A stretch of 64,000 nt of DNA from Rhodothermales bacterium (GCA_965207385.1 CBDBLZ010000008.1:3347-67346); one strand, 5' to 3'; counted from the stretch's first letter, positions 1 to 64,000 are shown. Notes: generated by a model from the sequence alone, not told the origin. Made by a program: numbers and translations.

Positions 1-1
1 T

Positions 2-1024
2 TCCGCCACGACCCTCGCAGAAGGCACGGAGCAGGTGCGTCGCATTCAGGACTTCCATCAAAACGGGCGCGGATGGCGAGATATCGGCTACCAGTTCCTG
101 ATGGATCAGGAGGGGCGGCTGTACCAGGGCCGGCCCTTCCTTCGCAATGTTCCGTTTTCAGACGGGCCACCCCTTGCGCACGGTGCGCACGTAGGGGGAG
201 CCAATACTGGCAACATAGGGGTGTCCTTGATGGGCTGCTACCATCCCCCGGAAGGCAGCGGGTGCCTGGACGAGATGACGCAACCGGCACTGGATTCGCT
301 GCTGGTCGTGTTTGCTTTCCTGTCAGAGAGGTACGGTCCTGCGCCAGGTGATATCGGTGGCCATCGAGATTTCAGTGCTACAGCTTGCCCGGGAGACAAC
401 AACTACCGCCAGCTGCCAGATATTCGCGCGGCGGTACAGGACCTGCTCATTACTGGCAACGCCACGCTCGGATCTGCCACCCTTGCGGCTCGCGCAGATT
501 CCGAGGGCCTGGTAACCGTGGAATGGACTTTCACTGCGAACCACGGGATCCAGGAAATCCGGATTGATCGCCTCTCTGCTAACTCCTCGTCGGTGGTCTA
601 TACCAGTACGACGGCAGAGGACGGTCGCATTGTGGATACCGAAATCACGGCGGTAGGACCCATTACATACGCACTGAGCGTGCGAGGCAGCCGTGGCAGG
701 GAGCAAATCCTCGGGACCTACGAGCTAACGGTCGAGGCGCCGGAAGATTTTGTGCTGGCGCAGAACTTCCCCAATCCCGCAAGTGGAAGCACATCCATCC
801 GCTATTTCCTCACGCAGCCCGGCCTTGTATCCCTGGAAGTATTCGATGCCGCAGGCCGCAGGATTGCCACGCTGGAAGACGCCTACCGCGAAGAGGACCG
901 GTGGCACGTGGCGGAGCTAGATACGCGTGACCTGGCCGGTGGCATCTATTTCTACCGCGTGACCCTTGATGGTTTTGCGGGTGTGGTGCACAACACCGTG
1001 AATCCGCTGATCGTGGTGCGGTAG
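2..1024 (+). CDS. N-acetylmuramoyl-L-alanine amidase (PGRP/Amidase_2 domain) with T9SS C-terminal sorting domain; 5' end runs off the window
   Basis: The reading frame is open from nt 2. It carries PGRP/Amidase_2-like motifs GWRDIGYQFLMDQEGRLYQGRP and GHRDFSATACPG. The C-terminal ~90 aa (nt ~749-1021) read NFPNPASGSTSIRYFL...GIYFYRVTL, typical of the T9SS type-A sorting domain. Confidence 0.85.
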   Translation, partial: SATTLAEGTEQVRRIQDFHQNGRGWRDIGYQFLMDQEGRLYQGRPFLRNVPFSDGPPLAHGAHVGGANTGNIGVSLMGCYHPPEGSGCLDEMTQPALDSLLVVFAFLSERYGPAPGDIGGHRDFSATACPGDNNYRQLPDIRAAVQDLLITGNATLGSATLAARADSEGLVTVEWTFTANHGIQEIRIDRLSANSSSVVYTSTTAEDGRIVDTEITAVGPITYALSVRGSRGREQILGTYELTVEAPEDFVLAQNFPNPASGSTSIRYFLTQPGLVSLEVFDAAGRRIATLEDAYREEDRWHVAELDTRDLAGGIYFYRVTLDGFAGVVHNTVNPLIVVR

Positions 1025-1232
1025 TGTGTTCGGCGGATGCAATTGCGAATCAGGACGTACTCCCGAATTCGGGCTTGCCCGTCAGAGTCCATTTCAAGGT
1101 GTCGGGCAAGGCCGATTGCGCCCTCTGGAGCCTGAACCGGACCCGCAAACCCAGGTAGATCTGGTCGAGCGGGAAGCGTGAAACACTGAACGCGGCTCCT
1201 GCCCATTCATTTGGCGACTCGAGACCGGCAGA

Positions 1233-2009
1233 TCAATCCGTGCCGTACACGCGGCGCACACGCGCCCGGTAGTCATCGAAGCACTCGTCGAATCGCTGCG
1301 CGCTCTCTTGCGCGCCGATGTGGTAGCTGCTGGTCAGCACGATGGGGCGCTTGCCCATGCGCGTCAGCTTTTCGGCCGTCAGGCACTTGAGCGCATTGAC
1401 CAGCGCCGCGGCTCCTATGGTCGATCCGGGCCCCACCAGGTCGGCCAGGCCTTCGATCTGCACAAGCGCATCGCCTGCCGGCGTCCCGTTGTCGAGTACT
1501 ACATCCGCGATGTCCATTAGACGCTGTCCGCTGCTATGGCGCGGCTTGGAGGACGAACAATGAGCATGGGATACCACACAGATGACCGGCAGCCCAAGCC
1601 GCTTGGCTTCGACGGCCACCTCGACCACCACTTCATTGACGCCGCTATTGGAAAATACGATGAAGCTGTCCGGAGGCCGGAGAACGAAATTCTTCAGTAT
1701 GGTCTTCCCCAGTCCTTCCACGCGCTCCAGAAAAATGGCCTGACGCTGGCCGTTTGATCCTACCACCGTGTTATGGTAGGTCAGGGACAGCTCGACAATC
1801 GGGTGGAACCCTGGAAAGCTGCCGTAGCGCGGAAACATCTCCTCCACAGCCATGCGGGAATGTCCGGAGCCAAACAGGTGCACCAGTCCTCCACCCGCAA
1901 TAGAACTCGAACAGATATCCGCCGCCTCTTCGAGGGCCCTCAGCTGCGTTTGTCGAATTCTGTCGAGAATCGCCTGCGCGGCGGCAAGATAGTCGAGTGC
2001 AGAACTCAT
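1233..2009 (-). CDS. SIS (sugar isomerase) domain protein, UPF0309-like
   Basis: The track ORF 1233..2246 was trimmed to the internal ATG at 2009 (MSSALDYLAAAQAIL...), because the upstream 79 aa are Arg/Cys/Trp-rich junk. The SIS-like core reads GGLVHLFGSGHS...IVFSNSGVN. It is divergent from the Gfo gene at 2123. Confidence 0.8.
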   Translation of the reverse strand: MSSALDYLAAAQAILDRIRQTQLRALEEAADICSSSIAGGGLVHLFGSGHSRMAVEEMFPRYGSFPGFHPIVELSLTYHNTVVGSNGQRQAIFLERVEGLGKTILKNFVLRPPDSFIVFSNSGVNEVVVEVAVEAKRLGLPVICVVSHAHCSSSKPRHSSGQRLMDIADVVLDNGTPAGDALVQIEGLADLVGPGSTIGAAALVNALKCLTAEKLTRMGKRPIVLTSSYHIGAQESAQRFDECFDDYRARVRRVYGTD

Positions 2010-2122
2010 GCTCTTACGAGACCAAATTTGAAGAGGCGTGCAATTATCGGGGGCCACCATACCCGGAAGCTTGAATCGGGCGAGCCCACTCACGAACTTA
2101 GCGCCAGCCAACGCTAGCCTCC

Positions 2123-3331
2123 ATGGAACGATCCCGTAACATAACCATGCTCGGCACAGGACTGATCGGGCTATTCTACACCATGTCGCTGCACGGCCAG
2201 AGAGGCCGCGACCGCGTTCGCATGGTCTATTCGAGGGACGAGACAAAGGCCCGAGCCTTTGCGGAGAAGTGGAGTATTCCTATCTGGAGTACGAACATGG
2301 CTGACGCGATCCGGCACCCCGACACGGACGTCGTGATTATCGGGCTGCCCAATCATTTACACGAGCGCGCCGTAAGGCTCTGCGCCGAGGCGGGCAAGGC
2401 CGTGCTGTGCACCAAGCCTCTGGCACGCACGGCAGCGGAGGCGAAGCGCATTCTTGACATCGTTGAGGAATCCGGCATATTCGCCGGTTACCTGGAAGAC
2501 CTGGTCTATACGCCCAAGACCCTCAAGGCGCTGGAGTCGGTTCGAAGTGGTGCGCTGGGCAAGGTATTGTGGGCCCGTTCTCGCGAGACCCACAGCGGCC
2601 CCCACAGCAGCTGGTTCTGGGACACGGAACTGGCTGGAGGCGGCGCCATCGTCGACCTGGGCTGCCACTGCATAGAAATCGTGCGAAGCTTCATCGGCAA
2701 GGACATCCGACCGGTCGAAGTCATGTGCTGGGCCGACACGCTCGTGCATCCCATTGATGCTGAAGACAACGGTATCGGCCTCATCCGCTTCGAAAACGGT
2801 GCGATGGGACAATTCGAGGTCAGCTGGACGTTTCGGGGCGGCATGGACCTCCGGGATGAGGTGGCGGGCACGGAAGGGACGATCTGGCTGAATCACTTCC
2901 TCCGCACGGGCTTCGAAATGTTCACCAGCGGAGCCGGGACCGGGTACGTGGCAGAAAAGGCGGACCAGGAAACAGGCTGGCTCTTCCCCGTTGGAGATGA
3001 AGTGGTGGAGCTGGGCTACATCGACATGTTCACCGACATGTTCGATTCCATGGAGGCAGGCCGGGAGCCCAGAGAGACGTTCTACGACGGATACATCGTA
3101 AATGCCGTAATCGATGCCTGCTACCGATCTGTCCGATCCGGGAAGTGGGAGCCCGTACAGATCGACGACTGGCGGGGGATGCGCGCTGCCGAAGAAATCG
3201 GGAGCAGGCAAGAGACCATTGACGGCTTTCTGGTGATGAAGCGCGAACGCATGCCTGACGGAGCGGTGAAGCTCATTCTCAGGGATCCGGCTACGGGCGA
3301 GATTCACGAACGCCTCGCGCCGGAAGCCTAG
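2123..3331 (+). CDS. Gfo/Idh/MocA family oxidoreductase (cytoplasmic)
   Basis: N-terminal Rossmann fold GTGLIGLFY...[32 protein letters not shown]. There is no signal peptide. An alternative start exists at ATG 2147. Confidence 0.9.
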
Positions 3332-3338
3332 CCTGGCC

Positions 3339-4196
3339 ATGATCGAACCATTTGCCAGGGATGCGTCCTTTCTCGCGGATGTAAGAAGCGGCGCAGCCCG
3401 TTCGGAGGATGCATTTCGCCTCTGGTGGCTGGGGCAGAGCGGCTTCCTGCTTCAGTGGAATGGCCGGCACTTGCTGCTCGATCCCTACCTGTCGGATTCG
3501 CTCACCGAGAAGTATCATACCACTGACAAGCCGCATGTGCGCATGACGCGGCGCGTCGTCGCTCCCGAGAAGCTTGATTTCGTGGATGTCGCAACGTCAA
3601 GCCACAACCACACGGATCATCTGGACGGCGCCACGCTACTGCCACTTATGCTCGTCAATCCGTCCATGCAGATGATCATCCCCGAAGCGAACCGCAGTTT
3701 TGTCGCCGAAAGGCTTGTGTGTGACCCTGCCTGGCCCGTGGGGCTTACCGACGGTGCCACCGTCACGAGCGCCGGCTTCACGTTCACCGCCGTACCGGCC
3801 GCCCACGAATCGCTGTCCACCGACGCCGCGGGAAACCACCGTTTTCTCGGCTACGTCGTCCAGTTCGGGAGATGGAAGCTCTACCACAGCGGAGACACGA
3901 TGCTCTACGACGGCATAGAAGAGCGGCTTCGCAGGCACAATGTCGACCTTGCGCTGCTGCCCATAAACGGACGCAAGGAGTCTCGCCGCGTGGCGGGGAA
4001 CCTGGACGGACCCCAGGCGGCGGGCCTCGCCTGTGCCATCGGCGCACGTGTTGTCATTCCCTGTCACTACGAAATGTTTACCTTCAATACTGCCTCACCG
4101 GACGCATTCATCGAGGAAGCCCGACGCTTAGGACAGCGCTATCACATTCTGCGAAGTGGCGAGGTCTTCGCACAGTACATGCTGCCCGGGCATTAG
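3339..4196 (+). CDS. MBL-fold metallo-hydrolase (UlaG-like)
   Basis: Contains the HxHxDH motif SSHNHTDHLDG. It starts 8 nt after the preceding stop, suggesting an operon with the Gfo gene. Confidence 0.8.
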   Translation: MIEPFARDASFLADVRSGAARSEDAFRLWWLGQSGFLLQWNGRHLLLDPYLSDSLTEKYHTTDKPHVRMTRRVVAPEKLDFVDVATSSHNHTDHLDGATLLPLMLVNPSMQMIIPEANRSFVAERLVCDPAWPVGLTDGATVTSAGFTFTAVPAAHESLSTDAAGNHRFLGYVVQFGRWKLYHSGDTMLYDGIEERLRRHNVDLALLPINGRKESRRVAGNLDGPQAAGLACAIGARVVIPCHYEMFTFNTASPDAFIEEARRLGQRYHILRSGEVFAQYMLPGH

Positions 4197-4711
4197 CTGA
4201 TCAATGGGCATCAGGTCCAAGCGCGCGCGATGATCGCGCATGCTGCAGGCGAAGCGCCGCAAGAGCCAGGGAATACGACCACAACGGGCCCACAGAGGGC
4301 GTATGTCTCCAACTGCCAAACCGAAATCCGTCGGCGTGCGTGGCCTCCACTATCGCTGTCTTGCGTCCAAGGCCACAAGTTACCGGATCTGACGTGGTGC
4401 GCTCTTCCATTCAGAATAGCAGCCCTTGATTGCTCGCAATCCACACCCGCTTGCCGACCAATGGCAGGACATTCAGTAGGGACCGTTTCCGTCAATCGCC
4501 TGCGTCTCGATTCCCATTTGAGTGAATCTATCGATGTCCGAATCGGCGAGGCATTCGCAAAGGGCTCTTCGCTCAAGCACAACTTCGGCGGGGAATGCAC
4601 ACACGCTGACCTGCATCTCGATAAAGCTGTGACCATAATCGATGCGCCTCGGAAGAGTATATTCCGCACCGCGAAGAGAACCCCCGCGGCCAGCGAAGCC
4701 AGCTCTGCAGC

Positions 4712-5710
4712 TCAAACAAGGGATAAGCTCATCCCGACACGCTCGGCCACGGCCTGTGCGAGTGCCCGGAAGTCGCGATAGCACCCCTGTACCGCGGCGA
4801 CGTGCCCACCGAGAGCACCATCGGCCGGCTTGAGCGCGAACATGGGCTTTCTGGCTTCCTGCGCAAGCGGCATTAGGCTGCGGTAGTGCTTGAGGTTAGC
4901 GAGACAATTCGGATCCTGATCTATTTCGAGATCCACCGAAGGCGCACTCGCACCGACCACTGACTCCTCGTAGACAGCGGGAATTCGCGCCATCCATCGA
5001 CCATAGGCCTTCACCGGACGATCCAGGCGAGTTGCGTGCTGCATGACAACATAGCCGATGGGGCGCATTGCACCCTCCGGCATGGCAAGGTCAGCGACGG
5101 GGTTGCGCTCGCGCCTCTCGCTCCATTCGCGCTGCCAGCGACGGAGAGTCGGCCCCAGGTTACGGAGGCCTTGAAGTGAATAGAGATCGGGAGCCAGTGG
5201 AACGACGACCGAATCGGCCGTGACGAGGGCAGCGCGGTTGAAAGCCCCCAAGTTCGGCCCCACGTCCACCAGAATCAGCTCTGCTCCGATCTGCTTAGCT
5301 CCCTGCCTCAGGATGCGGGCAAGCGCGGAGAGAACCCGAAAGGCTCGACGCTTTCGGTCCAGGCACGCAGGCCACTGACTTGAGAGTTCGTCCTCGGCGT
5401 CGGCAAGAAGGAGATCTCCTATTACGAGTCCAAGTCCGAGCTCTGGCTTTATTACTCGAGGGGCAACCACATCGCCAGTACCCTCAAGGAGCGGACGGAG
5501 CGCACCGTATACGGTATGCCGCTCCCCGCTGTCTCGCCAATGCCTCTCCAACTCCTCATCGTCGAGAAACATGCTCGTCAAATTGGCCTGGGGGTCGAGA
5601 TCCGCGGCCAGTACGTTCACACCGAGGCGGGCGTACATCCAGGCGAGGTGGTAGACCAGCGAAGTCTTTCCGACACCGCCCTTGTTATTGAAGAAGGCAA
5701 TCGTAATCAC
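4712..5710 (-). CDS. ParA/MinD-type P-loop ATPase (332 aa), no ParB partner
   Basis: Deviant Walker A FFNNKGGVGKTS followed by LAADLDPQANLT. Its start overlaps the stop of the upstream AlbA_2 gene by 4 nt (5707-5710). Confidence 0.85.
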   Translation of the reverse strand: MITIAFFNNKGGVGKTSLVYHLAWMYARLGVNVLAADLDPQANLTSMFLDDEELERHWRDSGERHTVYGALRPLLEGTGDVVAPRVIKPELGLGLVIGDLLLADAEDELSSQWPACLDRKRRAFRVLSALARILRQGAKQIGAELILVDVGPNLGAFNRAALVTADSVVVPLAPDLYSLQGLRNLGPTLRRWQREWSERRERNPVADLAMPEGAMRPIGYVVMQHATRLDRPVKAYGRWMARIPAVYEESVVGASAPSVDLEIDQDPNCLANLKHYRSLMPLAQEARKPMFALKPADGALGGHVAAVQGCYRDFRALAQAVAERVGMSLSLV

Positions 5711-6996
5711 AGGACCGCCCTCACAGTAACAGCAACGTGTGTAGGCTGAAGATCGAACTCCGGCTTCGGATTGCCGTTCTGCGCCAGCTCCTTGCGAGCA
5801 AGCGGTACTCCAAGGCCGAAACGTTGCGCAAAACCAAGATGGTGCATGATTTCGGCAACAAGTGGATTCCGGTAGTCAGTCGTTCCCTCGCCGAAATTCT
5901 CCTGGTTCACCTGACCGAATAGTCCACCGGGATTCTGAATCTCCACCCGGTCGGAAAACCAGTAAATGCGCACAGGTGCATTGGTGCCCTCGTAGCTTCG
6001 ATGCATTACTGCGTTTCGCGAGAGCTGCTGGAGCGCTATCAGCGGATAGTCGGGCGCATGTTTTTCTAAGGTCGTCGTCGCGACCTCTGTGCGGACCGAA
6101 ATGTTCAGTCGCAGGAGTTCCTCCAACTGCCGCAGCACATCGTCGATCCTCCCGGTAAGCCTTTTCTGATCTCGGATCGGGTCCGTGATCTCTGTGCCGT
6201 CAACGCGGAGAAACTGCACATACGCCCCAGGTACCCAGCCCTGGGGATCCCGCCCGAGACCCAGAAGCGCGCCCCAGGTCGGCACATCACCCACGAGCAT
6301 ACGCAGCGACCGGAGCTGCTGATTCAAAGACCGATTGTTGTCCTCCAGAATCTCCGGAGCGATTGCCTGTGGCAGGAATTGGGTCCTGACATACTCTACA
6401 TTGAGATCATTAATCGAGGCGTCCGGCGCCGGACGCTGATCAAAGGGCAGCTCACCGGCGCGTCGGCGCTCGCTAAGCCGCTGCTCTTCCTCGAGAGTGG
6501 CCTGACGCAATGTCGGGCCAACTCTCACCCAGGCTCGTCCTCGAAAGCGTACGGGCGGACTCCGTGATGGCTCGACCAGTATTACAGCGACTTCGCATCC
6601 CGAGTACACATGTTTCTGGACGACAAGAGACGGTGTGGGAATAATGGTCCCATCGTCCTTCATGCCAGCAAGTTCTTTCAAGAGCTGGTCGTCGATCGTT
6701 GTGTCGGCGCATTCACCGTTGTCCTCGACACCAATGAAGATTGCCCCGGGCAGGCCATGGCCTGGAAGATCGTTGGCGAGAGCGCAGATATTTCGCCGAA
6801 GTTTCTTGGAGTCGGAGGCGGAACGCTTTCGCTCGACCCGGTCGGACTCGAGATCAACCAGCAATCGGTTAAGTTCGCGCGTGTTCAACGGATATGTCCT
6901 TAGTCCCTCCAGTCTCTTGCGTATCCGCGGAAAGATACCGATGATGCGGCTAAGCTCAAAGGCCCGGTCACTCAAGGAGGTACGGGCGAATGGCAT
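5707..6996 (-). CDS. AlbA_2 (Schlafen-like divergent AAA) + HATPase_c_4 domain protein, annotated in databases as putative DNA-binding/ATP-binding protein
   Basis: The N-terminal region reads ESDRVERKRS...RNICALANDLPG...IFIGVEDNG. The C-terminal region reads NAVMHRSYEGTNAPVRIYWFSDRVEIQNPGGL...DYRNPLVAEIMHHLGFAQRFGLGV. Both architectures were recognised by eye. Confidence 0.75.
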   Translation of the reverse strand: MPFARTSLSDRAFELSRIIGIFPRIRKRLEGLRTYPLNTRELNRLLVDLESDRVERKRSASDSKKLRRNICALANDLPGHGLPGAIFIGVEDNGECADTTIDDQLLKELAGMKDDGTIIPTPSLVVQKHVYSGCEVAVILVEPSRSPPVRFRGRAWVRVGPTLRQATLEEEQRLSERRRAGELPFDQRPAPDASINDLNVEYVRTQFLPQAIAPEILEDNNRSLNQQLRSLRMLVGDVPTWGALLGLGRDPQGWVPGAYVQFLRVDGTEITDPIRDQKRLTGRIDDVLRQLEELLRLNISVRTEVATTTLEKHAPDYPLIALQQLSRNAVMHRSYEGTNAPVRIYWFSDRVEIQNPGGLFGQVNQENFGEGTTDYRNPLVAEIMHHLGFAQRFGLGVPLARKELAQNGNPKPEFDLQPTHVAVTVRAVL

Positions 6997-7248
6997 CCCA
7001 ATTCAGCACGCACTCCAGATTCGCTGCCGAAATTTCAGCCCGCGACAGTGGTCGAAAAGGTTTGGAGAGGACGATTCCGTGGTCCAGAATCCGATGCTTC
7101 CCACTCGTCCGCGAAAGACTGCCTACGACCAAACTACTTGTAGCCAGCTTTACGGCGCGTCATCCGGCGTGCATTTGGCATTTGGTGCCAAGGTGCCGCC
7201 TGTAGATTCAGCGGCTACCCTGGGAGGCCCGCCTCGGACTGCCAATGC

Positions 7249-7632
7249 CTACCGATTTGCGTCCGCCCTTGTTACCCGTATTCGGACAGGCGAGGTGCCA
7301 TCATCGCCGAGCTCAGAGACCGTACCAGTAATAATTCGCACCGGCCGGCTTGCGACAGCGGCTTCGTACTGGCTTAGCTTGCCCGTCCATTCAACATCAA
7401 GTGCGACCCGCTCAGGCAGCCGCTCAGCGGCGGAAGCAGGTAATACTGTTACGCGTACGCTGTCGCCTATCCGATTGAAAGTCACTGTAATCGGATGCTT
7501 AGCCGCTTCTGTAGCTTCAAGGTCCGGGACGGAGGCGCCCCCCGCTGCAGCTTCTTCCGCGACGAGGGATTCGACGCCCGTCTCGCATCCGAGCACAAGC
7601 AATCCAAGCACGGCAAACATTGCGAAGCGCAT
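7249..7632 (-). CDS. small lipoprotein, unknown function
   Basis: The track ORF was trimmed to ATG 7632. The N-terminus MRFAMFAVLGLLVLGC is a lipobox-type signal. No family was recognised. Confidence 0.55.
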   Translation of the reverse strand: MRFAMFAVLGLLVLGCETGVESLVAEEAAAGGASVPDLEATEAAKHPITVTFNRIGDSVRVTVLPASAAERLPERVALDVEWTGKLSQYEAAVASRPVRIITGTVSELGDDGTSPVRIRVTRADANR

Positions 7633-7857
7633 GAGCAGGCCTCCGATAGGCAAGTGGATTGAGATTGGATGAAGCACGGGCCGGCAAGTTCCGTGCGTCT
7701 ATTCCTGTTTGACGGGCCCTGCGCGTCCTGACGGTGCCGAATCGAACACCTCTGACCGGAGCCAGTGCCTCCGGTGGACCGTGTCTTGCGATGACGCGTC
7801 TCGACCCCGGAGAATCGGCCGCGACGCGCTCACTTCGTGACATAATTGACGGGCGCT

Positions 7858-9024
7858 TCAGATTCGATTCGGTTTCTTCGGCAGACCAAGTACGTAACTT
7901 GTGCTGCGGCCTCCGCCCGGCGCCTTTTCGAGCACTCCCTTCGTGATCAGGCTATTGATGTCTCGAAGCGCGGTGTCCGGCGAGCATTTTGCAATCCTTG
8001 CCCATTTCGACGATGTCATCTTGCCTTCAAATCCGTCTAGAAGGCGATTTAGCATTTTCACCTGGCGCGGATTGAAGGGCACCTGGGCGCAGTCTCGCCA
8101 AAAGCGGGCTTTCTGCAGCACGCCACCAACTGCATGATCCGCTCCATCAAGGGCCCGGCCAAGGCAGTCAAGGAACCAGTAGAGCCAGAGCGTTACATCC
8201 AGGTCGCCTTTCTGTGTGCGTTCAAGGATTCCGTAGTACGCCTTGCGCTCCCGCCGGATTTGCGCCGACATGCTGTAAAAGCGCCGCGCACTGCCTTCGG
8301 ATCGAGCCAGCGCCATATCGGCAATGGCCCGTGCAATGCGCCCGTTTCCGTCCTCGAACGGGTGAATCGTGACAAACCACAGGTGTGCGATGGCGGCAGC
8401 AATCAGCGGGTGGCTGCCCCCGCGCCGCTCAAACCAGTCCAGAAACGTGTCCATCTCAGATTCGATGCGATCCGATGTCGGGGCGTGGAAATGAACCCGC
8501 TCCCGTCCGACGGCTCCGGATACGACCTGCATCGGGCCGGAACGTTCATCTCGCCATGCTCCGACCACGATCCGACGTAGGTCTGAGTGCCCGGAGGGAA
8601 AAAGGGCCGCATGCCAGCCAAACAGCCGCGCGGCAGTAAGGGGCCGGTCATAGCCGCGGGTTGCATCAAGCGCCATTGCTACGACGCCTTCCACTTCCCG
8701 GTCGGACTCCACCAGGGCCCCTGTATCAAGGCCAAGCCGCCGCGCAATGGACGAGCGTACTTGGTCTCCATCAAGGATTGCACCCTCAATCTCGCTGGTT
8801 TTTACGACATCCATCGTCAGGGTAAGCAGTTCGGCTTCGTTTCCCAAATCGAATCCGATGCCATCCATGCGACCGAGCAGCTGGCCCTGCTTGTAGCAGA
8901 CGGTGGCCAGCTTTTCCGTCAGCGCCGAATCATCCCACCGGAAGTCTGGCCAACCTGATAGTTCGTGTATATAGGTCACTGAATTCGAGTCCCGTGCGGA
9001 GATTACATGCCGCAATACCCGCAT
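7858..9024 (-). CDS. Fic family protein (AMPylase-type), class II with internal inhibitory helix and C-terminal winged-helix
   Basis: Fic active-site motif HPFEDGNGRIARA (HxFx[D/E]GNGRxxR). Upstream inhibitory motif TSEIEG ([S/T]xxxE[G/N]). N-terminal YIHELSGWPDFRWD is typical of Fic_N. Confidence 0.9.
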   Translation of the reverse strand: MRVLRHVISARDSNSVTYIHELSGWPDFRWDDSALTEKLATVCYKQGQLLGRMDGIGFDLGNEAELLTLTMDVVKTSEIEGAILDGDQVRSSIARRLGLDTGALVESDREVEGVVAMALDATRGYDRPLTAARLFGWHAALFPSGHSDLRRIVVGAWRDERSGPMQVVSGAVGRERVHFHAPTSDRIESEMDTFLDWFERRGGSHPLIAAAIAHLWFVTIHPFEDGNGRIARAIADMALARSEGSARRFYSMSAQIRRERKAYYGILERTQKGDLDVTLWLYWFLDCLGRALDGADHAVGGVLQKARFWRDCAQVPFNPRQVKMLNRLLDGFEGKMTSSKWARIAKCSPDTALRDINSLITKGVLEKAPGGGRSTSYVLGLPKKPNRI

Positions 9025-9447
9025 AATATGCGGTGAATACAGCTCTTATTCTCCGCATCTTGCGCAGATGTTCCGCCTCGTGCGCCCATTGATCAAGCGC
9101 ACAACGCACCATCCGTTGCCGGACCGGCCAAGACAATAGCGGACTGGAGAGATCGCCCAAGTGCTGGACCCATCATGCACCCCTTGCCCTGGGGCACCTC
9201 CAGCGTCCGCACATGCTCCAAGCGCCGATTCGGAATTCAACGCATCGCACGCAGATCCGAAGAGGAATGCCTTCCGCCTGAAAGTCCAGTTTCGCGAGGT
9301 CGGCTCGACCCCTCAGGTGTTCAGCAGCGCCGGTTGCCCGTCTGCGGAAATGGCAGGCTCAATTCGCCAAGAAGAAGGGAACTGGAATAGGGTGCACCGC
9401 TGCCCCGAATGGGCACCGGAGCACAGCGTGAGGATGCGGGCTCCGCA

Positions 9448-10350
9448 CTAGAAGCTGTCCACCTGCCGGTAGGCCTCTATAAGAGCTGCCTCCCCGTCCT
9501 TGCCGGGCATCATGTTGCCATGCTCCATGCCCAGCACACCACTGAAGCCTTTCTCGTGGATGTGCTTGAAAACGTTGAGGTAGTTGATTTCCCCGGTAGT
9601 CGGCTCCTTGCGTCCCGGATTGTCTCCAATCTGGAAATAGGCGATTTCGTCCCAGGCAGCATCGATGTTCGGAATCAGGTTTCCTTCCGTGATCTGCTGG
9701 TGGTACAGGTCATTCAGAATCTTGCACGCAGGGCTGTCAACGGCCCTGCATATTTCGTAGGCCTGCGGAATCTTCGTCAGGAACAGCCCGGGGTGGTTTC
9801 TCGGATTTAGCGGCTCCAGCACCATGACCAGGCCGTGCGGCTCCAGTATGTCGCACGCCCCGCGCAGCGCCTCCACCACGTTCACGGTCTGGTAGCCCAT
9901 ATCGAGCCTGAGATCCACGTGGCCAGGCACGACGGTCATCCAGGTCGCATTGACCCGCTTTGCGACCTCCACGGACTCCCCTATCTCCTTCAGGAACTGC
10001 TGCCTTGCATCGGCGCTGCCGCTGGCAAGATTGGCCTCCCTCCACGAAATGGAATGGGCCACGAACACGCCCATCTGCATGCCGCGCTGCTCCATGGCAT
10101 TCGCAATGCGCTCCTGGGTCTGCACGCTCCGCCCTTTCATGCCGTTGTCTTCCCAGGCTGTGAAGCCCTGGTCAGCGGCGAACAGGATCTGGTCCACCAG
10201 GTCCTCGCCGGCGTGGTGGCTGAACATGCCAAAATGCGGAGCATACTTCAAATTGAATGCGCTCTGCGGTGAAGTGGAGGCAACAGGCACACACCCAAGT
10301 GCTCCCGCTGCTGCCGTTTTGACGAAGTGTCTGCGATCCATATTAGGCAT
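9448..10350 (-). CDS. Tat-exported TIM-barrel protein, hydroxypyruvate isomerase / xylose isomerase-like family
   Basis: Twin-arginine signal MDRRHFVKTAAAGALG. Hyi-like C-terminus YFQIGDNPGRKEPTTGEINY...GMEHG. Confidence 0.85.
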   Translation of the reverse strand: MPNMDRRHFVKTAAAGALGCVPVASTSPQSAFNLKYAPHFGMFSHHAGEDLVDQILFAADQGFTAWEDNGMKGRSVQTQERIANAMEQRGMQMGVFVAHSISWREANLASGSADARQQFLKEIGESVEVAKRVNATWMTVVPGHVDLRLDMGYQTVNVVEALRGACDILEPHGLVMVLEPLNPRNHPGLFLTKIPQAYEICRAVDSPACKILNDLYHQQITEGNLIPNIDAAWDEIAYFQIGDNPGRKEPTTGEINYLNVFKHIHEKGFSGVLGMEHGNMMPGKDGEAALIEAYRQVDSF

Positions 10351-10371
10351 GGTCAGAAGTTGGCGATCTTG

Positions 10372-11235
10372 CTACACGTCGCAGATAGCAATGGCCTGCC
10401 GCAAGGACACCAGCGGCGTGCGCGCAGGAATAAACTCCTGGCCCACGTGTCCCGCGTAGCCGGTCTCCACGATCGCTTGCATGATGGCCCGGTAATTGAG
10501 CTCCTGCGTGTCGTCGATTTCGTTGCGTCCCGGATTGCCGCCGGTATGGTAGTGCCCGATGTAGGCGTGGTTATCGCGGATGGTCCGGATAACGTCGCCC
10601 TCCATGATCTGCATGTGGTAAATGTCGTACAGCAGCTTGAAGTGCTCCGAGCCGACGCGCTGGCAGAGCTCCACGCCCCAGGCCGTGCGGTCGCACTGGT
10701 AATCCGCGTGATCGACCTTGCTGTTTAGCAGCTCCATGCAAACCGTTACGCCCGCCCGCTCGGCGTCTCCCATGATATGTCTTAGACCCTCGACACAGTT
10801 CTCGAGACCCGTCTCGTCATCCATTCCCCTGCGGTTCCCGGAAAAGCAGATCACGCGGTCAAGGCCCGCGTCGGCTACCTGCGCAATGCGCTCCCGGTAG
10901 CCGGCGATCAGCCATTCGTGGTTACCGGGCTCGTTAAAGCCGTCCGTTAGCCTGTTCTTGCCTTCCATGGAAGGGCCGAACGGCATGGCGCAAGTCAAAC
11001 CGAACTTCCTGACAACGGGCCATTCCTCGGGCTCCAGCAGCTCAACCGAACTTATACCCATCCCCTGCGCGGCCCGCGCAAGCTCTTCGACGGTGAAGCC
11101 GGGATAGCACCACTTGCATACCGAATGATTGATGTTGCCTCGCAGGGACGGCCATTCCTCGGGCGAAAACGCCGAGGATGCAGCGACGGCGGCCGTCGCC
11201 ACCAGCGAGTTCCGTACAAACTCTCTGCGACGCAT
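10372..11235 (-). CDS. Tat-exported TIM-barrel protein, hydroxypyruvate isomerase / xylose isomerase-like family
   Basis: Twin-arginine signal MRRREFVRNSLVATAAVAA. Hyi-like motif HYHTGGNPGRNEIDDTQELNY...GQEF. Confidence 0.85.
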   Translation of the reverse strand: MRRREFVRNSLVATAAVAASSAFSPEEWPSLRGNINHSVCKWCYPGFTVEELARAAQGMGISSVELLEPEEWPVVRKFGLTCAMPFGPSMEGKNRLTDGFNEPGNHEWLIAGYRERIAQVADAGLDRVICFSGNRRGMDDETGLENCVEGLRHIMGDAERAGVTVCMELLNSKVDHADYQCDRTAWGVELCQRVGSEHFKLLYDIYHMQIMEGDVIRTIRDNHAYIGHYHTGGNPGRNEIDDTQELNYRAIMQAIVETGYAGHVGQEFIPARTPLVSLRQAIAICDV

Positions 11236-11242
11236 ATATTTT

Positions 11243-12148
11243 CTAGTTCCGTACGGTCGGCAGTATGCGGTCCATGCGCTCGGCTATCTCCGCAAGCCGC
11301 ACGGCATCTCCACCGGCAATCTCCGCTGTAGCCCAGCCTTCGTAGCCGATCTCGTCAAGGGCACCCACGACGGCAGGCCAGTCGCAGTCTCCCTCGCCCA
11401 GCGGCACGCCGAAGCCCGCATACGGGCCTTCCCGGTCACGCTTGCCCCGACTGTATTCCTTGATGTCCAGCTTGAGAATGCGGTGGCCCAGCGTGCGAAT
11501 CCAGTGCTCCGGCCAGCCATAGTTGACCACGTTTCCCACGTCAAAATACCAGCCTATCCAATCGCTCTCGAATTCATCCAGGTAGCGCGCGCACTCTATC
11601 GGACTGAGCAGAAACATGTTCCAGACATTCTCGATTGCGATACGAACGCCGTACTCTGCCGCCATGGGCAGTACCTTGCGAATCTCTTCCTGACTGCGCC
11701 TGTATGCATCCTCGTATGACACGCCCTTGTTAACTACGGCTGGCACAAGCAGAACGGTTGAGGCGCCAAAGGCGCGGGCGTCATCCAGGGCCGTGCGCAG
11801 CCCGGCCAATCCCTCTGCGCGGACTTCCGGATCGGGGTCGGAGAGGGTCTTGTTCCAGTGCACCGAATCCACTACGCCGTGAATGGGCAGCCCAACCGCT
11901 TCTTTGGCGGCGAGGACTTCGTCTCGGTCCAGATCATTGGGGCTCGATAATTCGACACCGTCAAATCCCAGCGACTGCAGCAGACGAAACTTGCCCTCCA
12001 CCGACAGATCCTCTTGCACCATGCCGAATTTGACGGCCTTGCGAATGGAACTGGCCCGGGGCGACTGACTCCTCGCCGGGTGTGTACTTATGGCGGAGGC
12101 CAGCGCCACGGCCGCCGCGCCCTTTCTGAGAAAATCCCGTCTCTTCAT
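11243..12148 (-). CDS. Tat-exported sugar phosphate isomerase/epimerase (xylose isomerase-like TIM barrel)
   Basis: Trimmed to ATG 12148 (MKRRDFLRKGAAAVALA), which forms an ATGA overlap with the stop of the upstream Gfo gene. Confidence 0.85.
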   Translation of the reverse strand: MKRRDFLRKGAAAVALASAISTHPARSQSPRASSIRKAVKFGMVQEDLSVEGKFRLLQSLGFDGVELSSPNDLDRDEVLAAKEAVGLPIHGVVDSVHWNKTLSDPDPEVRAEGLAGLRTALDDARAFGASTVLLVPAVVNKGVSYEDAYRRSQEEIRKVLPMAAEYGVRIAIENVWNMFLLSPIECARYLDEFESDWIGWYFDVGNVVNYGWPEHWIRTLGHRILKLDIKEYSRGKRDREGPYAGFGVPLGEGDCDWPAVVGALDEIGYEGWATAEIAGGDAVRLAEIAERMDRILPTVRN

Positions 12149-13485
12149 CAGCCCTGCCTTGCTTGAGCCGTGTTGACGGACCACGGCGCGCGATCAAGGC
12201 TCGTCCTGCCTGGCACGGCCACCGCCGGAATGGGCATCGGACCGAAGGCCAGTGTAGGCGGAACGAGATCAAGGCCGGAGCCCGCCAGCTCGTCCCACGT
12301 GAGTTCCTGGCCCGTGTACGCGCTCTCGCGCCCCAGCACGGCCGTCAGCGTGCTGTCCGCAATCTGCCGCGTTTCGTTAATGGCCAAACCCTCACGGATG
12401 CTGTGAATGAGATCGGTGTGCTCCACCACGTAGGCGTTGTTTCCAGGCTCGGGAGCTTCAAACAGCACGGATCCTTCGTGGGACCGCAGCACGGACCACC
12501 CGGGATGCAGCTCTGCCACACCCTTCGTGCCCACGACGCGATTGGTCACCCGCGTGGTGACATCCTTCATCTGCCTGCACTTGGCTTCCACGCGCACGCC
12601 GCCCTCATACACGTATTCGACGCTGAAATGATCATAAATGTGGCCATACGACGGATCAACCCGCTCGATGCGTCCTCCCATGGCCAGGCAGGATTCCGGA
12701 CGCGCCTGGAAAACCCAGTTGATCACGTCCAGGTTGTGCACGAATTGCTCCACGATGTGATCGCCCGACAGCCAGGTGAAGTAGTACCAGTTGCGGCATT
12801 GCCATTCCATGTCCGACATGCCCGGCTTGCGGGGGCGCAGCCATATTGGCCCGGTCATATAGTACTCCTGGGCGGATACAAGCTCTCCAATCATGCCGTC
12901 GTGGATGCGCTTTATCGCCTCCACAAAACTCGGCTGCCTGCGATACAGCGTGCCGGCCACCACCGAGAGCCCTTTTTTCGTGGCCAGTTCGCCCGCCTCG
13001 TTTATGGCATGCGTCCCGGCCACGTCCACCGAGACGGGCTTCTCCATGAACACGTGCTTTCCGGCCTCGACGGCTGCCCGGAAATGAACCGGCCGAAATC
13101 CCGGCGGAGTCGCCAGAATGACCATGTCCACGTCGCTTTCGATGACATGCCGATACGCGTCAAATCCGACGAAAGCGTGCTCCCTGTCGACCTGGAACGC
13201 CGCTCCAATCTCTTGCTGAAGCCCTTGCATGGACCGGTCCAGCCGATCCTCAAACAGGTCTCCCATTGCAGAAATCACGACCCCGTCTGCCGATTGAACC
13301 GCGTCGCGGGCAGCCCCGGTACCCCGGCCGCCGCAGCCCACGACGCCTACCCGGATCGTATCCGTGCCGCCGGCATAAGCGAAATCGCCCCGGCCCATCA
13401 GCCCGGCAGACACGCCGAGCGTGGTAGCCGCCGACACTTTCAGGAATCGGCGGCGTGACTGGGTTGCATTGTCCTGTTCAGCCAT
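12148..13485 (-). CDS. Tat-exported Gfo/Idh/MocA family oxidoreductase
   Basis: Twin-arginine signal SRRRFLKVSAATTLG. Rossmann fold VGVVGCGGRGTGAA. Spot check of GC3 at 12301-12360 gave 19/20. Confidence 0.9.
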   Translation of the reverse strand: MAEQDNATQSRRRFLKVSAATTLGVSAGLMGRGDFAYAGGTDTIRVGVVGCGGRGTGAARDAVQSADGVVISAMGDLFEDRLDRSMQGLQQEIGAAFQVDREHAFVGFDAYRHVIESDVDMVILATPPGFRPVHFRAAVEAGKHVFMEKPVSVDVAGTHAINEAGELATKKGLSVVAGTLYRRQPSFVEAIKRIHDGMIGELVSAQEYYMTGPIWLRPRKPGMSDMEWQCRNWYYFTWLSGDHIVEQFVHNLDVINWVFQARPESCLAMGGRIERVDPSYGHIYDHFSVEYVYEGGVRVEAKCRQMKDVTTRVTNRVVGTKGVAELHPGWSVLRSHEGSVLFEAPEPGNNAYVVEHTDLIHSIREGLAINETRQIADSTLTAVLGRESAYTGQELTWDELAGSGLDLVPPTLAFGPMPIPAVAVPGRTSLDRAPWSVNTAQARQG

Positions 13486-14512
13486 GGCTCGTGCTTTTTG
13501 ATTGACACGTCAATATAGCAGATTTGGCATTGCCGGTTTCACGATCCTCCCCGAAACCGGGTGATTCAAGCATCTGCTCATGGTCCGCGCTTCGCAGGAT
13601 CAAGCGTACGGAAACGCCCGGCAATTCCTTGGCAAGGCAAAGGGCCGCAGCCGGCTCCATTACGCTGAAGGCTGACGCCAGCGCATCGGCATCCATTCCG
13701 GTGGACGCCGATACCACGACTGTCCGATTATCCGTCATCGCTCTTCCCGTGCGCGGATCCAGCAGGTGCGAATGCCGGACAGCACCCTGGTCGATGTATC
13801 GGGATGCCGGGCCCGAAGATGCGACGGCTTCGCCGGCGAGCTGCATCTTGCCGCCGCCGGGCAGCAGGACGCTCCAGCCAATACTGTCCGGCGGCGCCTC
13901 GGCCGCCGCTATGTCACCGCCTGCATCGACCAGCGCGTGCACAATCCCGTGCTGGGCAAGTACCCGCAGCGCTTCGCCTGCCGCATAGCCCTTCGCGATA
14001 CCCCCTAGGTCCAGGCGCATGCCGGCCTGAAGCAGCACGGCGCTGCCGTCCTCCACACGGAGCTTGGCGTAGTCCACCGCCTTCACCGCCTCGGCCACCT
14101 CGTCTGCCGGGGGCAACTGCCCGCGCCGGCGAGCCCAGCGCCAGAGCCGCGTCAAGGGCCCCACCGTAACGTCAAATGCTCCGCCCGTGAGCGCAGCGAT
14201 CTCCTGGCTGCGCGCGAGCACGGCATGCAGGTCCGCGCTCAGGGAAACGCTGCGCCCGGACCCGGCCGATGCTGACAGCCTGTTCAGCTCGCTTTCGGGC
14301 AGATAGTCGCTCAGGCGCCCATCCAGGCCTTCAATGCGGGAAAACGCCGCCCTTGCCGCCTCGTCCGCCCGAGCACTGTCGGGTGCATAGAGCACAATCC
14401 TGAACCACGTGCCCATGTGGGGCTCGCGGTAGTCGAACCGCTCCAGGCCTTGTGCCTGTGCGGCGCTTGCTATCAACAGTCCCGCGGCGGCCGCAGCGAC
14501 GCGCAGTCTCAA
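13478..14512 (-). CDS. apbE: FAD:protein FMN transferase (ApbE family), secreted
   Basis: Signal peptide MRLRVAAAAAGLLIASAAQAQ. ApbE-like motifs DVTVGPLTRLW and LGGIAKGYA. It overlaps both flanking Gfo genes (8 nt and 4 nt). Confidence 0.85.
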   Translation of the reverse strand: MRLRVAAAAAGLLIASAAQAQGLERFDYREPHMGTWFRIVLYAPDSARADEAARAAFSRIEGLDGRLSDYLPESELNRLSASAGSGRSVSLSADLHAVLARSQEIAALTGGAFDVTVGPLTRLWRWARRRGQLPPADEVAEAVKAVDYAKLRVEDGSAVLLQAGMRLDLGGIAKGYAAGEALRVLAQHGIVHALVDAGGDIAAAEAPPDSIGWSVLLPGGGKMQLAGEAVASSGPASRYIDQGAVRHSHLLDPRTGRAMTDNRTVVVSASTGMDADALASAFSVMEPAAALCLAKELPGVSVRLILRSADHEQMLESPGFGEDRETGNAKSAILTCQSKSTSHG

Positions 14513-15882
14513 ATCACGCGTGTAACACCCGGCACGGCAATGGCATAGCGTCCCTTCGCGTCCGGCATTACGGGCGGATTCACATCCCAGCCAAACGTGT
14601 CAGGGACCAGCTTGAGGTCGCTGTTGAGTGCGTCCTCCCAGGCAACCTCCTGACCGGAATACGTGGCCATGCGTCCCATGATGGAAGACATGGTGGCAAT
14701 GGCTCCGTTTTCAGTATCGGCGTACTTGTACTCGCCGGCGATTATGGCGGCGAACAGCTCATCATGCTCGACCTGGTAGGGATTCGGGTCCTCCTTTTCC
14801 CTGTGCTTGTAGATGATCTCACCCGAGGCGTCGTAGAGCTCTCCCGGAGCCGGCGCCGTACCCTTGGTGCCGTGGAAGGCCTCGGAGACGCGGTTCAGGC
14901 AGTCCGGCATGTGCCGGCACTGGCTTAAGACACGGCTACCGTTCTCGTATTCGAATTCGACAAAATGATGGTCGAAAATCTCGCCATGATCCGGGCCCGT
15001 GCGTACCAGCCGGCCCCCCTGGCCCTGCGCCCGCACCGGGTGGCCCTGCAAGACCCAGTTGGCCACGTCAATGTTGTGAATGTGCTGCTCGACAATGTGG
15101 TCGCCGCATAGCCAGTTGAAGTAGTACCAGTTTCGCATCTGGTACTCCATTTCCGTCAGCTTGCGCCCCGCCTTCTCCTCGTACTCGGCGCGCTCCCGCA
15201 CCCAGACGCCTCCTCCATTCCAGTACACGCGGCCAAGAATGATGTCACCAATGGCACCGTCGTGCATGCGGCTGACCCACTGGCGGTATACGGTTTCGTA
15301 GTGACGCTGCAGGCCTACAACCACGTTGAGCTTCTTTTCCTTGGCCTTCTTGCCCGTTTCGAGAATCTGCCGCACACCGGGTGCATCCGTCGCGAGGGGT
15401 TTTTCCATGAAGATCTGCTTGCCCGCCTCCACGGCCGCCTCGAAATGCAATGGACGAAATCCCGGAGGCGTGGTGAGTATCACAACGTCGGACTCCTCCA
15501 GCACCGCCTTGTATCCGTCGAAGCCGTCAAATCGACGTTCTTTGGGAACGTCCACCTGAACGGTCACATTGGCCTTGCTGCGAGCAAGCGAGGCAGGGTC
15601 CATGAGATTGTCGAAGCTCTCTTCGATGCGGTCCATGAAGGGGTCTGCCATGGCCACCAGGCGCACGTTCGATGATGCGCTCATTGCCTGCATTGCGGCG
15701 CCCGTGCCGCGACCACCACAGCCGATGAGCCCTACGCGAATGGTGTCATCCACTCCGTAGTAGGCGCTGGCTGAAAGCGGGAATTGGCTCGCCATGACGG
15801 ATCCGACCACGGCTGCGGTCCCCTTGACGAAATCCCGCCGCGTCACGGTGCGCGCCCGGTCGTTGGAATTGGCTTCTTTCAT
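14509..15882 (-). CDS. Tat-exported Gfo/Idh/MocA family oxidoreductase
   Basis: Twin-arginine signal TRRDFVKGTAAVVGS. Rossmann fold VGLIGCGGRGTGAA. It is a paralogue of 12148..13485, sharing for example RNWYYFxWLxGDHIVEQ. Confidence 0.9.
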   Translation of the reverse strand: MKEANSNDRARTVTRRDFVKGTAAVVGSVMASQFPLSASAYYGVDDTIRVGLIGCGGRGTGAAMQAMSASSNVRLVAMADPFMDRIEESFDNLMDPASLARSKANVTVQVDVPKERRFDGFDGYKAVLEESDVVILTTPPGFRPLHFEAAVEAGKQIFMEKPLATDAPGVRQILETGKKAKEKKLNVVVGLQRHYETVYRQWVSRMHDGAIGDIILGRVYWNGGGVWVRERAEYEEKAGRKLTEMEYQMRNWYYFNWLCGDHIVEQHIHNIDVANWVLQGHPVRAQGQGGRLVRTGPDHGEIFDHHFVEFEYENGSRVLSQCRHMPDCLNRVSEAFHGTKGTAPAPGELYDASGEIIYKHREKEDPNPYQVEHDELFAAIIAGEYKYADTENGAIATMSSIMGRMATYSGQEVAWEDALNSDLKLVPDTFGWDVNPPVMPDAKGRYAIAVPGVTRVI

Positions 15883-15925
15883 GCTGCTACCTCGCTGAAA
15901 TTTGGTTGGGTTGCTCTGCGGCCCG

Positions 15926-16900
15926 TCAGCCCCCCAGAACGGTGTCCCAGAAAGCCTGAATATCTTCAGGATCGGGACGCTCTACGGGTCTGATAATACG
16001 GAAACCCACAAAGGGGGAGTCTGTGTTCCACCACATGCTGCGGGGAATCTGCGGATCCCGCCGCTTCCAGTCAAGACTGGACTCCAGGCGGGCTGCGCAC
16101 CGGAGGTCCTCCGGGTCGTCGTCGTAGGCGCCTCCGCGTACGGTACGCGGATGAAGCCGCGTCGGCGGCATCCACGGATCGGCTCCCTCAAGGAGGGTAT
16201 ACGCCTCCGCCTCGTACTCATCCAGCGTCCATTCCGACACATTGCCGTGCATGTCGAACAGGCCCCACGGATTGGGCGCCTTGCCGCCTGGAGGCTGTAG
16301 CGTTTCACCGCTGTTGCCGTAATACCAGGCGTACGTGTCAAGCTGTGCCGGATCGTCGCCGAAGCTGTAGGCCGTCGTCGTGCCCGCCCGGCAGGCGTAT
16401 TCCCATTCCGCCTCCGTGGGGAGCCGGTAGAACTCACCGGTCTTTTCGCTCAGCCAGTGCGCGTATTGCAGCGCAGCCCATTGCGTGATCCCGCTGGCCG
16501 GATACCCCTGGTTTCCCATTCCATGGGCCGGATCTTCGTAGGGAGGACTCGGCCGCGCCACAATCTCCGGGTCGAAAACCACGCCCTCGGCCGCCGCTTC
16601 GCTATCCCGGTCCCGGTATCTGAAATGGGCATACTCATCATAGGTCACTTCATTTACGCCCATGTAGAAGCTGCCCACCGTTACGGAAATGCGCGGGCCC
16701 TCGTCACTGTCCCGGCCGTGTTCCGGTTCCGGACTGCCCAGGTAGAACGTGCCCCCGGGAAGCTTCACCATGTCAAAGGAAATGTCCGTGCCCGGGATGG
16801 TTTGGGTTATGACCTCAGACTCGGTCAATTGCGCCTGTACGGCAGCAGGCCGCGCGCCTGTGCCGACCAGGATGGCCCCCAAGAGCAGTCTACTGAGCAT
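15926..16900 (-). CDS. Formylglycine-generating enzyme (SUMF1/FGE-sulfatase domain) family protein, secreted
   Basis: Trimmed to ATG 16900 ([24 protein letters not shown] signal). FGE-type motifs [24 protein letters not shown] and RGGAY. Confidence 0.85.
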
Positions 16901-17897
16901 CCTTGGCAAACGCCGCGTCAAAGGCCGCCGCCGACGGAGCAAAGTCCATCTCCTTGACAGCGCCACAGGCTTCGGCCGCGCCGTGTTCCCGGTCCATGCC
17001 GCCGTCTTCCCACTCGATGGAAAGCGGACCGTCGTAGCCGGCGCGATTGAGCGCTCGAATGATCTCTTCGAAATCGATGCTGCCGCGGCCTATGCTCCGA
17101 AAGTCCCAGAACCGGTCCGCGTGACCGAAATCCGTGTGTCCGCCGAAGACCCCGGCGCGGGTAGGCCTTTCGGACCACCACACGTCCTTCATGTGGACGT
17201 GGAAGATGCGATCTCCAAAGTCATGTATGAACTGTACGTAGTCTACGCCCTGGTACCCGAAATGACTCGGGTCGTAGTTGAAACCGAATGACGGCCGGTG
17301 ATCGATGGCATGCAGCGCCCGATTGGCGCTTGAGATATCGAAAGCGATTTCCGTGGGATGGACTTCCAATGCAAAGCGAACGCCCACTTCCTCGAATACA
17401 TCCAGAATCGGATTCCATCGCCGCGCGAAGTCCGCGTAGCCCGCGTCAATCATCTCGGCCGTGTTGGGCGGAAACGAGTAAAGCAGGTGCCAGATGCTGC
17501 TGCCCGTGAAGCCGTTGACCACGCTTACCCCCAGTCGAGAGGCGGCCCGTGCCGTGCGCTGCATTTCCGAAGCGGCTCGCTGCCGCACCCCTTCCGGGTC
17601 GCCGTCACCCCACACCTCGGGCGGAAGGATGGCCTGGTGGCGCTGGTCAATCCGGTCGCAGACCGCCTGGCCCACCAGATGGTTGCTTATGGCGTGAAGC
17701 TGGAGCCCGTGCCGGGAGAGGAGCTTGCGCCGGCCCCTGCAATAGGAATCGTCCTGCAGGGCCTCGCTGACACTGAAGTGGTCACCCCAGCAGGCCAATT
17801 CCAGGCCATCATAACCCCAGGACGCGGCCTTTGCGGCCAGGACTTCAAGCGGAAGATCGGCCCACTGGCCGGTGAACAGGGTAACGGGTCTGGCCAT
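16890..17897 (-). CDS. sugar phosphate isomerase/epimerase (xylose isomerase-like TIM barrel), cytoplasmic
   Basis: N-terminus reads [15 protein letters not shown]. No signal peptide. It lies directly downstream of a cytoplasmic Gfo gene. Confidence 0.85.
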
Positions 17898-17924
17898 GAT
17901 GAATATCTGGATCGAGGGCGAATT

Positions 17925-19088
17925 CTAGGATGGCGGAGCATACGTCGCATCCACCCAGCTTCGACGTCGTCCGCTTTCCAGCGCTGTATGAATGAAATGC
18001 ACGCCGCGGGCCCCGTCGGCGACATCCGGATAATCCCGGTCAAAGTCCGACGGCTTCAGGCCCGCTATCCGGGCCGCAATGGTGCGCCCGGCATTCACGT
18101 ATATGTTGGCGAAAGCTTCAAGGAACGCCTCCGGATGGCCGCTCGGCAGCCGCGAATTGTGCTGGGCGACCGGCTCCAGGTAATCGTTCCCGCGCTTGAG
18201 CACCTGCTCGGGCCCGGAGAGCTCCCTGTGGTAGAGCCAGTTGGGATGCTCCTGAAACCACTGCAGTGATCCTTCCGAGCCGTGGACCCGGATATTCAGG
18301 TTGTTCTCCTCGCCGATGGAGACCTGGGAAGCGTGCAGCACCCCGCGTGCGCCTCCTCGGTAATGGACCAGCATGTTGACGTCATCGTCAATGGGCCGCC
18401 CCTCGACAAAGGTCGACACGTCGGCACACAGCGCCTCCAGTTCCAGTCCCGTGACGTACCGGGCCAGGTTCTCCGCATGCGAACCAATGTCACCCAGGGC
18501 ACCCGCACCGGCTCTCTTGGGGTCTGTACGCCAATCCGCTTGCTTGTGCCCCTCGCGCTCGATCGGCGTAGCCAGCCATCCCTGCGGATATTCGACTACC
18601 ACCTTGCGCACGGTGCCGATGCGACCGGACGCCACCATGGCCCTGGCCTGCTTCACCATGGGATAGCCGGTGTAGTTGTGCGTGAGTGCAAACACGAGCC
18701 CCGTACTTGCTACAAGGCGGCACAGCGCCTCCGCATCCTGCAGCGTGTTGGTCATGGGCTTGTCGCAGATAACGTGAAAGCCTCCCTCCAGAAACGCCTT
18801 GGCCACCGGGAAGTGCATATGGTTGGGCGTAACGATAGAGACAAGGTCGATGCGGTCTCCGCGTGCAGCTTCCCGTTCCACCATTTCCTGGAATGAATCG
18901 TAGACGCGGTCCGCTTCCAGCCCGAGTGCGTGGCCCTGCTGCCGGGATTTTTCCGCGCTCGCGGAGAAAGCGCCCGCCACGAGTTCCATGGTCCCGTCGA
19001 GGGCCGCCGCCATGCGATGGACCCCGCCAATAAAGGCGCCGGGACCGCCGCCCACCATGCCGTACCGCAGTTTTCTGTTGAGCCCCAT
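17925..19088 (-). CDS. Gfo/Idh/MocA family oxidoreductase (cytoplasmic)
   Basis: Trimmed to ATG 19088 ([24 protein letters not shown]). The upstream 65 aa of the track ORF overlap the preceding gene and are Arg-rich. Confidence 0.9.
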
Positions 19089-19090
19089 GA

Positions 19091-19939
19091 CTAGTATCTG
19101 AGATTCGTTAGGTGGGCCATGGCAGAGGTAACGCTTGCGAAGGCATCTTCCGGATGATCGTGCTCCACAAAGTAGTGGACAAGGCCCGCGCCTTCGCTCG
19201 CGGCGAAGATGGGGCCGAATTCGATTTCGCCCGCTCCAACCGAAGTTATCGAGCCGTCTGCGGCCATGTCCTTGACATGGCACAGCGGAAATCGTCCCGG
19301 ATGAAGGGCAAAGTAGGCCAGGGTGTTCTTGCCGCCAACTCGTATCCAGTACAGATCCAGCTCCATCTTGACCAGGTCCGGATCGGTTTCAGCCAGGAGC
19401 AGATCGTAGGGGATCACCCCGTCCGTGTCCTCGAACTCGAATTCATGGTTATGATAGGCAAACTGCACGCCGGCCTCACGAGCCGCCGCACCCACTTCAT
19501 TGAATAAAGCGGCGTGCTGCCGGTAATGCTCCAGCGACCGCTCTTCCGGGGCCAGCCAGGGACAAACGATGTAGCCATGGCCGAGTGCCGAGGCCGACTC
19601 CAGTACGCCAGCCAGGTCGTCACGCAGCACCTCGATAGGCACATGCGCAGCCGGCGCCACCAGCCCCACCTCGTTGAGCAACGCGCGGATGTCCGCGGGA
19701 TCCCGGTCAAAATACCCGGCAAACTCCACCTCCGTGTATCCCAGGGACGCCACACGCCGGATGGTCCCTTCGAAGTCGTTCTCCATGTGGCCACGCACCG
19801 TGTACAATTGCAAACCGATGGCCGGTAGTGCCATTCCTTCGGGAACGAGCGGCTCAGGGTCCGTATCGCGCGCGCACCCCATGCCCCAGAGCATGCCGGC
19901 GGCCGCCGCGGAGGACTGCACGAACTTTCTTCTGTTCAT
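19091..19939 (-). CDS. Tat-exported sugar phosphate isomerase/epimerase (xylose isomerase-like TIM barrel)
   Basis: Twin-arginine signal MNRRKFVQSSAAAAGMLWG followed by a TIM-barrel pattern (GYTEVEFAGY...YHNHEFEF). Confidence 0.85.
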   Translation of the reverse strand: MNRRKFVQSSAAAAGMLWGMGCARDTDPEPLVPEGMALPAIGLQLYTVRGHMENDFEGTIRRVASLGYTEVEFAGYFDRDPADIRALLNEVGLVAPAAHVPIEVLRDDLAGVLESASALGHGYIVCPWLAPEERSLEHYRQHAALFNEVGAAAREAGVQFAYHNHEFEFEDTDGVIPYDLLLAETDPDLVKMELDLYWIRVGGKNTLAYFALHPGRFPLCHVKDMAADGSITSVGAGEIEFGPIFAASEGAGLVHYFVEHDHPEDAFASVTSAMAHLTNLRY

Positions 19940-20689
19940 GATCGAGGAGTATTAATGATGCTGCAGGAAAATTCCCTGATAGATTTCGGACATCCACGCG
20001 GGTGGGAGCGCCGTTTCACCCCACGGGCGGCGCCCGCCCCTGCTGCCACAGGCGCGGCTCGCCAGGCCACCAGATTGAACAAGCGGTTTGAACACTTCAT
20101 CTTGAGGCGCTTCCCTCCGCACGGGCACATTGCCCGGCCGACCGCGCACGTTCGGAAGTCCGATGCCAACATAGGCCGCCGCTTGTGGCCCGTCGCCGAT
20201 GTTCGGGAAGGCGCACGTACCGCATTGGCCAAGCCGGCAAAGGGCTGCGCATCCCTGGCATACTATGCGTACGTTGCATTCGGAAGTGAGTGGTGACCCT
20301 GGAGCTCGCGAGAGCAATCGCGGCACCGCACGATATCCTTCTTGGCGGCCCATAAAGTACGCCAATTCCCAAACGTTATGCGAGAGGCCAGAGGCCGCGC
20401 TCCGATCCGGCTACTTCCCCGCCTTGCCCTGCTGCCCGCACGGCCCAGGCCCGGCAGCGCTCGGACGGTCGCCCACCCGTGCAGCACAGCCAAATTGGCG
20501 CCAAAGCCTATTCGGCTGCACAAATTGAAGAATGTCCTAATTCTGCTGCAGCCGGCGGCTTACGGTCGAAGAGCCGGCACCGGAACCTGCGAACGTCACC
20601 GCGCTTGTGCAAATTCCGGTGTACAAGCCGCAGTTCCGTGCTCATGCGTCTCGCTTCGCAAGACCCGCCGCACCATTTATTCCGTGCAT

Positions 20690-21535
20690 ATGAATCTCTT
20701 TGCTGTCCTCTTCCTGACGGTACAAGTGCCGCCACAAGCCGCGTCCGCCCTGCGGGACGCGCTTACGTTTCACGTCAGTTTCGACACCGGCTTTAACGCC
20801 GATCTCTCAAGAGGTGACCCGAATCTGTACCACGCTCCCGGCTGGCGGGATCGGGACGCGGCGGCGGCACATGTGCCCGACTCTGAACCGGTGTCCGCCG
20901 GCCCGGGCCGCCATGGTAGATCGATAGTCTTTACCGGCTACACCGAGGGCGTTTTCTTCTACCGCGCAGCCGACAACCTGGTATACCAGGAGGAGGACTG
21001 GAGCGCAACCGTGTCTTTCTGGCTAAAGCTTGATCCCGACGAAGACCTGGAGCCGGGGCAGTGGTGCGATCCGATACAGATCACATCAAGGTCTTGGGAT
21101 GACGGCGCCCTTTTTGTGGACTTCACCCGGCAGGTTCCCCGGCGCTTCAGGCTGGCGGCGTTCGCCGACCGCAGTGTATGGAATCCCTCCGGCCAGGACT
21201 GGCAAGAAATGCCGGACGGCGCCATGCCCATGATCACGGTGGAAGATCCTCCGTTCGGCGCCGATCGCTGGACACACGTCGCTGTGACGTTTCGAGGATT
21301 CAATTCCACGCCTGGCGCAGCCGTACTTACGGCATACCTTAACGGCGAGCCCGCAGGTGCCCTCCGGGACAGGCCGCAGTCCATCAGCTGGCGCGGCGAA
21401 GAAGTGCTGGCGCAGATCGGCCTTCAAATGGTTGGAGCGATGGATGATCTCGCCTTCTTTGACCGCGAGCTTAAGGCGTCGGAGATTCGTGAGCTCTACG
21501 GACTCGCGGGCGGCGTAGGGTCGCTTTACCAATAG
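20690..21535 (+). CDS. LamG / concanavalin-A-like lectin domain protein, secreted
   Basis: Trimmed to ATG 20690 (MNLFAVLFLTVQVPPQAASA). The LamG-type C-terminus reads HVAVTF...LNGEPAG...MDDLAFFDRELKASEIRELY. Confidence 0.7.
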   Translation: MNLFAVLFLTVQVPPQAASALRDALTFHVSFDTGFNADLSRGDPNLYHAPGWRDRDAAAAHVPDSEPVSAGPGRHGRSIVFTGYTEGVFFYRAADNLVYQEEDWSATVSFWLKLDPDEDLEPGQWCDPIQITSRSWDDGALFVDFTRQVPRRFRLAAFADRSVWNPSGQDWQEMPDGAMPMITVEDPPFGADRWTHVAVTFRGFNSTPGAAVLTAYLNGEPAGALRDRPQSISWRGEEVLAQIGLQMVGAMDDLAFFDRELKASEIRELYGLAGGVGSLYQ

Positions 21536-21536
21536 C

Positions 21537-24440
21537 ATGCCCTGCCTCGATATGCGCCTTCCCGTCGCCATTTCCGTGGCCATTCTTGCCTCGGCGTGCA
21601 ACAGGAGTCAGCTGCCTCCCCATAGCGCCGATTCTGCACTGCAGATGTTTGAAATTGTGGAAGGCTTTTCCATCGAGCTGTTTGCCGCCGAGCCGCTGGT
21701 CATGGACCCGGTAGCCATGGAAATAGACGAGTACGGGCGCCTGTACGTGGTAGAGATGCCCGGCTACCCGCTCGACACCAGCGGTTCCGGAAGGATCAGG
21801 ATGCTGCACGATACGGACGGTGACGGCACCCCGGACGAAGCCACCATGTTCGCGGATGGCCTGCGACTGCCCACAGGCGTAATGCGCTGGAAGGAAGGCA
21901 TTCTCGTTACCGATCCGCCTGATGTGCTCTACCTGGAAGACACCGACGGCGATGGCCGCTCGGACTTGCGTAGGCGCATGCTGACTGGCTTCGCGCTGAG
22001 CAATCCCCAGCACAACGCGAACACGCCCGTTTACGGTCTGGACAACTGGATTTACGTTGCCAACAATGCCACGATTTCGTGGACGGAGAAGTACGCCGAT
22101 CCGTTCGGCGACCGCGGCGACGAAATCCATTTTGTGGCGCGGCCCGCCGGGCCGCGCCTGCCCAGAAACGGCGCTGACCGCAACATTCGCTTTCGCCCGG
22201 ACAGCTACGAGCTCGAGTCGCTCAGCGGCAAGTCCCAGTTCGGCCACACGTTCGACGCGTGGGGACGCCACTTCCTGAACGACAACAGCCACCACCATTA
22301 CTACGAGGCCATAGCGGCGCGCTACTTCGAGCGCAATACATCCGCCCCGGTGGGACAGGCCACCCAGTCCTCCTCCGATCACGGCGACGCCGCGGAGGTC
22401 TATCCCATTACCGTGCGTCCGGAGCATCAGCTCCTCACAGACCGCGGCGTTTTCACCTCGGCCTGTGGCATCACCTACTACCTGGGCGGGCTGTTCCCGG
22501 CGCCGTACGATGAGGGGGTCACCTTCTCGGCCGAGCCCGTGCATAACCTCGTGCACGTGGACAAGGTGCGCAGCGAAGGGGCGGGATTTGTGGCCTCGCG
22601 CATGCACGAGGGGCGCGAGTTCCTGGCTTCATCGGACAGCTGGTTTCGACCAGTCAGCTTCCGTCTGGGCCCGGACGGAGCACTCTATCTCGTCGACTAC
22701 TACCGGCAGATAGTCGAGCACCCGGAATGGATGGACGATGCCGTGGTCAGCGCAGGCAATTTGCAGCGAGGCTCGGACCGCGGCAGAATCTACCGCATTG
22801 TACCGCGCGGCACCGATCCGCCGCGGTGGCTCGGTGCGCTCGATCCCGGCTCGTCGGAAGACCTCGTGGCAAGGCTTGACGATCCAAACGTCTGGTGGCG
22901 CCTGAGCGCCCAGCGGCTCCTTCTGGATCGCCAGGACACAGCAGCGGCCCCCCTGCTTCGTGCGATGGCTGCCGAAGCAGCTACGGCGGAGGGCCGGCTC
23001 CAGGCCCTCTGGACGCTCGATGGCCTGCGGCTGCTGGACAGTGATCTCCTGCAGGCCGCACTGCGCGATCCCCATCCGGGCGTGCGGGAAAATGCCGTGC
23101 GGCTGGCGGAAAAGCACCTTGAACAATGGCCGAACCTGGCCGCGGACATTGTCGCCTCCGGCGACGATCCGGACCCCAGGGTCCGATTCCAGGCACTGAA
23201 CTCGCTCGGTTTGGTAGAGGGCAGCGAGGCAACGCGCGCGCAGAGGCAGATCCTGGAGCAGGATATGCAGGATGAATGGGTGCAGGCTGCGGCACTGTTA
23301 TCCATGGACGTGACCGAACTGTTTGAGGCGGCGCTGTCCCGCCAGGGGTTTCCAGGTTTCGTGGAGCGCATTGCCGAATCAATGGCCCGAAGCGGCAGCG
23401 GCAGCATGCTGCTGGGGCGCGTGCTGGTAGCGGATGCAGATGCCTGGTGGCACGCGCCGGCCCTGAAGGGGCTTGCACGCGGTGGCAGCTCGAGAACGCT
23501 GGCACACGAGGAGGTGCAGTCACTGTCGGCGCGCCTTTGGGCTGCGACCGACACAGAGGTTGCGCGCGCAGCGCTCGAGATTCTCAACGAGGCAGAATTG
23601 CCGCAGCAGACCCTGGAAGCGGCTATTGCCGTAGCAGCAAACCGTCGTGAACCGGTTGAGCGCAGAACGCTGGCAGTGGACGTGCTGGCTACGGACGGCA
23701 GCCTGGCTAGCGAGCTGCTGCGCTTGCTCAGCCCGGAGCAGCCACTGGACGTGCAGCTGGCGGCACTGCGCGGACTGGGGAGCGCGGGGGGCGCAAGCGC
23801 CGGCCGCGAGGTATTGGCCAGATGGCCCGTGCTTACGCCACGCCTGAGGCAGGAAGCGCTCCGCATCTTCTTTACTATCGAACGCGCGCCCTTGCTCATG
23901 GAGGCACTGGAAGACGGGCGCATACTTCCGTCCGAGCTATCGTGGAACCAGCGGGTCCGTCTCATGCGGGACACGGAAGAGCCCCTGCGCACCAGAGCCC
24001 GTACACTGCTGCAGGCAGATGACTTTGCCGCCGAGCCCTCTAAATCCGGCACCCAGGGAAACGCAGAGCGCGGTGCGGCCATTTACGCCAGCCTGTGCGC
24101 CACTTGCCACGCGGGCGGAACCTTCGGTCCCGACCTGGCTACGGTGCGCCACTGGCCGAGTGCCATTCTTGCGGCCGACATCCGCAACCCGGACCGATCC
24201 ATCGCCAGCGGGTATGGACTGTGGGACATCGTCACGGGAGCAGGTGATTCGCTTCGCGGTATTATCGGCTCCGAGACACCGTCCGCCATAACGCTTGTCA
24301 CGCAGTCTGAACGCACAACTATCCTGCGATCCAACATCGCCGGGGTCCGCCCGGTTGTGGCGTCAGCCATGCCCGGGAGTCTTGTCCCGGACGATGAATC
24401 CATGGAGGACCTGGTGGCCTATCTGAAAAGGCCGAATTGA
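21537..24440 (+). CDS. PVC-type (Pirellula/Verrucomicrobium-type) membrane-bound-dehydrogenase-domain protein with HEAT repeats and C-terminal c-type haem domain; lipoprotein
   Basis: Lipobox VAILASAC. N-terminal domain FEIVEGFSIELFAAEPLVMDPVAMEIDEYGRLYVVEMPGYP. HEAT-like repeats follow. The C-terminal CxxCH is GAAIYASLCATCHAGG. It starts 1 nt after the LamG stop. Confidence 0.85.
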   Translation: MPCLDMRLPVAISVAILASACNRSQLPPHSADSALQMFEIVEGFSIELFAAEPLVMDPVAMEIDEYGRLYVVEMPGYPLDTSGSGRIRMLHDTDGDGTPDEATMFADGLRLPTGVMRWKEGILVTDPPDVLYLEDTDGDGRSDLRRRMLTGFALSNPQHNANTPVYGLDNWIYVANNATISWTEKYADPFGDRGDEIHFVARPAGPRLPRNGADRNIRFRPDSYELESLSGKSQFGHTFDAWGRHFLNDNSHHHYYEAIAARYFERNTSAPVGQATQSSSDHGDAAEVYPITVRPEHQLLTDRGVFTSACGITYYLGGLFPAPYDEGVTFSAEPVHNLVHVDKVRSEGAGFVASRMHEGREFLASSDSWFRPVSFRLGPDGALYLVDYYRQIVEHPEWMDDAVVSAGNLQRGSDRGRIYRIVPRGTDPPRWLGALDPGSSEDLVARLDDPNVWWRLSAQRLLLDRQDTAAAPLLRAMAAEAATAEGRLQALWTLDGLRLLDSDLLQAALRDPHPGVRENAVRLAEKHLEQWPNLAADIVASGDDPDPRVRFQALNSLGLVEGSEATRAQRQILEQDMQDEWVQAAALLSMDVTELFEAALSRQGFPGFVERIAESMARSGSGSMLLGRVLVADADAWWHAPALKGLARGGSSRTLAHEEVQSLSARLWAATDTEVARAALEILNEAELPQQTLEAAIAVAANRREPVERRTLAVDVLATDGSLASELLRLLSPEQPLDVQLAALRGLGSAGGASAGREVLARWPVLTPRLRQEALRIFFTIERAPLLMEALEDGRILPSELSWNQRVRLMRDTEEPLRTRARTLLQADDFAAEPSKSGTQGNAERGAAIYASLCATCHAGGTFGPDLATVRHWPSAILAADIRNPDRSIASGYGLWDIVTGAGDSLRGIIGSETPSAITLVTQSERTTILRSNIAGVRPVVASAMPGSLVPDDESMEDLVAYLKRPN

Positions 24441-24497
24441 GCCGCGATCGACCTGCTGCCCCTGTAACCTGCCCCTGCGCACAACCTGCCCGATACC

Positions 24498-25247
24498 ATG
24501 CATTTCCGCTCTCTTCTGCTGATTCCGGCGCTGATGCTCCTGAATTCGAATGCGACCGCCCAGATTCCTTCTTTGGATGAGTGGGCCGTCCATGACCTCG
24601 ACCGTCCGCAACCGGCCATGGTTGCGCCCGGAGCTCCGGTCAGCATCGCGCCGCCCTCGGATGCCATGGTGCTGTTCGACGGCACGGACCTTTCCCAATG
24701 GGAGCACCTGAGCGGAGAGGCTGCTTCATGGATTATCAACGACGGCTACATGGAAGTAGCGCCCCGCAGCGGATCCATCCGCACGCGCGCAGGATTTGGA
24801 GACGTACAGCTTCACGTCGAGTGGTCCACTCCCAACAGCGGCTCGGGACAGGACAGCGGCAACAGCGGTGTCTATCTCATGAGCACCTACGAAGTCCAGG
24901 TGCTGAATTCGTACGGCAATGAGACCTATCCCGACGGTCAGGCTGCAGCAATCTACGGGCAGTATCCCCCACTCGTGAACGCCAGTCGGCCACCGGATTC
25001 ATGGCAGTCCTACGACATTGTTTTCCGGCGCCCGCGCTTTGGCGGCGACGGTGTGTTGGCCTCGCCGGCACGCCTGACCGTGTTTCACAATGGCGTGCTG
25101 GTACAGGATAACGTTACGCTTACGGGTCCAACGGGGCACTATTCGCGTCCGCCCTACGCCCCTCACGAGGACCGGCTACCTATCGTGCTTCAGGACCACA
25201 ACGAGCCGACCCGGTACCGCAATATCTGGATTCGCAATCTGGAGTAG
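24498..25247 (+). CDS. DUF1080 (3-keto-disaccharide hydrolase-like) domain protein, secreted
   Basis: Signal peptide MHFRSLLLIPALMLLNSNATAQ. DUF1080-type motifs WIINDGYMEV, GNSGVYLMSTYEVQVL, VFHNGVLVQDNV and LQDHNEPTRYRNIWIR. Confidence 0.85.
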   Translation: MHFRSLLLIPALMLLNSNATAQIPSLDEWAVHDLDRPQPAMVAPGAPVSIAPPSDAMVLFDGTDLSQWEHLSGEAASWIINDGYMEVAPRSGSIRTRAGFGDVQLHVEWSTPNSGSGQDSGNSGVYLMSTYEVQVLNSYGNETYPDGQAAAIYGQYPPLVNASRPPDSWQSYDIVFRRPRFGGDGVLASPARLTVFHNGVLVQDNVTLTGPTGHYSRPPYAPHEDRLPIVLQDHNEPTRYRNIWIRNLE

Positions 25248-25259
25248 CCGGCCGAATCC

Positions 25260-26162
25260 ATGGAGTTCCTCGTGGCGGGAATCGATATCGGCGGTACGCG
25301 TACACGCTCCGCAGTCGCGTCCGTAGATGCACCCGCGAGGATACTTTGCCGGCGCGACCGAATGACGCCCGGGCCGGGCGTAGCGGCCGTCATTGACGCC
25401 ATAGCGGAGGACCTGGAGGCCTGTTGCTCTGAGTTGGGCCGAGGCGATATCGTCGCTGCGGGCTGTACTGCGCCCGGGATGACCGACCCGGAGCGCGGTC
25501 TCGTAGTGGAGGCTGCCAACCTGCCGGGATGGAATGCCGTCCCCCTGCGCAGCCTGCTTCAGCAGCGCCTGGACGTCCGGGTCGCTGTCGAAAACGACGT
25601 CAATGCAGCGGCCATGGCAGAGGCAGCCTATGGCCATGCCGCCGGATGCCGCACTGCTGTATATGTCACGGTCAGTACCGGTATCGCGGCCGGCATCCTG
25701 GTAGACGGAAAGCTGCTCCGCGGCAGCCACCACTCGGAGGGCGAGTTGGGTTCAATGGTTCCTGAACCTGGCCACCTCGACAAGGACTGGAGACCGAACG
25801 GCTGTCTGGAGAGTCTCGCGGCCGGCGTAGGACTGGCTGAAGCCTGGAGGAAAGCCGGTGGCAAGCCCAGTGCGCGGCACGTGTTCGAATCGGCAGAGTC
25901 GGGCAGTGAAAAGGCTCTGGCCCTGGTGCGCAGGACCCGCGACTACCTTGCGCAGGCCCTCATTGCCGTCGGCTGCATCGTTGATCCCCAGATTGTGATC
26001 CTGGGCGGCAGCATCGCCCTAAACCAGAGGGTTGTGGCCAAAGACCTTGAACAGCGCCTGCGGTCGGCACTGCCTTTTCCACCCGCGCTGGCGTTCGCCC
26101 GCTTCGGCGAAGACAACCCGCTCATCGGCGCACTCGCCATGGCCAGCGCGCTTACGGAATGA
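25260..26162 (+). CDS. ROK family sugar kinase
   Basis: N-terminal ATP-binding motif VAGIDIGGTRTR. ROK-like central region (VENDVNAAAMAEA). It starts 12 nt after DUF1080. Confidence 0.85.
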   Translation: MEFLVAGIDIGGTRTRSAVASVDAPARILCRRDRMTPGPGVAAVIDAIAEDLEACCSELGRGDIVAAGCTAPGMTDPERGLVVEAANLPGWNAVPLRSLLQQRLDVRVAVENDVNAAAMAEAAYGHAAGCRTAVYVTVSTGIAAGILVDGKLLRGSHHSEGELGSMVPEPGHLDKDWRPNGCLESLAAGVGLAEAWRKAGGKPSARHVFESAESGSEKALALVRRTRDYLAQALIAVGCIVDPQIVILGGSIALNQRVVAKDLEQRLRSALPFPPALAFARFGEDNPLIGALAMASALTE

Positions 26163-27141
26163 CCCGAATGGTGTCGGCAGCCGGCGGGACCTCGGCGGCA
26201 GAAAGCCTGCCGTCAGCAGCCAGGCGCTCCAGCATGCCCCGACTGAGCTCGAACGGCCGCTCCAGATCCACCGTGTCGAGGGCTATTTCGTAATTGTCCG
26301 CGAACAGTCGAATACGGTCCAGTCGTCTTTCCAGTGCGATACGGTCCTCAAAGGCATAGACAAGCGAGCTGTCCTGCTCAATCCAGTAAGGCCTTCGCAG
26401 GTCATCGTCTATTCTGACTTGCAGGCGCTCCACTATTTCCGTAGCTAGTACGGTGGCATGAATTCGGGAACCAAAGCGGATGGCTTCCGCTGCCGTCTGA
26501 GCATCTGACGCTGCGGTATCGCCGAGTGCCATACCTGGTGAATTCCCGTCAGACAGTGCACCCGGCCCAGAGAATAACCGGAATACCAGGGCAACCACAC
26601 CAGACACAAGCACCAGGGCGACGGCTATCCACAACGGCCGGGACCTGGCACGCCTTCGAAACCGCCGGCTCGGGCCGGGCGGCGGGGCAGGCTGGGTCGT
26701 CACGCTTGCCATTACGGCCGTAAAGGTATCTCCTGCCGGCGGAGCCGCGGGCTCATCCGCTACCAATTCATGTGGTTCGGGTGATGGCAGAAGGGCCTCT
26801 TCCTCCGTCGGCTGCGCATCCTCGGCCGGATCTTCGTCCTTCTCCACGAAATCGGGCGATAGCCGGCCTGCGTATTGGTCTGCCAGCATCTCCTCAAGAG
26901 CCTGAACCATGACCTCCGCCGGAATTCCGACATGCTGCGCGTAGGTCTTGGCCAGCGACCTGAGATAGACCCGATTGAACAAGGGATTATCGAGCAGTCT
27001 CGCCTGCTCGAATTCCTCCAGTGTCGAGAGCGCAACCTTTGTGCGGACAGACAATTCCTCAAGGGACATGCCTTGTTGCTCGCGAAGCCCGGAAAGGTCG
27101 CGAACGAATCGGCTGCGGGAATCGGAAGAATCAGACATCAA
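26152..27141 (-). CDS. RodZ-like helix-turn-helix membrane protein
   Basis: N-terminal HTH GLREQQGMSLEELSVRTKVALSTLEEFEQ...RVYLRSLAKTYA. A Pro/Ala-rich linker precedes a single TM segment (LWIAVALVLVSGVVALVF) and a C-terminal domain. Its 3' end overlaps the convergent ROK gene by 11 nt. Confidence 0.7.
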   Translation of the reverse strand: MMSDSSDSRSRFVRDLSGLREQQGMSLEELSVRTKVALSTLEEFEQARLLDNPLFNRVYLRSLAKTYAQHVGIPAEVMVQALEEMLADQYAGRLSPDFVEKDEDPAEDAQPTEEEALLPSPEPHELVADEPAAPPAGDTFTAVMASVTTQPAPPPGPSRRFRRRARSRPLWIAVALVLVSGVVALVFRLFSGPGALSDGNSPGMALGDTAASDAQTAAEAIRFGSRIHATVLATEIVERLQVRIDDDLRRPYWIEQDSSLVYAFEDRIALERRLDRIRLFADNYEIALDTVDLERPFELSRGMLERLAADGRLSAAEVPPAADTIRVIP

Positions 27142-28005
27142 CAGATACTCGGCGGGAAATCTCTGCCGGATGTGCTGTTAGCCTATAAAAGCCCAGCTTG
27201 TAACCTAAGGATTCGCCGTTCCATATAAAAGTGTTGACAAAGATCCCTTGCAAAGGGCCGGATGTATACGAATTCCGGTGCAATCGGCCCCCCCGCATGC
27301 GCCGGCGGCGCCATTGACTGCGCGCCGGATTCAACCGGAAACTGGCCAGCCATTGCTCCTGCCCCAAAAACGGCTCGTGCCGGCTAGACTGTGCGCCAGT
27401 CAAACCAGCCGCAACGCCATTGCGCAGTGCGGCGCCCGCCCAGGTCGACCGGTGGTGTAGAGGCCACAGCCGGCCCGGGGCTTCGGCTCCATTCTGCGGA
27501 TGGAAGGCCACGCTCCCGACAGGCAAGGACCGAAGCGGACTACCTGCTATCGGCAGGCGGAACGCCCATGCGACGCTCAAAACTATGCGAACCGAGAGCG
27601 GCTGGGCAAGCATGCCTTGACTGCGCCCGGCGGAGCGTGCGCCATCGACACGTGCTACATCGCACCCGGTCGCCGCTTGGGCAGCTGCACGAAATCCGGC
27701 CTCCCCGGGAAGACCGGCCAATTGTGAAGCCTCCGAGCCGCTTACCGGGCCAGTCTTCTTGAGTCTTGCAGGGACCTTCGGAAAGGACGCTATCCTCCGC
27801 CGGCGGAGAATGGTCTTGGCCCGATGCTGCGCCACCAATGCGGCGATCCGGCCAGTCGAGCCATCCGTCAACGCGCTCCAGGCCGGAGCCTAACGACAGA
27901 CGAACCGGCTACCGAAGGACACCCTACTTTTCGCCCGAGACGTTAGCCGAGCCGGCTCCACCATAACTGCCGACCGGGCGCGGCACCCTCCCGGATGACA
28001 TCCTG

Positions 28006-28079
28006 TCGGGACGGCGAGATTCGAACTCGCGACCCCTTCAACCCCATTGAAGTGCGCTACCTGGCTGCGCTACGTCCCG
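28006..28079 (-). tRNA. tRNA-Pro: tRNA-Pro (anticodon GGG), 74 nt, CCA not encoded
   Basis: Hand-folded cloverleaf from the reverse complement. Acceptor CGGGACG/CGTCCCG plus discriminator A. D arm GCGC-AGCCAGGTA-GCGC. Anticodon stem CTTCA/TGAAG with loop AT-GGG-GT. T arm GCGAG-TTCGAAT-CTCGC. Confidence 0.9.
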
Positions 28080-28088
28080 TTGCCGCGT

Positions 28089-28421
28089 CTACTGCAACTG
28101 GTTCGCAATGTTCTCCAGAAATCCGCGAAGCCTCAGCAGAGCGAGTCGCCTTTCATTGGGCCGGGGTCTAGGCCTATCCTCTCGACTGAGTACGCGGCGC
28201 GCACCTTCAACGGTATACTTTTCGACGCGCAGCAGATGCATTATAGACTCGATGACCGCAATATCCTCCGCTGTGTAAATCCTTCGGCCTACCCGGTTCT
28301 TGCGTGGATTCAACTCATCAAACTCCGCCTCCCAGTAGCGGAGAACATGCGTTTCCACCCCCATCATCGAAGCTACTTCTCCGATGGAGTAATACAACTT
28401 TGTAATGCTATTGGGCAGCAT
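28089..28421 (-). CDS. MerR family transcriptional regulator
   Basis: Trimmed to ATG 28421. The MerR HTH reads YYSIGEVASMMGVETHVLRYWEAEF...RRIYTAEDI. It lies 9 nt upstream of tRNA-Pro on the same strand. Confidence 0.85.
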   Translation of the reverse strand: MLPNSITKLYYSIGEVASMMGVETHVLRYWEAEFDELNPRKNRVGRRIYTAEDIAVIESIMHLLRVEKYTVEGARRVLSREDRPRPRPNERRLALLRLRGFLENIANQLQ

Positions 28422-28536
28422 GGCTGTCAGACGATTCCCATTCCCGCGGTGCGTCAGTCTCGAATTTACGAGAATTGCTAACAATTTTCATGAAGTGCGC
28501 CTGCGTATATTCCGTGCCCTGCTGAATACGCGAAAG

Positions 28537-29466
28537 ATGCCGTCCTACAGGCACGACCTGTCCCTTCTGATCGTAGTGCTGATCTGGGGCCTCAACTTTC
28601 CCATCCTGAAGGCCGTGCTGGGAAGCATGGACCCCCACGCCGTGAACCTCTTCAGGCTCTGGATGGCCGCCTTCGCGCTCGGACTCGTGCACCTTGCCCA
28701 CCAGCGCAAGGCACGTCAGCCCTTTTTTGCCCCTCTGCGCACGCACTTCTGGAAGCTCCTTGTGCTCGGCATGACCGGCTTTTTTCTCTACCAGGTCTGC
28801 TTCATCGAGGGCTTGGAGAAGACTACCGCCGGAAACGCGGCTCTCATCATCGCCACAGCTCCCATCTGGACCGGCGTCATTGCAAGCACGCTCCGCATCG
28901 AGATCATCCAGCCGGCAGAATGGCTGGGCATCGGCGCCACGATTGCCGGAGCAGCCATCATCATAGGAGGCGGGCGAGAGATTGTGGATTTTGGCGCCGA
29001 TATGCAACGAGGCAACCTGATCCTTGTCCTGGCCTCGATTTGCTTTGGCACGTACACCACGCTGTGCAAACCGCTCTCCAGATCGGTCAATCCTTCCGGC
29101 ATGGCCCTCATGGCCCTGCTGCTGGCGCTGCCATTGCTTAGCGCTGTGGGGTTGACCAGAATCCACTCGGTTGACTGGAATGCGATTACCGGCTGGCACT
29201 GGGCTGCCATCGCGTACTCGGGTTGCCTGTCCACCGGGATAACGATCGCCATCTGGAACAATTCCGTAAGGGTGGTCGGGGCCGCACATACAAGTGTTTA
29301 TGCCAACCTCGTGCCCGTAATCGCCCTGATTCTGGGAGCTGTCCTGCTCCGCGAGCCTGTCTCCGTCGTGCAACTGGCCGGAGGCGGCCTCATTCTGGGC
29401 GGACTTTATTTTGTGCGCCGTCAGCGCTTACGCCGCACGCTGCCACCGGCTCCCCTGGCGTCTTGA
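28537..29466 (+). CDS. DMT superfamily transporter (EamA family)
   Basis: Trimmed to ATG 28537 (MPSYRHDLSLLIVVLIWGLNFPILK). About 10 hydrophobic segments form two EamA-like halves. Confidence 0.85.
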   Translation: MPSYRHDLSLLIVVLIWGLNFPILKAVLGSMDPHAVNLFRLWMAAFALGLVHLAHQRKARQPFFAPLRTHFWKLLVLGMTGFFLYQVCFIEGLEKTTAGNAALIIATAPIWTGVIASTLRIEIIQPAEWLGIGATIAGAAIIIGGGREIVDFGADMQRGNLILVLASICFGTYTTLCKPLSRSVNPSGMALMALLLALPLLSAVGLTRIHSVDWNAITGWHWAAIAYSGCLSTGITIAIWNNSVRVVGAAHTSVYANLVPVIALILGAVLLREPVSVVQLAGGGLILGGLYFVRRQRLRRTLPPAPLAS

Positions 29467-29499
29467 CGAAATGGTCCGGGCATATGTGCCGCGCCCGCA

Positions 29500-30219
29500 G
29501 TGGCTATATTTGATAGCGTCCACCTGAAACGCAGCCCGCTGTTTACGCCTTTCGGAATACAGCACGCAGCCGCGATCGCCGCGACCATTGGCGGGGCCAT
29601 CTTCTTGCCCATTTGGGCCCGGCGGCTTTCCATGTCCGCTCGGATCCGGCTCACGCGGGTATTGGCGCTCGTGATTTGCGCAAGCCAGCTATCGTGGCGA
29701 CTATACCAGATGGCGGCCGGCCAATTTGACTGGCGGTCGGACCTGCCAATCAACTTCTGCAATCTCGCCGGGCTTCTGGTACCGGCGCTAATGTGGAATC
29801 CCAGGCAGAAAGTCCACGAGGTTTTGTACTACCTGGTGCTCGCCGGAACGCTGCAGGCGGTCCTGACGCCGGATTTGGAAGAGGGCTTTCCGCACTTCGG
29901 CTACTTTGCCTACTGGATCGTCCACAGTGGACTGGTTGTCTACGTGATCCTGGTCACTGCGACTCTGCGCCTGATTCCGAGTGCAATGGGCATGCTCAAG
30001 ACCCTCGGCTGGCTAAATCTCTATGCCTTCGCAGCAGTCCTATTCAACCTCGCCTTTGGAACAAACTACATGTACATGATGCACAAGCCGCCCACGCCGA
30101 CGCTACTGGACGTGTTTGGACCCTGGCCCTGGTACATCCTGGTGTGCGAAGCGGCGGCCCTTGTGCTTTTCCTGGCGGCCTACGTGCCCGTGGCAAGGAT
30201 GCAAACATCAGTGCGATGA
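29500..30219 (+). CDS. TIGR02206/YwaF family integral membrane protein
   Basis: GTG start. Multi-TM protein with NFCNLAGLL...LAGTLQAVLTPDL...FGYFAYWIVH, recognised as YwaF-like. Confidence 0.7.
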   Translation: MAIFDSVHLKRSPLFTPFGIQHAAAIAATIGGAIFLPIWARRLSMSARIRLTRVLALVICASQLSWRLYQMAAGQFDWRSDLPINFCNLAGLLVPALMWNPRQKVHEVLYYLVLAGTLQAVLTPDLEEGFPHFGYFAYWIVHSGLVVYVILVTATLRLIPSAMGMLKTLGWLNLYAFAAVLFNLAFGTNYMYMMHKPPTPTLLDVFGPWPWYILVCEAAALVLFLAAYVPVARMQTSVR

Positions 30220-30368
30220 GCACGCTCAAGGACCCGGAAATCATAGCCGCAACAGAGGCAGCCAATGTCACCGTTCTGCGCTACATTGAAGCGCCGGACA
30301 GGAGTCGGACACGCCGGCGTGCTCCGGATCTGAGGCCGAAATACATTAAGACCCGGAAGGCATTGCCC

Positions 30369-32564
30369 ATGCGCTCACTTTTTGCCGCAATAGTCCTGTG
30401 CCTGGGCGCGACGGCCGCGCACGGCCAGTCGTCCCGGCCCGAGGTTACAGCCATATTTGTTGAAGAGGCACCCCGAGTAGACGGCAATCTGGACGACAGC
30501 GTATGGCAAGGCATCGAACCGATAACGGATTTCATCCAGATTTGGCCTGATGACGGCGCCCTTCCCACGGAGCGGTCCGAAGTGCGGATCGCCTACGACC
30601 GGGACCACCTCTATTTTGCGTTCAAGTTCTTCGATGGTGAGCCGGACCTGATTCGAGCCAAGAACCTGGAGCGCGGCGGGCGCAATGATCGCGACGACCA
30701 CGCCTACATAGGCCTCGACACGTACCTCGACCGGCGCAACGCATACCTCTTCGAGATCAATGCTCTCGGAACGCAGGACGACGCGACCGTCACGGACGAA
30801 GGAATAACGCTGGACAGCTTTTCGTGGGATGCGGTATTTCGAAGCGAAACGGTAATCGACGATGAAGGCTGGTCCATGGAGGTATCCATTCCCTTCAGGC
30901 AGTTGCGCTTTCCAAGAGGAGATGAAGTAAGCTTCGGTCTAATGCTCTCGCGCATGATCAATCGCAAGAATGAACGCGTGATGTGGCCGCGCATAGGGCT
31001 GGAGTTTGGCAGCGTAATGGGGGCCTTTGGTGCATTGGCCGCCGTTTCGCAGTACGGCACGCTGACCGGCTTGAAGGACATTCGTCGGGGACGCAACATG
31101 GAATTCAAGCCCTACGTCATCGCCGGCCACCAGACCCTCCCCGACGGCCCGCCTGGGGTCGAAGTTGAGGATGGCTTCACCTATGACTTCGGTGCAGACT
31201 TCAAGTACGGGATCTCCTCCAACCAGACACTGGATCTGTCGGTCAATACCGATTTCGCCCAGGTGGAGGCAGACAACGTGCAGATCAATCTCACGCGCTT
31301 CAGCCTGTTCTTTCCCGAAAAGCGCGAGTTCTTCCTCGAACGGTCCGGCCTGTTCGAGCACGGCAGCCCGCGATTCACGCAGACGTTCTTCTCAAGGCGC
31401 ATCGGCCTCACTGAACAGATGCTGGCAGGTGCCCGGTTTACCGGCCAGGTAGGCCGCGTATCGGTCGGGCTGCTCAATATCGAAACGGGTGAAGGTATGG
31501 GAGATTTGCTGGGCCCCGCCTCCACGAACAACACGGTAGCCCGCCTGCGAACTACCATTTTTCCCAGGGCTACCACCGGCGTCATTTACACCGGCTTCAG
31601 AAACACGGATCGTCAAAACGAGGCTTTCGGAGTCGACGCGCAGTACCGCTTCTGGGGCGCAAGCGATTTCAGCGCGTGGTATACGGAAGTCCGGGACAAC
31701 CGGGCGGACCGCAATGCCGCCGGACATGCCAGCATTCGTGTGGTGAATGACCTGTACGGCGCCGAGGCATCCTATTCCAATACCGGTCGGTTCTACGATC
31801 CCGCGCTGGGCTTCGTTCGGCGCCGGGACTACATACGATACGCCGGAGCGCTGCAGTATACGCCCCTGGTCGAGTTTTCGAGCATGCCGTTTATAAGGAG
31901 GTTCCAGGCGATGACGGAGTATTCCTACATCACGGGCCAGGACCGAGAGCTGCAGTCGACGAGCCTTGAAGCCTCGGTCGGTGTCGCCTTCAACCGGCGC
32001 GACAACCTACGCTTGACCCTGGAGCGGTCATTCGAACGGCTGGATAACCCCTTCAGAATACGAAATGCGGTTATCGAGGCTGGGGACTACAGCTTTGGCA
32101 GTCTTGGCTTGATGGGGCAAACGGATTCAAGCCGGCGACTCTACGGAGGACTTGGCGCATCTACCGGTACGTTTTACGGCGGTGACCGCCACGATATCGA
32201 GGCGAGTGTAGGGTTTCGCCACTCCCAGTACTTGAGCCTTGAAGCAGAGCTTACCCATTCCATTCTGGATTTGCCTGTCGATGACGGGCGCTTCGATGCT
32301 ACCATCCTGAATGTCTCGGTGCTTGCGGCAGCGAGCCGCAAGCTTTTCGCAACCGCCCTCATTCAGTATGACAATTTCACCCGGGACCTGCAGGCCAATA
32401 TTCGCGTCGACTGGATCCACACGCCAGGCAGCGACCTGTTTTTCGTCTTCAACACGTCGTATCACTTTACGGGTGATGACGACATGCTTTTTGATCCACG
32501 CAGCAACGTAATGCTGAACGACCGCCTGGGTGTGGCCAAGCTCACGTACCTGGTCCTGCTGTAG
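30369..32564 (+). CDS. DUF5916 / carbohydrate-binding family 9-like outer-membrane protein
   Basis: Trimmed to ATG 30369 (MRSLFAAIVLCLGATAAHGQ signal). N-terminal CBM9-like motif APRVDGNLDDSVWQ. A long beta-rich C-terminus ends in an aromatic-rich strand. The 192-aa N-terminal extension in the track overlaps the YwaF gene. Confidence 0.75.
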   Translation: MRSLFAAIVLCLGATAAHGQSSRPEVTAIFVEEAPRVDGNLDDSVWQGIEPITDFIQIWPDDGALPTERSEVRIAYDRDHLYFAFKFFDGEPDLIRAKNLERGGRNDRDDHAYIGLDTYLDRRNAYLFEINALGTQDDATVTDEGITLDSFSWDAVFRSETVIDDEGWSMEVSIPFRQLRFPRGDEVSFGLMLSRMINRKNERVMWPRIGLEFGSVMGAFGALAAVSQYGTLTGLKDIRRGRNMEFKPYVIAGHQTLPDGPPGVEVEDGFTYDFGADFKYGISSNQTLDLSVNTDFAQVEADNVQINLTRFSLFFPEKREFFLERSGLFEHGSPRFTQTFFSRRIGLTEQMLAGARFTGQVGRVSVGLLNIETGEGMGDLLGPASTNNTVARLRTTIFPRATTGVIYTGFRNTDRQNEAFGVDAQYRFWGASDFSAWYTEVRDNRADRNAAGHASIRVVNDLYGAEASYSNTGRFYDPALGFVRRRDYIRYAGALQYTPLVEFSSMPFIRRFQAMTEYSYITGQDRELQSTSLEASVGVAFNRRDNLRLTLERSFERLDNPFRIRNAVIEAGDYSFGSLGLMGQTDSSRRLYGGLGASTGTFYGGDRHDIEASVGFRHSQYLSLEAELTHSILDLPVDDGRFDATILNVSVLAAASRKLFATALIQYDNFTRDLQANIRVDWIHTPGSDLFFVFNTSYHFTGDDDMLFDPRSNVMLNDRLGVAKLTYLVLL

Positions 32565-32763
32565 CAAATCGTGCGGCGCAATTGGTTGCCGCTCGCATCC
32601 AGCGACCCGCTGCCGAGCGCTGAATGCCGGCCACGTGTGCAAACACCCTGACGGATAGCGGGATTAGAGCGGCTGCGCCCCCAAACCGGCTCCTGTCTGG
32701 GTCAAGTGCTCACCTGCAGGCCGGTGCGACTTCCCGGCAGCCGCCGTTTGCCACAGACCTGTC

Positions 32764-33615
32764 TCAGTTGCCCCGGCGGTGCAGTACAACCTGCCGGTAG
32801 ACGCCTTCAATATTAAGGGCCAGCCACTCTTCATACTGGCCAAAATGCGAGAATTGGTCAAACCGGATGGAATGCTGCATCTCCTGTAACGAGAGCCCTG
32901 TGCGAGTGGCACCCAGTACGGCTTCGTATAGCGCTTCGAGATACCGGCGGTGCTCCGTGGCGTCCGCCCTCGTTCCCGGCGCCCCGTGTCCCGGAATCAG
33001 TATGTCGAAATCGATCGCCTCCACGCGCTTGACAGCTTCGATCCAGTCAGGAAACCACGAGTCGCTCAAATCGCGATACGGCATCCGCTTCACGGAGATG
33101 AAGTCCACCGCAAACACGGCGCGCTCGCTCGGAAAGTGCATCACGAGCATGTTGTCGCTGTGGCCGCGCCCCACGTAGATGAGCTCCACGTGCTTGCCTC
33201 CGAGTTCAAGAGACATGCGGTCACTGAACACGACCTCCGGTACGGCCGTGGGGCGATTCTCGCCAATGATGACATCCCGGGCATTTTCGTGGGAAATAAT
33301 CACCGCTTCGTCGTCAAAGACTTCCCCGCCGGCAATGTGATCAGCATGGTCGTGGCTATAGACGACGTACTTCACGGGCACGCCGAATCGCTGCCGGAGC
33401 TCGCTTCTCAGCCACGTGGCGGCATCGCGGTTTATGGGATCCGAAGCGATGATGCCATCTTCCGTTACCAGGAAGGCCGACACGTGGCCGCCATTCTGAA
33501 ACGTGTAGAGGGATTCCGTGACGGCCGCAATGGTCCGCGCGGGCGCTTGCTGCGAAAAAGCCGTGGACGGAACCAGCAGGCTAGCCGCAACGGCGGCAGG
33601 GAGCAGTGATTTCAT
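32764..33615 (-). CDS. MBL-fold metallo-hydrolase, secreted
   Basis: Trimmed to ATG 33615 (MKSLLPAAVAASLLVPSTAFSQ). Contains the HxHxDH motif YSHDHADHIAGG. Confidence 0.85.
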   Translation of the reverse strand: MKSLLPAAVAASLLVPSTAFSQQAPARTIAAVTESLYTFQNGGHVSAFLVTEDGIIASDPINRDAATWLRSELRQRFGVPVKYVVYSHDHADHIAGGEVFDDEAVIISHENARDVIIGENRPTAVPEVVFSDRMSLELGGKHVELIYVGRGHSDNMLVMHFPSERAVFAVDFISVKRMPYRDLSDSWFPDWIEAVKRVEAIDFDILIPGHGAPGTRADATEHRRYLEALYEAVLGATRTGLSLQEMQHSIRFDQFSHFGQYEEWLALNIEGVYRQVVLHRRGN

Positions 33616-33986
33616 TTGGTGTGCGTGAGTCCGGTTTGGCGGCTCGGCCGGGCAATGAATCCGGACCGAGTCAAGGTCAATGTACGACGCAGCCCCAACG
33701 CAGGCCATAAAGCGCGCGCCAGCGCAGGGAAACCGTGTCTGGCCGGGCTTGGCCCTCCGTCATGCAGCGCGAGTACCAGTCTGCGCAGTCGTCAGGTGCG
33801 AGCGCAGCGCTGCTGGAGGAGAATGCGGCTGGCTTTGGCTGCCGGTTCATCGGCCCACGCCCGGTGCGGGGAGGCCCCCCTTTCGCCGAACCCTACCCCG
33901 AAGCAGCATTGGGGCGGCCACGCGTCAATAAGGGCTTGATGGAGCCAGCCGGGAGTCTGCGCCACGCCGCGCCGCAAGAAGCCGCG

Positions 33987-36800
33987 CTACCGAATAAGGA
34001 TCATTGAACCGGTACGGGTCGCGCTGGACCGCTCTGAAGAGGCAGTCAGCCTGTACAGGTACAAGCCGGAATTCAATCCGGCGCCGCTGATTCCGATCGA
34101 GCGATGTGCTCCGGCATCCAGGTCGCGCGGCGGGACGGTCAATACAACCCGGCCCAGCATATCGACTATTTCCACCTCGACACGCGCGCTGAAGGGCAAA
34201 TCAAACTCGATCCTGGTCGCGGGATTAAACGGGTTAGGGTAGTTGCCGTGCAAAGCGAACGATTTCGGCAATGAATTCGAATGTTCTGCCGCCGTTACTA
34301 CTGCACGCGGCAATCGCACCTCACCGTTTGGCAGCACGCCCATAAGTGACAAGCCCTCCTCTGCATTGGTGCCAGATCCGGACAGCGCAAGTGTCAAAAC
34401 CTGGCCTTCCAGGTGGCCAAAGTCAAATTCGTAGACCTCAATCGGCGTCCCGGATCCGGCCATCGCCACGTCAACATACATGGGCCGGGGCTCTATCCGA
34501 TGCAATGCACTGAATTGCCCGAAACCCAGCTGACTTTCCAGCTCCGCGAGCAGCCTGTTTCCGTCCCGGGGATCCAGTAGCCGAACAGAAACGTCGCCGA
34601 TTCCGCTGGCTCCATGCATCAGGCGCAGGCCAGCGGCGAGGCTGTTGCCCGATGTTCGCTCGATGTCCTCGAGCGCCTGCAAGTGGACATTGGCCGAATC
34701 CCCGTATGCAACCAGCTGATAGGCCTTCGTTGGATCAGGATCAAGCTCCAGCTCTGCAAGAGGACTGCTGTTGTCTTCAGCTTCGGCTCGCACAATCTGC
34801 ACCCTTGACCTTGTCGGAACCACCTCCGCGAAGTGCGTTGCGCTACGGAAATACCGGTCATCGAGTGTCAGGACATCATTGATGTACACGTCGATCTGTA
34901 CATCATCGATGTTGTGAATGAATTGCAGCTCTGCCGGGACTGCGTCGACATAAGCCGCAATGTCCCACAGCGTGGCCAGGCCGCTTGCATTCGAAGCCAA
35001 TCGCGCACCATCCGGAGAAACCGCAACAAAGGGGCCATGCCGTGTGCCGGTGTCAAAAGCGACAACCTCTTCCGCCGTGGCCACTTCCCAGATTCGAATG
35101 GTCTCGTCAACCGAACCGGATATCACGAATTGCCCGCCTGGCGTGAAAGTGACCGAGTATACCGAAAACCGGTGGCCCGTGAATCGCACCACTTCCCTGC
35201 CCGTCTCCAGTTCCCACACCCGTACCGAGTTGTCGTCCGATCCTGAAACGATATGCCTGCCATCCGGTGAGAATGCCACGGATCGCACGGTGTGCTCGTG
35301 ACCCAGGAGCACCGCGTGCTGATTGCCGGTGGATACGTGCCACAGCCGTATTGTCTGGTCCTGTGAGCCCGAGGCAACCAACTCGCCGTCGGGCGAAAAC
35401 GCGACAGACCATACCGGATGCGTGTGATCCAGGAAAGCGGTCCTTTCGGTCCGCAGGGCCACATCCCATAGTCGTACTGCCGAGTCACTTGATCCCGTAG
35501 CCAGAAGCAAACCGTCCGGCGCGTAGGCCAGGGAAAGGACCCGGGAACCAACACCCTCCAGCATGGCCAGCTCGTCGCCCGTGGCAACCTCCCACAGCCG
35601 CACGGTCCTGTCGCCTGCACTTGAAGCCAGTTGTGCGCCTGACGGAGAGTAAGCTACCGCGACTATGCTACTCGTGTGACCCTTAATCAAGGCTTCCTGC
35701 TGCCCCGAGTCCACGTCCCAGAGCCGGATTGCAGTGTCACTTGAGCCCGTGGCAAAGCGGGTGCCTCCAGGCGAATAAGCCACCGATCGTACAATGCCGG
35801 TGCCAAATGATTGCAGTTCCGTTGCCGCCGCGGCATCCCACAGCCTGACTGTACCATCCGCGGATCCCGACGCAATTTGGGTGCTGTCGCGCGAGAAGGC
35901 TACTGAATACGCTGTACTGCCATGGCCCACGAAGACCAGCAATTCCTGTCCGGAACTCCACTCCCAAAGCCTGAGCCTGCCATTATTGTGTCCGGAAACC
36001 AGGAATGCTCCATCCGGAGAAAAGGCTACCGCGTGTGCAGACCCCGTGCCGTCCCCGAGCATTGCGACCGTTTCGGTGGTTTCAACGTCCCACAAGCGAA
36101 AGGCGCTGTCACCGGACGCCGATGCCACCCGAGTACCATCAGGCGAAAACGCTACGGACCAGACCACGTTGGAATGCCCCCGGAAGACACCCAGTTGGCT
36201 GCCTGTTGCCACATCCCAGAGCCGGAGGGTATGGTCCCGTGAACCGGACACCACCCGGGCGCCGTCCGGCGAAAACGCCACCGAGGTCACAGCGCGCGTA
36301 TGCCCTCGCATGACAGCCAGCTCGTCTCGCGTTGCAACATCCCATAGTCGTACGGTGCTGTCTGCTGCTGCCGAGGCAAGGAGCTCCCCGCCTGGCGAAT
36401 AGGCGACGGACAAGATCTGCTGTTCGGAGCCGCGGATTACGGCCGTCTCGGTGCCTGCGGCTACGTCCCACAGCCTGATGGTACGGTCACGGGAGGCCGA
36501 TGCCACCTGTGTGCCGTCGGGCGAGAATGCTACGGCCTGTACGGATTGCGAGTGTCCGCTGAGTTTGTACAACTCCCGACCCGCGGCCACGTCCCACAAC
36601 CGAACGGTGCCGTCAAGGGATGCCGATGCCAGTTTAGTACCGTCCGGCGAGAATGCCACCGAATACACATTGTCGGTGTGGCCTGCCGGCTCGGCCTGCC
36701 ACAGCAATTGCGCAAGCGCACCTGGCGCGTACGCCAGCGTCAATAGCACCGCGACAGCACTTGACGCGCGTCTGCCCGCGGTTACCGGATCGTGCCGCAT
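33987..36800 (-). CDS. Secreted WD40-repeat protein (14 repeats) + DUF4397-like domain + T9SS C-terminal sorting domain
   Basis: Start is probably ATG 36800 (signal AVAVLLTLAYAPGALAQ). Fourteen units of the form VAFSPDG...S.D.T.RLWDV. A DUF4397-like stretch reads LQFIHNIDDVQIDVYIND. The C-terminus is NYPNPFNPATRIEF...GLYLYRL. Confidence 0.85.
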   Translation of the reverse strand: MRHDPVTAGRRASSAVAVLLTLAYAPGALAQLLWQAEPAGHTDNVYSVAFSPDGTKLASASLDGTVRLWDVAAGRELYKLSGHSQSVQAVAFSPDGTQVASASRDRTIRLWDVAAGTETAVIRGSEQQILSVAYSPGGELLASAAADSTVRLWDVATRDELAVMRGHTRAVTSVAFSPDGARVVSGSRDHTLRLWDVATGSQLGVFRGHSNVVWSVAFSPDGTRVASASGDSAFRLWDVETTETVAMLGDGTGSAHAVAFSPDGAFLVSGHNNGRLRLWEWSSGQELLVFVGHGSTAYSVAFSRDSTQIASGSADGTVRLWDAAAATELQSFGTGIVRSVAYSPGGTRFATGSSDTAIRLWDVDSGQQEALIKGHTSSIVAVAYSPSGAQLASSAGDRTVRLWEVATGDELAMLEGVGSRVLSLAYAPDGLLLATGSSDSAVRLWDVALRTERTAFLDHTHPVWSVAFSPDGELVASGSQDQTIRLWHVSTGNQHAVLLGHEHTVRSVAFSPDGRHIVSGSDDNSVRVWELETGREVVRFTGHRFSVYSVTFTPGGQFVISGSVDETIRIWEVATAEEVVAFDTGTRHGPFVAVSPDGARLASNASGLATLWDIAAYVDAVPAELQFIHNIDDVQIDVYINDVLTLDDRYFRSATHFAEVVPTRSRVQIVRAEAEDNSSPLAELELDPDPTKAYQLVAYGDSANVHLQALEDIERTSGNSLAAGLRLMHGASGIGDVSVRLLDPRDGNRLLAELESQLGFGQFSALHRIEPRPMYVDVAMAGSGTPIEVYEFDFGHLEGQVLTLALSGSGTNAEEGLSLMGVLPNGEVRLPRAVVTAAEHSNSLPKSFALHGNYPNPFNPATRIEFDLPFSARVEVEIVDMLGRVVLTVPPRDLDAGAHRSIGISGAGLNSGLYLYRLTASSERSSATRTGSMILIR

Positions 36801-36952
36801 TGCTGTCTCATGCACACTGCCGGTTGCGACTGACCAGCGCAGGGCCATGCATGCCCTTGCCACTTACAAATCCGGTTCTCGTCATCGCGAGACCTCGGCG
36901 ATCATGCCTTGTGCGGCCGTCCTCCGGCACATTGTTCCGGGTTGCGAGGCGG

Positions 36953-39900
36953 CTACCTGACGAGCAGCATTCGCCTGCTTTCCGCGAAGGCCCGGCCCAC
37001 GCGAAGCTGATAAAAGTAGACGCCGGAGGCCAGCTGCCGGGCCTCAAATCGGACCGTGTGGCGGCCAATGGACATGTGCTCTGCATCCACCAGCGTTGCG
37101 ACGCGGCGCCCCAGCGCATCGAATACAGCGAGTGTCACCGGTTCCTCTCCGGCTACGTTGAAGGCAATGGTCGTCGCGGGATTGAACGGATTGGGATAGT
37201 TCGGCAGCAGTGCATGTCTTTCGGGCACGTCTGCCGCGTCCTCGCTCCCGCCTGTCCAGGTATGCCGGCCCGCCACGGCGACAACGGGCCACTGCGCGGG
37301 CGTGTGCCACCAGTGGCCATCCGCACCCTGCCTTGTCGACCACTGGATCTGGCTGTCGCGCACCCCGGTTTCATCGGCGTCGTTCAGTCCGATGTTCATC
37401 GGTACAAAGCGCAATTCCGTGCCCGTTACAGGCTCCAGCACCGCATCCTTCGTCTCCGGATTCTGGATGGCATCCAGCGGCACGGCTGCCAGGATCTTCC
37501 AGCCGACATCGTTTCCGGCGCCGTCTTGCAGCATGTCAAATACGGCTGCGCCGCCCGGAACCTGTGCATTCAGGCCGCCTCCGACCCAGACAAAGGCCGA
37601 GCTGCCGTCGCCGTGGGCCGAGATGCGCAGCAGGTAGTCCGCGCGTGCGCCGCGCTCCATGCCCCGGTGCGGCGTGCCGACAAGCGCGGAGCCGCCCTGC
37701 ACACTTCGCACGTCGTAGTTGCCCCAGCCCAGCTCGATGCTGTCGTACTGCCATGCCTCGGACGGCCTTACGCCCTCCGGCGCCAGCCGCAAGATATCGT
37801 CCCTTATCTCGGCATACATGTAGAGCCTGTTGTCGCTCGACTGTCCGAGCCAAAGAGTCCCGGACAAATCCGCATCGCTCTTGACAACCGATCCCTGCTC
37901 ACCAACGCTGCTGTGCTGCCCATCGACGCGAAAAGGCCTTTGCCACTGCGGGAAGCCGTCGCTGGCCGCTATGCCGCTTGCCAGGCTGGCAGCCAGTTCG
38001 CCTGATTCGCCATCGGTCAGCTCGACAACAGCGGGCGAGACCACCGGGAAGGAAACTGACACAGCCGCAGCGCTTGCCGAAACGTCCGGGTTCTCAACGC
38101 CATATGGGCTCAGGGACGTAACCGCATAGTGCAGCTTGGCAGGCGCCGCCGAGGCATGAGGCACTTCGAACGCGTGGGTGAAGGCGCGAGATACGGCCGC
38201 TTGCCTGACGCGCTGCAGCAGGAATACGTCACTGCCGGCGATGTCGCTGATCGGCCGCTCGCTCACGTAGACGTTGTAGCCTCCGGCGGCCGGGACTTCA
38301 TGCCAGGAAATCGTCGTGCCATCAAAGCCGCGACGCGCGGAAACACGTGTTACCGGCGCCACCTTGCCGCCGAATCCGTCCAGGTCAAGGCCCGGCTGGC
38401 CGATGTAAACGTCTTTAATCCACACGGGTCCTCCCTCATCGCTGACGTTTCGAGCAATGCCAAGAGACCGGACGTTGGTCCACTCGAATTCCTGCCACAG
38501 TTCCGGCCGCTCGCTGGTGCCCGGCCCGAGATTGTCCCCCGCCACACGGAATCCTGCCGGTGACGTAGCGCCGGCGTAATGCCAGTTTGATCGAGGCCCG
38601 CCTGCCGCACGTGCGTCTTCCAGTTGGTGCCATGTTGCGGGAGGCAGCGGAATGGACAGTTCGTGCCAGTTTCCATCACGGTATTCACCCGGAATGCTCC
38701 AAGCCGCCCTGAATGGCAGGTCGGCACTCCCGTCTGCAGCCCTGCTCCAGTCCGTCTTGTCTTCGAATACCAGTGCCAGACCGTTGCCGTCCCCATTACG
38801 GGGATCAACCAGGAGCCGCATGTGCAGCGCGTCTTCCTGCCGCAGGTTCGGAGCGAGATTTAGGCCAGCATTTCCATCAAAGAAAAAGGCCCTGTAGTCC
38901 AGGCCTTCGAAATCAAGCTGCAAGACCTGGTCGGCAGATTCACCCTCCACCGGATCGGCAACGAAGCGGCCGTCAAGCTCTCCGATTCTCGTGCTCACTC
39001 CAGCAGACAACAGTACAAAGTCATTGCCAACCGTAGGTCCGAATCCCTGGCTGGCAATGGCACCCTGCATATCGATCGTCCAGATGCCTCGCCCGTGCGT
39101 GGCCACCACCACCAAATCATCCACGACGCGCATCTGCCACACGGACACGGCCGGCAGGCCGCTGTCACCGTATTGCCACGTGGCTCCGGCATCCGTGGAT
39201 TCAAAAATGCCGATCTCCGTAGCCGCCCACAGGATGTCGGTATCGTGTGGCATGACCAGGAGATCGTAGACCGCTACGTCCGGAAAGCCGTTGACGCTAA
39301 CAGACGATTCTGCAAATCCGGAAAGGTCCGTCCAGGTCTGCCCCCAGTCGGCGGTTCTCAGGATCTTCGGCTTTGCCGCGACCGAGAACAGCACGTAGGC
39401 CGTACTTGCCTCGAGCGGATGCGTGGCGATGCCCGAAATACCGGCCCTGGGAGCATAGTCCGGCGGGACGGCAGGCGAAAAGGTCAGGCCGCCGTCCCTG
39501 GAGACAAACACGGTGCCAAAAATATCGCCGGTGAATTCCAGGTGCAGCCTGTATCCGGCCCAGACAACATCCGGGTTGGCCAGGGAAACGCGCACCTTGC
39601 CGCTCTTGGGCACATAATCTCCACGCCACAGGTGCGCGGGCAAGGGGACGAGCTCCCAACTGCCGGCAAAGTCCTCGGAGCGCCAGACACCCTGCCTTCC
39701 CACGACAAAGACGCGGTCCGGTGCATCCTTCGAATTTCCGACGGAGGTAACGAACGGCGCGGCCTTGTCTCGGTCCTCCAACCCTCTGGTTGCACTCGCG
39801 AATGATGCTCCAGCCGTAGTTGACCGATAGAGTCCGTTGTTCTGGATAGAAGTGAGCATCAGATCCGGATCCCGGGAGTGCCATACCGCATCGAAGCCGT

Positions 39901-42010
39901 CGCCTCCGGTAGCCATCGTCCACTCCTGCCGGGCATCCGGATTGGACGGAGAGTACCAGCTGCCGTTATCCTGCGCGCCTGCTACAAAGACTTCCTCTCC
40001 CGGCTTCTTGTCAACGCCATAGAATTGTGTGGTATTGTAACCGTTGGCAATTCCGGAAAACGTGCTGCCGCCATCGGCTGAGAAGAAAACGCCGCCGTCG
40101 TTGGCATTGACAAATCCGAATGCGTTTCCGATTGCGCTCGTCCGAAGCAATGTGATATTGTGGTGGTCAACGTGCAGCGCCGGATTTGCCGCATGCGGGC
40201 TCACTTTGTGATCCAGCCTCAATTGCTCCGAAACCACGATGCGGAGCAGACTATTCGGAAGGTTATCCAGGGCAGATGTAGGTACATCCAGATACTGATA
40301 CAGCCGAACGAAATACAGCATGCTGTGGACGACGCCGCCGTCCGCGCTCAGCTCCGGCCTCGGCGCGGCGCCGTCATAGTCATAAAGGTGAACGAAAATG
40401 TATTCCTGGTCCGGCCAAAGAGGATGGGCGGGGACTACCAGATCGTACTCGCCGTTATCGGCAGTATCGCGAAAGGACGCCATGAGCTGCCGGGAGTTGT
40501 CGGTGTCCCAGACTTCAAAGGGTACATCCACGTAGTCCTCAAACCGGTACCGAGCAAGCGGGGTCTTGGTGGGGACGGACGAGATGTCCTCCGGGGCAAC
40601 GCTGTATCGGTGGGCCTTCTGCGAGCGCCCCGGCCCGAACCGGAGTTCAACAGTTACATAATCATCCGTTGTAACTCCCGCCACTTCCGGGTGATTGTGC
40701 CCCGTCCAGACCCATCGGGACTCGCCGGGCACTTGTCCCGGCATGTTGCCGAAGGTGATATCATGCAGGTCCTGTTCGATCACGTCCGAAACGAATCTGT
40801 GCGCGACGGGTGCGGGATCGACAACGGATTCCCAGAGCACGACGCTGCCCAGGAAGACGCGGTTTTCGTCGAACGGATGGACTGCTATTGATTGGGCGTA
40901 CCAACCCAGGCGGGAGAGCCAGTCTGCCCCGAGTGTGCCGGACTGGTCGATGGCGGCAAGCCATGTCTCTCCTCCGTCGCTCGAGCGATACAAGTGTGAT
41001 CCGGTCTTGTTGTCTGCGGAGACGTATACCACGTCCGGATTCGAGGGTGCAAAGGCCAGCTCCATTCTTCCGAAATCGAACGGATGGTCTGCCTCGAGCA
41101 CCATGTGCCAGGTCCGGCCTGCATCGGTGGACTTGGCCACGCCAACAGACGGAGGATCGCCGCTGGAGAAAGCTCTCGGGGATCTGAGCGTGGCAAACTG
41201 AATATCAAAATTGTCGGGCCGGGCTCTCAGGTCCTGTACAGGCACTCTCTTGATCGGCTCTGCCTGCCGTCCAAACACGCGCGACCAGGTATCGCCGCCA
41301 TCCTCCGTTCGGAACAGGCCCAGATTGGTGGCAGCCAGCACCGTGTTGGCATCCGCCGGATCAATGGCCAGGCGATTGACATACCGGAAATTCATGTCAG
41401 TGGCCGTTGACGCCAGCTGCGCCCATGTTCGCCCGCCATCGGCAGACCTGAATATGCCCGATCCCGCGACGGCATCGCCATTGTAAAAGCCCTCGCCCGT
41501 TCCCATGTATAGGATTTCGGGGTCCGACTTTCCTATGGCCAGCGCCGAAACCGCGAGATTCGGCAGGTGATCAGTCAGGGGAATCCAGAATTTTCCGCCG
41601 TCCTCGGTCTTCCACAGTCCGCCGCTCACGGAGCCGGCAAACCATGTCCGGTTGGTTGGATCACTCGGATCCACGACAATGGCCCTTGTCCTGCCTGGCA
41701 CGTTGGCCGGGCCTCTCTCGATCCAGTTCAGCCGCCGGCCGGGCTGCTTCCGCGCCTCCACCGCCTTGCGGCTTTCCTCTATGCGGTAATTGGCAGGATA
41801 GGAGAATTGTCCGTCCTCACTGCGGATACCCACATGGTAGGCCGCAAACTGATCCGGGTCGCCAAAGCCTTCCCTGAAGACGAGTTCATCCGCCGGGTCC
41901 GCAATTGTCGGCATTCCGAGGCCGATGGTCTCTTCGGCGGTGTGGCCGGAGAGAACAAGGAGGATCAGGTATGCGCAAGCAGCGGTGAACCTGATCAGGA
42001 AGCGATTCAT
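36953..42010 (-). CDS. Very large secreted BNR/sortilin(VPS10)-like repeat protein with T9SS C-terminal sorting domain (1685 aa)
   Basis: Trimmed to ATG 42010 (MNRFLIRFTAACAYLILLVLSG). At least 8 BNR-type SxDxGxTW motifs: SADGGRTW, TEDGGDTW, STDAGRTW, SSDGGETW, SADGGSTF, SRDGGLTF, TADWGQTW and STDAGATW. The C-terminus is NYPNPFNPATTIAF...GVYFYQL. Confidence 0.85.
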   Translation of the reverse strand: MNRFLIRFTAACAYLILLVLSGHTAEETIGLGMPTIADPADELVFREGFGDPDQFAAYHVGIRSEDGQFSYPANYRIEESRKAVEARKQPGRRLNWIERGPANVPGRTRAIVVDPSDPTNRTWFAGSVSGGLWKTEDGGKFWIPLTDHLPNLAVSALAIGKSDPEILYMGTGEGFYNGDAVAGSGIFRSADGGRTWAQLASTATDMNFRYVNRLAIDPADANTVLAATNLGLFRTEDGGDTWSRVFGRQAEPIKRVPVQDLRARPDNFDIQFATLRSPRAFSSGDPPSVGVAKSTDAGRTWHMVLEADHPFDFGRMELAFAPSNPDVVYVSADNKTGSHLYRSSDGGETWLAAIDQSGTLGADWLSRLGWYAQSIAVHPFDENRVFLGSVVLWESVVDPAPVAHRFVSDVIEQDLHDITFGNMPGQVPGESRWVWTGHNHPEVAGVTTDDYVTVELRFGPGRSQKAHRYSVAPEDISSVPTKTPLARYRFEDYVDVPFEVWDTDNSRQLMASFRDTADNGEYDLVVPAHPLWPDQEYIFVHLYDYDGAAPRPELSADGGVVHSMLYFVRLYQYLDVPTSALDNLPNSLLRIVVSEQLRLDHKVSPHAANPALHVDHHNITLLRTSAIGNAFGFVNANDGGVFFSADGGSTFSGIANGYNTTQFYGVDKKPGEEVFVAGAQDNGSWYSPSNPDARQEWTMATGGDGFDAVWHSRDPDLMLTSIQNNGLYRSTTAGASFASATRGLEDRDKAAPFVTSVGNSKDAPDRVFVVGRQGVWRSEDFAGSWELVPLPAHLWRGDYVPKSGKVRVSLANPDVVWAGYRLHLEFTGDIFGTVFVSRDGGLTFSPAVPPDYAPRAGISGIATHPLEASTAYVLFSVAAKPKILRTADWGQTWTDLSGFAESSVSVNGFPDVAVYDLLVMPHDTDILWAATEIGIFESTDAGATWQYGDSGLPAVSVWQMRVVDDLVVVATHGRGIWTIDMQGAIASQGFGPTVGNDFVLLSAGVSTRIGELDGRFVADPVEGESADQVLQLDFEGLDYRAFFFDGNAGLNLAPNLRQEDALHMRLLVDPRNGDGNGLALVFEDKTDWSRAADGSADLPFRAAWSIPGEYRDGNWHELSIPLPPATWHQLEDARAAGGPRSNWHYAGATSPAGFRVAGDNLGPGTSERPELWQEFEWTNVRSLGIARNVSDEGGPVWIKDVYIGQPGLDLDGFGGKVAPVTRVSARRGFDGTTISWHEVPAAGGYNVYVSERPISDIAGSDVFLLQRVRQAAVSRAFTHAFEVPHASAAPAKLHYAVTSLSPYGVENPDVSASAAAVSVSFPVVSPAVVELTDGESGELAASLASGIAASDGFPQWQRPFRVDGQHSSVGEQGSVVKSDADLSGTLWLGQSSDNRLYMYAEIRDDILRLAPEGVRPSEAWQYDSIELGWGNYDVRSVQGGSALVGTPHRGMERGARADYLLRISAHGDGSSAFVWVGGGLNAQVPGGAAVFDMLQDGAGNDVGWKILAAVPLDAIQNPETKDAVLEPVTGTELRFVPMNIGLNDADETGVRDSQIQWSTRQGADGHWWHTPAQWPVVAVAGRHTWTGGSEDAADVPERHALLPNYPNPFNPATTIAFNVAGEEPVTLAVFDALGRRVATLVDAEHMSIGRHTVRFEARQLASGVYFYQLRVGRAFAESRRMLLVR

Positions 42011-42381
42011 TTGCGTGCGCCGCGGGCCGGGATACATGGATATAGCGTATCATTAATATAGTATTTGTGTTGTACGCTGTATCGGGCGCGGGGTCTGGTG
42101 CCCGTGTTCCCGGCTGCTCGCTCCCGGAACGGAACCTGTGCCCGAACCTGCCCGGCCGAGGGTCGTTTCCGGCAATCATGCGCAGACCCGGTCCTTAAAC
42201 GAATCACCGCGAGTGCCGCCGGAAATGACGGCCCGCGCAAGAGTCCGGACCGGCACGGGGCATCCCCGTTCATGCTTGCGGCCTGCGGCCGACGGGGCTT
42301 GGCAGGCAATGGCAGGCGGGCCGCCTGCTTCGGATTCACCCGTTTCCCGGCTTCATCGCAACCGCTTCGGGGGAGCCCGGG

Positions 42382-42912
42382 CTACGGATCGGGCAGATAC
42401 TCCATGGCACGCTCGCCGAAGCGCTCCGTCAGGTCAACGACCTCCGGGAAGATGCCCCTTACGGCCTCCCAGGCCCAGGGCACCGAGGACGCCACAGGCT
42501 CATATAGCGCCGACTCCGCGCGAGCACTCTCGCCGGGCACGCTTGAGTTGCCCAGAACCAAGAAAAGCACACTCATCACAAGGCAGGCCTTGGCGGCACC
42601 GATCGCGCCGCCGGCTAGCCTGTTCAGAAAGGACAGGTGCAGGAATCCCACAATGCCCTCCAGCACGCGGGCGAGGATGCCCACCGCGAGCTGGACCGCG
42701 AGAAACGCGAGCACAAATCCCACGACGGGAGATATGTTTTCGGAAATGCCAAGACTGCGCGTGACCAGCTCGCCTAGCCGGTCCATGAGGGCCACTCCGA
42801 CGGCAACGCCGGCGACTATGCCGGCTATGCCGATGGCTTGCTTCACGAGCCCTGTCTTGAGACCCAGCAGAAGACCGAGCGTCAACCCTGCAATGATGAA
42901 TACGTCCAGCAT
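42382..42912 (-). CDS. cvpA: CvpA family membrane protein
   Basis: N-terminus MLDVFIIAGLTLGLLLGLKTGLVKQ plus 4 TM segments, typical of colicin V production protein family members. Confidence 0.8.
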   Translation of the reverse strand: MLDVFIIAGLTLGLLLGLKTGLVKQAIGIAGIVAGVAVGVALMDRLGELVTRSLGISENISPVVGFVLAFLAVQLAVGILARVLEGIVGFLHLSFLNRLAGGAIGAAKACLVMSVLFLVLGNSSVPGESARAESALYEPVASSVPWAWEAVRGIFPEVVDLTERFGERAMEYLPDP

Positions 42913-42927
42913 ACGCTTGGCGGAGTA

Positions 42928-43686
42928 CTATCTGATTATGAATCTGAGCGCTAGTGTTCCCAGGCCCACCTGCATGACGCCCAGAGAAATCGCCGCCCTG
43001 TTGTCGAGCCTTCGAATGCGGGGCACCAGCAGAGGGTCCGCTTCGGTGGCATATCGCGCATCCAGGCGGTCCGCCTTGAACTTGTGGTGCACGCTGAGTA
43101 CGCCCCCGGCGACAGCGATGCTTGCCGCGAGGTAATCGATCCATCTCCGGTGGCGGTACGTGGAAAGCCCGGCGCGCCCGGCAGCCAGCGGTGCATCCAG
43201 CGGCCGGAGCTCAATCCGATACGCATTCCAGACGCGCGCCCTCGCTTCAACCTGCGCGTTGTGATAGCCATCCAGCTCCAGCGCAATAGACCCCTCGCCC
43301 GGTGAGACAAACACAAGCGGAGTAATGCCCATCCGGGTCCGGCGATCCCCGCTTACCCAGTAAACCGATGCCCCGAACGGGACCGTCTCCAGGCGATGAT
43401 ACGAGGGAAAGTCCAGGCGCAAATCCAGCGTGTCACCAATTGCGCCCGCAAGCGGCACTTCCACCGGAGCGATCGACCAGCGGTACGGCTCGGGCGCAAT
43501 AAGCCGCAGCGTGGCGGCAGAACGTGCTACGTAGAAGTTCTTCTGGTGCGCTGGCCCCAGAGACGTGCGGTCCGCGTACACGATCGCGGAAGGGAAATTG
43601 GTTTCCAGCCTTACCAGCCTTCGCTCCTGCGCACAGCACGCAGAAGTGGCCAGTACCAGGGCGAGACTATGGACCAGGCTGCGCAT
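42928..43686 (-). CDS. PEGA domain protein with signal peptide and C-terminal TM segment
   Basis: PEGA-like stretch PFGASVYWVSGDRRTRMGITPLVF...GSIALELDGYH. Signal peptide MRSLVHSLALVLATSACCAQ. Confidence 0.6.
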   Translation of the reverse strand: MRSLVHSLALVLATSACCAQERRLVRLETNFPSAIVYADRTSLGPAHQKNFYVARSAATLRLIAPEPYRWSIAPVEVPLAGAIGDTLDLRLDFPSYHRLETVPFGASVYWVSGDRRTRMGITPLVFVSPGEGSIALELDGYHNAQVEARARVWNAYRIELRPLDAPLAAGRAGLSTYRHRRWIDYLAASIAVAGGVLSVHHKFKADRLDARYATEADPLLVPRIRRLDNRAAISLGVMQVGLGTLALRFIIR

Positions 43687-44782
43687 TGCCGGACTTGAAT
43701 GCCTGAACGAATCGGGGCTCGGTAAGCACTACGAGCTGGTCCCCGTGTGCAGCGAGGCCGGACTTCACCCGTCCGCGCAATTCCGTCTGCCATACCTGTT
43801 GGCCTGCCGAGACGGTAAACGCGTACAGCACGCGCCCCATGCTGGCGGCGTACACGTGGTCTTTCGTAATCAGCGGCGCAGCCGCAAACGCCTCACGGCC
43901 TTCATGTGTCCAGAGCGGCTCCCCTTGCGGATGCGCAAATGCCACCAGCGAGCCGTCAGATCCGCCGATCACTACCATCCCGAACCCCACCCCCGGCTCG
44001 CTGAACCGAATAGTCGAGTCGGCGGCCTGGTACGTGGACGTCCTTGCGCCGGAGCGCGCATCCATGAACGCGATGCTGCCGCGCGTCGTGGGCACCACAA
44101 CGTGGTCCTTGAAAAGCACCGGCGACGTGTAGACCGGCCCGCCTGCCCGGCTCTGCCACAGCACGGTTCCGTCCTCTGCGTCCAGAGCCGTTACGCGGCC
44201 CCCTTCATCCGCGACCACGACCTGATCGCCGAACTGCAGGGGACGACTTCTCGAGGCATGATCAAGCGCTGCCGTCCACCGCATTTCACCGTGCGGCTCA
44301 TACCGGCGAACCATCCCGTCAACGTCTACAGCCACGAAGCCGCTGTCCAGTGCCAAAAGCCCGGCCCTGATTCTGGCCCCGCGTTGATCCCAGTTGACCT
44401 TCCCCGAGCGCAGGTCGTAGCTGATGAGCGCGCGCCGGCCCCATGCCACGGGCACTACTATATCATCTCCGAACAAGACCGGCCCGCCTTCGATAACCTC
44501 GCCGAATCGCCTGAGTCCGAGGCGCTTGCCGTCCGACAGGCTTACGGCGTGCGCCTCGCCCCGGCGCGTACCCACGAAGACCATGTCACCTGTCAAATGA
44601 GGCGCATCCGGGCCAAAGCCCGCTCCCGCGTTGTAGGTCCATGCCAGCTCCAGCGGCGGCTCTGGCGCAGTGCCCGGATCCGCAGTTACGCCCAGGCGAC
44701 CAAGCTTGAGCGTATGGCACCCGGCCGCAATGACCAGAACTGCCGCTGCACCGCCAAGCGTCTTTGCAAGTGGCGGCGTCAA
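43667..44782 (-). CDS. PQQ-like beta-propeller lipoprotein (BamB-like)
   Basis: Lipobox LVIAAGC. Repeated G.V.A.D...G...W beta-propeller pattern. It has a 4-nt overlap with the upstream Omp85-fusion gene. Confidence 0.7.
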   Translation of the reverse strand: MTPPLAKTLGGAAAVLVIAAGCHTLKLGRLGVTADPGTAPEPPLELAWTYNAGAGFGPDAPHLTGDMVFVGTRRGEAHAVSLSDGKRLGLRRFGEVIEGGPVLFGDDIVVPVAWGRRALISYDLRSGKVNWDQRGARIRAGLLALDSGFVAVDVDGMVRRYEPHGEMRWTAALDHASRSRPLQFGDQVVVADEGGRVTALDAEDGTVLWQSRAGGPVYTSPVLFKDHVVVPTTRGSIAFMDARSGARTSTYQAADSTIRFSEPGVGFGMVVIGGSDGSLVAFAHPQGEPLWTHEGREAFAAAPLITKDHVYAASMGRVLYAFTVSAGQQVWQTELRGRVKSGLAAHGDQLVVLTEPRFVQAFKSGNAQPGP

Positions 44783-47700
44783 AAGTCGAATCCGAAGAAA
44801 AACTGACGGAATAGGTGAGGGTCGCGCCGCGCGAACCCGTCACGGAACCGGTAACCGATATCGTATCTGAGGACAAAGCCTCCAAATACATTCATCCGGA
44901 ATCCGATGCCCGTGCTGCCCAGCGTCTCGCCCGCAAATATCTGCGGAATGCGTTCCCGATAGGAGCCGTTCCAGGCATGTGCCGCATCAAAAAACAAAGC
45001 GCCCCTCAGGTTGACAATCCCGAGTACGGCGAGCAGCGGCATGTGAATCGACGGCTGCTCGAGAATGGGAAACCGCAATTCGTGGGAGGTAAACCACATC
45101 TTCTTTCCCCGGACATCGAAAATGGGGAATCCCCTTAGATCCCAGCTGCCTCCCATGAACCAGAGACGGGCCTCCCTGCCGTGATTGACGCGTCCCATGG
45201 CCCGCGAGGCAAACGTGATGTGGCGTGACAGCCGTAGGTAGTGGCGCACGTCCGCGAGCGCGCTTACGTAGTTCACGTTGGAATAGCGGATATCCGTCGT
45301 ATACGCCGCGCTCAGCTCCCCGCGCCAACCCGCCACGGGCCCGTTGTAGCCGAACAGCGCATTGTCGTGGACCAGGGACAGGGCATTTGACAAGAGGTAC
45401 GCTTCCCGGTCGATCCTGCGCTCCGGGATCTGTTTGTGGTCCCACGCGAATGAGGTACTGACCTCGATCCTGCGGAACATGGAGATGGGATAGCTTACCG
45501 CACCGAAGCCGCCGTAGATCGTTTCCCAAAATCGGGGAAACTCCGCCGAAGCATCCGGATCGGTTATGTCATAGCGCAGTCCCCCGTATCGGAAGAGGCC
45601 ATAGCCGATGTTGGCCCGCCGGTGAAGCTGGACCCGCGAAATGTTGACATTCAGGCTTCTGAGGAAATTGCCGCCGCCACCGTAATGGGACGTGTTGTAC
45701 ATGAGCAGGTAGAGCCGGTCATTGCCCAAGAGGTCGGACATGGACAGTACGGCGCCACCGCTGGTGCCCCAGACTGCATTGTTGGATATCTGGCCCTGCG
45801 CGATATCCAGGCCGTATTTCCTGCGGTACGGATAGGGCGTTCGGCGCGACTGCGCCTCCAGGCGTTCGAAGGCCCATGCCTCTGCCGCCTCGGGCACGGC
45901 GCTTCGCCGCTCTATCGGGCGCATCACCAGCGAATCGATCCGGCCCAGGGATCGAACGGTAAACCGGTGGTTCTCGAACGAAGTGAAGACCATCCTGTCG
46001 TCACGGGTCCAAACCGGGTCAAATACCGCGGTCGTCCACCGGGTCAGCCTCCGCTCCGAAGTCGCGGCAGAAGGCACCGGGTCGGCCGCTGTACCCGCAC
46101 TGTCCCTCCTCGCCAGCACAGGCTCCGGGAACGCGTCTGCCACGTAGATGTCCTGGCCTCCAAATCGTCCGGCAGAATCACGCCTGGCGCTGGTAAACAC
46201 CACACGGCTGCCGTCCGGACTCCATCGTGGAGAAAAATCCCTTTGCTCCCCGTACGTCAGGTAGTCTATTGCGCCGCTGGCAAGGTCGTACGCAAACAGG
46301 TTGTACGCCCCGTCCAGACCCAGCGAGGTCCGATCGCTCGAAAAGGCGATGCGTTCCCCGTCCGGACTCCACGCCGGGTCGCGGTCGTCGTAGGAATCGT
46401 TGGTCAGGCGCAGCAGCTGATCGGAGCGCGTGTCGAATACATACAGGTCTATGACCCCGCTCTGGTCTATGGACGTGAAAGCGATGCGCTCGTTGTCCGG
46501 ACTCCACGTAGGAGAATACACGGCGGACAGCCGCTCGAATGCGTACGTCGGGCCCAGCTCGCCGGCTTCCAGGTCATACGTGTGAATCACATCGTTCTTG
46601 CCGCTCTTGGTAACAAAGGCGAGTCGCCCGTCACGGGAGACGCTTAGCCGGCTCTCAAAAACGTGAAAGGCTTCAAACCGGTCGTCTCGTTCGCCGCGTA
46701 CCAGGATCCGGGGCTTTTCCAGCGGGCGGTAGAGTGAGTCTAGTTCGACATGGAAGACGTTGGTGTAGCCATCCCGGTTGCCCACGTAGTAGACGAAGCG
46801 CCGTCCGCTCTGCGTCTCGTAGAATGCCGGCTTGGAGCTGAAGCCTTCGACCGAGACTCCGCCCGCGAGCACCGTCGGAACCTGTGCCTCGTCCAGCTCT
46901 GGGTAATAGTTCTCCTGCAGGTAGCGCTGCCAGCGGCTGCTTACGGTCTTGTAGTCCTCTCCCAGGGTCAGCTCCATCACCTTCCGGAAGTCCCGGTCCA
47001 TCCACGCATTCTCAATCAGATCCAGCAGCTTTTCCTCTCCGTACGTTCGGGCTATGAAGGCGCACAGCGCCTCGCCTTCCTTGTACATCAGGAAGGTGCC
47101 ATGGGCGCGGTAAATGTTCTCGAGCGGCACCAGGTAGTTGGCATATATCGCATCGCGCATCACCATTTCGTGCTGGTGGTCCGCTTCGCCGGACCAGTAC
47201 TCCGCCAGACCCTCCGTGAACCAGAGCGGCAAAAACCTGTCGGCTACGACGCGATGGTCCCGAAAGACCCGCATGAGCTTGTTGAGGGTGAAAACGTGCA
47301 CCATTTCGTGGCGCACCACGCGCCGAAACCGGTGCAGGTCGCCGTTTGCAGGAATGACCACGCGCCCCTTCAGGAATTCGAAGAATCCGCCGACGCCGTC
47401 GGGAATGAAGCTGGAGGTAATATTGGTCTGCTTGAAGTGCAGGTGGGAGGCGTAAAAGACGATAGGTGTGCGGTGATTGAAGGAGAAATTGAACCGGTTC
47501 CGCAACTCCCGATACGCCTCTTCCGCAAAGGCTGCGCCGTGTTCGGCCAGCTCCTGCATCTCGGGGTAGAAATAGATGTCGAAATGCTCGGTCTCCAGTA
47601 CGTGCCAGTCGAAGTCCTTGTACTGGATCTTGTTGCGGCCAAAATGAAAATTGTACTGCGCCCCGGCAGGCGGGACCATTCCGGCCCCGGCAAGGAAGGC

Positions 47701-47784
47701 TATAAGAAGTACGCGCGGGGCCACATGCCAACCGGTAAGGCTCTGTATGGCTACGCAGTCAAGGAAGGCGCCGTTCCCCCGCAC
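44779..47784 (-). CDS. Fusion outer-membrane protein: HExxH peptidase-MA-like region + TolB-like beta-propeller repeats + Omp85/BamA-type C-terminal barrel
   Basis: HEMVH at RRVVRHEMVHVF. Three WSPDG-type TolB repeats: PTWSPDNERIAFTS, PAWSPDGERIAFSS and PRWSPDGSRVVFTS. The C-terminal beta-barrel ends ...FFFGFDF. The exact start is uncertain. Confidence 0.7.
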   Translation of the reverse strand: MRGNGAFLDCVAIQSLTGWHVAPRVLLIAFLAGAGMVPPAGAQYNFHFGRNKIQYKDFDWHVLETEHFDIYFYPEMQELAEHGAAFAEEAYRELRNRFNFSFNHRTPIVFYASHLHFKQTNITSSFIPDGVGGFFEFLKGRVVIPANGDLHRFRRVVRHEMVHVFTLNKLMRVFRDHRVVADRFLPLWFTEGLAEYWSGEADHQHEMVMRDAIYANYLVPLENIYRAHGTFLMYKEGEALCAFIARTYGEEKLLDLIENAWMDRDFRKVMELTLGEDYKTVSSRWQRYLQENYYPELDEAQVPTVLAGGVSVEGFSSKPAFYETQSGRRFVYYVGNRDGYTNVFHVELDSLYRPLEKPRILVRGERDDRFEAFHVFESRLSVSRDGRLAFVTKSGKNDVIHTYDLEAGELGPTYAFERLSAVYSPTWSPDNERIAFTSIDQSGVIDLYVFDTRSDQLLRLTNDSYDDRDPAWSPDGERIAFSSDRTSLGLDGAYNLFAYDLASGAIDYLTYGEQRDFSPRWSPDGSRVVFTSARRDSAGRFGGQDIYVADAFPEPVLARRDSAGTAADPVPSAATSERRLTRWTTAVFDPVWTRDDRMVFTSFENHRFTVRSLGRIDSLVMRPIERRSAVPEAAEAWAFERLEAQSRRTPYPYRRKYGLDIAQGQISNNAVWGTSGGAVLSMSDLLGNDRLYLLMYNTSHYGGGGNFLRSLNVNISRVQLHRRANIGYGLFRYGGLRYDITDPDASAEFPRFWETIYGGFGAVSYPISMFRRIEVSTSFAWDHKQIPERRIDREAYLLSNALSLVHDNALFGYNGPVAGWRGELSAAYTTDIRYSNVNYVSALADVRHYLRLSRHITFASRAMGRVNHGREARLWFMGGSWDLRGFPIFDVRGKKMWFTSHELRFPILEQPSIHMPLLAVLGIVNLRGALFFDAAHAWNGSYRERIPQIFAGETLGSTGIGFRMNVFGGFVLRYDIGYRFRDGFARRDPHLFRQFFFGFDF

Positions 47785-47802
47785 GTTGCGCGGCCGGAGG
47801 CC

Positions 47803-48837
47803 CTATGACTCCGCAAGCGCGGCCTTCAGCTTGCTGATCAGTCCGACAGGAGAAGGATCTGTGCGGTGCAAGAGTGCGAGGTAGAGGCTTACCCAGTCGC
47901 TCGGATAGAGCAGGGACACCAGCCGCGCCAGAAGACCGTCCCCCCGGCTTTCGAGCTCCATCCAGGAACCCGCCAGGTCATGGAGCAGATCTTTCGTCAC
48001 CTCCATGCGGCGCTGCGTGCGCGGGTGATCATCCCGGTCGCGAAGCAGGACCACCCCCAGTTTGCCGAGCTCTTCCTGTCCGCGGTCCCAGCCCATGATT
48101 TCGTTGTGGTTCATCTCCGGCAGCACGTTCCCCACCGCGAACGTCTTTGCGTTCTCATGCAGCTGGTTGCGCCAGCGCACGTTGACGGCCTCCAGCCGCT
48201 GGCTGCTGTAGATGACGGGAAAGAGGTCCTTGAGCTCCCTGGCCATGTGCCAGGCCTCGCTGCCAGGCTGCGCAAGGGTTGCAGCCTGCTCGTCGGCCAC
48301 CCCGAACGCCTCTTCCCAGTCGGCTTCATCGACGCGCACTATGCCCAGGTGCTCCCCCGCTGCAATGAGCGCCGCAAGCGAATGGCCCAGGGCAGCCCGG
48401 GGCTGCAGGCCCTGGGGCAGAGCCATCAGCGGCAGCCCCCGCTCAGAAGCCGCCTCACCCATGGCGCCGCCGGTGGTTATGCACAGCACCGAGGCACCGC
48501 GCGCCAGCGCCTGATCCATGGACATGAGCGTCTCCTCTGTGCTGCCCGAATAGCTGCAGGCAATCACCACGGTGCCGGCTCCCACCCAGCGGGGAATGGC
48601 ATAGGCGCGTGATACGGTTACCTGGGCTCTGCCGCCCACCAGCGTCTTCATGAGGTCTCCTCCGATGGCCGATCCCCCCATGCCGAGCACGACCACGCCA
48701 TGATCCGCGTCCCCCGGCAGTCGGCCCAGGTCCGCCGACGCGGCGCGAGAACGTCCTTCACGCAGATGGTTCGGAAAATCGAGCACCGCTCCAAACATGT
48801 CTTGCGGATCAATCCTTCTGATCTGTTCCCTTGTCAT
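47803..48837 (-). CDS. bifunctional phosphoglucose/phosphomannose isomerase (SIS domains)
   Basis: N-terminus IRRIDPQDMFGAVLDFPNHLREG and SIS core GMGGSAIGGD...SYSGSTEET, as seen in the PGI/PMI family. Confidence 0.85.
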   Translation of the reverse strand: MTREQIRRIDPQDMFGAVLDFPNHLREGRSRAASADLGRLPGDADHGVVVLGMGGSAIGGDLMKTLVGGRAQVTVSRAYAIPRWVGAGTVVIACSYSGSTEETLMSMDQALARGASVLCITTGGAMGEAASERGLPLMALPQGLQPRAALGHSLAALIAAGEHLGIVRVDEADWEEAFGVADEQAATLAQPGSEAWHMARELKDLFPVIYSSQRLEAVNVRWRNQLHENAKTFAVGNVLPEMNHNEIMGWDRGQEELGKLGVVLLRDRDDHPRTQRRMEVTKDLLHDLAGSWMELESRGDGLLARLVSLLYPSDWVSLYLALLHRTDPSPVGLISKLKAALAES

Positions 48838-49422
48838 GACTCGTCCTTTCGGTTTGGCAATTGGGCCGCGAACCCGGCAAGGTGCTTCCCCGCCTGGTCC
48901 GGGCCTTCGGGTGTCAGTGAATCGGCGGCAAGGCCGGTGGCCTGTAGCACCGATACGTAACGGATGACTTGTCCGGCATCAAGGGCAGCGTCAAACTCAC
49001 CTCCTGCAACCCGGGTTCAAAAGGCAGCGAAGCCGCCCTGACCACGCCGGCCGGCATCTCGATCATTAGTCCCACGTCCACGTCGTGCGAAATGCCTGTC
49101 CGGTCCGCGCACCTGCGCGTCCATTCAATCTGCTTTGTCGCTCCCCTTCCACGTTTTCCCCGAGCACTCGATGTTCGACCTGGTGCTCCGGGCGCCTGTA
49201 TTCTTGGGCCGGCCTGCCGGCAGTGCCTTCTGACACACCAAGACCAGCAAACCTGTCCCATGATGCACATGCGGGGCAGCCACCAAGGCCCTTAGAGGCG
49301 TCCGCGCGCTAAGGTTTCATCGGGTGGCAATGCGAATGACAGCACCGCCTCTGCAGCTGCAGCCTGTCCATCGCTGCCTCCGGAGACCACGAACAGCATC
49401 CAACCGTGTCCGGGCAATCATG

Positions 49423-50421
49423 TCAGCGCCTCCTCAATGCCATCTGCCCGATCATCCGCACAAGCGCGGACGTCGCGAGGCACCGGGGCAGTACCTCCGC
49501 CAGACCCAGAGCCGCCGCCGAGTGTTGCTGCACGCGCTCTGCTGCAGCATCAAGGACTCCCAGCGCCTGCATGCGCCGCCGGGCCCCAGGAATCTCTGCC
49601 GGCGCCAGGCCACTGTCCTTGCGAATGCGCGCGAAAAAGCTGCGGTCCTCCCCCTCCGACCGTTCGAGCGCCTCCAGCAGCAGAAATGTCTTTTTGCCCT
49701 CCATGAGGTCACCCCCAACCGGCTTGCCCCATCCGGGATCTCCCGCTACCAGGTCCAGAAGGTCGTCCTGAATCTGGAAGGCTCGTCCCATTTGACGTCC
49801 GATGGACCGAAGCGCTGCCCGCATCTCTTGCGGGGCATCGCCGATGATACCGCCCATTTCCAGGGCAACCGATAGCAGTGACCCTGTCTTGCGGTCTATC
49901 ATGTCCAGGTACTGCGCTGTGGTAACCTCTGGGCGCCTCTCGAATTCCTTGTCCAGCGCCTGGCCTTCGCACAGCGCTGCTACCATGGAGGCAAAGGCCT
50001 GAACCAGCTCCGGCACGCGCCCGGAAGGCGTGCGCGCCACCTGGTCGAAGGACATGGACAGCAGCACGTCCCCACAGAGAATGGCCGTGTCCTCGTCCCA
50101 AGCTACGTGGACGGAGGGCCGTCCCCTCCGGCTCATGGCGTGGTCCATGATGTCGTCGTGCACGAGCGCAAAATCGTGTACCAATTCCACGGCGAGCGCC
50201 GCCGGCATGGCATGCTCCGAAGGAACACCGAAAATGGCAGACGAAACAAGCAGCAGCACGGGCCGGACATGCTTTCCTTCCCCTTCAAGGACGTACCGCG
50301 CGGAATCATACAGCACGTCCGGCTTGGCGGTCCTGATCAGCCCGGAGAGGGCGTCGGAAACTTCTTCCCGGAATTGTTCCAACAGCACATCACAATCACG
50401 GTCGGTGTGCAGCCTGGCCAT
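49423..50421 (-). CDS. polyprenyl (geranylgeranyl/long-chain) diphosphate synthase
   Basis: Contains both Asp-rich motifs: LVHDDIMD and FQIQDDLLD. Confidence 0.9.
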   Translation of the reverse strand: MARLHTDRDCDVLLEQFREEVSDALSGLIRTAKPDVLYDSARYVLEGEGKHVRPVLLLVSSAIFGVPSEHAMPAALAVELVHDFALVHDDIMDHAMSRRGRPSVHVAWDEDTAILCGDVLLSMSFDQVARTPSGRVPELVQAFASMVAALCEGQALDKEFERRPEVTTAQYLDMIDRKTGSLLSVALEMGGIIGDAPQEMRAALRSIGRQMGRAFQIQDDLLDLVAGDPGWGKPVGGDLMEGKKTFLLLEALERSEGEDRSFFARIRKDSGLAPAEIPGARRRMQALGVLDAAAERVQQHSAAALGLAEVLPRCLATSALVRMIGQMALRRR

Positions 50422-51073
50422 TGTGCTCAGGAAACTCGTCGCTAAGAATGTCTGCTATGCGTGAGTATACGGCTTCAACATCGCCTTCGGCGCCTACCGC
50501 CATCAGGCTGCCCCGCGTCCGGTAGTAGGCCACAACAGGCTCCGTCTGATTCCTGTATACGGCGAGGCGCCTTCGTATGGCCTCAGGCCGATCATCCGGG
50601 CGCTGGAAAATAAGGGAAGGATCAATTCCGGTGGGCGGTTTTGTGTCCAGGTGGAAGATCTGTCCTGTTTCCCGGTGCATGCGCCGCCGCGAGAGGCGGC
50701 GTATCAGCTCAGCATCGGATGCCTCCAACAGGATTACCGCCTGTAGCGGACGCTTTCCCAGGAAATCCGCCAGCCAGTTTGCCTGCGTTACCGTGCGGGG
50801 ATAGCCGTCCAGCACAAAGGCGTCGCAACCGGCAGCGGAGATGGCCTGCTCCGCCATGCTGCGTACCATTCCGTCCGGCACCAGAAGTCCCTTATCCATG
50901 TAGGCGGCTGCCTGCCGCCCCAATTCCGATCCTGATCCAACGACCTGACGGAATAAGTTTCCCGTCGATATATGCGCGAGGCCGTGCCGCTCAGCCAGCA
51001 GCCCCGCCTGCGTTCCCTTGCCCGCGCCGGGAGGGCCAAAGAGTGCAATCCGCTTCTTTCGTGATGCCCGCAC
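50396..51073 (-). CDS. adk: adenylate kinase
   Basis: P-loop LFGPPGAGKGTQ, followed by HISTGNLFR and LDGYPRT. The LID lacks Cys ligands. Confidence 0.9.
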   Translation of the reverse strand: MRASRKKRIALFGPPGAGKGTQAGLLAERHGLAHISTGNLFRQVVGSGSELGRQAAAYMDKGLLVPDGMVRSMAEQAISAAGCDAFVLDGYPRTVTQANWLADFLGKRPLQAVILLEASDAELIRRLSRRRMHRETGQIFHLDTKPPTGIDPSLIFQRPDDRPEAIRRRLAVYRNQTEPVVAYYRTRGSLMAVGAEGDVEAVYSRIADILSDEFPEHNGQAAHRP

Positions 51074-51087
51074 GTTGCTTTGAACAA

Positions 51088-51543
51088 TCAGTCTTGCCCA
51101 TTCTCCCTTTCCGCAAACCTGCCCAACGCCGCAAGACCCAAATCAATGGCAACCGGCATCAGTCTGCCGAGCAGCCTGGACATGGCCTCCGACCCCTTCG
51201 GCGAATTCGGACCTGCGCCGGCGCCCAGACTCTGGCCCAGGGCCCGCTCCACATGCGAGCCGACCACGTCCAGAATCTCCTCCCTGGCAGCGCTCCGCCG
51301 GCTCAGTCCCCCTGCGATCATGCCCACCAGAATGCCGGCCACCAGAGCCCCGCCGGTTTTTGTCAGCGGGTGGCGCAGCACGGACTCCGGCGAGGCAAGC
51401 GCAGCGACCTCGCTGCGAATGGCTTCGAAGTGCCGGGAAATCTGCTCCGTCTTGCCGTCCAGTACACGCTGCAGCTCAGCTGCCGCGGCCTTCTGGTTCT
51501 TTGTCGCCGTGGGCTTCATCGCCATAACTACGCCGGAGTCCAA
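51088..51543 (-). CDS. hypothetical single-pass membrane protein
   Basis: One TM segment (GGALVAGILVGMIAGGL). The start is uncertain (ATG at 51543, 51525 or 51519). It overlaps the end of the upstream holin-family gene. Confidence 0.45.
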   Translation of the reverse strand: MDSGVVMAMKPTATKNQKAAAAELQRVLDGKTEQISRHFEAIRSEVAALASPESVLRHPLTKTGGALVAGILVGMIAGGLSRRSAAREEILDVVGSHVERALGQSLGAGAGPNSPKGSEAMSRLLGRLMPVAIDLGLAALGRFAERENGQD

Positions 51544-51853
51544 GGTACGTGCCCGCCGCGCCTATCGCTACTGCAGCGCCCACCAGCAGAAAACCCAGCG
51601 CTGCATTATCCAGAAGTGAACCGAGCCCGAGCGAAGCAGCCACCAGCATGAGCAGAAGCGCGGCCCCGCCCAAGACGGCCGCGATGGCATAGGTCAGCAG
51701 CCTGCCCTGCCGCGCCTTGATGCCGCGCGCTACTTCCAGGCCAAAGAGATCGACGCGCAGCTGAATCCAATCGCTGACATCACGCACCAGCTCCTGCGTA
51801 AGGATACCAAGGCGATCCGTGTTTCCCGAGTCTTCCGCACCGTCTGGCTCCAT
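51476..51853 (-). CDS. phage holin family (Holin-X/holin superfamily III-like) membrane protein
   Basis: Two TM segments (LLTYAIAAVLGGAALLLMLVAASL and LGFLLVGAAVAIGAAG). The architecture is as in proteins annotated 'phage holin family protein'. Confidence 0.5.
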   Translation of the reverse strand: MEPDGAEDSGNTDRLGILTQELVRDVSDWIQLRVDLFGLEVARGIKARQGRLLTYAIAAVLGGAALLLMLVAASLGLGSLLDNAALGFLLVGAAVAIGAAGTYLGLRRSYGDEAHGDKEPEGRGS

Positions 51854-51904
51854 GGCCGTGCCCGTCGAGTGGTGGCTAGACTACCCCGGGCAATCTGCAT
51901 GGTT

Positions 51905-52960
51905 TCAGGCGGCAGGCACTCCCAGACGTGCAAGGAAGTCCACGGTATCCCGTCCGTCCGGGCGCCAGTCCAGACGGGGCCGGTGCGCCGAGCCCGGCGG
52001 CTGGGCCGCCCGCGGCATGCGCAGCCTTGCCGCCAGGTCGGTCCTTGCCACGGTGAGCTGTATTGCCGCCCTTTCCTTCTCCAGGTAGTCTTCTACCTCA
52101 CGAAGGCTGTCGTACTCGGCCCAGCGCAAGTGCGCGGGACCCTGCGGTTCGGGGGCACCTCGGCTGACCAGGAACTCAAGACCTTCCCCGTAAGCGTGCG
52201 GCACGCCTAGCGATTGAAGAAACGCCTGTTGCATGGACAGCGCGCCCGGCGTCGATGCATGAACGGGGAAGACGCTGCGGAAGGCCGCCAGGCTATCGAG
52301 CATGGCATCCGGGGACAGACCTCGCGGTGCCCAAAGCAGCGCCACGCTCCTGCATCCCATGCCCTCGTGGAGGAGAATATCCTCCGCCAGGCCATCATGA
52401 TCCTGCCGGCTTTCCTTGCCGTCGACCACCGCTACGGCATACGTATGGCCGCGCACAAGGAGTCTGCCCTCCGGCAAGGCGCGTGCGCGCGCCTGCTCCC
52501 GGATCCAGCCTGCGGCGGCGTCGCCGCCCGTAGCAACAACGGCATCGGCCTCCGCCCACATCTCGGCTGCCGGTCTGAACCGTGCGCGCAGCCCGGGAAC
52601 GGCCTGTCCAATGCACTCCGCAAAGGCCGGCAGCATCGCGGGCGACTTGGATGAGCACACGCCGATGTACTCGTGGCCCGTCAGCACAACGGCCAGAAAA
52701 TCCAGCAGGCCGGCAAGGGGGATGTTGCCGGCATTCAGGACACCTACGCGGAGTGCGCTCCGCGCCCGGCGCCCGCGCAGCCAGTCGTGCAGTCCCTGGT
52801 GCGTAACCTGGTGCATCTGCTGGTTTATGGCAAAGGCGAGCGCCTCTTCGGTAAAGCGGTTTGGCGCCGATAGCGTGCGCTCCACGGCGCGCGCTCTGGC
52901 GGCACAATCGGGATCTCTCCAGCGCTCCGCCTCGCCTACTACGGCATCCAGCACGGTCAT
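51905..52960 (-). CDS. acyl-CoA reductase (LuxC-like)
   Basis: Trimmed to ATG 52960, which forms an ATGA overlap with the LuxE-like stop. It was recognised as the LuxC-type reductase usually paired with LuxE homologues in Bacteroidota. Confidence 0.65.
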   Translation of the reverse strand: MTVLDAVVGEAERWRDPDCAARARAVERTLSAPNRFTEEALAFAINQQMHQVTHQGLHDWLRGRRARSALRVGVLNAGNIPLAGLLDFLAVVLTGHEYIGVCSSKSPAMLPAFAECIGQAVPGLRARFRPAAEMWAEADAVVATGGDAAAGWIREQARARALPEGRLLVRGHTYAVAVVDGKESRQDHDGLAEDILLHEGMGCRSVALLWAPRGLSPDAMLDSLAAFRSVFPVHASTPGALSMQQAFLQSLGVPHAYGEGLEFLVSRGAPEPQGPAHLRWAEYDSLREVEDYLEKERAAIQLTVARTDLAARLRMPRAAQPPGSAHRPRLDWRPDGRDTVDFLARLGVPAA

Positions 52961-53937
52961 GCCTGCGCGCCTTCCAGCAGAAAATTGCACCCGCGAAGCC
53001 CGCTTTGGGGCAGCCTTCCCAGGATTTCGAAGCCATCCCCCCGCCGCACGGCCAAGTCTTCGGTCAAGAGCGCACTTACGGAATACAAATTGGCCAGATC
53101 AAATACCGCCAGCACTCCAGGCACCCCTTCTGCGGACTCGTCCATGGTATGCGGATCCAGCACGCGAAAGCGCATCCAGGCCGGCGGAAAAAACACCGGT
53201 CCTCCGCGCGTGTACGCCTGGCTCATCAATTCGCACATTCCGTATTCGCTCCAGATTCTGGCGGCCGACAGGCCGAATCCCTCTGCCAGCTGCTGATGCA
53301 GCTCGGCTCTCGTCATATGCCGCCGGTAGGTCTTCATACCACCGGTCTCGACTATGCGTGCCCCGCGGGGGAACCGATATGGGCGCGCCTCAGCGAGGTC
53401 AAGCAGACCGAACGCCGCTCCAAACAGCATAAAGCTGCGGCCCCCTCCGATGGCGCGCTCCAGCAGGGAGGTGTCTTCCAGAAAGAAACCGCTTTGGGCG
53501 TCGCCGTAGCACCTAACCAGAATCTCCATCATGCAGACGAGAGAAGACGCCTCGTCATACTGCGGAAGGTGGGCCAGTATGGTGTGGGGCCCCGCGCCAA
53601 AGACCCGCTCGAAGTGGACCGAGACGGCGCGCTCGTATACGGCCAGGCTCCGCACCCAGTGCCTGCCGCGCGCCATGCGCCTGGTCCCGCTGCTCGTGAA
53701 CACGCGCTCCGCAGCGGCTGGAGGAAACGTCACCACAGGGGCATGCCTGAAGGCCTCCACGGGCAGATACTTGCCGGCATCGGCAAACTGCCCGTATACC
53801 GTGCAGCGCTCTCGCTGATAGCTCTCCACGCAGCGCTCCATTGCCTCGAATTCCTCGGGCGAGGCCACGCGGTGAAAGCTCCGCTCGACAGTTTCTATGG
53901 TCACGCTGACTAACCGGCGGGGAAACGAATACGACAA
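52957..53937 (-). CDS. acyl-protein synthetase (LuxE-like adenylating enzyme)
   Basis: N-terminus FEAMERCVESYQRERCTVYGQF and GGMKTYRRHMTRAEL are typical of LuxE family members. An alternative GTG start at 53904 would remove the 28-nt overlap with the upstream gene. Confidence 0.7.
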   Translation of the reverse strand: MSYSFPRRLVSVTIETVERSFHRVASPEEFEAMERCVESYQRERCTVYGQFADAGKYLPVEAFRHAPVVTFPPAAAERVFTSSGTRRMARGRHWVRSLAVYERAVSVHFERVFGAGPHTILAHLPQYDEASSLVCMMEILVRCYGDAQSGFFLEDTSLLERAIGGGRSFMLFGAAFGLLDLAEARPYRFPRGARIVETGGMKTYRRHMTRAELHQQLAEGFGLSAARIWSEYGMCELMSQAYTRGGPVFFPPAWMRFRVLDPHTMDESAEGVPGVLAVFDLANLYSVSALLTEDLAVRRGDGFEILGRLPQSGLRGCNFLLEGAQA

Positions 53938-54533
53938 CCAAAGGCCCGGGTAGACGGGACACTCGGCGCGCGCCCCTCCGCAAGCGCCGCCATTACCGAT
54001 TCGAGATAGGCCTCTTGTATGCCGCCCGCATCCGCTGGCGAGTCGTCTATGGCACCGGTATAGACGAGTTGTCGCCCGGCGTCAAATACGAATACCTGCG
54101 GCGTGCGAAAAGCCCCTAGCGCCCGGGCAAACTGGGCCCCCGAATCCATGGCATACGGCATGGGGTGGCCCGGGGTGCGACTGGCCTCAAGCCCCTCTTC
54201 GGGGAAGGCGTCCGGGTCATTGGCGTTAACCAGGTACAGCAGAATGCCCTGCTCCGAGGCCGTTTCAAAATGGTCTCGCACGCGCCGCATGTACCCCTCG
54301 CTCCACTGGCAGGAATTGCTCCAGAAAATCACCACGGTCCCGCGTGTACCGGTGAGCTCGCCTACCGTTGAGGTGCCGCCGCTTGCCAGCGCCAGGACCT
54401 GGTCCTGTCCGGGAAGCACCGTCCCGAGCGGGATCTCGGCCGGCTGGGCAGCAGCCGCGCCAGCAGCGGCCAGGAACAGGGCACCCAGCAGCCACTGGGA
54501 TAGAGCGCGCCATTGCAAAGGGACATTTTTCAT
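53910..54533 (-). CDS. secreted thioredoxin-fold (TlpA/redoxin-like) protein with CxxS active site
   Basis: Only the C-terminal 207 aa of track ORF 53910..55841 are used (ATG 54533, MKNVPLQWRALSQWLLGALFLAAAGAAAAQ signal). The thioredoxin-fold motif is VVIFWSNSCQWS, where the second Cys is replaced by Ser. It has an ATGA overlap with the NSS gene. Confidence 0.75.
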   Translation of the reverse strand: MKNVPLQWRALSQWLLGALFLAAAGAAAAQPAEIPLGTVLPGQDQVLALASGGTSTVGELTGTRGTVVIFWSNSCQWSEGYMRRVRDHFETASEQGILLYLVNANDPDAFPEEGLEASRTPGHPMPYAMDSGAQFARALGAFRTPQVFVFDAGRQLVYTGAIDDSPADAGGIQEAYLESVMAALAEGRAPSVPSTRAFGCRIRFPAG

Positions 54534-56014
54534 ATGAGGCGCCGCACCATGCGGCGGTTTGCTGCCAACAAGAGACTCATCACGATACACCACTGGACCA
54601 GGCACGTCATGACGCTGAATCGCTCGGTAGGATCGAACCACGTGTCGGGCGCATATTCGGTGGCGGAGATCCAGAGCCACCAAACCAGGAGGACGGCACC
54701 CAATACCGGCACCCCGTACGACACTACGAAATCCCAGATTCGACCTGCGTTCCAGTCCCCTGGCGTCCCGTCTATAGCCGCCTTCCTGAACGGCCGCGCT
54801 CCCTGCCTTATTACGGCAAAGGCCACAAACAGCCCGCAAAGCATGAGTGCCACGCCCCAGACAAAGTCCTGGTTCTCGAAGAATCCCAGGTAGATGGCGG
54901 ACGGGATGCCGAGCACAAAGGAAAGCAGGAATACGCCCGCCGTGGCATGACTGCGGCGAATCCCGAAGTCGACTCCGATGCGGGTTACCAGGTTCACCAT
55001 GGATATCAGCGAGCTCAGCGCGGCACACGACAGGCCGAGGAAAAACAGCGCGGCAAATACGCTTCCGGCTGGCATTTCGGCAAAAAGCTGCGGCATCCAG
55101 ATGAAGGTCAGGCCCGTAGCCGCCGGGCCGCTCGTCTGCATGACTTCGAGCACTTCCGGCTGGCTCATCCTTGGACCAAGTATCGCAAATGCCGTGCCAA
55201 AAATGATGATGGCGGCAAGGATGGACACCGTATTGTTGCCCACCGCCGTAATGAAGGCGTTCTTTACTGCGCCATGCCGCGCATGCATATAGGCCGCGTA
55301 CGTCAGCACCAGGCCCCAGCCCGCACCCGTGTCCCAGGCATTCTGCGTCAGGGCTTCCAGCCACAGCCGAGGCTGCGCAAGCGTGGCCCAGTCCGGCGTA
55401 AACAGGAATCGCACGCCTTCCCACGCGCCATCCAGGGTAAGCGTGCGCCCCAGCGCAATGAGCACAATAACCAGCAGCGTGGGAACCAGCACCTTGTTGG
55501 CTCGCTCGATGCTTCGGACGCCTTTCCACGCCGCAAGCGAAGCCAGCCCGATGGCAAGGGCGTGGAAAAGGAGCGGGAAGCCACCTGTCTGGAAGCCGTC
55601 CCACACGTCTTGGGACGCCTCTACCGTAATGGGCATGCCGCCCGTTACCATTTTCAGAAAGTAGAATATGCACCACCCCGCTACCACCGAATAGTAGAAG
55701 GTGATGGCGGCCGTGACGAAGCCGAGGAAGGCTCCCATCCAGGCATATCGCTTGCCGGCCATCTGGACCATCGTTCCCACGACGCCCTTGCGCGAGCGGG
55801 AGCCGAGCGCGTACTCGGCTATGATCAGCGGGATGCTCCACGCGAAGAGGAAGATGATCCAGGCCACCAGAAAGGCGCCGCCTCCCGCATCGCCGCTATT
55901 GGTAGCAGCGATGCGCGGAAAGCGCCAGATATTGCCCGTGCCAATGGCCATGCCCAGGACGCTCAGGAGCAGGCCCAGCCGGGAAGAGAATCGTGCAGAA
56001 GACTCAAGAGACAT
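54530..56014 (-). CDS. sodium-dependent transporter, NSS (neurotransmitter:sodium symporter) family
   Basis: NSS signature GMAIGTGNIWRFP near the N-terminus. About 11-12 TM segments. Confidence 0.9.
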   Translation of the reverse strand: MSLESSARFSSRLGLLLSVLGMAIGTGNIWRFPRIAATNSGDAGGGAFLVAWIIFLFAWSIPLIIAEYALGSRSRKGVVGTMVQMAGKRYAWMGAFLGFVTAAITFYYSVVAGWCIFYFLKMVTGGMPITVEASQDVWDGFQTGGFPLLFHALAIGLASLAAWKGVRSIERANKVLVPTLLVIVLIALGRTLTLDGAWEGVRFLFTPDWATLAQPRLWLEALTQNAWDTGAGWGLVLTYAAYMHARHGAVKNAFITAVGNNTVSILAAIIIFGTAFAILGPRMSQPEVLEVMQTSGPAATGLTFIWMPQLFAEMPAGSVFAALFFLGLSCAALSSLISMVNLVTRIGVDFGIRRSHATAGVFLLSFVLGIPSAIYLGFFENQDFVWGVALMLCGLFVAFAVIRQGARPFRKAAIDGTPGDWNAGRIWDFVVSYGVPVLGAVLLVWWLWISATEYAPDTWFDPTERFSVMTCLVQWCIVMSLLLAANRRMVRRLI

Positions 56015-56019
56015 GGCAG

Positions 56020-58443
56020 TCAGGGGCTGAGCGTGATGCGTGATGAAACTTCGGGCAACTCACCCGGATTTCGGGGCCTGTGCAATTTGTAGTGCTCGAA
56101 GTCCAGGTAAGACGGCACGTGTAGGTCATAGTAGCGGCTGAGAGGACGCCCGCTTTGCCCGCCGGGAAAGATGCCGTAGCCTTCCGGTGGCCGCCGGGAA
56201 AAGTCTACCACCATGCGCCAGCTGGCACCATGCGTAGTTTCCAGTTCGCTTCCCGGCGATATGGTTTCATCGAAGCCGGGATAGGCATGCGGACCGCTCC
56301 ACAGGGCCCGCAGCCCGGGATTCTGCGTAAAATGCCGCAGAAGAACGTGGTGCACATTCCCCCATCGCGGATCCTGGAAATCCTGCCTTAGCGTCTTGCC
56401 CGTCTCTTCCAGCGCCATGGCCAAGAGCATGGAGGCATCCTCTGTCTCCGGCGTTCGTGCCACATCAAGCCAGCTGGATCCCTGACGCAACAAATGGAGC
56501 AGCGTCATGTCCTTGGGCACGGGCATGCCGGCAAAGACCGCTTCATCCCACGCCAGGCTTCGCAGATGCTGCAGAAACAGGTGCATGGCAATCGGTGCCT
56601 CACTGTCCAGGGTGGCTTCGCCGCTCCACGCCAGCAGCCGGTCCCGGACAGCACTTGCATTCCGCGATAGGCCGCCCAGTCCCTCCAAGAGCGGCACGAA
56701 TAGATCGCGCTGCACCACGTGCACGTCGGACTGGTAGCGCAGGAAATCCTCGACGCCGTGCTGCGGCCGCGAGCGCAGCAGGCTGTCGATGCGCAGCGCC
56801 CGGTAGGCATCCGGCCAGTCATGGCCCAGGTAGTGTGGATATCCCGGCCCGACAGGAAGCTGGTTGGCCGAAAACAGGTAGCTCTGTGCCGTCTGGTCCG
56901 CGTGCGGCAGGTGCTCGAAGGGTATCGAACCCGTCCACTCGAACCGGTCCGTCGTGCCGTCCAGGAGTCCCGCCCCGTGACCCGCCTTCCGGATCGGGAT
57001 CCGCCCCGTAGAGCGGATGCTGATGCTGCCTGCCGTGTCGGCATACAGAATATTCATTGCGGGCATATCAAAATGCCTTAGCGCGGCGTCGAATTCCTGG
57101 CGGTTGCCTGCCCGGTTCATGTCCCAGATGGCCCGCAGGATGCCGCCCGGTTCATGAGCTACCCATCGGAGGGCGACGGCACCGGTATCCATCCGGACCA
57201 CCGGACCGAAGTGCGAAAAGAGCGCCGTGTCTATCCGGGCAGCAGCGCCCTTGACTACCAGGGTGTCCGGCACCGTTTCCAGGGGCCTCCAGCCGTCACC
57301 GTAGCGGTAGCGCAACCCGGTCGAATCCAACTGGAGCACGAAGTGGTCCAGCACGTCCGCACCGGTATTGGTATAGGTCCAGCCAAGGGCGTCGTTGAAG
57401 GCTTCCACCACGACGGGCGTGCCAGGCGGCAGCACGCCGTACAGGTTTAGCTCGGGCGTAACCACGTGCACTTCGTACCAGATGGCAGGCAGCGACAGCT
57501 CAAGATGCATGTCGCCGGCCAGTATGGGGGAGCCCGTACCGGACATATCTCCGGCGACGGCCCAGTTGTTGGAGCCTTTCGGCTCGTGGTAACCCGGCGC
57601 TCCCCACGCCGAAAGGACTTCACCTATCTGCCCAAGACGAGCCGCCGCCTCATACGATTCAGCTGCAACTGCCGTCCGCGTGCCAGCTGAAGGCTCATGT
57701 AATGTGTCCGGAATACTGGGGATGTAGTGCAAGCTGCCAGGCGGATAGAGCAGGTCGTACGCGGAGTCGCCCAGCCGGTCCCGCAGTACGGAAAAGGCCG
57801 GTTCCGTATGGCGATAGGTCAGGTCATAGGCAAAGTACTGAAGCAGGCGGGCCGTGTGCAGCGGCGTGTACCTATCGGGCCGGTAACCCAGCAGCTTGGA
57901 CTCGAAGGGCAGCTCGGCCGGCGACAGTCCATCCAGGTATGCGTTGGCTCCTGCCGCAAACCATGTGGTGAGCTCGTACTCGAGTCCCTGCTCCTGTTGC
58001 CATCTCCGTGCCAGCTTGCGTGCGCCCCACTCCATTCCCGTCTGCCGGAGAAACCGGTCAGCTTCCAGCGCGCCTGCGCCGTAAATCTCCGCGAGACGAC
58101 CCGCGGCTACGCGCGGCAGAAAGTCGAGCTGCGCGGCTCGGTCTTGCGCGACCACGTAGCCAAGCGCCATGATGGCATCGCGGTCACTGGCCGCGAAAAT
58201 GTGCGGTACGCCCCTTTCGTCTCGCTCTATGACCACCTCTGCCCCGAGCTCCGGAAGGCGCAATTGCTGTGTCCGAGGATGCTCGGCGTGGCGGGCGTTG
58301 TAGTAGAGTCCCTTGACCGGATCCAGCAGCGGACCAACGGGCGCAAGCTGCGCGACCGGCAGATGGAGTGCTCCCAGCAGCAATCCACTTGCGGCGGCCC
58401 ACGAAGCCAGCGCCACTGCATGCCTTAGGGGCCGCCCGCTCAC
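56020..58443 (-). CDS. penicillin acylase family Ntn-hydrolase (penicillin/AHL acylase-like), secreted
   Basis: The beta-subunit nucleophile motif is GSNNWAV. The start is proposed at GTG 58443 (VSGRPLRHAVALASWAAASGLLLGAL signal), which forms a GTGA overlap with the ParA stop. The ATG at 58557 lies inside the ParA gene. Confidence 0.85.
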   Translation of the reverse strand: MSGRPLRHAVALASWAAASGLLLGALHLPVAQLAPVGPLLDPVKGLYYNARHAEHPRTQQLRLPELGAEVVIERDERGVPHIFAASDRDAIMALGYVVAQDRAAQLDFLPRVAAGRLAEIYGAGALEADRFLRQTGMEWGARKLARRWQQEQGLEYELTTWFAAGANAYLDGLSPAELPFESKLLGYRPDRYTPLHTARLLQYFAYDLTYRHTEPAFSVLRDRLGDSAYDLLYPPGSLHYIPSIPDTLHEPSAGTRTAVAAESYEAAARLGQIGEVLSAWGAPGYHEPKGSNNWAVAGDMSGTGSPILAGDMHLELSLPAIWYEVHVVTPELNLYGVLPPGTPVVVEAFNDALGWTYTNTGADVLDHFVLQLDSTGLRYRYGDGWRPLETVPDTLVVKGAAARIDTALFSHFGPVVRMDTGAVALRWVAHEPGGILRAIWDMNRAGNRQEFDAALRHFDMPAMNILYADTAGSISIRSTGRIPIRKAGHGAGLLDGTTDRFEWTGSIPFEHLPHADQTAQSYLFSANQLPVGPGYPHYLGHDWPDAYRALRIDSLLRSRPQHGVEDFLRYQSDVHVVQRDLFVPLLEGLGGLSRNASAVRDRLLAWSGEATLDSEAPIAMHLFLQHLRSLAWDEAVFAGMPVPKDMTLLHLLRQGSSWLDVARTPETEDASMLLAMALEETGKTLRQDFQDPRWGNVHHVLLRHFTQNPGLRALWSGPHAYPGFDETISPGSELETTHGASWRMVVDFSRRPPEGYGIFPGGQSGRPLSRYYDLHVPSYLDFEHYKLHRPRNPGELPEVSSRITLSP

Positions 58444-59210
58444 GCTTCGTCCGGCTGCAGGCCGACAATGCGGATGATCTCGTCGGTAAGATTGGCGTAA
58501 TCCCGTGCGCCCCGCGAGTAGGGATCGCGCCGGAAGACGGTTATGCCGTCGCGGCATGCCGCCGAAAGCGCTGCGCTCGTGCGGATAATCTGGCGCAGGA
58601 CATGCTCGCTATAGGTTGTTCGCAAGTAGGCTCTGAGCCGGTTGTGCGCCCGCTTGCGGGCATCCACCTGGGTAAGAAGAAAAAATGGCGGATGCATTTT
58701 GGGATTAAGCTTGTCGCCGACAAGGGCAACCGTCTCGTAAGTCTGTTCAGCTCCCAGGACCGGCTGCTCCTCCGGCGTCACCGGAATGATCACGAAGCGG
58801 GCTGCAACCAGGGCATTCAGGCTGAATACAGTAACAGCCGCGGCCGTGTCCAGAATGGCAACATCGTAGCCCGAGCGCACCTGCAGCGCCTCCTTTAGCC
58901 AGAAGACATCGGTCGGACTGGTCAGTTTGCGCATCAACCTCGTCAGCCCGCCGGAGCCGGGAATGACATCGAATCCGGGAAAACTCACGGAGGGAACGTC
59001 CGCGGGATCAATATCGTGCCGGAAGAAAGCACAAACCGAAGCCTCCGGAGCCGGCTCCGCAATGCCCAGCATGCTGGAGAGGTACGCCTGCGGATCCAGA
59101 TCGATGGCCAATGTCCGAAATCCGCTAAGGCCAAGTGCCGCGGCCAGATGCAGCGCCGTGGTTGTCTTGCCTGTGCCGCCCTTGTGGTTGCAGAGTGCGA
59201 TGATCACCAT
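58440..59210 (-). CDS. ParA/Soj-type ATPase, orphan (no parB nearby)
   Basis: Deviant Walker A CNHKGGTGKTT followed by LAIDLDPQAYLS. Confidence 0.85.
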   Translation of the reverse strand: MVIIALCNHKGGTGKTTTALHLAAALGLSGFRTLAIDLDPQAYLSSMLGIAEPAPEASVCAFFRHDIDPADVPSVSFPGFDVIPGSGGLTRLMRKLTSPTDVFWLKEALQVRSGYDVAILDTAAAVTVFSLNALVAARFVIIPVTPEEQPVLGAEQTYETVALVGDKLNPKMHPPFFLLTQVDARKRAHNRLRAYLRTTYSEHVLRQIIRTSAALSAACRDGITVFRRDPYSRGARDYANLTDEIIRIVGLQPDEA

Positions 59211-59400
59211 AAGCGCCCAAAGTAAGACGCGTTAGCCGGGGCTGTCAATCTGCCTGTGGGACCGCAGGGGAGCACGCTAGGAATTGCCGCACAATTGCGG
59301 CGCCGAGGCTGACAGCGTACGCGGCCGGACATCTGCCGCCGCGTCTGGGTACCGTTGCCGCAAGTCTTTATCTTGGGACGAATTCTGGAGAATCTGAACG

Positions 59401-59991
59401 ATGCGCATTTGCACGGATTTCGTTCTCGCTTCGCGCTCGCCCCGGCGCAAGGTCATCCTTCGCCAAATGGGACTGCCCTTCACGGTGGTGCCCGGCTGCG
59501 CCGACGAGTCCGCCCCTGACGGCCTCACTCCGGCCGAACTCGTGCAAACCCTGGCTCACCGAAAAGCCCGTTCGATTGCCGATACACGGCCCGACGCTCT
59601 CGTGCTGGGCGCCGACACCATCGTGGTTCTGGATGGCAAGATCTACGGCAAGCCTGCGGACCCCGAGGAGGCCAGATCCATGCTCGCAAACCTTAGCGAC
59701 CGAACGCATACGGTCTACACGGGCATGGCCCTCGTGCACGCAGACTCGCAAAGAAGCGTGGTGGCGGTAGAATCCACGGATGTCACCTTTGCGACGCTGT
59801 CACTGCAGATGATCGACCGGTATGTTGCCAGCGGAGCGCCGCTGGACAAGGCCGGAGCATATGGCATCCAGGATGATTTCGGGTGCGTGTTCGTTCGCAG
59901 GATATCGGGCGACTTTTACACCGTGGTGGGCCTGCCGGCAAGCCGCCTGTACCGGCTGCTGACCCGGGAGTTTGGCGATTTGTGCCAGTAA
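59401..59991 (+). CDS. maf: Maf family nucleoside triphosphate pyrophosphatase
   Basis: N-terminus FVLASRSPRRKVILRQMGLPF, then GADTIVVLDGKIYGKP and GAYGIQD. Confidence 0.9.
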   Translation: MRICTDFVLASRSPRRKVILRQMGLPFTVVPGCADESAPDGLTPAELVQTLAHRKARSIADTRPDALVLGADTIVVLDGKIYGKPADPEEARSMLANLSDRTHTVYTGMALVHADSQRSVVAVESTDVTFATLSLQMIDRYVASGAPLDKAGAYGIQDDFGCVFVRRISGDFYTVVGLPASRLYRLLTREFGDLCQ

Positions 59992-60099
59992 GAGCACAAG
60001 GAATTTGCCGCATGATACGGCCCCGCACCAATTTGCCCAACCGACAGGCGCCGGACCCGCCTCTTCTTCCTACTGCAAGCCTCGAGGCAGCGGGCTGCA

Positions 60100-60465
60100 T
60101 CAGCGATTCGTGCGGTAAACGACTTCGGCGCTGTCGCAGGTACCGCCTATGGGGGGATTGGGCTTGCGAACCGTGACTTCAATCCTCTGCACGAAGCCGA
60201 ATTCTTCCAGGAGCCGGTGCGCGATGAGGTAGGCCAAGCGCTCAATCAGGAAGAAGCGATTGCGCGTTACGATCATTTGGATGAGTCCGTAGACTTTTTC
60301 GTAGTCCACAGTCCGGGACAGATCATCCTCCCTGGCGGCATCTTCGAGCTCAAGCTCCATCGCTATGTCCACCTCATAGCGGCCTCCTATCTCGTGCTCT
60401 TCTTTTCTGACGCCATGGTGCGCGTAAAAGACTGCGTTGCGCAGCCGTACAGTACTCAGGAACAT
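60100..60465 (-). CDS. folB: dihydroneopterin aldolase
   Basis: 121 aa. FYAHHGVRKEEHEIGGRYEVDI...TVDYEKVY...LIERLAYLIA...VTVRKPNPPI matches the FolB pattern. Confidence 0.85.
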   Translation of the reverse strand: MFLSTVRLRNAVFYAHHGVRKEEHEIGGRYEVDIAMELELEDAAREDDLSRTVDYEKVYGLIQMIVTRNRFFLIERLAYLIAHRLLEEFGFVQRIEVTVRKPNPPIGGTCDSAEVVYRTNR

Positions 60466-60507
60466 CCGTCGGTGGCCATTTGCGATAGGTGGAACCTGCC
60501 TGGTATC

Positions 60508-61293
60508 CTACAGGCCGAGATTGCCGAGCAGCACGCTGTCTGCCCGCGTTAGGGCGCCCGCGCGCCTCCTGTCCCGCAGCTGCGCCGCGTAAAGCGTTGC
60601 ATAGACGCCCAGGACTGTGTCGCTTCGTTTGCGGTGCTCATCAAAATAGCGGGTAACTTCGTCGTCGCGCCAGACCTCGCTTACGTAGTACGCTCTCGGC
60701 CCGTCCGGACCCGCCCTGGCGTGCCCTGGAAAGCTGCGCTCCGGCTCGAATTCCCTGGTGCCCAGGTGACATCCCAGGCATTGCCTCGGCGTGGCCAGGG
60801 CCTTGGGCAGCGCAAGCGTCTGCGTCGCAAGCTGGCCGTGCTCGCCGTAGGTGGCAAAGTCCCAGAATCCGTCCGTGCGCCGCATCATGGCCGTCGTCTC
60901 CATGTGCATGCCGTCAACATGATGCTCACCCACGATGGCCGTGCCGGCCGGATATATCAGTCTCTGGCCCCTGCGGTGGTACGCCTGAAGCGCACCGCGC
61001 AGCGCTTCCTCCGAAACGAAGACGTGCCTGCGGGCACTCGTCATGGGTCCAACGACGTCAAAACGCATCCACTGCTGGTAGGGCCACCGGGCACGAAGCG
61101 ACTCCAGGGAGGACGGAATGCCGCGAATGCTATAGTAGGCGCTATCCAGCAGCGGTGCCAACGAATCCCACGCGACTCTGCCGCCGCGGGTCTTGCCCGC
61201 GATCCGGCTCCAGAGCTGGGCCTGGCGCCCGTTTCCTTCCGGAGCATGGACATGGAAACGACCGGACTCCACGGACAGCATGCCTGCAGCCAC
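60508..61293 (-). CDS. cytochrome P460-like haem-c protein; the ORF as called lacks a signal peptide and is probably the 3' part of a frameshifted gene
   Basis: P460-like order of motifs: IYPAGTAIVGEH, then DGFWDFATYG, then CLGCH (CxxCH). See the finding on the frameshift near 61327-61330. Confidence 0.5.
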   Translation of the reverse strand: MAAGMLSVESGRFHVHAPEGNGRQAQLWSRIAGKTRGGRVAWDSLAPLLDSAYYSIRGIPSSLESLRARWPYQQWMRFDVVGPMTSARRHVFVSEEALRGALQAYHRRGQRLIYPAGTAIVGEHHVDGMHMETTAMMRRTDGFWDFATYGEHGQLATQTLALPKALATPRQCLGCHLGTREFEPERSFPGHARAGPDGPRAYYVSEVWRDDEVTRYFDEHRKRSDTVLGVYATLYAAQLRDRRRAGALTRADSVLLGNLGL

Positions 61294-61454
61294 CGGATCC
61301 TGGCCGGCATCCGAAACCAGTCCGCCAAAATAGAACCTTCAGCAAGCGTTCGGCCTCGGGCTTGTCCATGACTACTTCAATGGAGGACCCTCCCCTGTTG
61401 CAGGCAAGCGGCGCCATCACGGCAGCCAACACCAGGAGCGCTCGCGCCGTCCCA

Positions 61455-62366
61455 CTAGGACGGAAAGGAAACCACCGACTTGAATTCGCGCAGCCTTTCT
61501 GCAATGGCATCGTGCGTAAGGTCCAGTAATCGCTCCGGGCCGAATCGTTCTACGCCGAAGGAGGCCAGCGCCGTACCGTAGACCACTGCCCGCTTCAGAG
61601 CCTCCTTGTTTATGCGCGTCTCTCGCGCAACGCTTCCTGCGAAGCCTCCCATGAATATGTCGCCGGATCCGGTAGGATCCTGGACGGACTCCACCGGGAA
61701 TGCGGGCACTACAAACAGGGCATCATCCACAAACAGCATGGCACCGTGCTCCCCTTTCTTTACCACGAGGATTCGGGGGCCCATGGACCTGATGCACCTT
61801 GCCGCCTTCAGGAGATTCGATTCTCCCGAGAGCTGGCGCGCTTCGCTATCGTTTATGATCAGGCAATCCACACGCGTCAGCAACCGGGCCAGACTCTGTC
61901 CTGTGTTCTCGATCCAGTAGTTCATCGTGTCACAGAGGACCAGCTCGGGCCGCTCCATCTGATCAAGCACGGAATGCTGGACTTCGGGATCCAGGTTGCC
62001 AAGACACACAACGCGACTGGAACGGAAGTCTGCTGGAACCACGGGCTCAAAGCCGGCCAGCACGTTCAGATCCGTGTACAGGGTTTGCCGCTCGTTGACG
62101 TCGGCGCCGTAGCGGCCTCCCCAGGCAAAAGTCTTTCCTGCCGGGTCCGAGATCAGGCCTTTAGTGTCCACCCCGCGGTCCCGGATGAGGTCCATGAACT
62201 CAGCCGGAAAGTCCCGGCCCACAACCGCCACGAGGCCGACGGGATCGGTCAAATAGCGGGCAGCCAGCGTTATGTACGTCGCGCTGCCGCCCAGTATGCC
62301 CGCAACGGTCCTGTGCGGCGTTTCGATTCGGTCGATGGCGACCGTGCCAACAGCGAGCAAGCTCAT
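61455..62366 (-). CDS. PfkB family carbohydrate kinase
   Basis: N-terminus AVGTVAIDRIETP...GGSATY. The C-terminal motif DPTGSGDIFMGGFAG is the PfkB signature 2 type. Confidence 0.85.
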   Translation of the reverse strand: MSLLAVGTVAIDRIETPHRTVAGILGGSATYITLAARYLTDPVGLVAVVGRDFPAEFMDLIRDRGVDTKGLISDPAGKTFAWGGRYGADVNERQTLYTDLNVLAGFEPVVPADFRSSRVVCLGNLDPEVQHSVLDQMERPELVLCDTMNYWIENTGQSLARLLTRVDCLIINDSEARQLSGESNLLKAARCIRSMGPRILVVKKGEHGAMLFVDDALFVVPAFPVESVQDPTGSGDIFMGGFAGSVARETRINKEALKRAVVYGTALASFGVERFGPERLLDLTHDAIAERLREFKSVVSFPS

Positions 62367-62835
62367 GGCGCGGGATGCCCGGTTCGTGAGAAACCACTAT
62401 TACGCATGCTGCTCGCAAGTAATTCGCCTATCACTCTGAACCGATTTTCAATGTGGGTCTTGCGACCGTGAATGCCTAGGTCACAGCACCAGACAGCCCG
62501 ATTGCAGTGCGTTTAAAGCAGTTTCCATTGTGCGGCGGGTAAGGTACGACTGGCTGCCATTCCGCGCAGGGACCATACGGACGCTTTGTGGCGAGACTGG
62601 TGTGAAGCGAAGGCAACGCTTTAGTGGGATCTCTTGCTGCACTGTAGGGAATCGAATGCTGCTGCTTCTGATCGCTTCAAGAGCCTGACCCGGCACAATT
62701 CGCGACCGGAGGGCAGATCGCAAACAGTCTTGAGCAACGCCCGTCAGCGCAGAGAGACGGTCCATCACCCGGATTGTGACCGCCCGAGCATGAAATCGAC
62801 GCTGGCAACAGCACGAACGGCCCGGGATGCTGACC

Positions 62836-64000
62836 TTATCGCACGACGGTCAACGCACGGGTCATCCGCGACCCGTCCACACGCAGCGCAACAAAGTACA
62901 TGCCGCCTGGCAGGAGGCTTGTATCCAGCCATACCTCATGCATTCCCCTAGGTTGAAACCGGTCGGCCAGCACACGTATTTCGCGGCCAAGCAAGTCTAT
63001 GACGGACAGGTGAACATGGCCAGCACGGGGAAGGGAATACTCGATCGTGGCCTCCGTAGTGGCAGGGTTCGGATAGTGCAAGATTTGAACTGCGGTCGCT
63101 ATGGCGACACTCTGCGGCTCGGAAATGTCCAGAGGCCCGAACAGGGACGACAGATCCCAAAGCTTTACGGTACCGTCATAGGATCCGGAAACCAGGTGAC
63201 TGCGGACCGGGGAAAATGCCACAGACCGTACGCTGCCCGTATGTCCTTCGAGCACGGCCACTTCCATTTCGGACGCTACATTCCATATCCGCACCGCCCC
63301 GTTTCCCAGCCCCGCAGCCACATGGCTTCCGTCGGGCGTGTACGCCACTGAGTATACCCAGCCGCCGCGGCTGCTGAGCCGTACGGCTTCCGCTCCCGTG
63401 GCGATGTCCCACAGGCGGACCGTACCGTCATCAGAGCCAGACGCCACATGGCGGCCATCGGGCGAATACGCCACGGATCGCACGTAATCCGTGTGGCCTC
63501 TAAGGCTGTGGACTTGTGCTCTTGTGTCAACGTCCCACAGCCGGACGCGACCAATAGACCCGGTAAAGAGCCCGTAGCCTGACCCCCCCGAGACTACCCT
63601 GGTGCCGTCTGGTGAGTAGGCCACGGACCTGATTTCGTCCTCCACAGTCCTAGTCTCAAACAAATGTGTCTCCACTCCAGACGCCAATTCCCACAGCCGG
63701 ACCGTACCAAATCTGCTGCCAACGGCCCCATAGTCCGAACCTCCCGAGGCCAATGCGCTGCCATCGTGCGAATAGGCAACCGAACGCACATCCCTCTCAT
63801 GACCCAAAAGACTGTCTGTCACTGCCCCGGTGGAGGTCTCCCACAATTGAACCAAATTCCGTGATCCCGAGGCCAACTGACCACCGTCGGGGGAATATGC
63901 CAGGCTGGTAACTGCTCCATGGCGACCCCGAAACTGAAGTTCCTCATCTCCCGTGACTGCATTCCAAAGTCTAATTGATTGGTCGACCGACCCTGACGCA
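62836..64000 (-). CDS. WD40-repeat protein with T9SS C-terminal sorting domain; 5' end runs off the window
   Basis: The frame stays open beyond the track start (63876 is an internal TTG). Hand translation up to nt 64000 continues WD40 units (...IRLWNAVTGDEELQFRGRHGAVTSLAYSPDGGQLASGS...). The C-terminus is HYPNPATTEATIEYSL...GMYFVALRV. Confidence 0.85.
   Translation of the reverse strand, partial: ASGSVDQSIRLWNAVTGDEELQFRGRHGAVTSLAYSPDGGQLASGSRNLVQLWETSTGAVTDSLLGHERDVRSVAYSHDGSALASGGSDYGAVGSRFGTVRLWELASGVETHLFETRTVEDEIRSVAYSPDGTRVVSGGSGYGLFTGSIGRVRLWDVDTRAQVHSLRGHTDYVRSVAYSPDGRHVASGSDDGTVRLWDIATGAEAVRLSSRGGWVYSVAYTPDGSHVAAGLGNGAVRIWNVASEMEVAVLEGHTGSVRSVAFSPVRSHLVSGSYDGTVKLWDLSSLFGPLDISEPQSVAIATAVQILHYPNPATTEATIEYSLPRAGHVHLSVIDLLGREIRVLADRFQPRGMHEVWLDTSLLPGGMYFVALRVDGSRMTRALTVVR

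Follow-up and report, generated by a model that had tools for sequence, protein, structure and literature searches.

The two genes examined here lie on the minus strand of a 64,000-nucleotide stretch of DNA from a Rhodothermales bacterium (GCA_965207385.1, CBDBLZ010000008.1:3347-67346), and this whole stretch is referred to as the window. A first-pass annotation of the window had described two ORFs, here called A and B, with an AlbA_2 (Schlafen-like) and a HATPase_c_4 domain in A and a deviant Walker A motif in B. Positions and strand were confirmed, and Pfam recovered the domains. The features of the locus are as follows, with positions counted from the first nucleotide of the window.

5707..6996, minus strand: gene A, as the ORF from the ATG at 6996 (429 aa; ORF list and Pfam)
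TTG at 6888, minus strand: probable true start of gene A (393 aa; homologue lengths, pLDDT, and a Shine-Dalgarno-like AAGGA)
6499..6849, minus strand: SLFN_AlbA_2 (Schlafen) predicted nuclease domain of A, residues 50-166 (Pfam, model, and Foldseek)
5980..6498, minus strand: middle (linker) domain of A, residues ~167-339 (PADLOC model matches; common to SLFN-pAgo-type proteins)
5725..5979, minus strand: GHKL-type ATPase domain of A (HATPase_c_4), residues 340-424 (Pfam; the N-box residue N328 is just upstream)
5707..5710, minus strand: A/B stop/start overlap GTGA, the translational coupling site of A to B (sequence and homologous junctions)
4712..5710, minus strand: gene B (332 aa, GTG start), a ParA/MinD-family deviant-Walker-A ATPase of the 3pg5 (DIP2308) subfamily
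5660..5689, minus strand: deviant Walker A (P-loop) of B, N8-N-K10-G-G-V-G-K15-T-S17 (translation)
4802..4891, minus strand: (near-)invariant subfamily-signature C-terminal element of B, K274-H-Y-R-S-L-M-P-L-A-Q-E-A-R-K-P-M-F...D-G-A-L-G-G-H303
4682..4698, minus strand: weak terminator-like hairpin, 14 nt past the stop codon of B (consensus scan only)
7858..9024, minus strand: DUF4172+Fic gene in the same orientation as A and B, separated by 861 nt from the ATG of A on its upstream side (Pfam; context only)

The length of 429 aa initially given for A is that of the ORF from the ATG; however, this ORF is probably over-extended. Homologues of A are mostly 393-397 aa in length, residues 1-34 have a pLDDT below 50 in the AF2 model, and the in-frame TTG at 6888 has the AAGGA sequence ahead of it. 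The Pfam E-values were 1e-12 for SLFN_AlbA_2 and 7e-19 for HATPase_c_4 (PF13749). The Schlafen domain was modeled with confidence (pLDDT 83-92), and its Foldseek matches were SLFN11/12/14/5/13 and the SAMD9 tRNase domain. It carries an E50-x4-E55-x-K57 motif and D92; among 68 sequences, E50 was conserved in 66, E55 in 68, and K57 in 66. The spacing of E50, E55, and K57 is that of the catalytic triad E17-D22-K24 of CbCash, a Schlafen tRNase with an E-D-K site (PMC13462974). The middle domain (pLDDT 57-87) was matched by the PADLOC pAgo model (residues 150-362, E 1e-9) and the Aga_SIR2-PNTD1-PNTD2 model (residues 170-408, E 2e-14). The GHKL region matched 3lmm in sequence, was poorly modeled by AF2, and contains N328, H332, R333, Y335, P356-G357, and G394/G396, all of which were conserved in 68/68 sequences. 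Judged from its sequence, A is a Schlafen(AlbA_2)-linker-GHKL ATPase ("Schlatpase") without a C-terminal wHTH.

The Schlatpase of the SLFN-pAgo RzAgo (bioRxiv 10.64898/2026.05.29.728809) shares both Pfam domains with A, arranged alike, as well as the middle region. The acidic/lysine motif of the Schlafen domain is conserved in A, as are the N-box and Gly boxes of the GHKL domain. The Schlafen domain of RzAgo cuts tRNA, for which ATP-GHKL-driven tetramerisation is needed; SLFN-pAgos have no conserved linked partner, and ParA is not mentioned (bioRxiv 10.64898/2026.05.29.728809). In contrast, A lacks the Argonaute core and the wHTH and has a dedicated partner, a ParA-like ATPase encoded by its own, translationally coupled gene. 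The CRISPR-associated Schlafen protein Cash (PMC13462974) similarly has an E-x4-(D/E)-x-K motif and is an effector activated by regulated oligomerisation. However, the regulator of Cash is a fused Csx15 cA4 sensor, and Cash has neither a GHKL domain nor a ParA-like ATPase and is unlinked to A-B.

In B, Pfam identified AAA_31 (E 2e-26) and CbiA (E 1e-12). The deviant Walker A motif reads FNNKGGVGKTS, and DxDPQ and hhhD motifs are also present. The P-loop residues K10, K15, and T16 were conserved in 65/68, 65/68, and 68/68 sequences, respectively, and the DxD and Walker B aspartates D37, D39, and D149 in 68/68. PDB entry 3pg5 matched B over its full length (E 3e-31; E 7e-36 with a profile). The AF2 model of B (pLDDT 81, pTM 0.86) was Soj/MinD-like; Foldseek returned 3pg5 (TM 0.69/0.76) followed by Soj/ParA, all with a probability of 1.00, and the TM-score to Soj-like folds reached 0.79 (target-normalised). 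Of the solved structures, those nearest to B and A are 3pg5 (DIP2308) and 3lmm (DIP2311), respectively, two structural-genomics proteins of Corynebacterium diphtheriae, with identities in the Foldseek alignments of about 25-30% to 3pg5 and below 20% to 3lmm, which is longer (583 aa). Our literature search found no functional work on 3pg5/DIP2308. We rejected the idea that DIP2308 and DIP2311 form an adjacent pair in C. diphtheriae because the ATPase gene stands alone there and the Schlafen-GHKL gene is ~7 kb away.

B had been described as having a long C-terminal extension, LKHYRSLMPLAQEARKPMF. We abandoned this description because the motif can be aligned with 3pg5 and occupies the place of the C-terminal R-x-V-R-L-x-E-A-P-S-x-G-K-P element of canonical ParA/Soj. 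The C-terminal element also aligns with P0351, an ATPase linked to a SIR2 gene. B is ~80 residues longer than Soj, and the surplus is spread over internal insertions that are also present in 3pg5. Other longer ATPase matches (P0012, P0361, P0365, P0366, and P0412) contained no informative extra Pfam domain. The tail of P0361 has a putative PD-(D/E)xK-like motif.

The junction reads ...GTC CTG TGA / GTG ATT ACG..., and the two genes overlap by 4 nt. The hairpin at 4682..4698 may mark the end of the operon. In the promoter and terminator scan, the consensus of which does not cover promoters of the host (probably a Rhodothermales-type bacterium), site counts, including those of terminator-like hairpins, were not above the shuffle expectation. 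The pair had also been placed in a low-GC islet beside a Fic gene. The Fic neighbor was confirmed; however, the GC signal was only marginal (0.590 for the pair against a window mean of 0.616, within the lowest 8% of same-size windows). The deficit amounts to 2.5 GC points, or about 1.5 SD, and base composition is only marginal evidence of a foreign origin. Scans around the pair turned up neither a tRNA nor an integrase gene, nor direct repeats on its flanks. The Fic protein matched the PADLOC SoFic model (E 1.4e-39, 134 bits) and scored 39.5 bits against the NCBIfam SoFic equivalog, the curated cutoff of which is 550. Since this score is far below the cutoff, we regard the neighbor as a Fic/DUF4172 protein and not as a SoFic equivalog. 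No Hma genes were found in the window.

Homologues of B are present in at least 591 species-representative genomes. Around the best 80 of these homologues, which span more than 15 phyla, a homologue of A was located directly upstream of B in 78 loci, and a reverse look-up centered on A found a B partner in 2/2 cases. A 4-nt stop/start overlap of the form [A/G/T]TGA was present at 74 of 79 homologous A/B junctions, a frequency far beyond chance. The coupling of the two genes and their co-conservation across phyla, both of which bear on the first-pass annotation, were thus borne out. The distance matrices of A and B correlated (r = 0.51), and 0/2000 Mantel permutations gave a value as high. A single chain, P0373, combines SLFN_AlbA_2, HATPase_c_4, and AAA_31; its sequence is identical on 7 contigs from 4 sources, and it has T at the position of the conserved K57. 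A second candidate fusion, P0447, was rejected because of an Arg-rich, frameshift-like middle, a degenerate P-loop, and its presence on one contig only. A and B are a conserved chromosomal two-gene unit in hundreds of bacterial species.

The 3pg5-type ATPase subfamily comprises 529 clusters at 50% identity (E <= 1e-30). In a sister clade, the ATPase gene was followed by a SIR2_2 gene in 7/7 sampled contexts, which is the reverse of the A-B gene order. The SIR2_2 partners gave ThsA/LmuA/Dsr-like matches, and the SIR2-linked ATPase is 31% identical to B over the full length. The same subfamily also occurs fused to a RES toxin domain. Since the Corynebacterium 3pg5 branch consists of standalone ATPase genes in a housekeeping context, the subfamily is not exclusively linked to effectors. 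We tentatively propose, at slightly short of even odds, that the 3pg5-type ATPase is a shared infection sensor or switch for interchangeable effectors, namely, a Schlafen-GHKL tRNase, a SIR2 NADase, and a NAD-depleting RES protein. HerA+SIR2/DUF4297 are two-gene defence systems of an NTPase and an interchangeable effector. HEC-02 and HEC-03 are pairs of an ABC-ATPase and a NERD/PIN protein, and defence requires both genes. As in the A-B family, one NTPase family occurs with varying effectors in these systems; however, they use ATPases of the ABC or HerA/FtsK class, whereas B belongs to the ParA/MinD (SIMIBI) class. None of the PADLOC models for these two-gene systems, nor any for HEC-01 to HEC-09, matched the pair.

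Across phyla, pairwise identity averaged 64% for B and 54% for A. Such conservation is unusual for immune genes and could point to a conserved cellular role of the two proteins. The active-site residues of all three predicted activities were near-invariant, and purifying selection acts on each of the three predicted active sites. A housekeeping function in nucleic acid metabolism, for example in the processing of tRNA/RNA or in quality control associated with the chromosome, in which B positions the enzyme on the nucleoid, would account for the conservation, the chromosomal location amid housekeeping genes, and the standalone Corynebacterium branch. However, the distribution of the pair is patchy and at odds with taxonomy, with 59-85% identity across unrelated phyla and flanks that are not conserved. 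Furthermore, A is decayed or missing at some loci (L036, L046, L010, L019, and L081), and SIR2 or RES effectors have been swapped in in the sister clades. We consider a housekeeping function quite improbable.

The fold of B raises the question of partition. Similar to the ATPases of ParABS and MinCDE, B has a KGGxGKT P-loop with the signature lysine and a Soj-like fold, and AlbA-like domains are able to bind nucleic acid; A may then be a ParB-type adaptor in a non-canonical partition or positioning system. Unlike the ATPases of ParABS and MinCDE, B is paired with a nuclease-type protein and not with ParB, a centromere, or a membrane-targeting partner, and the family is chromosomal. No ParB-type or replication domains were found among the top 25 flanking-ORF families listed for the 80 loci, and no ParB was found in the window. 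No repeat array, tRNA, or replication gene was found near the pair in the window, and the repeats near the operon were only chance-level two-copy repeats, which agrees with the initial remark that ParB, centromere repeats, and replication genes are absent nearby. Homologues found mainly with parB or on plasmids had been named as evidence against a defence system. A search of PLSDB returned a distant relative on 7 of 72,556 plasmids, all with <=33% identity and none with a Schlafen partner; plasmids and phages are essentially devoid of the family. Moreover, the gene order is adaptor then ATPase, the nuclease and GHKL sites of A are conserved, the A-B fusion exists, and sister clades have NADase-type effectors. 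A partition system was therefore rejected on the absence of ParB, repeats, and plasmid carriage; this reading is largely refuted and very improbable.

The pair is inside an Hma operon (HmaA/B/C helicase/methylase/ATPase) in 10 of the 80 loci, and a position nested in an Hma operon was the basis on which the HEC defence systems were discovered. DNA methylases, MmeI, AAA_21/MAD3 ATPases, and SoFic-like Fic proteins are the other recurrent neighbors listed. Among the top 25 flanking-ORF families, to which the tables extend and which hence give no exact count of defence neighbors, the recurrent neighbors are defence genes only; the neighborhood analysis recommended at the outset thus pointed toward defence. 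Four other loci likewise have Fic genes beside the pair, and one locus adjoins an AbrB/PIN pair. In ~85% of loci, including the window, the immediate neighbors are housekeeping genes, so that any enrichment in defence islands is due to a minority of loci.

Schlafen-histidine-kinase-like-wHTH genes occur within loci of the BREX, DUF499(Hma), and type I RM systems (bioRxiv 10.1101/2025.10.09.681413), and AlbA_2-HATPase_c_4 proteins were reported as "FAM_00002" among genes nested within BREX, DISARM, and type I RM loci (Payne et al. 2024, bioRxiv 10.1101/2024.01.29.577857). These proteins, which are often named transcriptional regulators, have the same SLFN+HATPase_c_4 core as A and likewise lie inside Hma/RM operons. 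They suggest that A and B may be an accessory pair that tunes the expression or activity of nearby RM, Hma, or BREX-like systems and is not autonomous. However, Hma genes are missing in 70/80 loci, and most loci have no recognisable defence neighbor. The embedded genes are single genes with a C-terminal HTH, whereas the A clade lacks the wHTH of the RM-embedded forms, always occurs with a ParA-like gene, has invariant nuclease-type residues, and is found mostly in stand-alone islets. An accessory role accordingly appears decidedly unlikely.

No model of PADLOC v2.0.0 or NCBIfam recognised A or B as part of a system, and our literature search found no description of the A-B pair or of a ParA-type partner for Schlafen or SIR2 proteins. 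The initial statement that the pairing is not a named defence system was upheld. The pair also lacks the layout of type II toxin-antitoxin loci, in which a small, labile DNA-binding antitoxin is upstream of a small toxin: the predicted effector A (393-429 aa) is upstream, and its partner of 332 aa has no HTH, RHH, or AbrB domain. A related reading is a stress module of the toxin-antitoxin or addiction type that has no dedicated role against phages, in which A would be a tRNase toxin and B an ATP-dependent stoichiometric inhibitor that serves islet stabilisation or the stress response. Two overlapping genes in a mobile islet amid housekeeping genes, an effector predicted to be toxic, sister modules with RES and SIR2 toxin-type domains, and the locus next to the AbrB/PIN pair are consistent with such a module. 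However, the putative toxin comes first and the larger "antitoxin" second and coupled, and the SIR2 pairs have the opposite order; B lacks a DNA-binding autoregulator domain, and its ATPase site is fully conserved. Embedding in Hma operons also points to immunity; nevertheless, toxin-antitoxin function and abortive infection can coexist. We regard the stress module as unlikely.

We favor the reading that A and B form an autonomous, horizontally mobile operon and a candidate anti-phage module of the abortive-infection type, with a probability of roughly 0.6. This reading is based on the obligate pairing, coupling, and co-evolution of A and B, the A-B fusion, and purifying selection on the active sites, together with the validation of the effector family elsewhere, the Hma embedding, the defence neighbors, the SIR2/RES modularity, and the non-partition profile. 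The suggestion of the first-pass annotation that the pair is an undescribed candidate immune module is therefore supported. From these observations, we infer a defence function, RNase activity, a tRNA target, an A-B complex, an infection cue, and an anti-phage phenotype.

We speculate that the candidate anti-phage module operates as follows. A and B would be made in coupled amounts and act as a single complex. A would be the effector: its Schlafen domain is a predicted metal-dependent endoribonuclease with tRNA as the substrate, and its GHKL domain, predicted to bind ATP, would drive the oligomerisation by which an active Schlafen nuclease is assembled. B may form ATP-sandwich dimers and function as a sensor or switch. 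An infection cue, perhaps a phage protein or an alteration of the DNA to which ParA-type dimers bind, would shift the nucleotide or dimer state of B. The altered state would then license the oligomerisation of A and tRNA cleavage, leading to translation arrest. We somewhat prefer that B activates A, rather than restraining it.

The pair is directly testable because it is compact (about 2.2 kb), self-contained, and present in cultured cyanobacteria, namely, Lyngbya sp. CCY1209 (L074) and Vasconcelosia minhoensis LEGE 07310 (L082). Bacterial Schlafen immunity was demonstrated only recently (2025-2026), and A-B represents a defined, widely distributed, and tightly conserved regulator-effector unit in which the control of the abundant stand-alone Schlafen-GHKL proteins can be examined. 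If the proposed function is correct, the SIR2/RES sister modules would add another sensor family to the pattern of an NTPase with interchangeable effectors. The shared-sensor proposal, if true, would define an unrecognised modular immune family around one ParA/MinD ATPase subfamily, which may report the state of the nucleoid or of incoming DNA. It would apparently also be the first example of immune effectors gated by a DNA-binding ATP switch of the partition type, as none was found in the literature. The ParA/MinD switch family would then extend from partition and positioning to immunity.

Two overlapping genes, a Schlafen-type gene (A) followed by a ParA/MinD-type ATPase gene (B), were described in the first-pass annotation, and both open reading frames (ORFs) were found in the window. 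They are accompanied by a DUF4172-Fic gene, the Fic enzyme of that annotation, and a small ORF, and this group is located between housekeeping genes.

4712..5710, minus strand: B, ParA/MinD-type ATPase, 332 aa in the ORF list
5707..6996, minus strand: A, SLFN_AlbA_2 + HATPase_c_4 (GHKL) protein, 429 aa in the ORF list
7249-7677, minus strand: 142-aa ORF between the Fic gene and A, putative lipoprotein
7858-9024, minus strand: DUF4172+Fic gene, 861 nt 5' of the ATG of A

At the junction, GTC CTG TGA overlaps GTG ATT ACG, giving the annotated 4-nt overlap (GTGA, 5707-5710). Pfam bore out the domain calls, with SLFN_AlbA_2 at residues 50-166 and HATPase_c_4 at residues 340-424 of A, and AAA_31/CbiA in B, the deviant Walker A motif of which is NNKGGVGKTS. 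The length of 429 aa for A requires revision. Since A homologues are mostly 393-397 aa long, pLDDT is <50 over the first 34 residues (1-34) of the long form in the predicted model, and an AAGGA motif precedes an alternative TTG start at 6888, A is probably 393 aa in length and starts at this TTG. The low-GC islet assigned to the pair is present as a dip (0.590 vs 0.616 for the window); however, this dip is marginal, falling among the lowest 8% of windows of that size. Neither a tRNA nor an integrase or repeat array was found near the pair in the window. The Fic gene matched the PADLOC SoFic model (E 1.4e-39), yet scored far under the NCBIfam SoFic cutoff. The 142-aa ORF looks like a lipoprotein gene because its signal-peptide-like N terminus is followed by Cys (…VLGLLVLGC…); it had no Pfam, PADLOC, or NCBIfam match, and no homologue recurred beside the pair among the clustered ORFs of other loci. 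An ORF at 35-1024 (plus strand) resembles an amidase/PGRP-type gene whose product would carry a T9SS-type sorting signature at its C terminus (…FPNPASGSTSIRYF…).

We surveyed one genome per GTDB species. B relatives were encoded in at least 591 species genomes, and the best 80 loci (59-85% identity to B) were analyzed. B had more than 8000 word-sharing homologues (the best 120 at 72-85% identity), and 4793 homologues were counted for A. Among the best 80 loci, the highest listed identity (85%) was in a Rhodothermales MAG (L005); taken with the T9SS-type signature of the ORF at 35-1024, this points to a Rhodothermales-like source for the window. The co-occurrence across phyla raised in the annotation was evident: an A homologue was encoded directly 5' of B on the same strand at 78 of these 80 loci, which include Rhodothermales, Gemmatimonadota, Planctomycetota, Acidobacteriota, Chloroflexota, Cyanobacteria, Proteobacteria, Spirochaetia, Actinobacteria, Nitrospirae, Elusimicrobia, Omnitrophota, Verrucomicrobiota, and others. 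The stop and start codons overlapped in 74 of 79 adjacent pairs (57 ATGA, 15 GTGA, and 2 TTGA). In the reverse test, two A homologues (63% identity) were both followed by B with the same overlap. The pairwise-distance matrices of A and B were correlated (r = 0.51, reached by 0 of 2000 Mantel permutations), and a single chain, P0373, carries SLFN_AlbA_2, HATPase_c_4, and AAA_31 (7 contigs from four sources, all with the same sequence). Based on the upstream position of A, the overlaps, the reverse test, the distance correlation, and this fusion, we concluded that A and B are one evolutionary unit and almost certainly one functional unit. A toxin-antitoxin or addiction module is an alternative reading of the pair. 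Another is a housekeeping function in RNA or the nucleoid; the main reason to keep this reading is that the sequences of the pair are conserved to an unusually high degree. B was intact where A was absent with an alpha/beta-hydrolase gene upstream (L036), reduced to a remnant of ~60 aa beside an AbrB/PIN-like pair (L046, ~9800-10000), or split or frameshifted (L010, L019, and L081). At L006, a second Schlafen-GHKL gene, a divergent paralogue with ~25% identity to A (5303-6382, plus strand), lies directly 3' of B, giving the order A-B-A'.

The Schlafen domain of A was modelled with confidence (pLDDT 83-92) and the GHKL part poorly. Foldseek ranked 3lmm (DIP2311, an uncharacterised Corynebacterium diphtheriae protein) first, followed by mammalian SLFN12/11/14/5/13 and the SAMD9 tRNase domain, and the middle region of A matched a pAgo model and an Argonaute-associated model of PADLOC. 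These matches fit the SLFN-GHKL "Schlatpase" supradomain defined in a 2026 preprint (bioRxiv 10.64898/2026.05.29.728809). Judging from its sequence, A belongs to this kind, every feature that could be tested being present. E50, E55, and K57 of A were kept in 66-68 of the 68 intact pairs, in which the N-box Asn and the Gly boxes of the GHKL domain were invariant. The spacing of E50/E55/K57 equals that of the E17-D22-K24 triad of the CRISPR-associated Schlafen tRNase CbCash (PMC13462974). This clade of A lacks a C-terminal wHTH.

B belongs to the ParA/MinD superfamily. Its AF2 model (pLDDT 81, pTM 0.86) was structurally closest to 3pg5 (DIP2308, also uncharacterised and from C. diphtheriae), then to Soj and ParA. 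The signature lysine K10, P-loop lysine K15, D37, D39, and D149 were kept in 65-68 of 68 sequences. Since ParA/MinD proteins undergo an ATP-sandwich-dimer ATPase cycle, these residues lead us to expect such a cycle in B. The motif previously quoted as a C-terminal extension aligns with PDB 3pg5, at the position of the conserved C-terminal helix and K-P loop of canonical ParA/Soj; the ~80 residues of B beyond Soj are internal insertions.

A non-canonical partition system, a role that the annotation found not obvious, is largely excluded because the pair does not have the defining features of ParABS. No ParB or replication domain was among the families listed for neighbours at the 80 loci. B relatives were present in 7 of 72,556 plasmid records, all at ≤33% identity and none beside a Schlafen partner, and were nearly absent from phages (2 weak matches).

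Clustering all ORFs of the 80 loci revealed no third conserved gene. The pair was located within an operon of the Hma defence system at 10 of 80 loci, with HmaA (SNF2-NOV_C helicase) at 9, HmaB (DUF1156 methylase) at 8, and HmaC (DUF499 ATPase) at 7. Hma-embedded candidate (HEC) defence systems were discovered by the criterion of nesting in Hma, and none of the nine tested equals the A-B pair. Other recurrent neighbours were MmeI-type restriction-modification (RM) systems, other DNA methylases, AAA_21/MAD3 ATPases, PDC-S01, and Fic; the remaining nearest neighbours were unrelated housekeeping genes, each met once. The pair may alternatively be an accessory to Hma/RM systems. Fic genes beside the pair at L005, L009, L025, and L043 differ in orientation and N-terminal domains. 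At L003 and L012 (Planctomycetota), an additional AlbA_2-HATPase_c_4 gene, at 546 aa longer than A, and a 53-aa DUF1156 fragment, both 5' of the pair and between it and HmaA, suggest a rearrangement inside the Hma locus.

There are 529 clusters (50% identity) at E ≤ 1e-30 in the 3pg5-type ATPase subfamily. Relatives that share ~31% full-length identity with B, the MPLAQ...P motif included, had a SIR2_2 protein of ~285 aa encoded directly after them in 7/7 sampled contexts (Actinobacteria and a Neorhizobium chromid), mostly with an overlap or a 0-1-nt gap. The SIR2_2 proteins match ThsA, LmuA, and Dsr models, and no named system in PADLOC v2 corresponds to this module (L090, L092, L093, L094, L095, and L097/L098). 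Neighbouring genes include AAA_15/21, KAP/NACHT-like, and DUF3644 genes, the last a HEPN domain according to Payne et al. (bioRxiv 10.1101/2024.01.29.577857). In P0445 (545 aa, 5 contigs), a RES domain (Pfam E 2e-13) is fused to the C terminus of a ParA-like ATPase body, the P-loop of which is degenerate (NPHGAVGTT). The ATPase gene is standalone in the Corynebacterium branch including 3pg5. P0361 (595 aa, one contig) is a B-like ATPase, again with a degenerate P-loop, and its C-terminal tail of ~265 aa carries a PD...E-x-K-like motif (…SPDYVV…YAIEVKRL…); it had no Pfam match and may be a read-through or nuclease fusion. A distant relative (33% identity) on Vibrio campbellii plasmid p1 (L085, 5989-8277) is without a Schlafen partner. 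Beside it are a type I RM system and "mobile mystery protein A/B" genes (B of these being Fic-like), which adds a further mobile or defence-type setting for the subfamily. By analogy with established examples, such as HEC-02/03 and HerA-SIR2, a single NTPase family with swappable toxic effectors would be a typical prokaryotic immune architecture.

The previous interpretation of the pair is supported, with minor corrections. We propose that co-translated A and B form a complex, in which A would be a Schlafen endoribonuclease with tRNA as its probable substrate and an activity requiring regulated oligomerisation via the GHKL domain. B would then be a nucleotide-dependent switch linking an infection cue to this oligomerisation. 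We somewhat prefer an activating or scaffolding role of B to an inhibitory one because the effector gene comes first, the SIR2 pairs have the opposite gene order, and the RES fusion keeps the ATPase body even with its P-loop dead. We assign a probability of about 0.6 to A-B being a defence or abortive-infection module. In line with the annotation, which did not recognise the pair as a named defence system, no PADLOC v2 model recognises it, and neither PADLOC v2 nor NCBIfam contains a Schlatpase coupled to a dedicated ParA-like ATPase. The same coupling was not found in the searchable literature, which covered two Schlafen papers from 2026, a BREX survey from 2025, and Payne et al. 2024 among others; this coverage is incomplete and leaves room for an earlier description. 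The A-B pair may represent a Schlafen-based candidate defence with a regulator of a new class.
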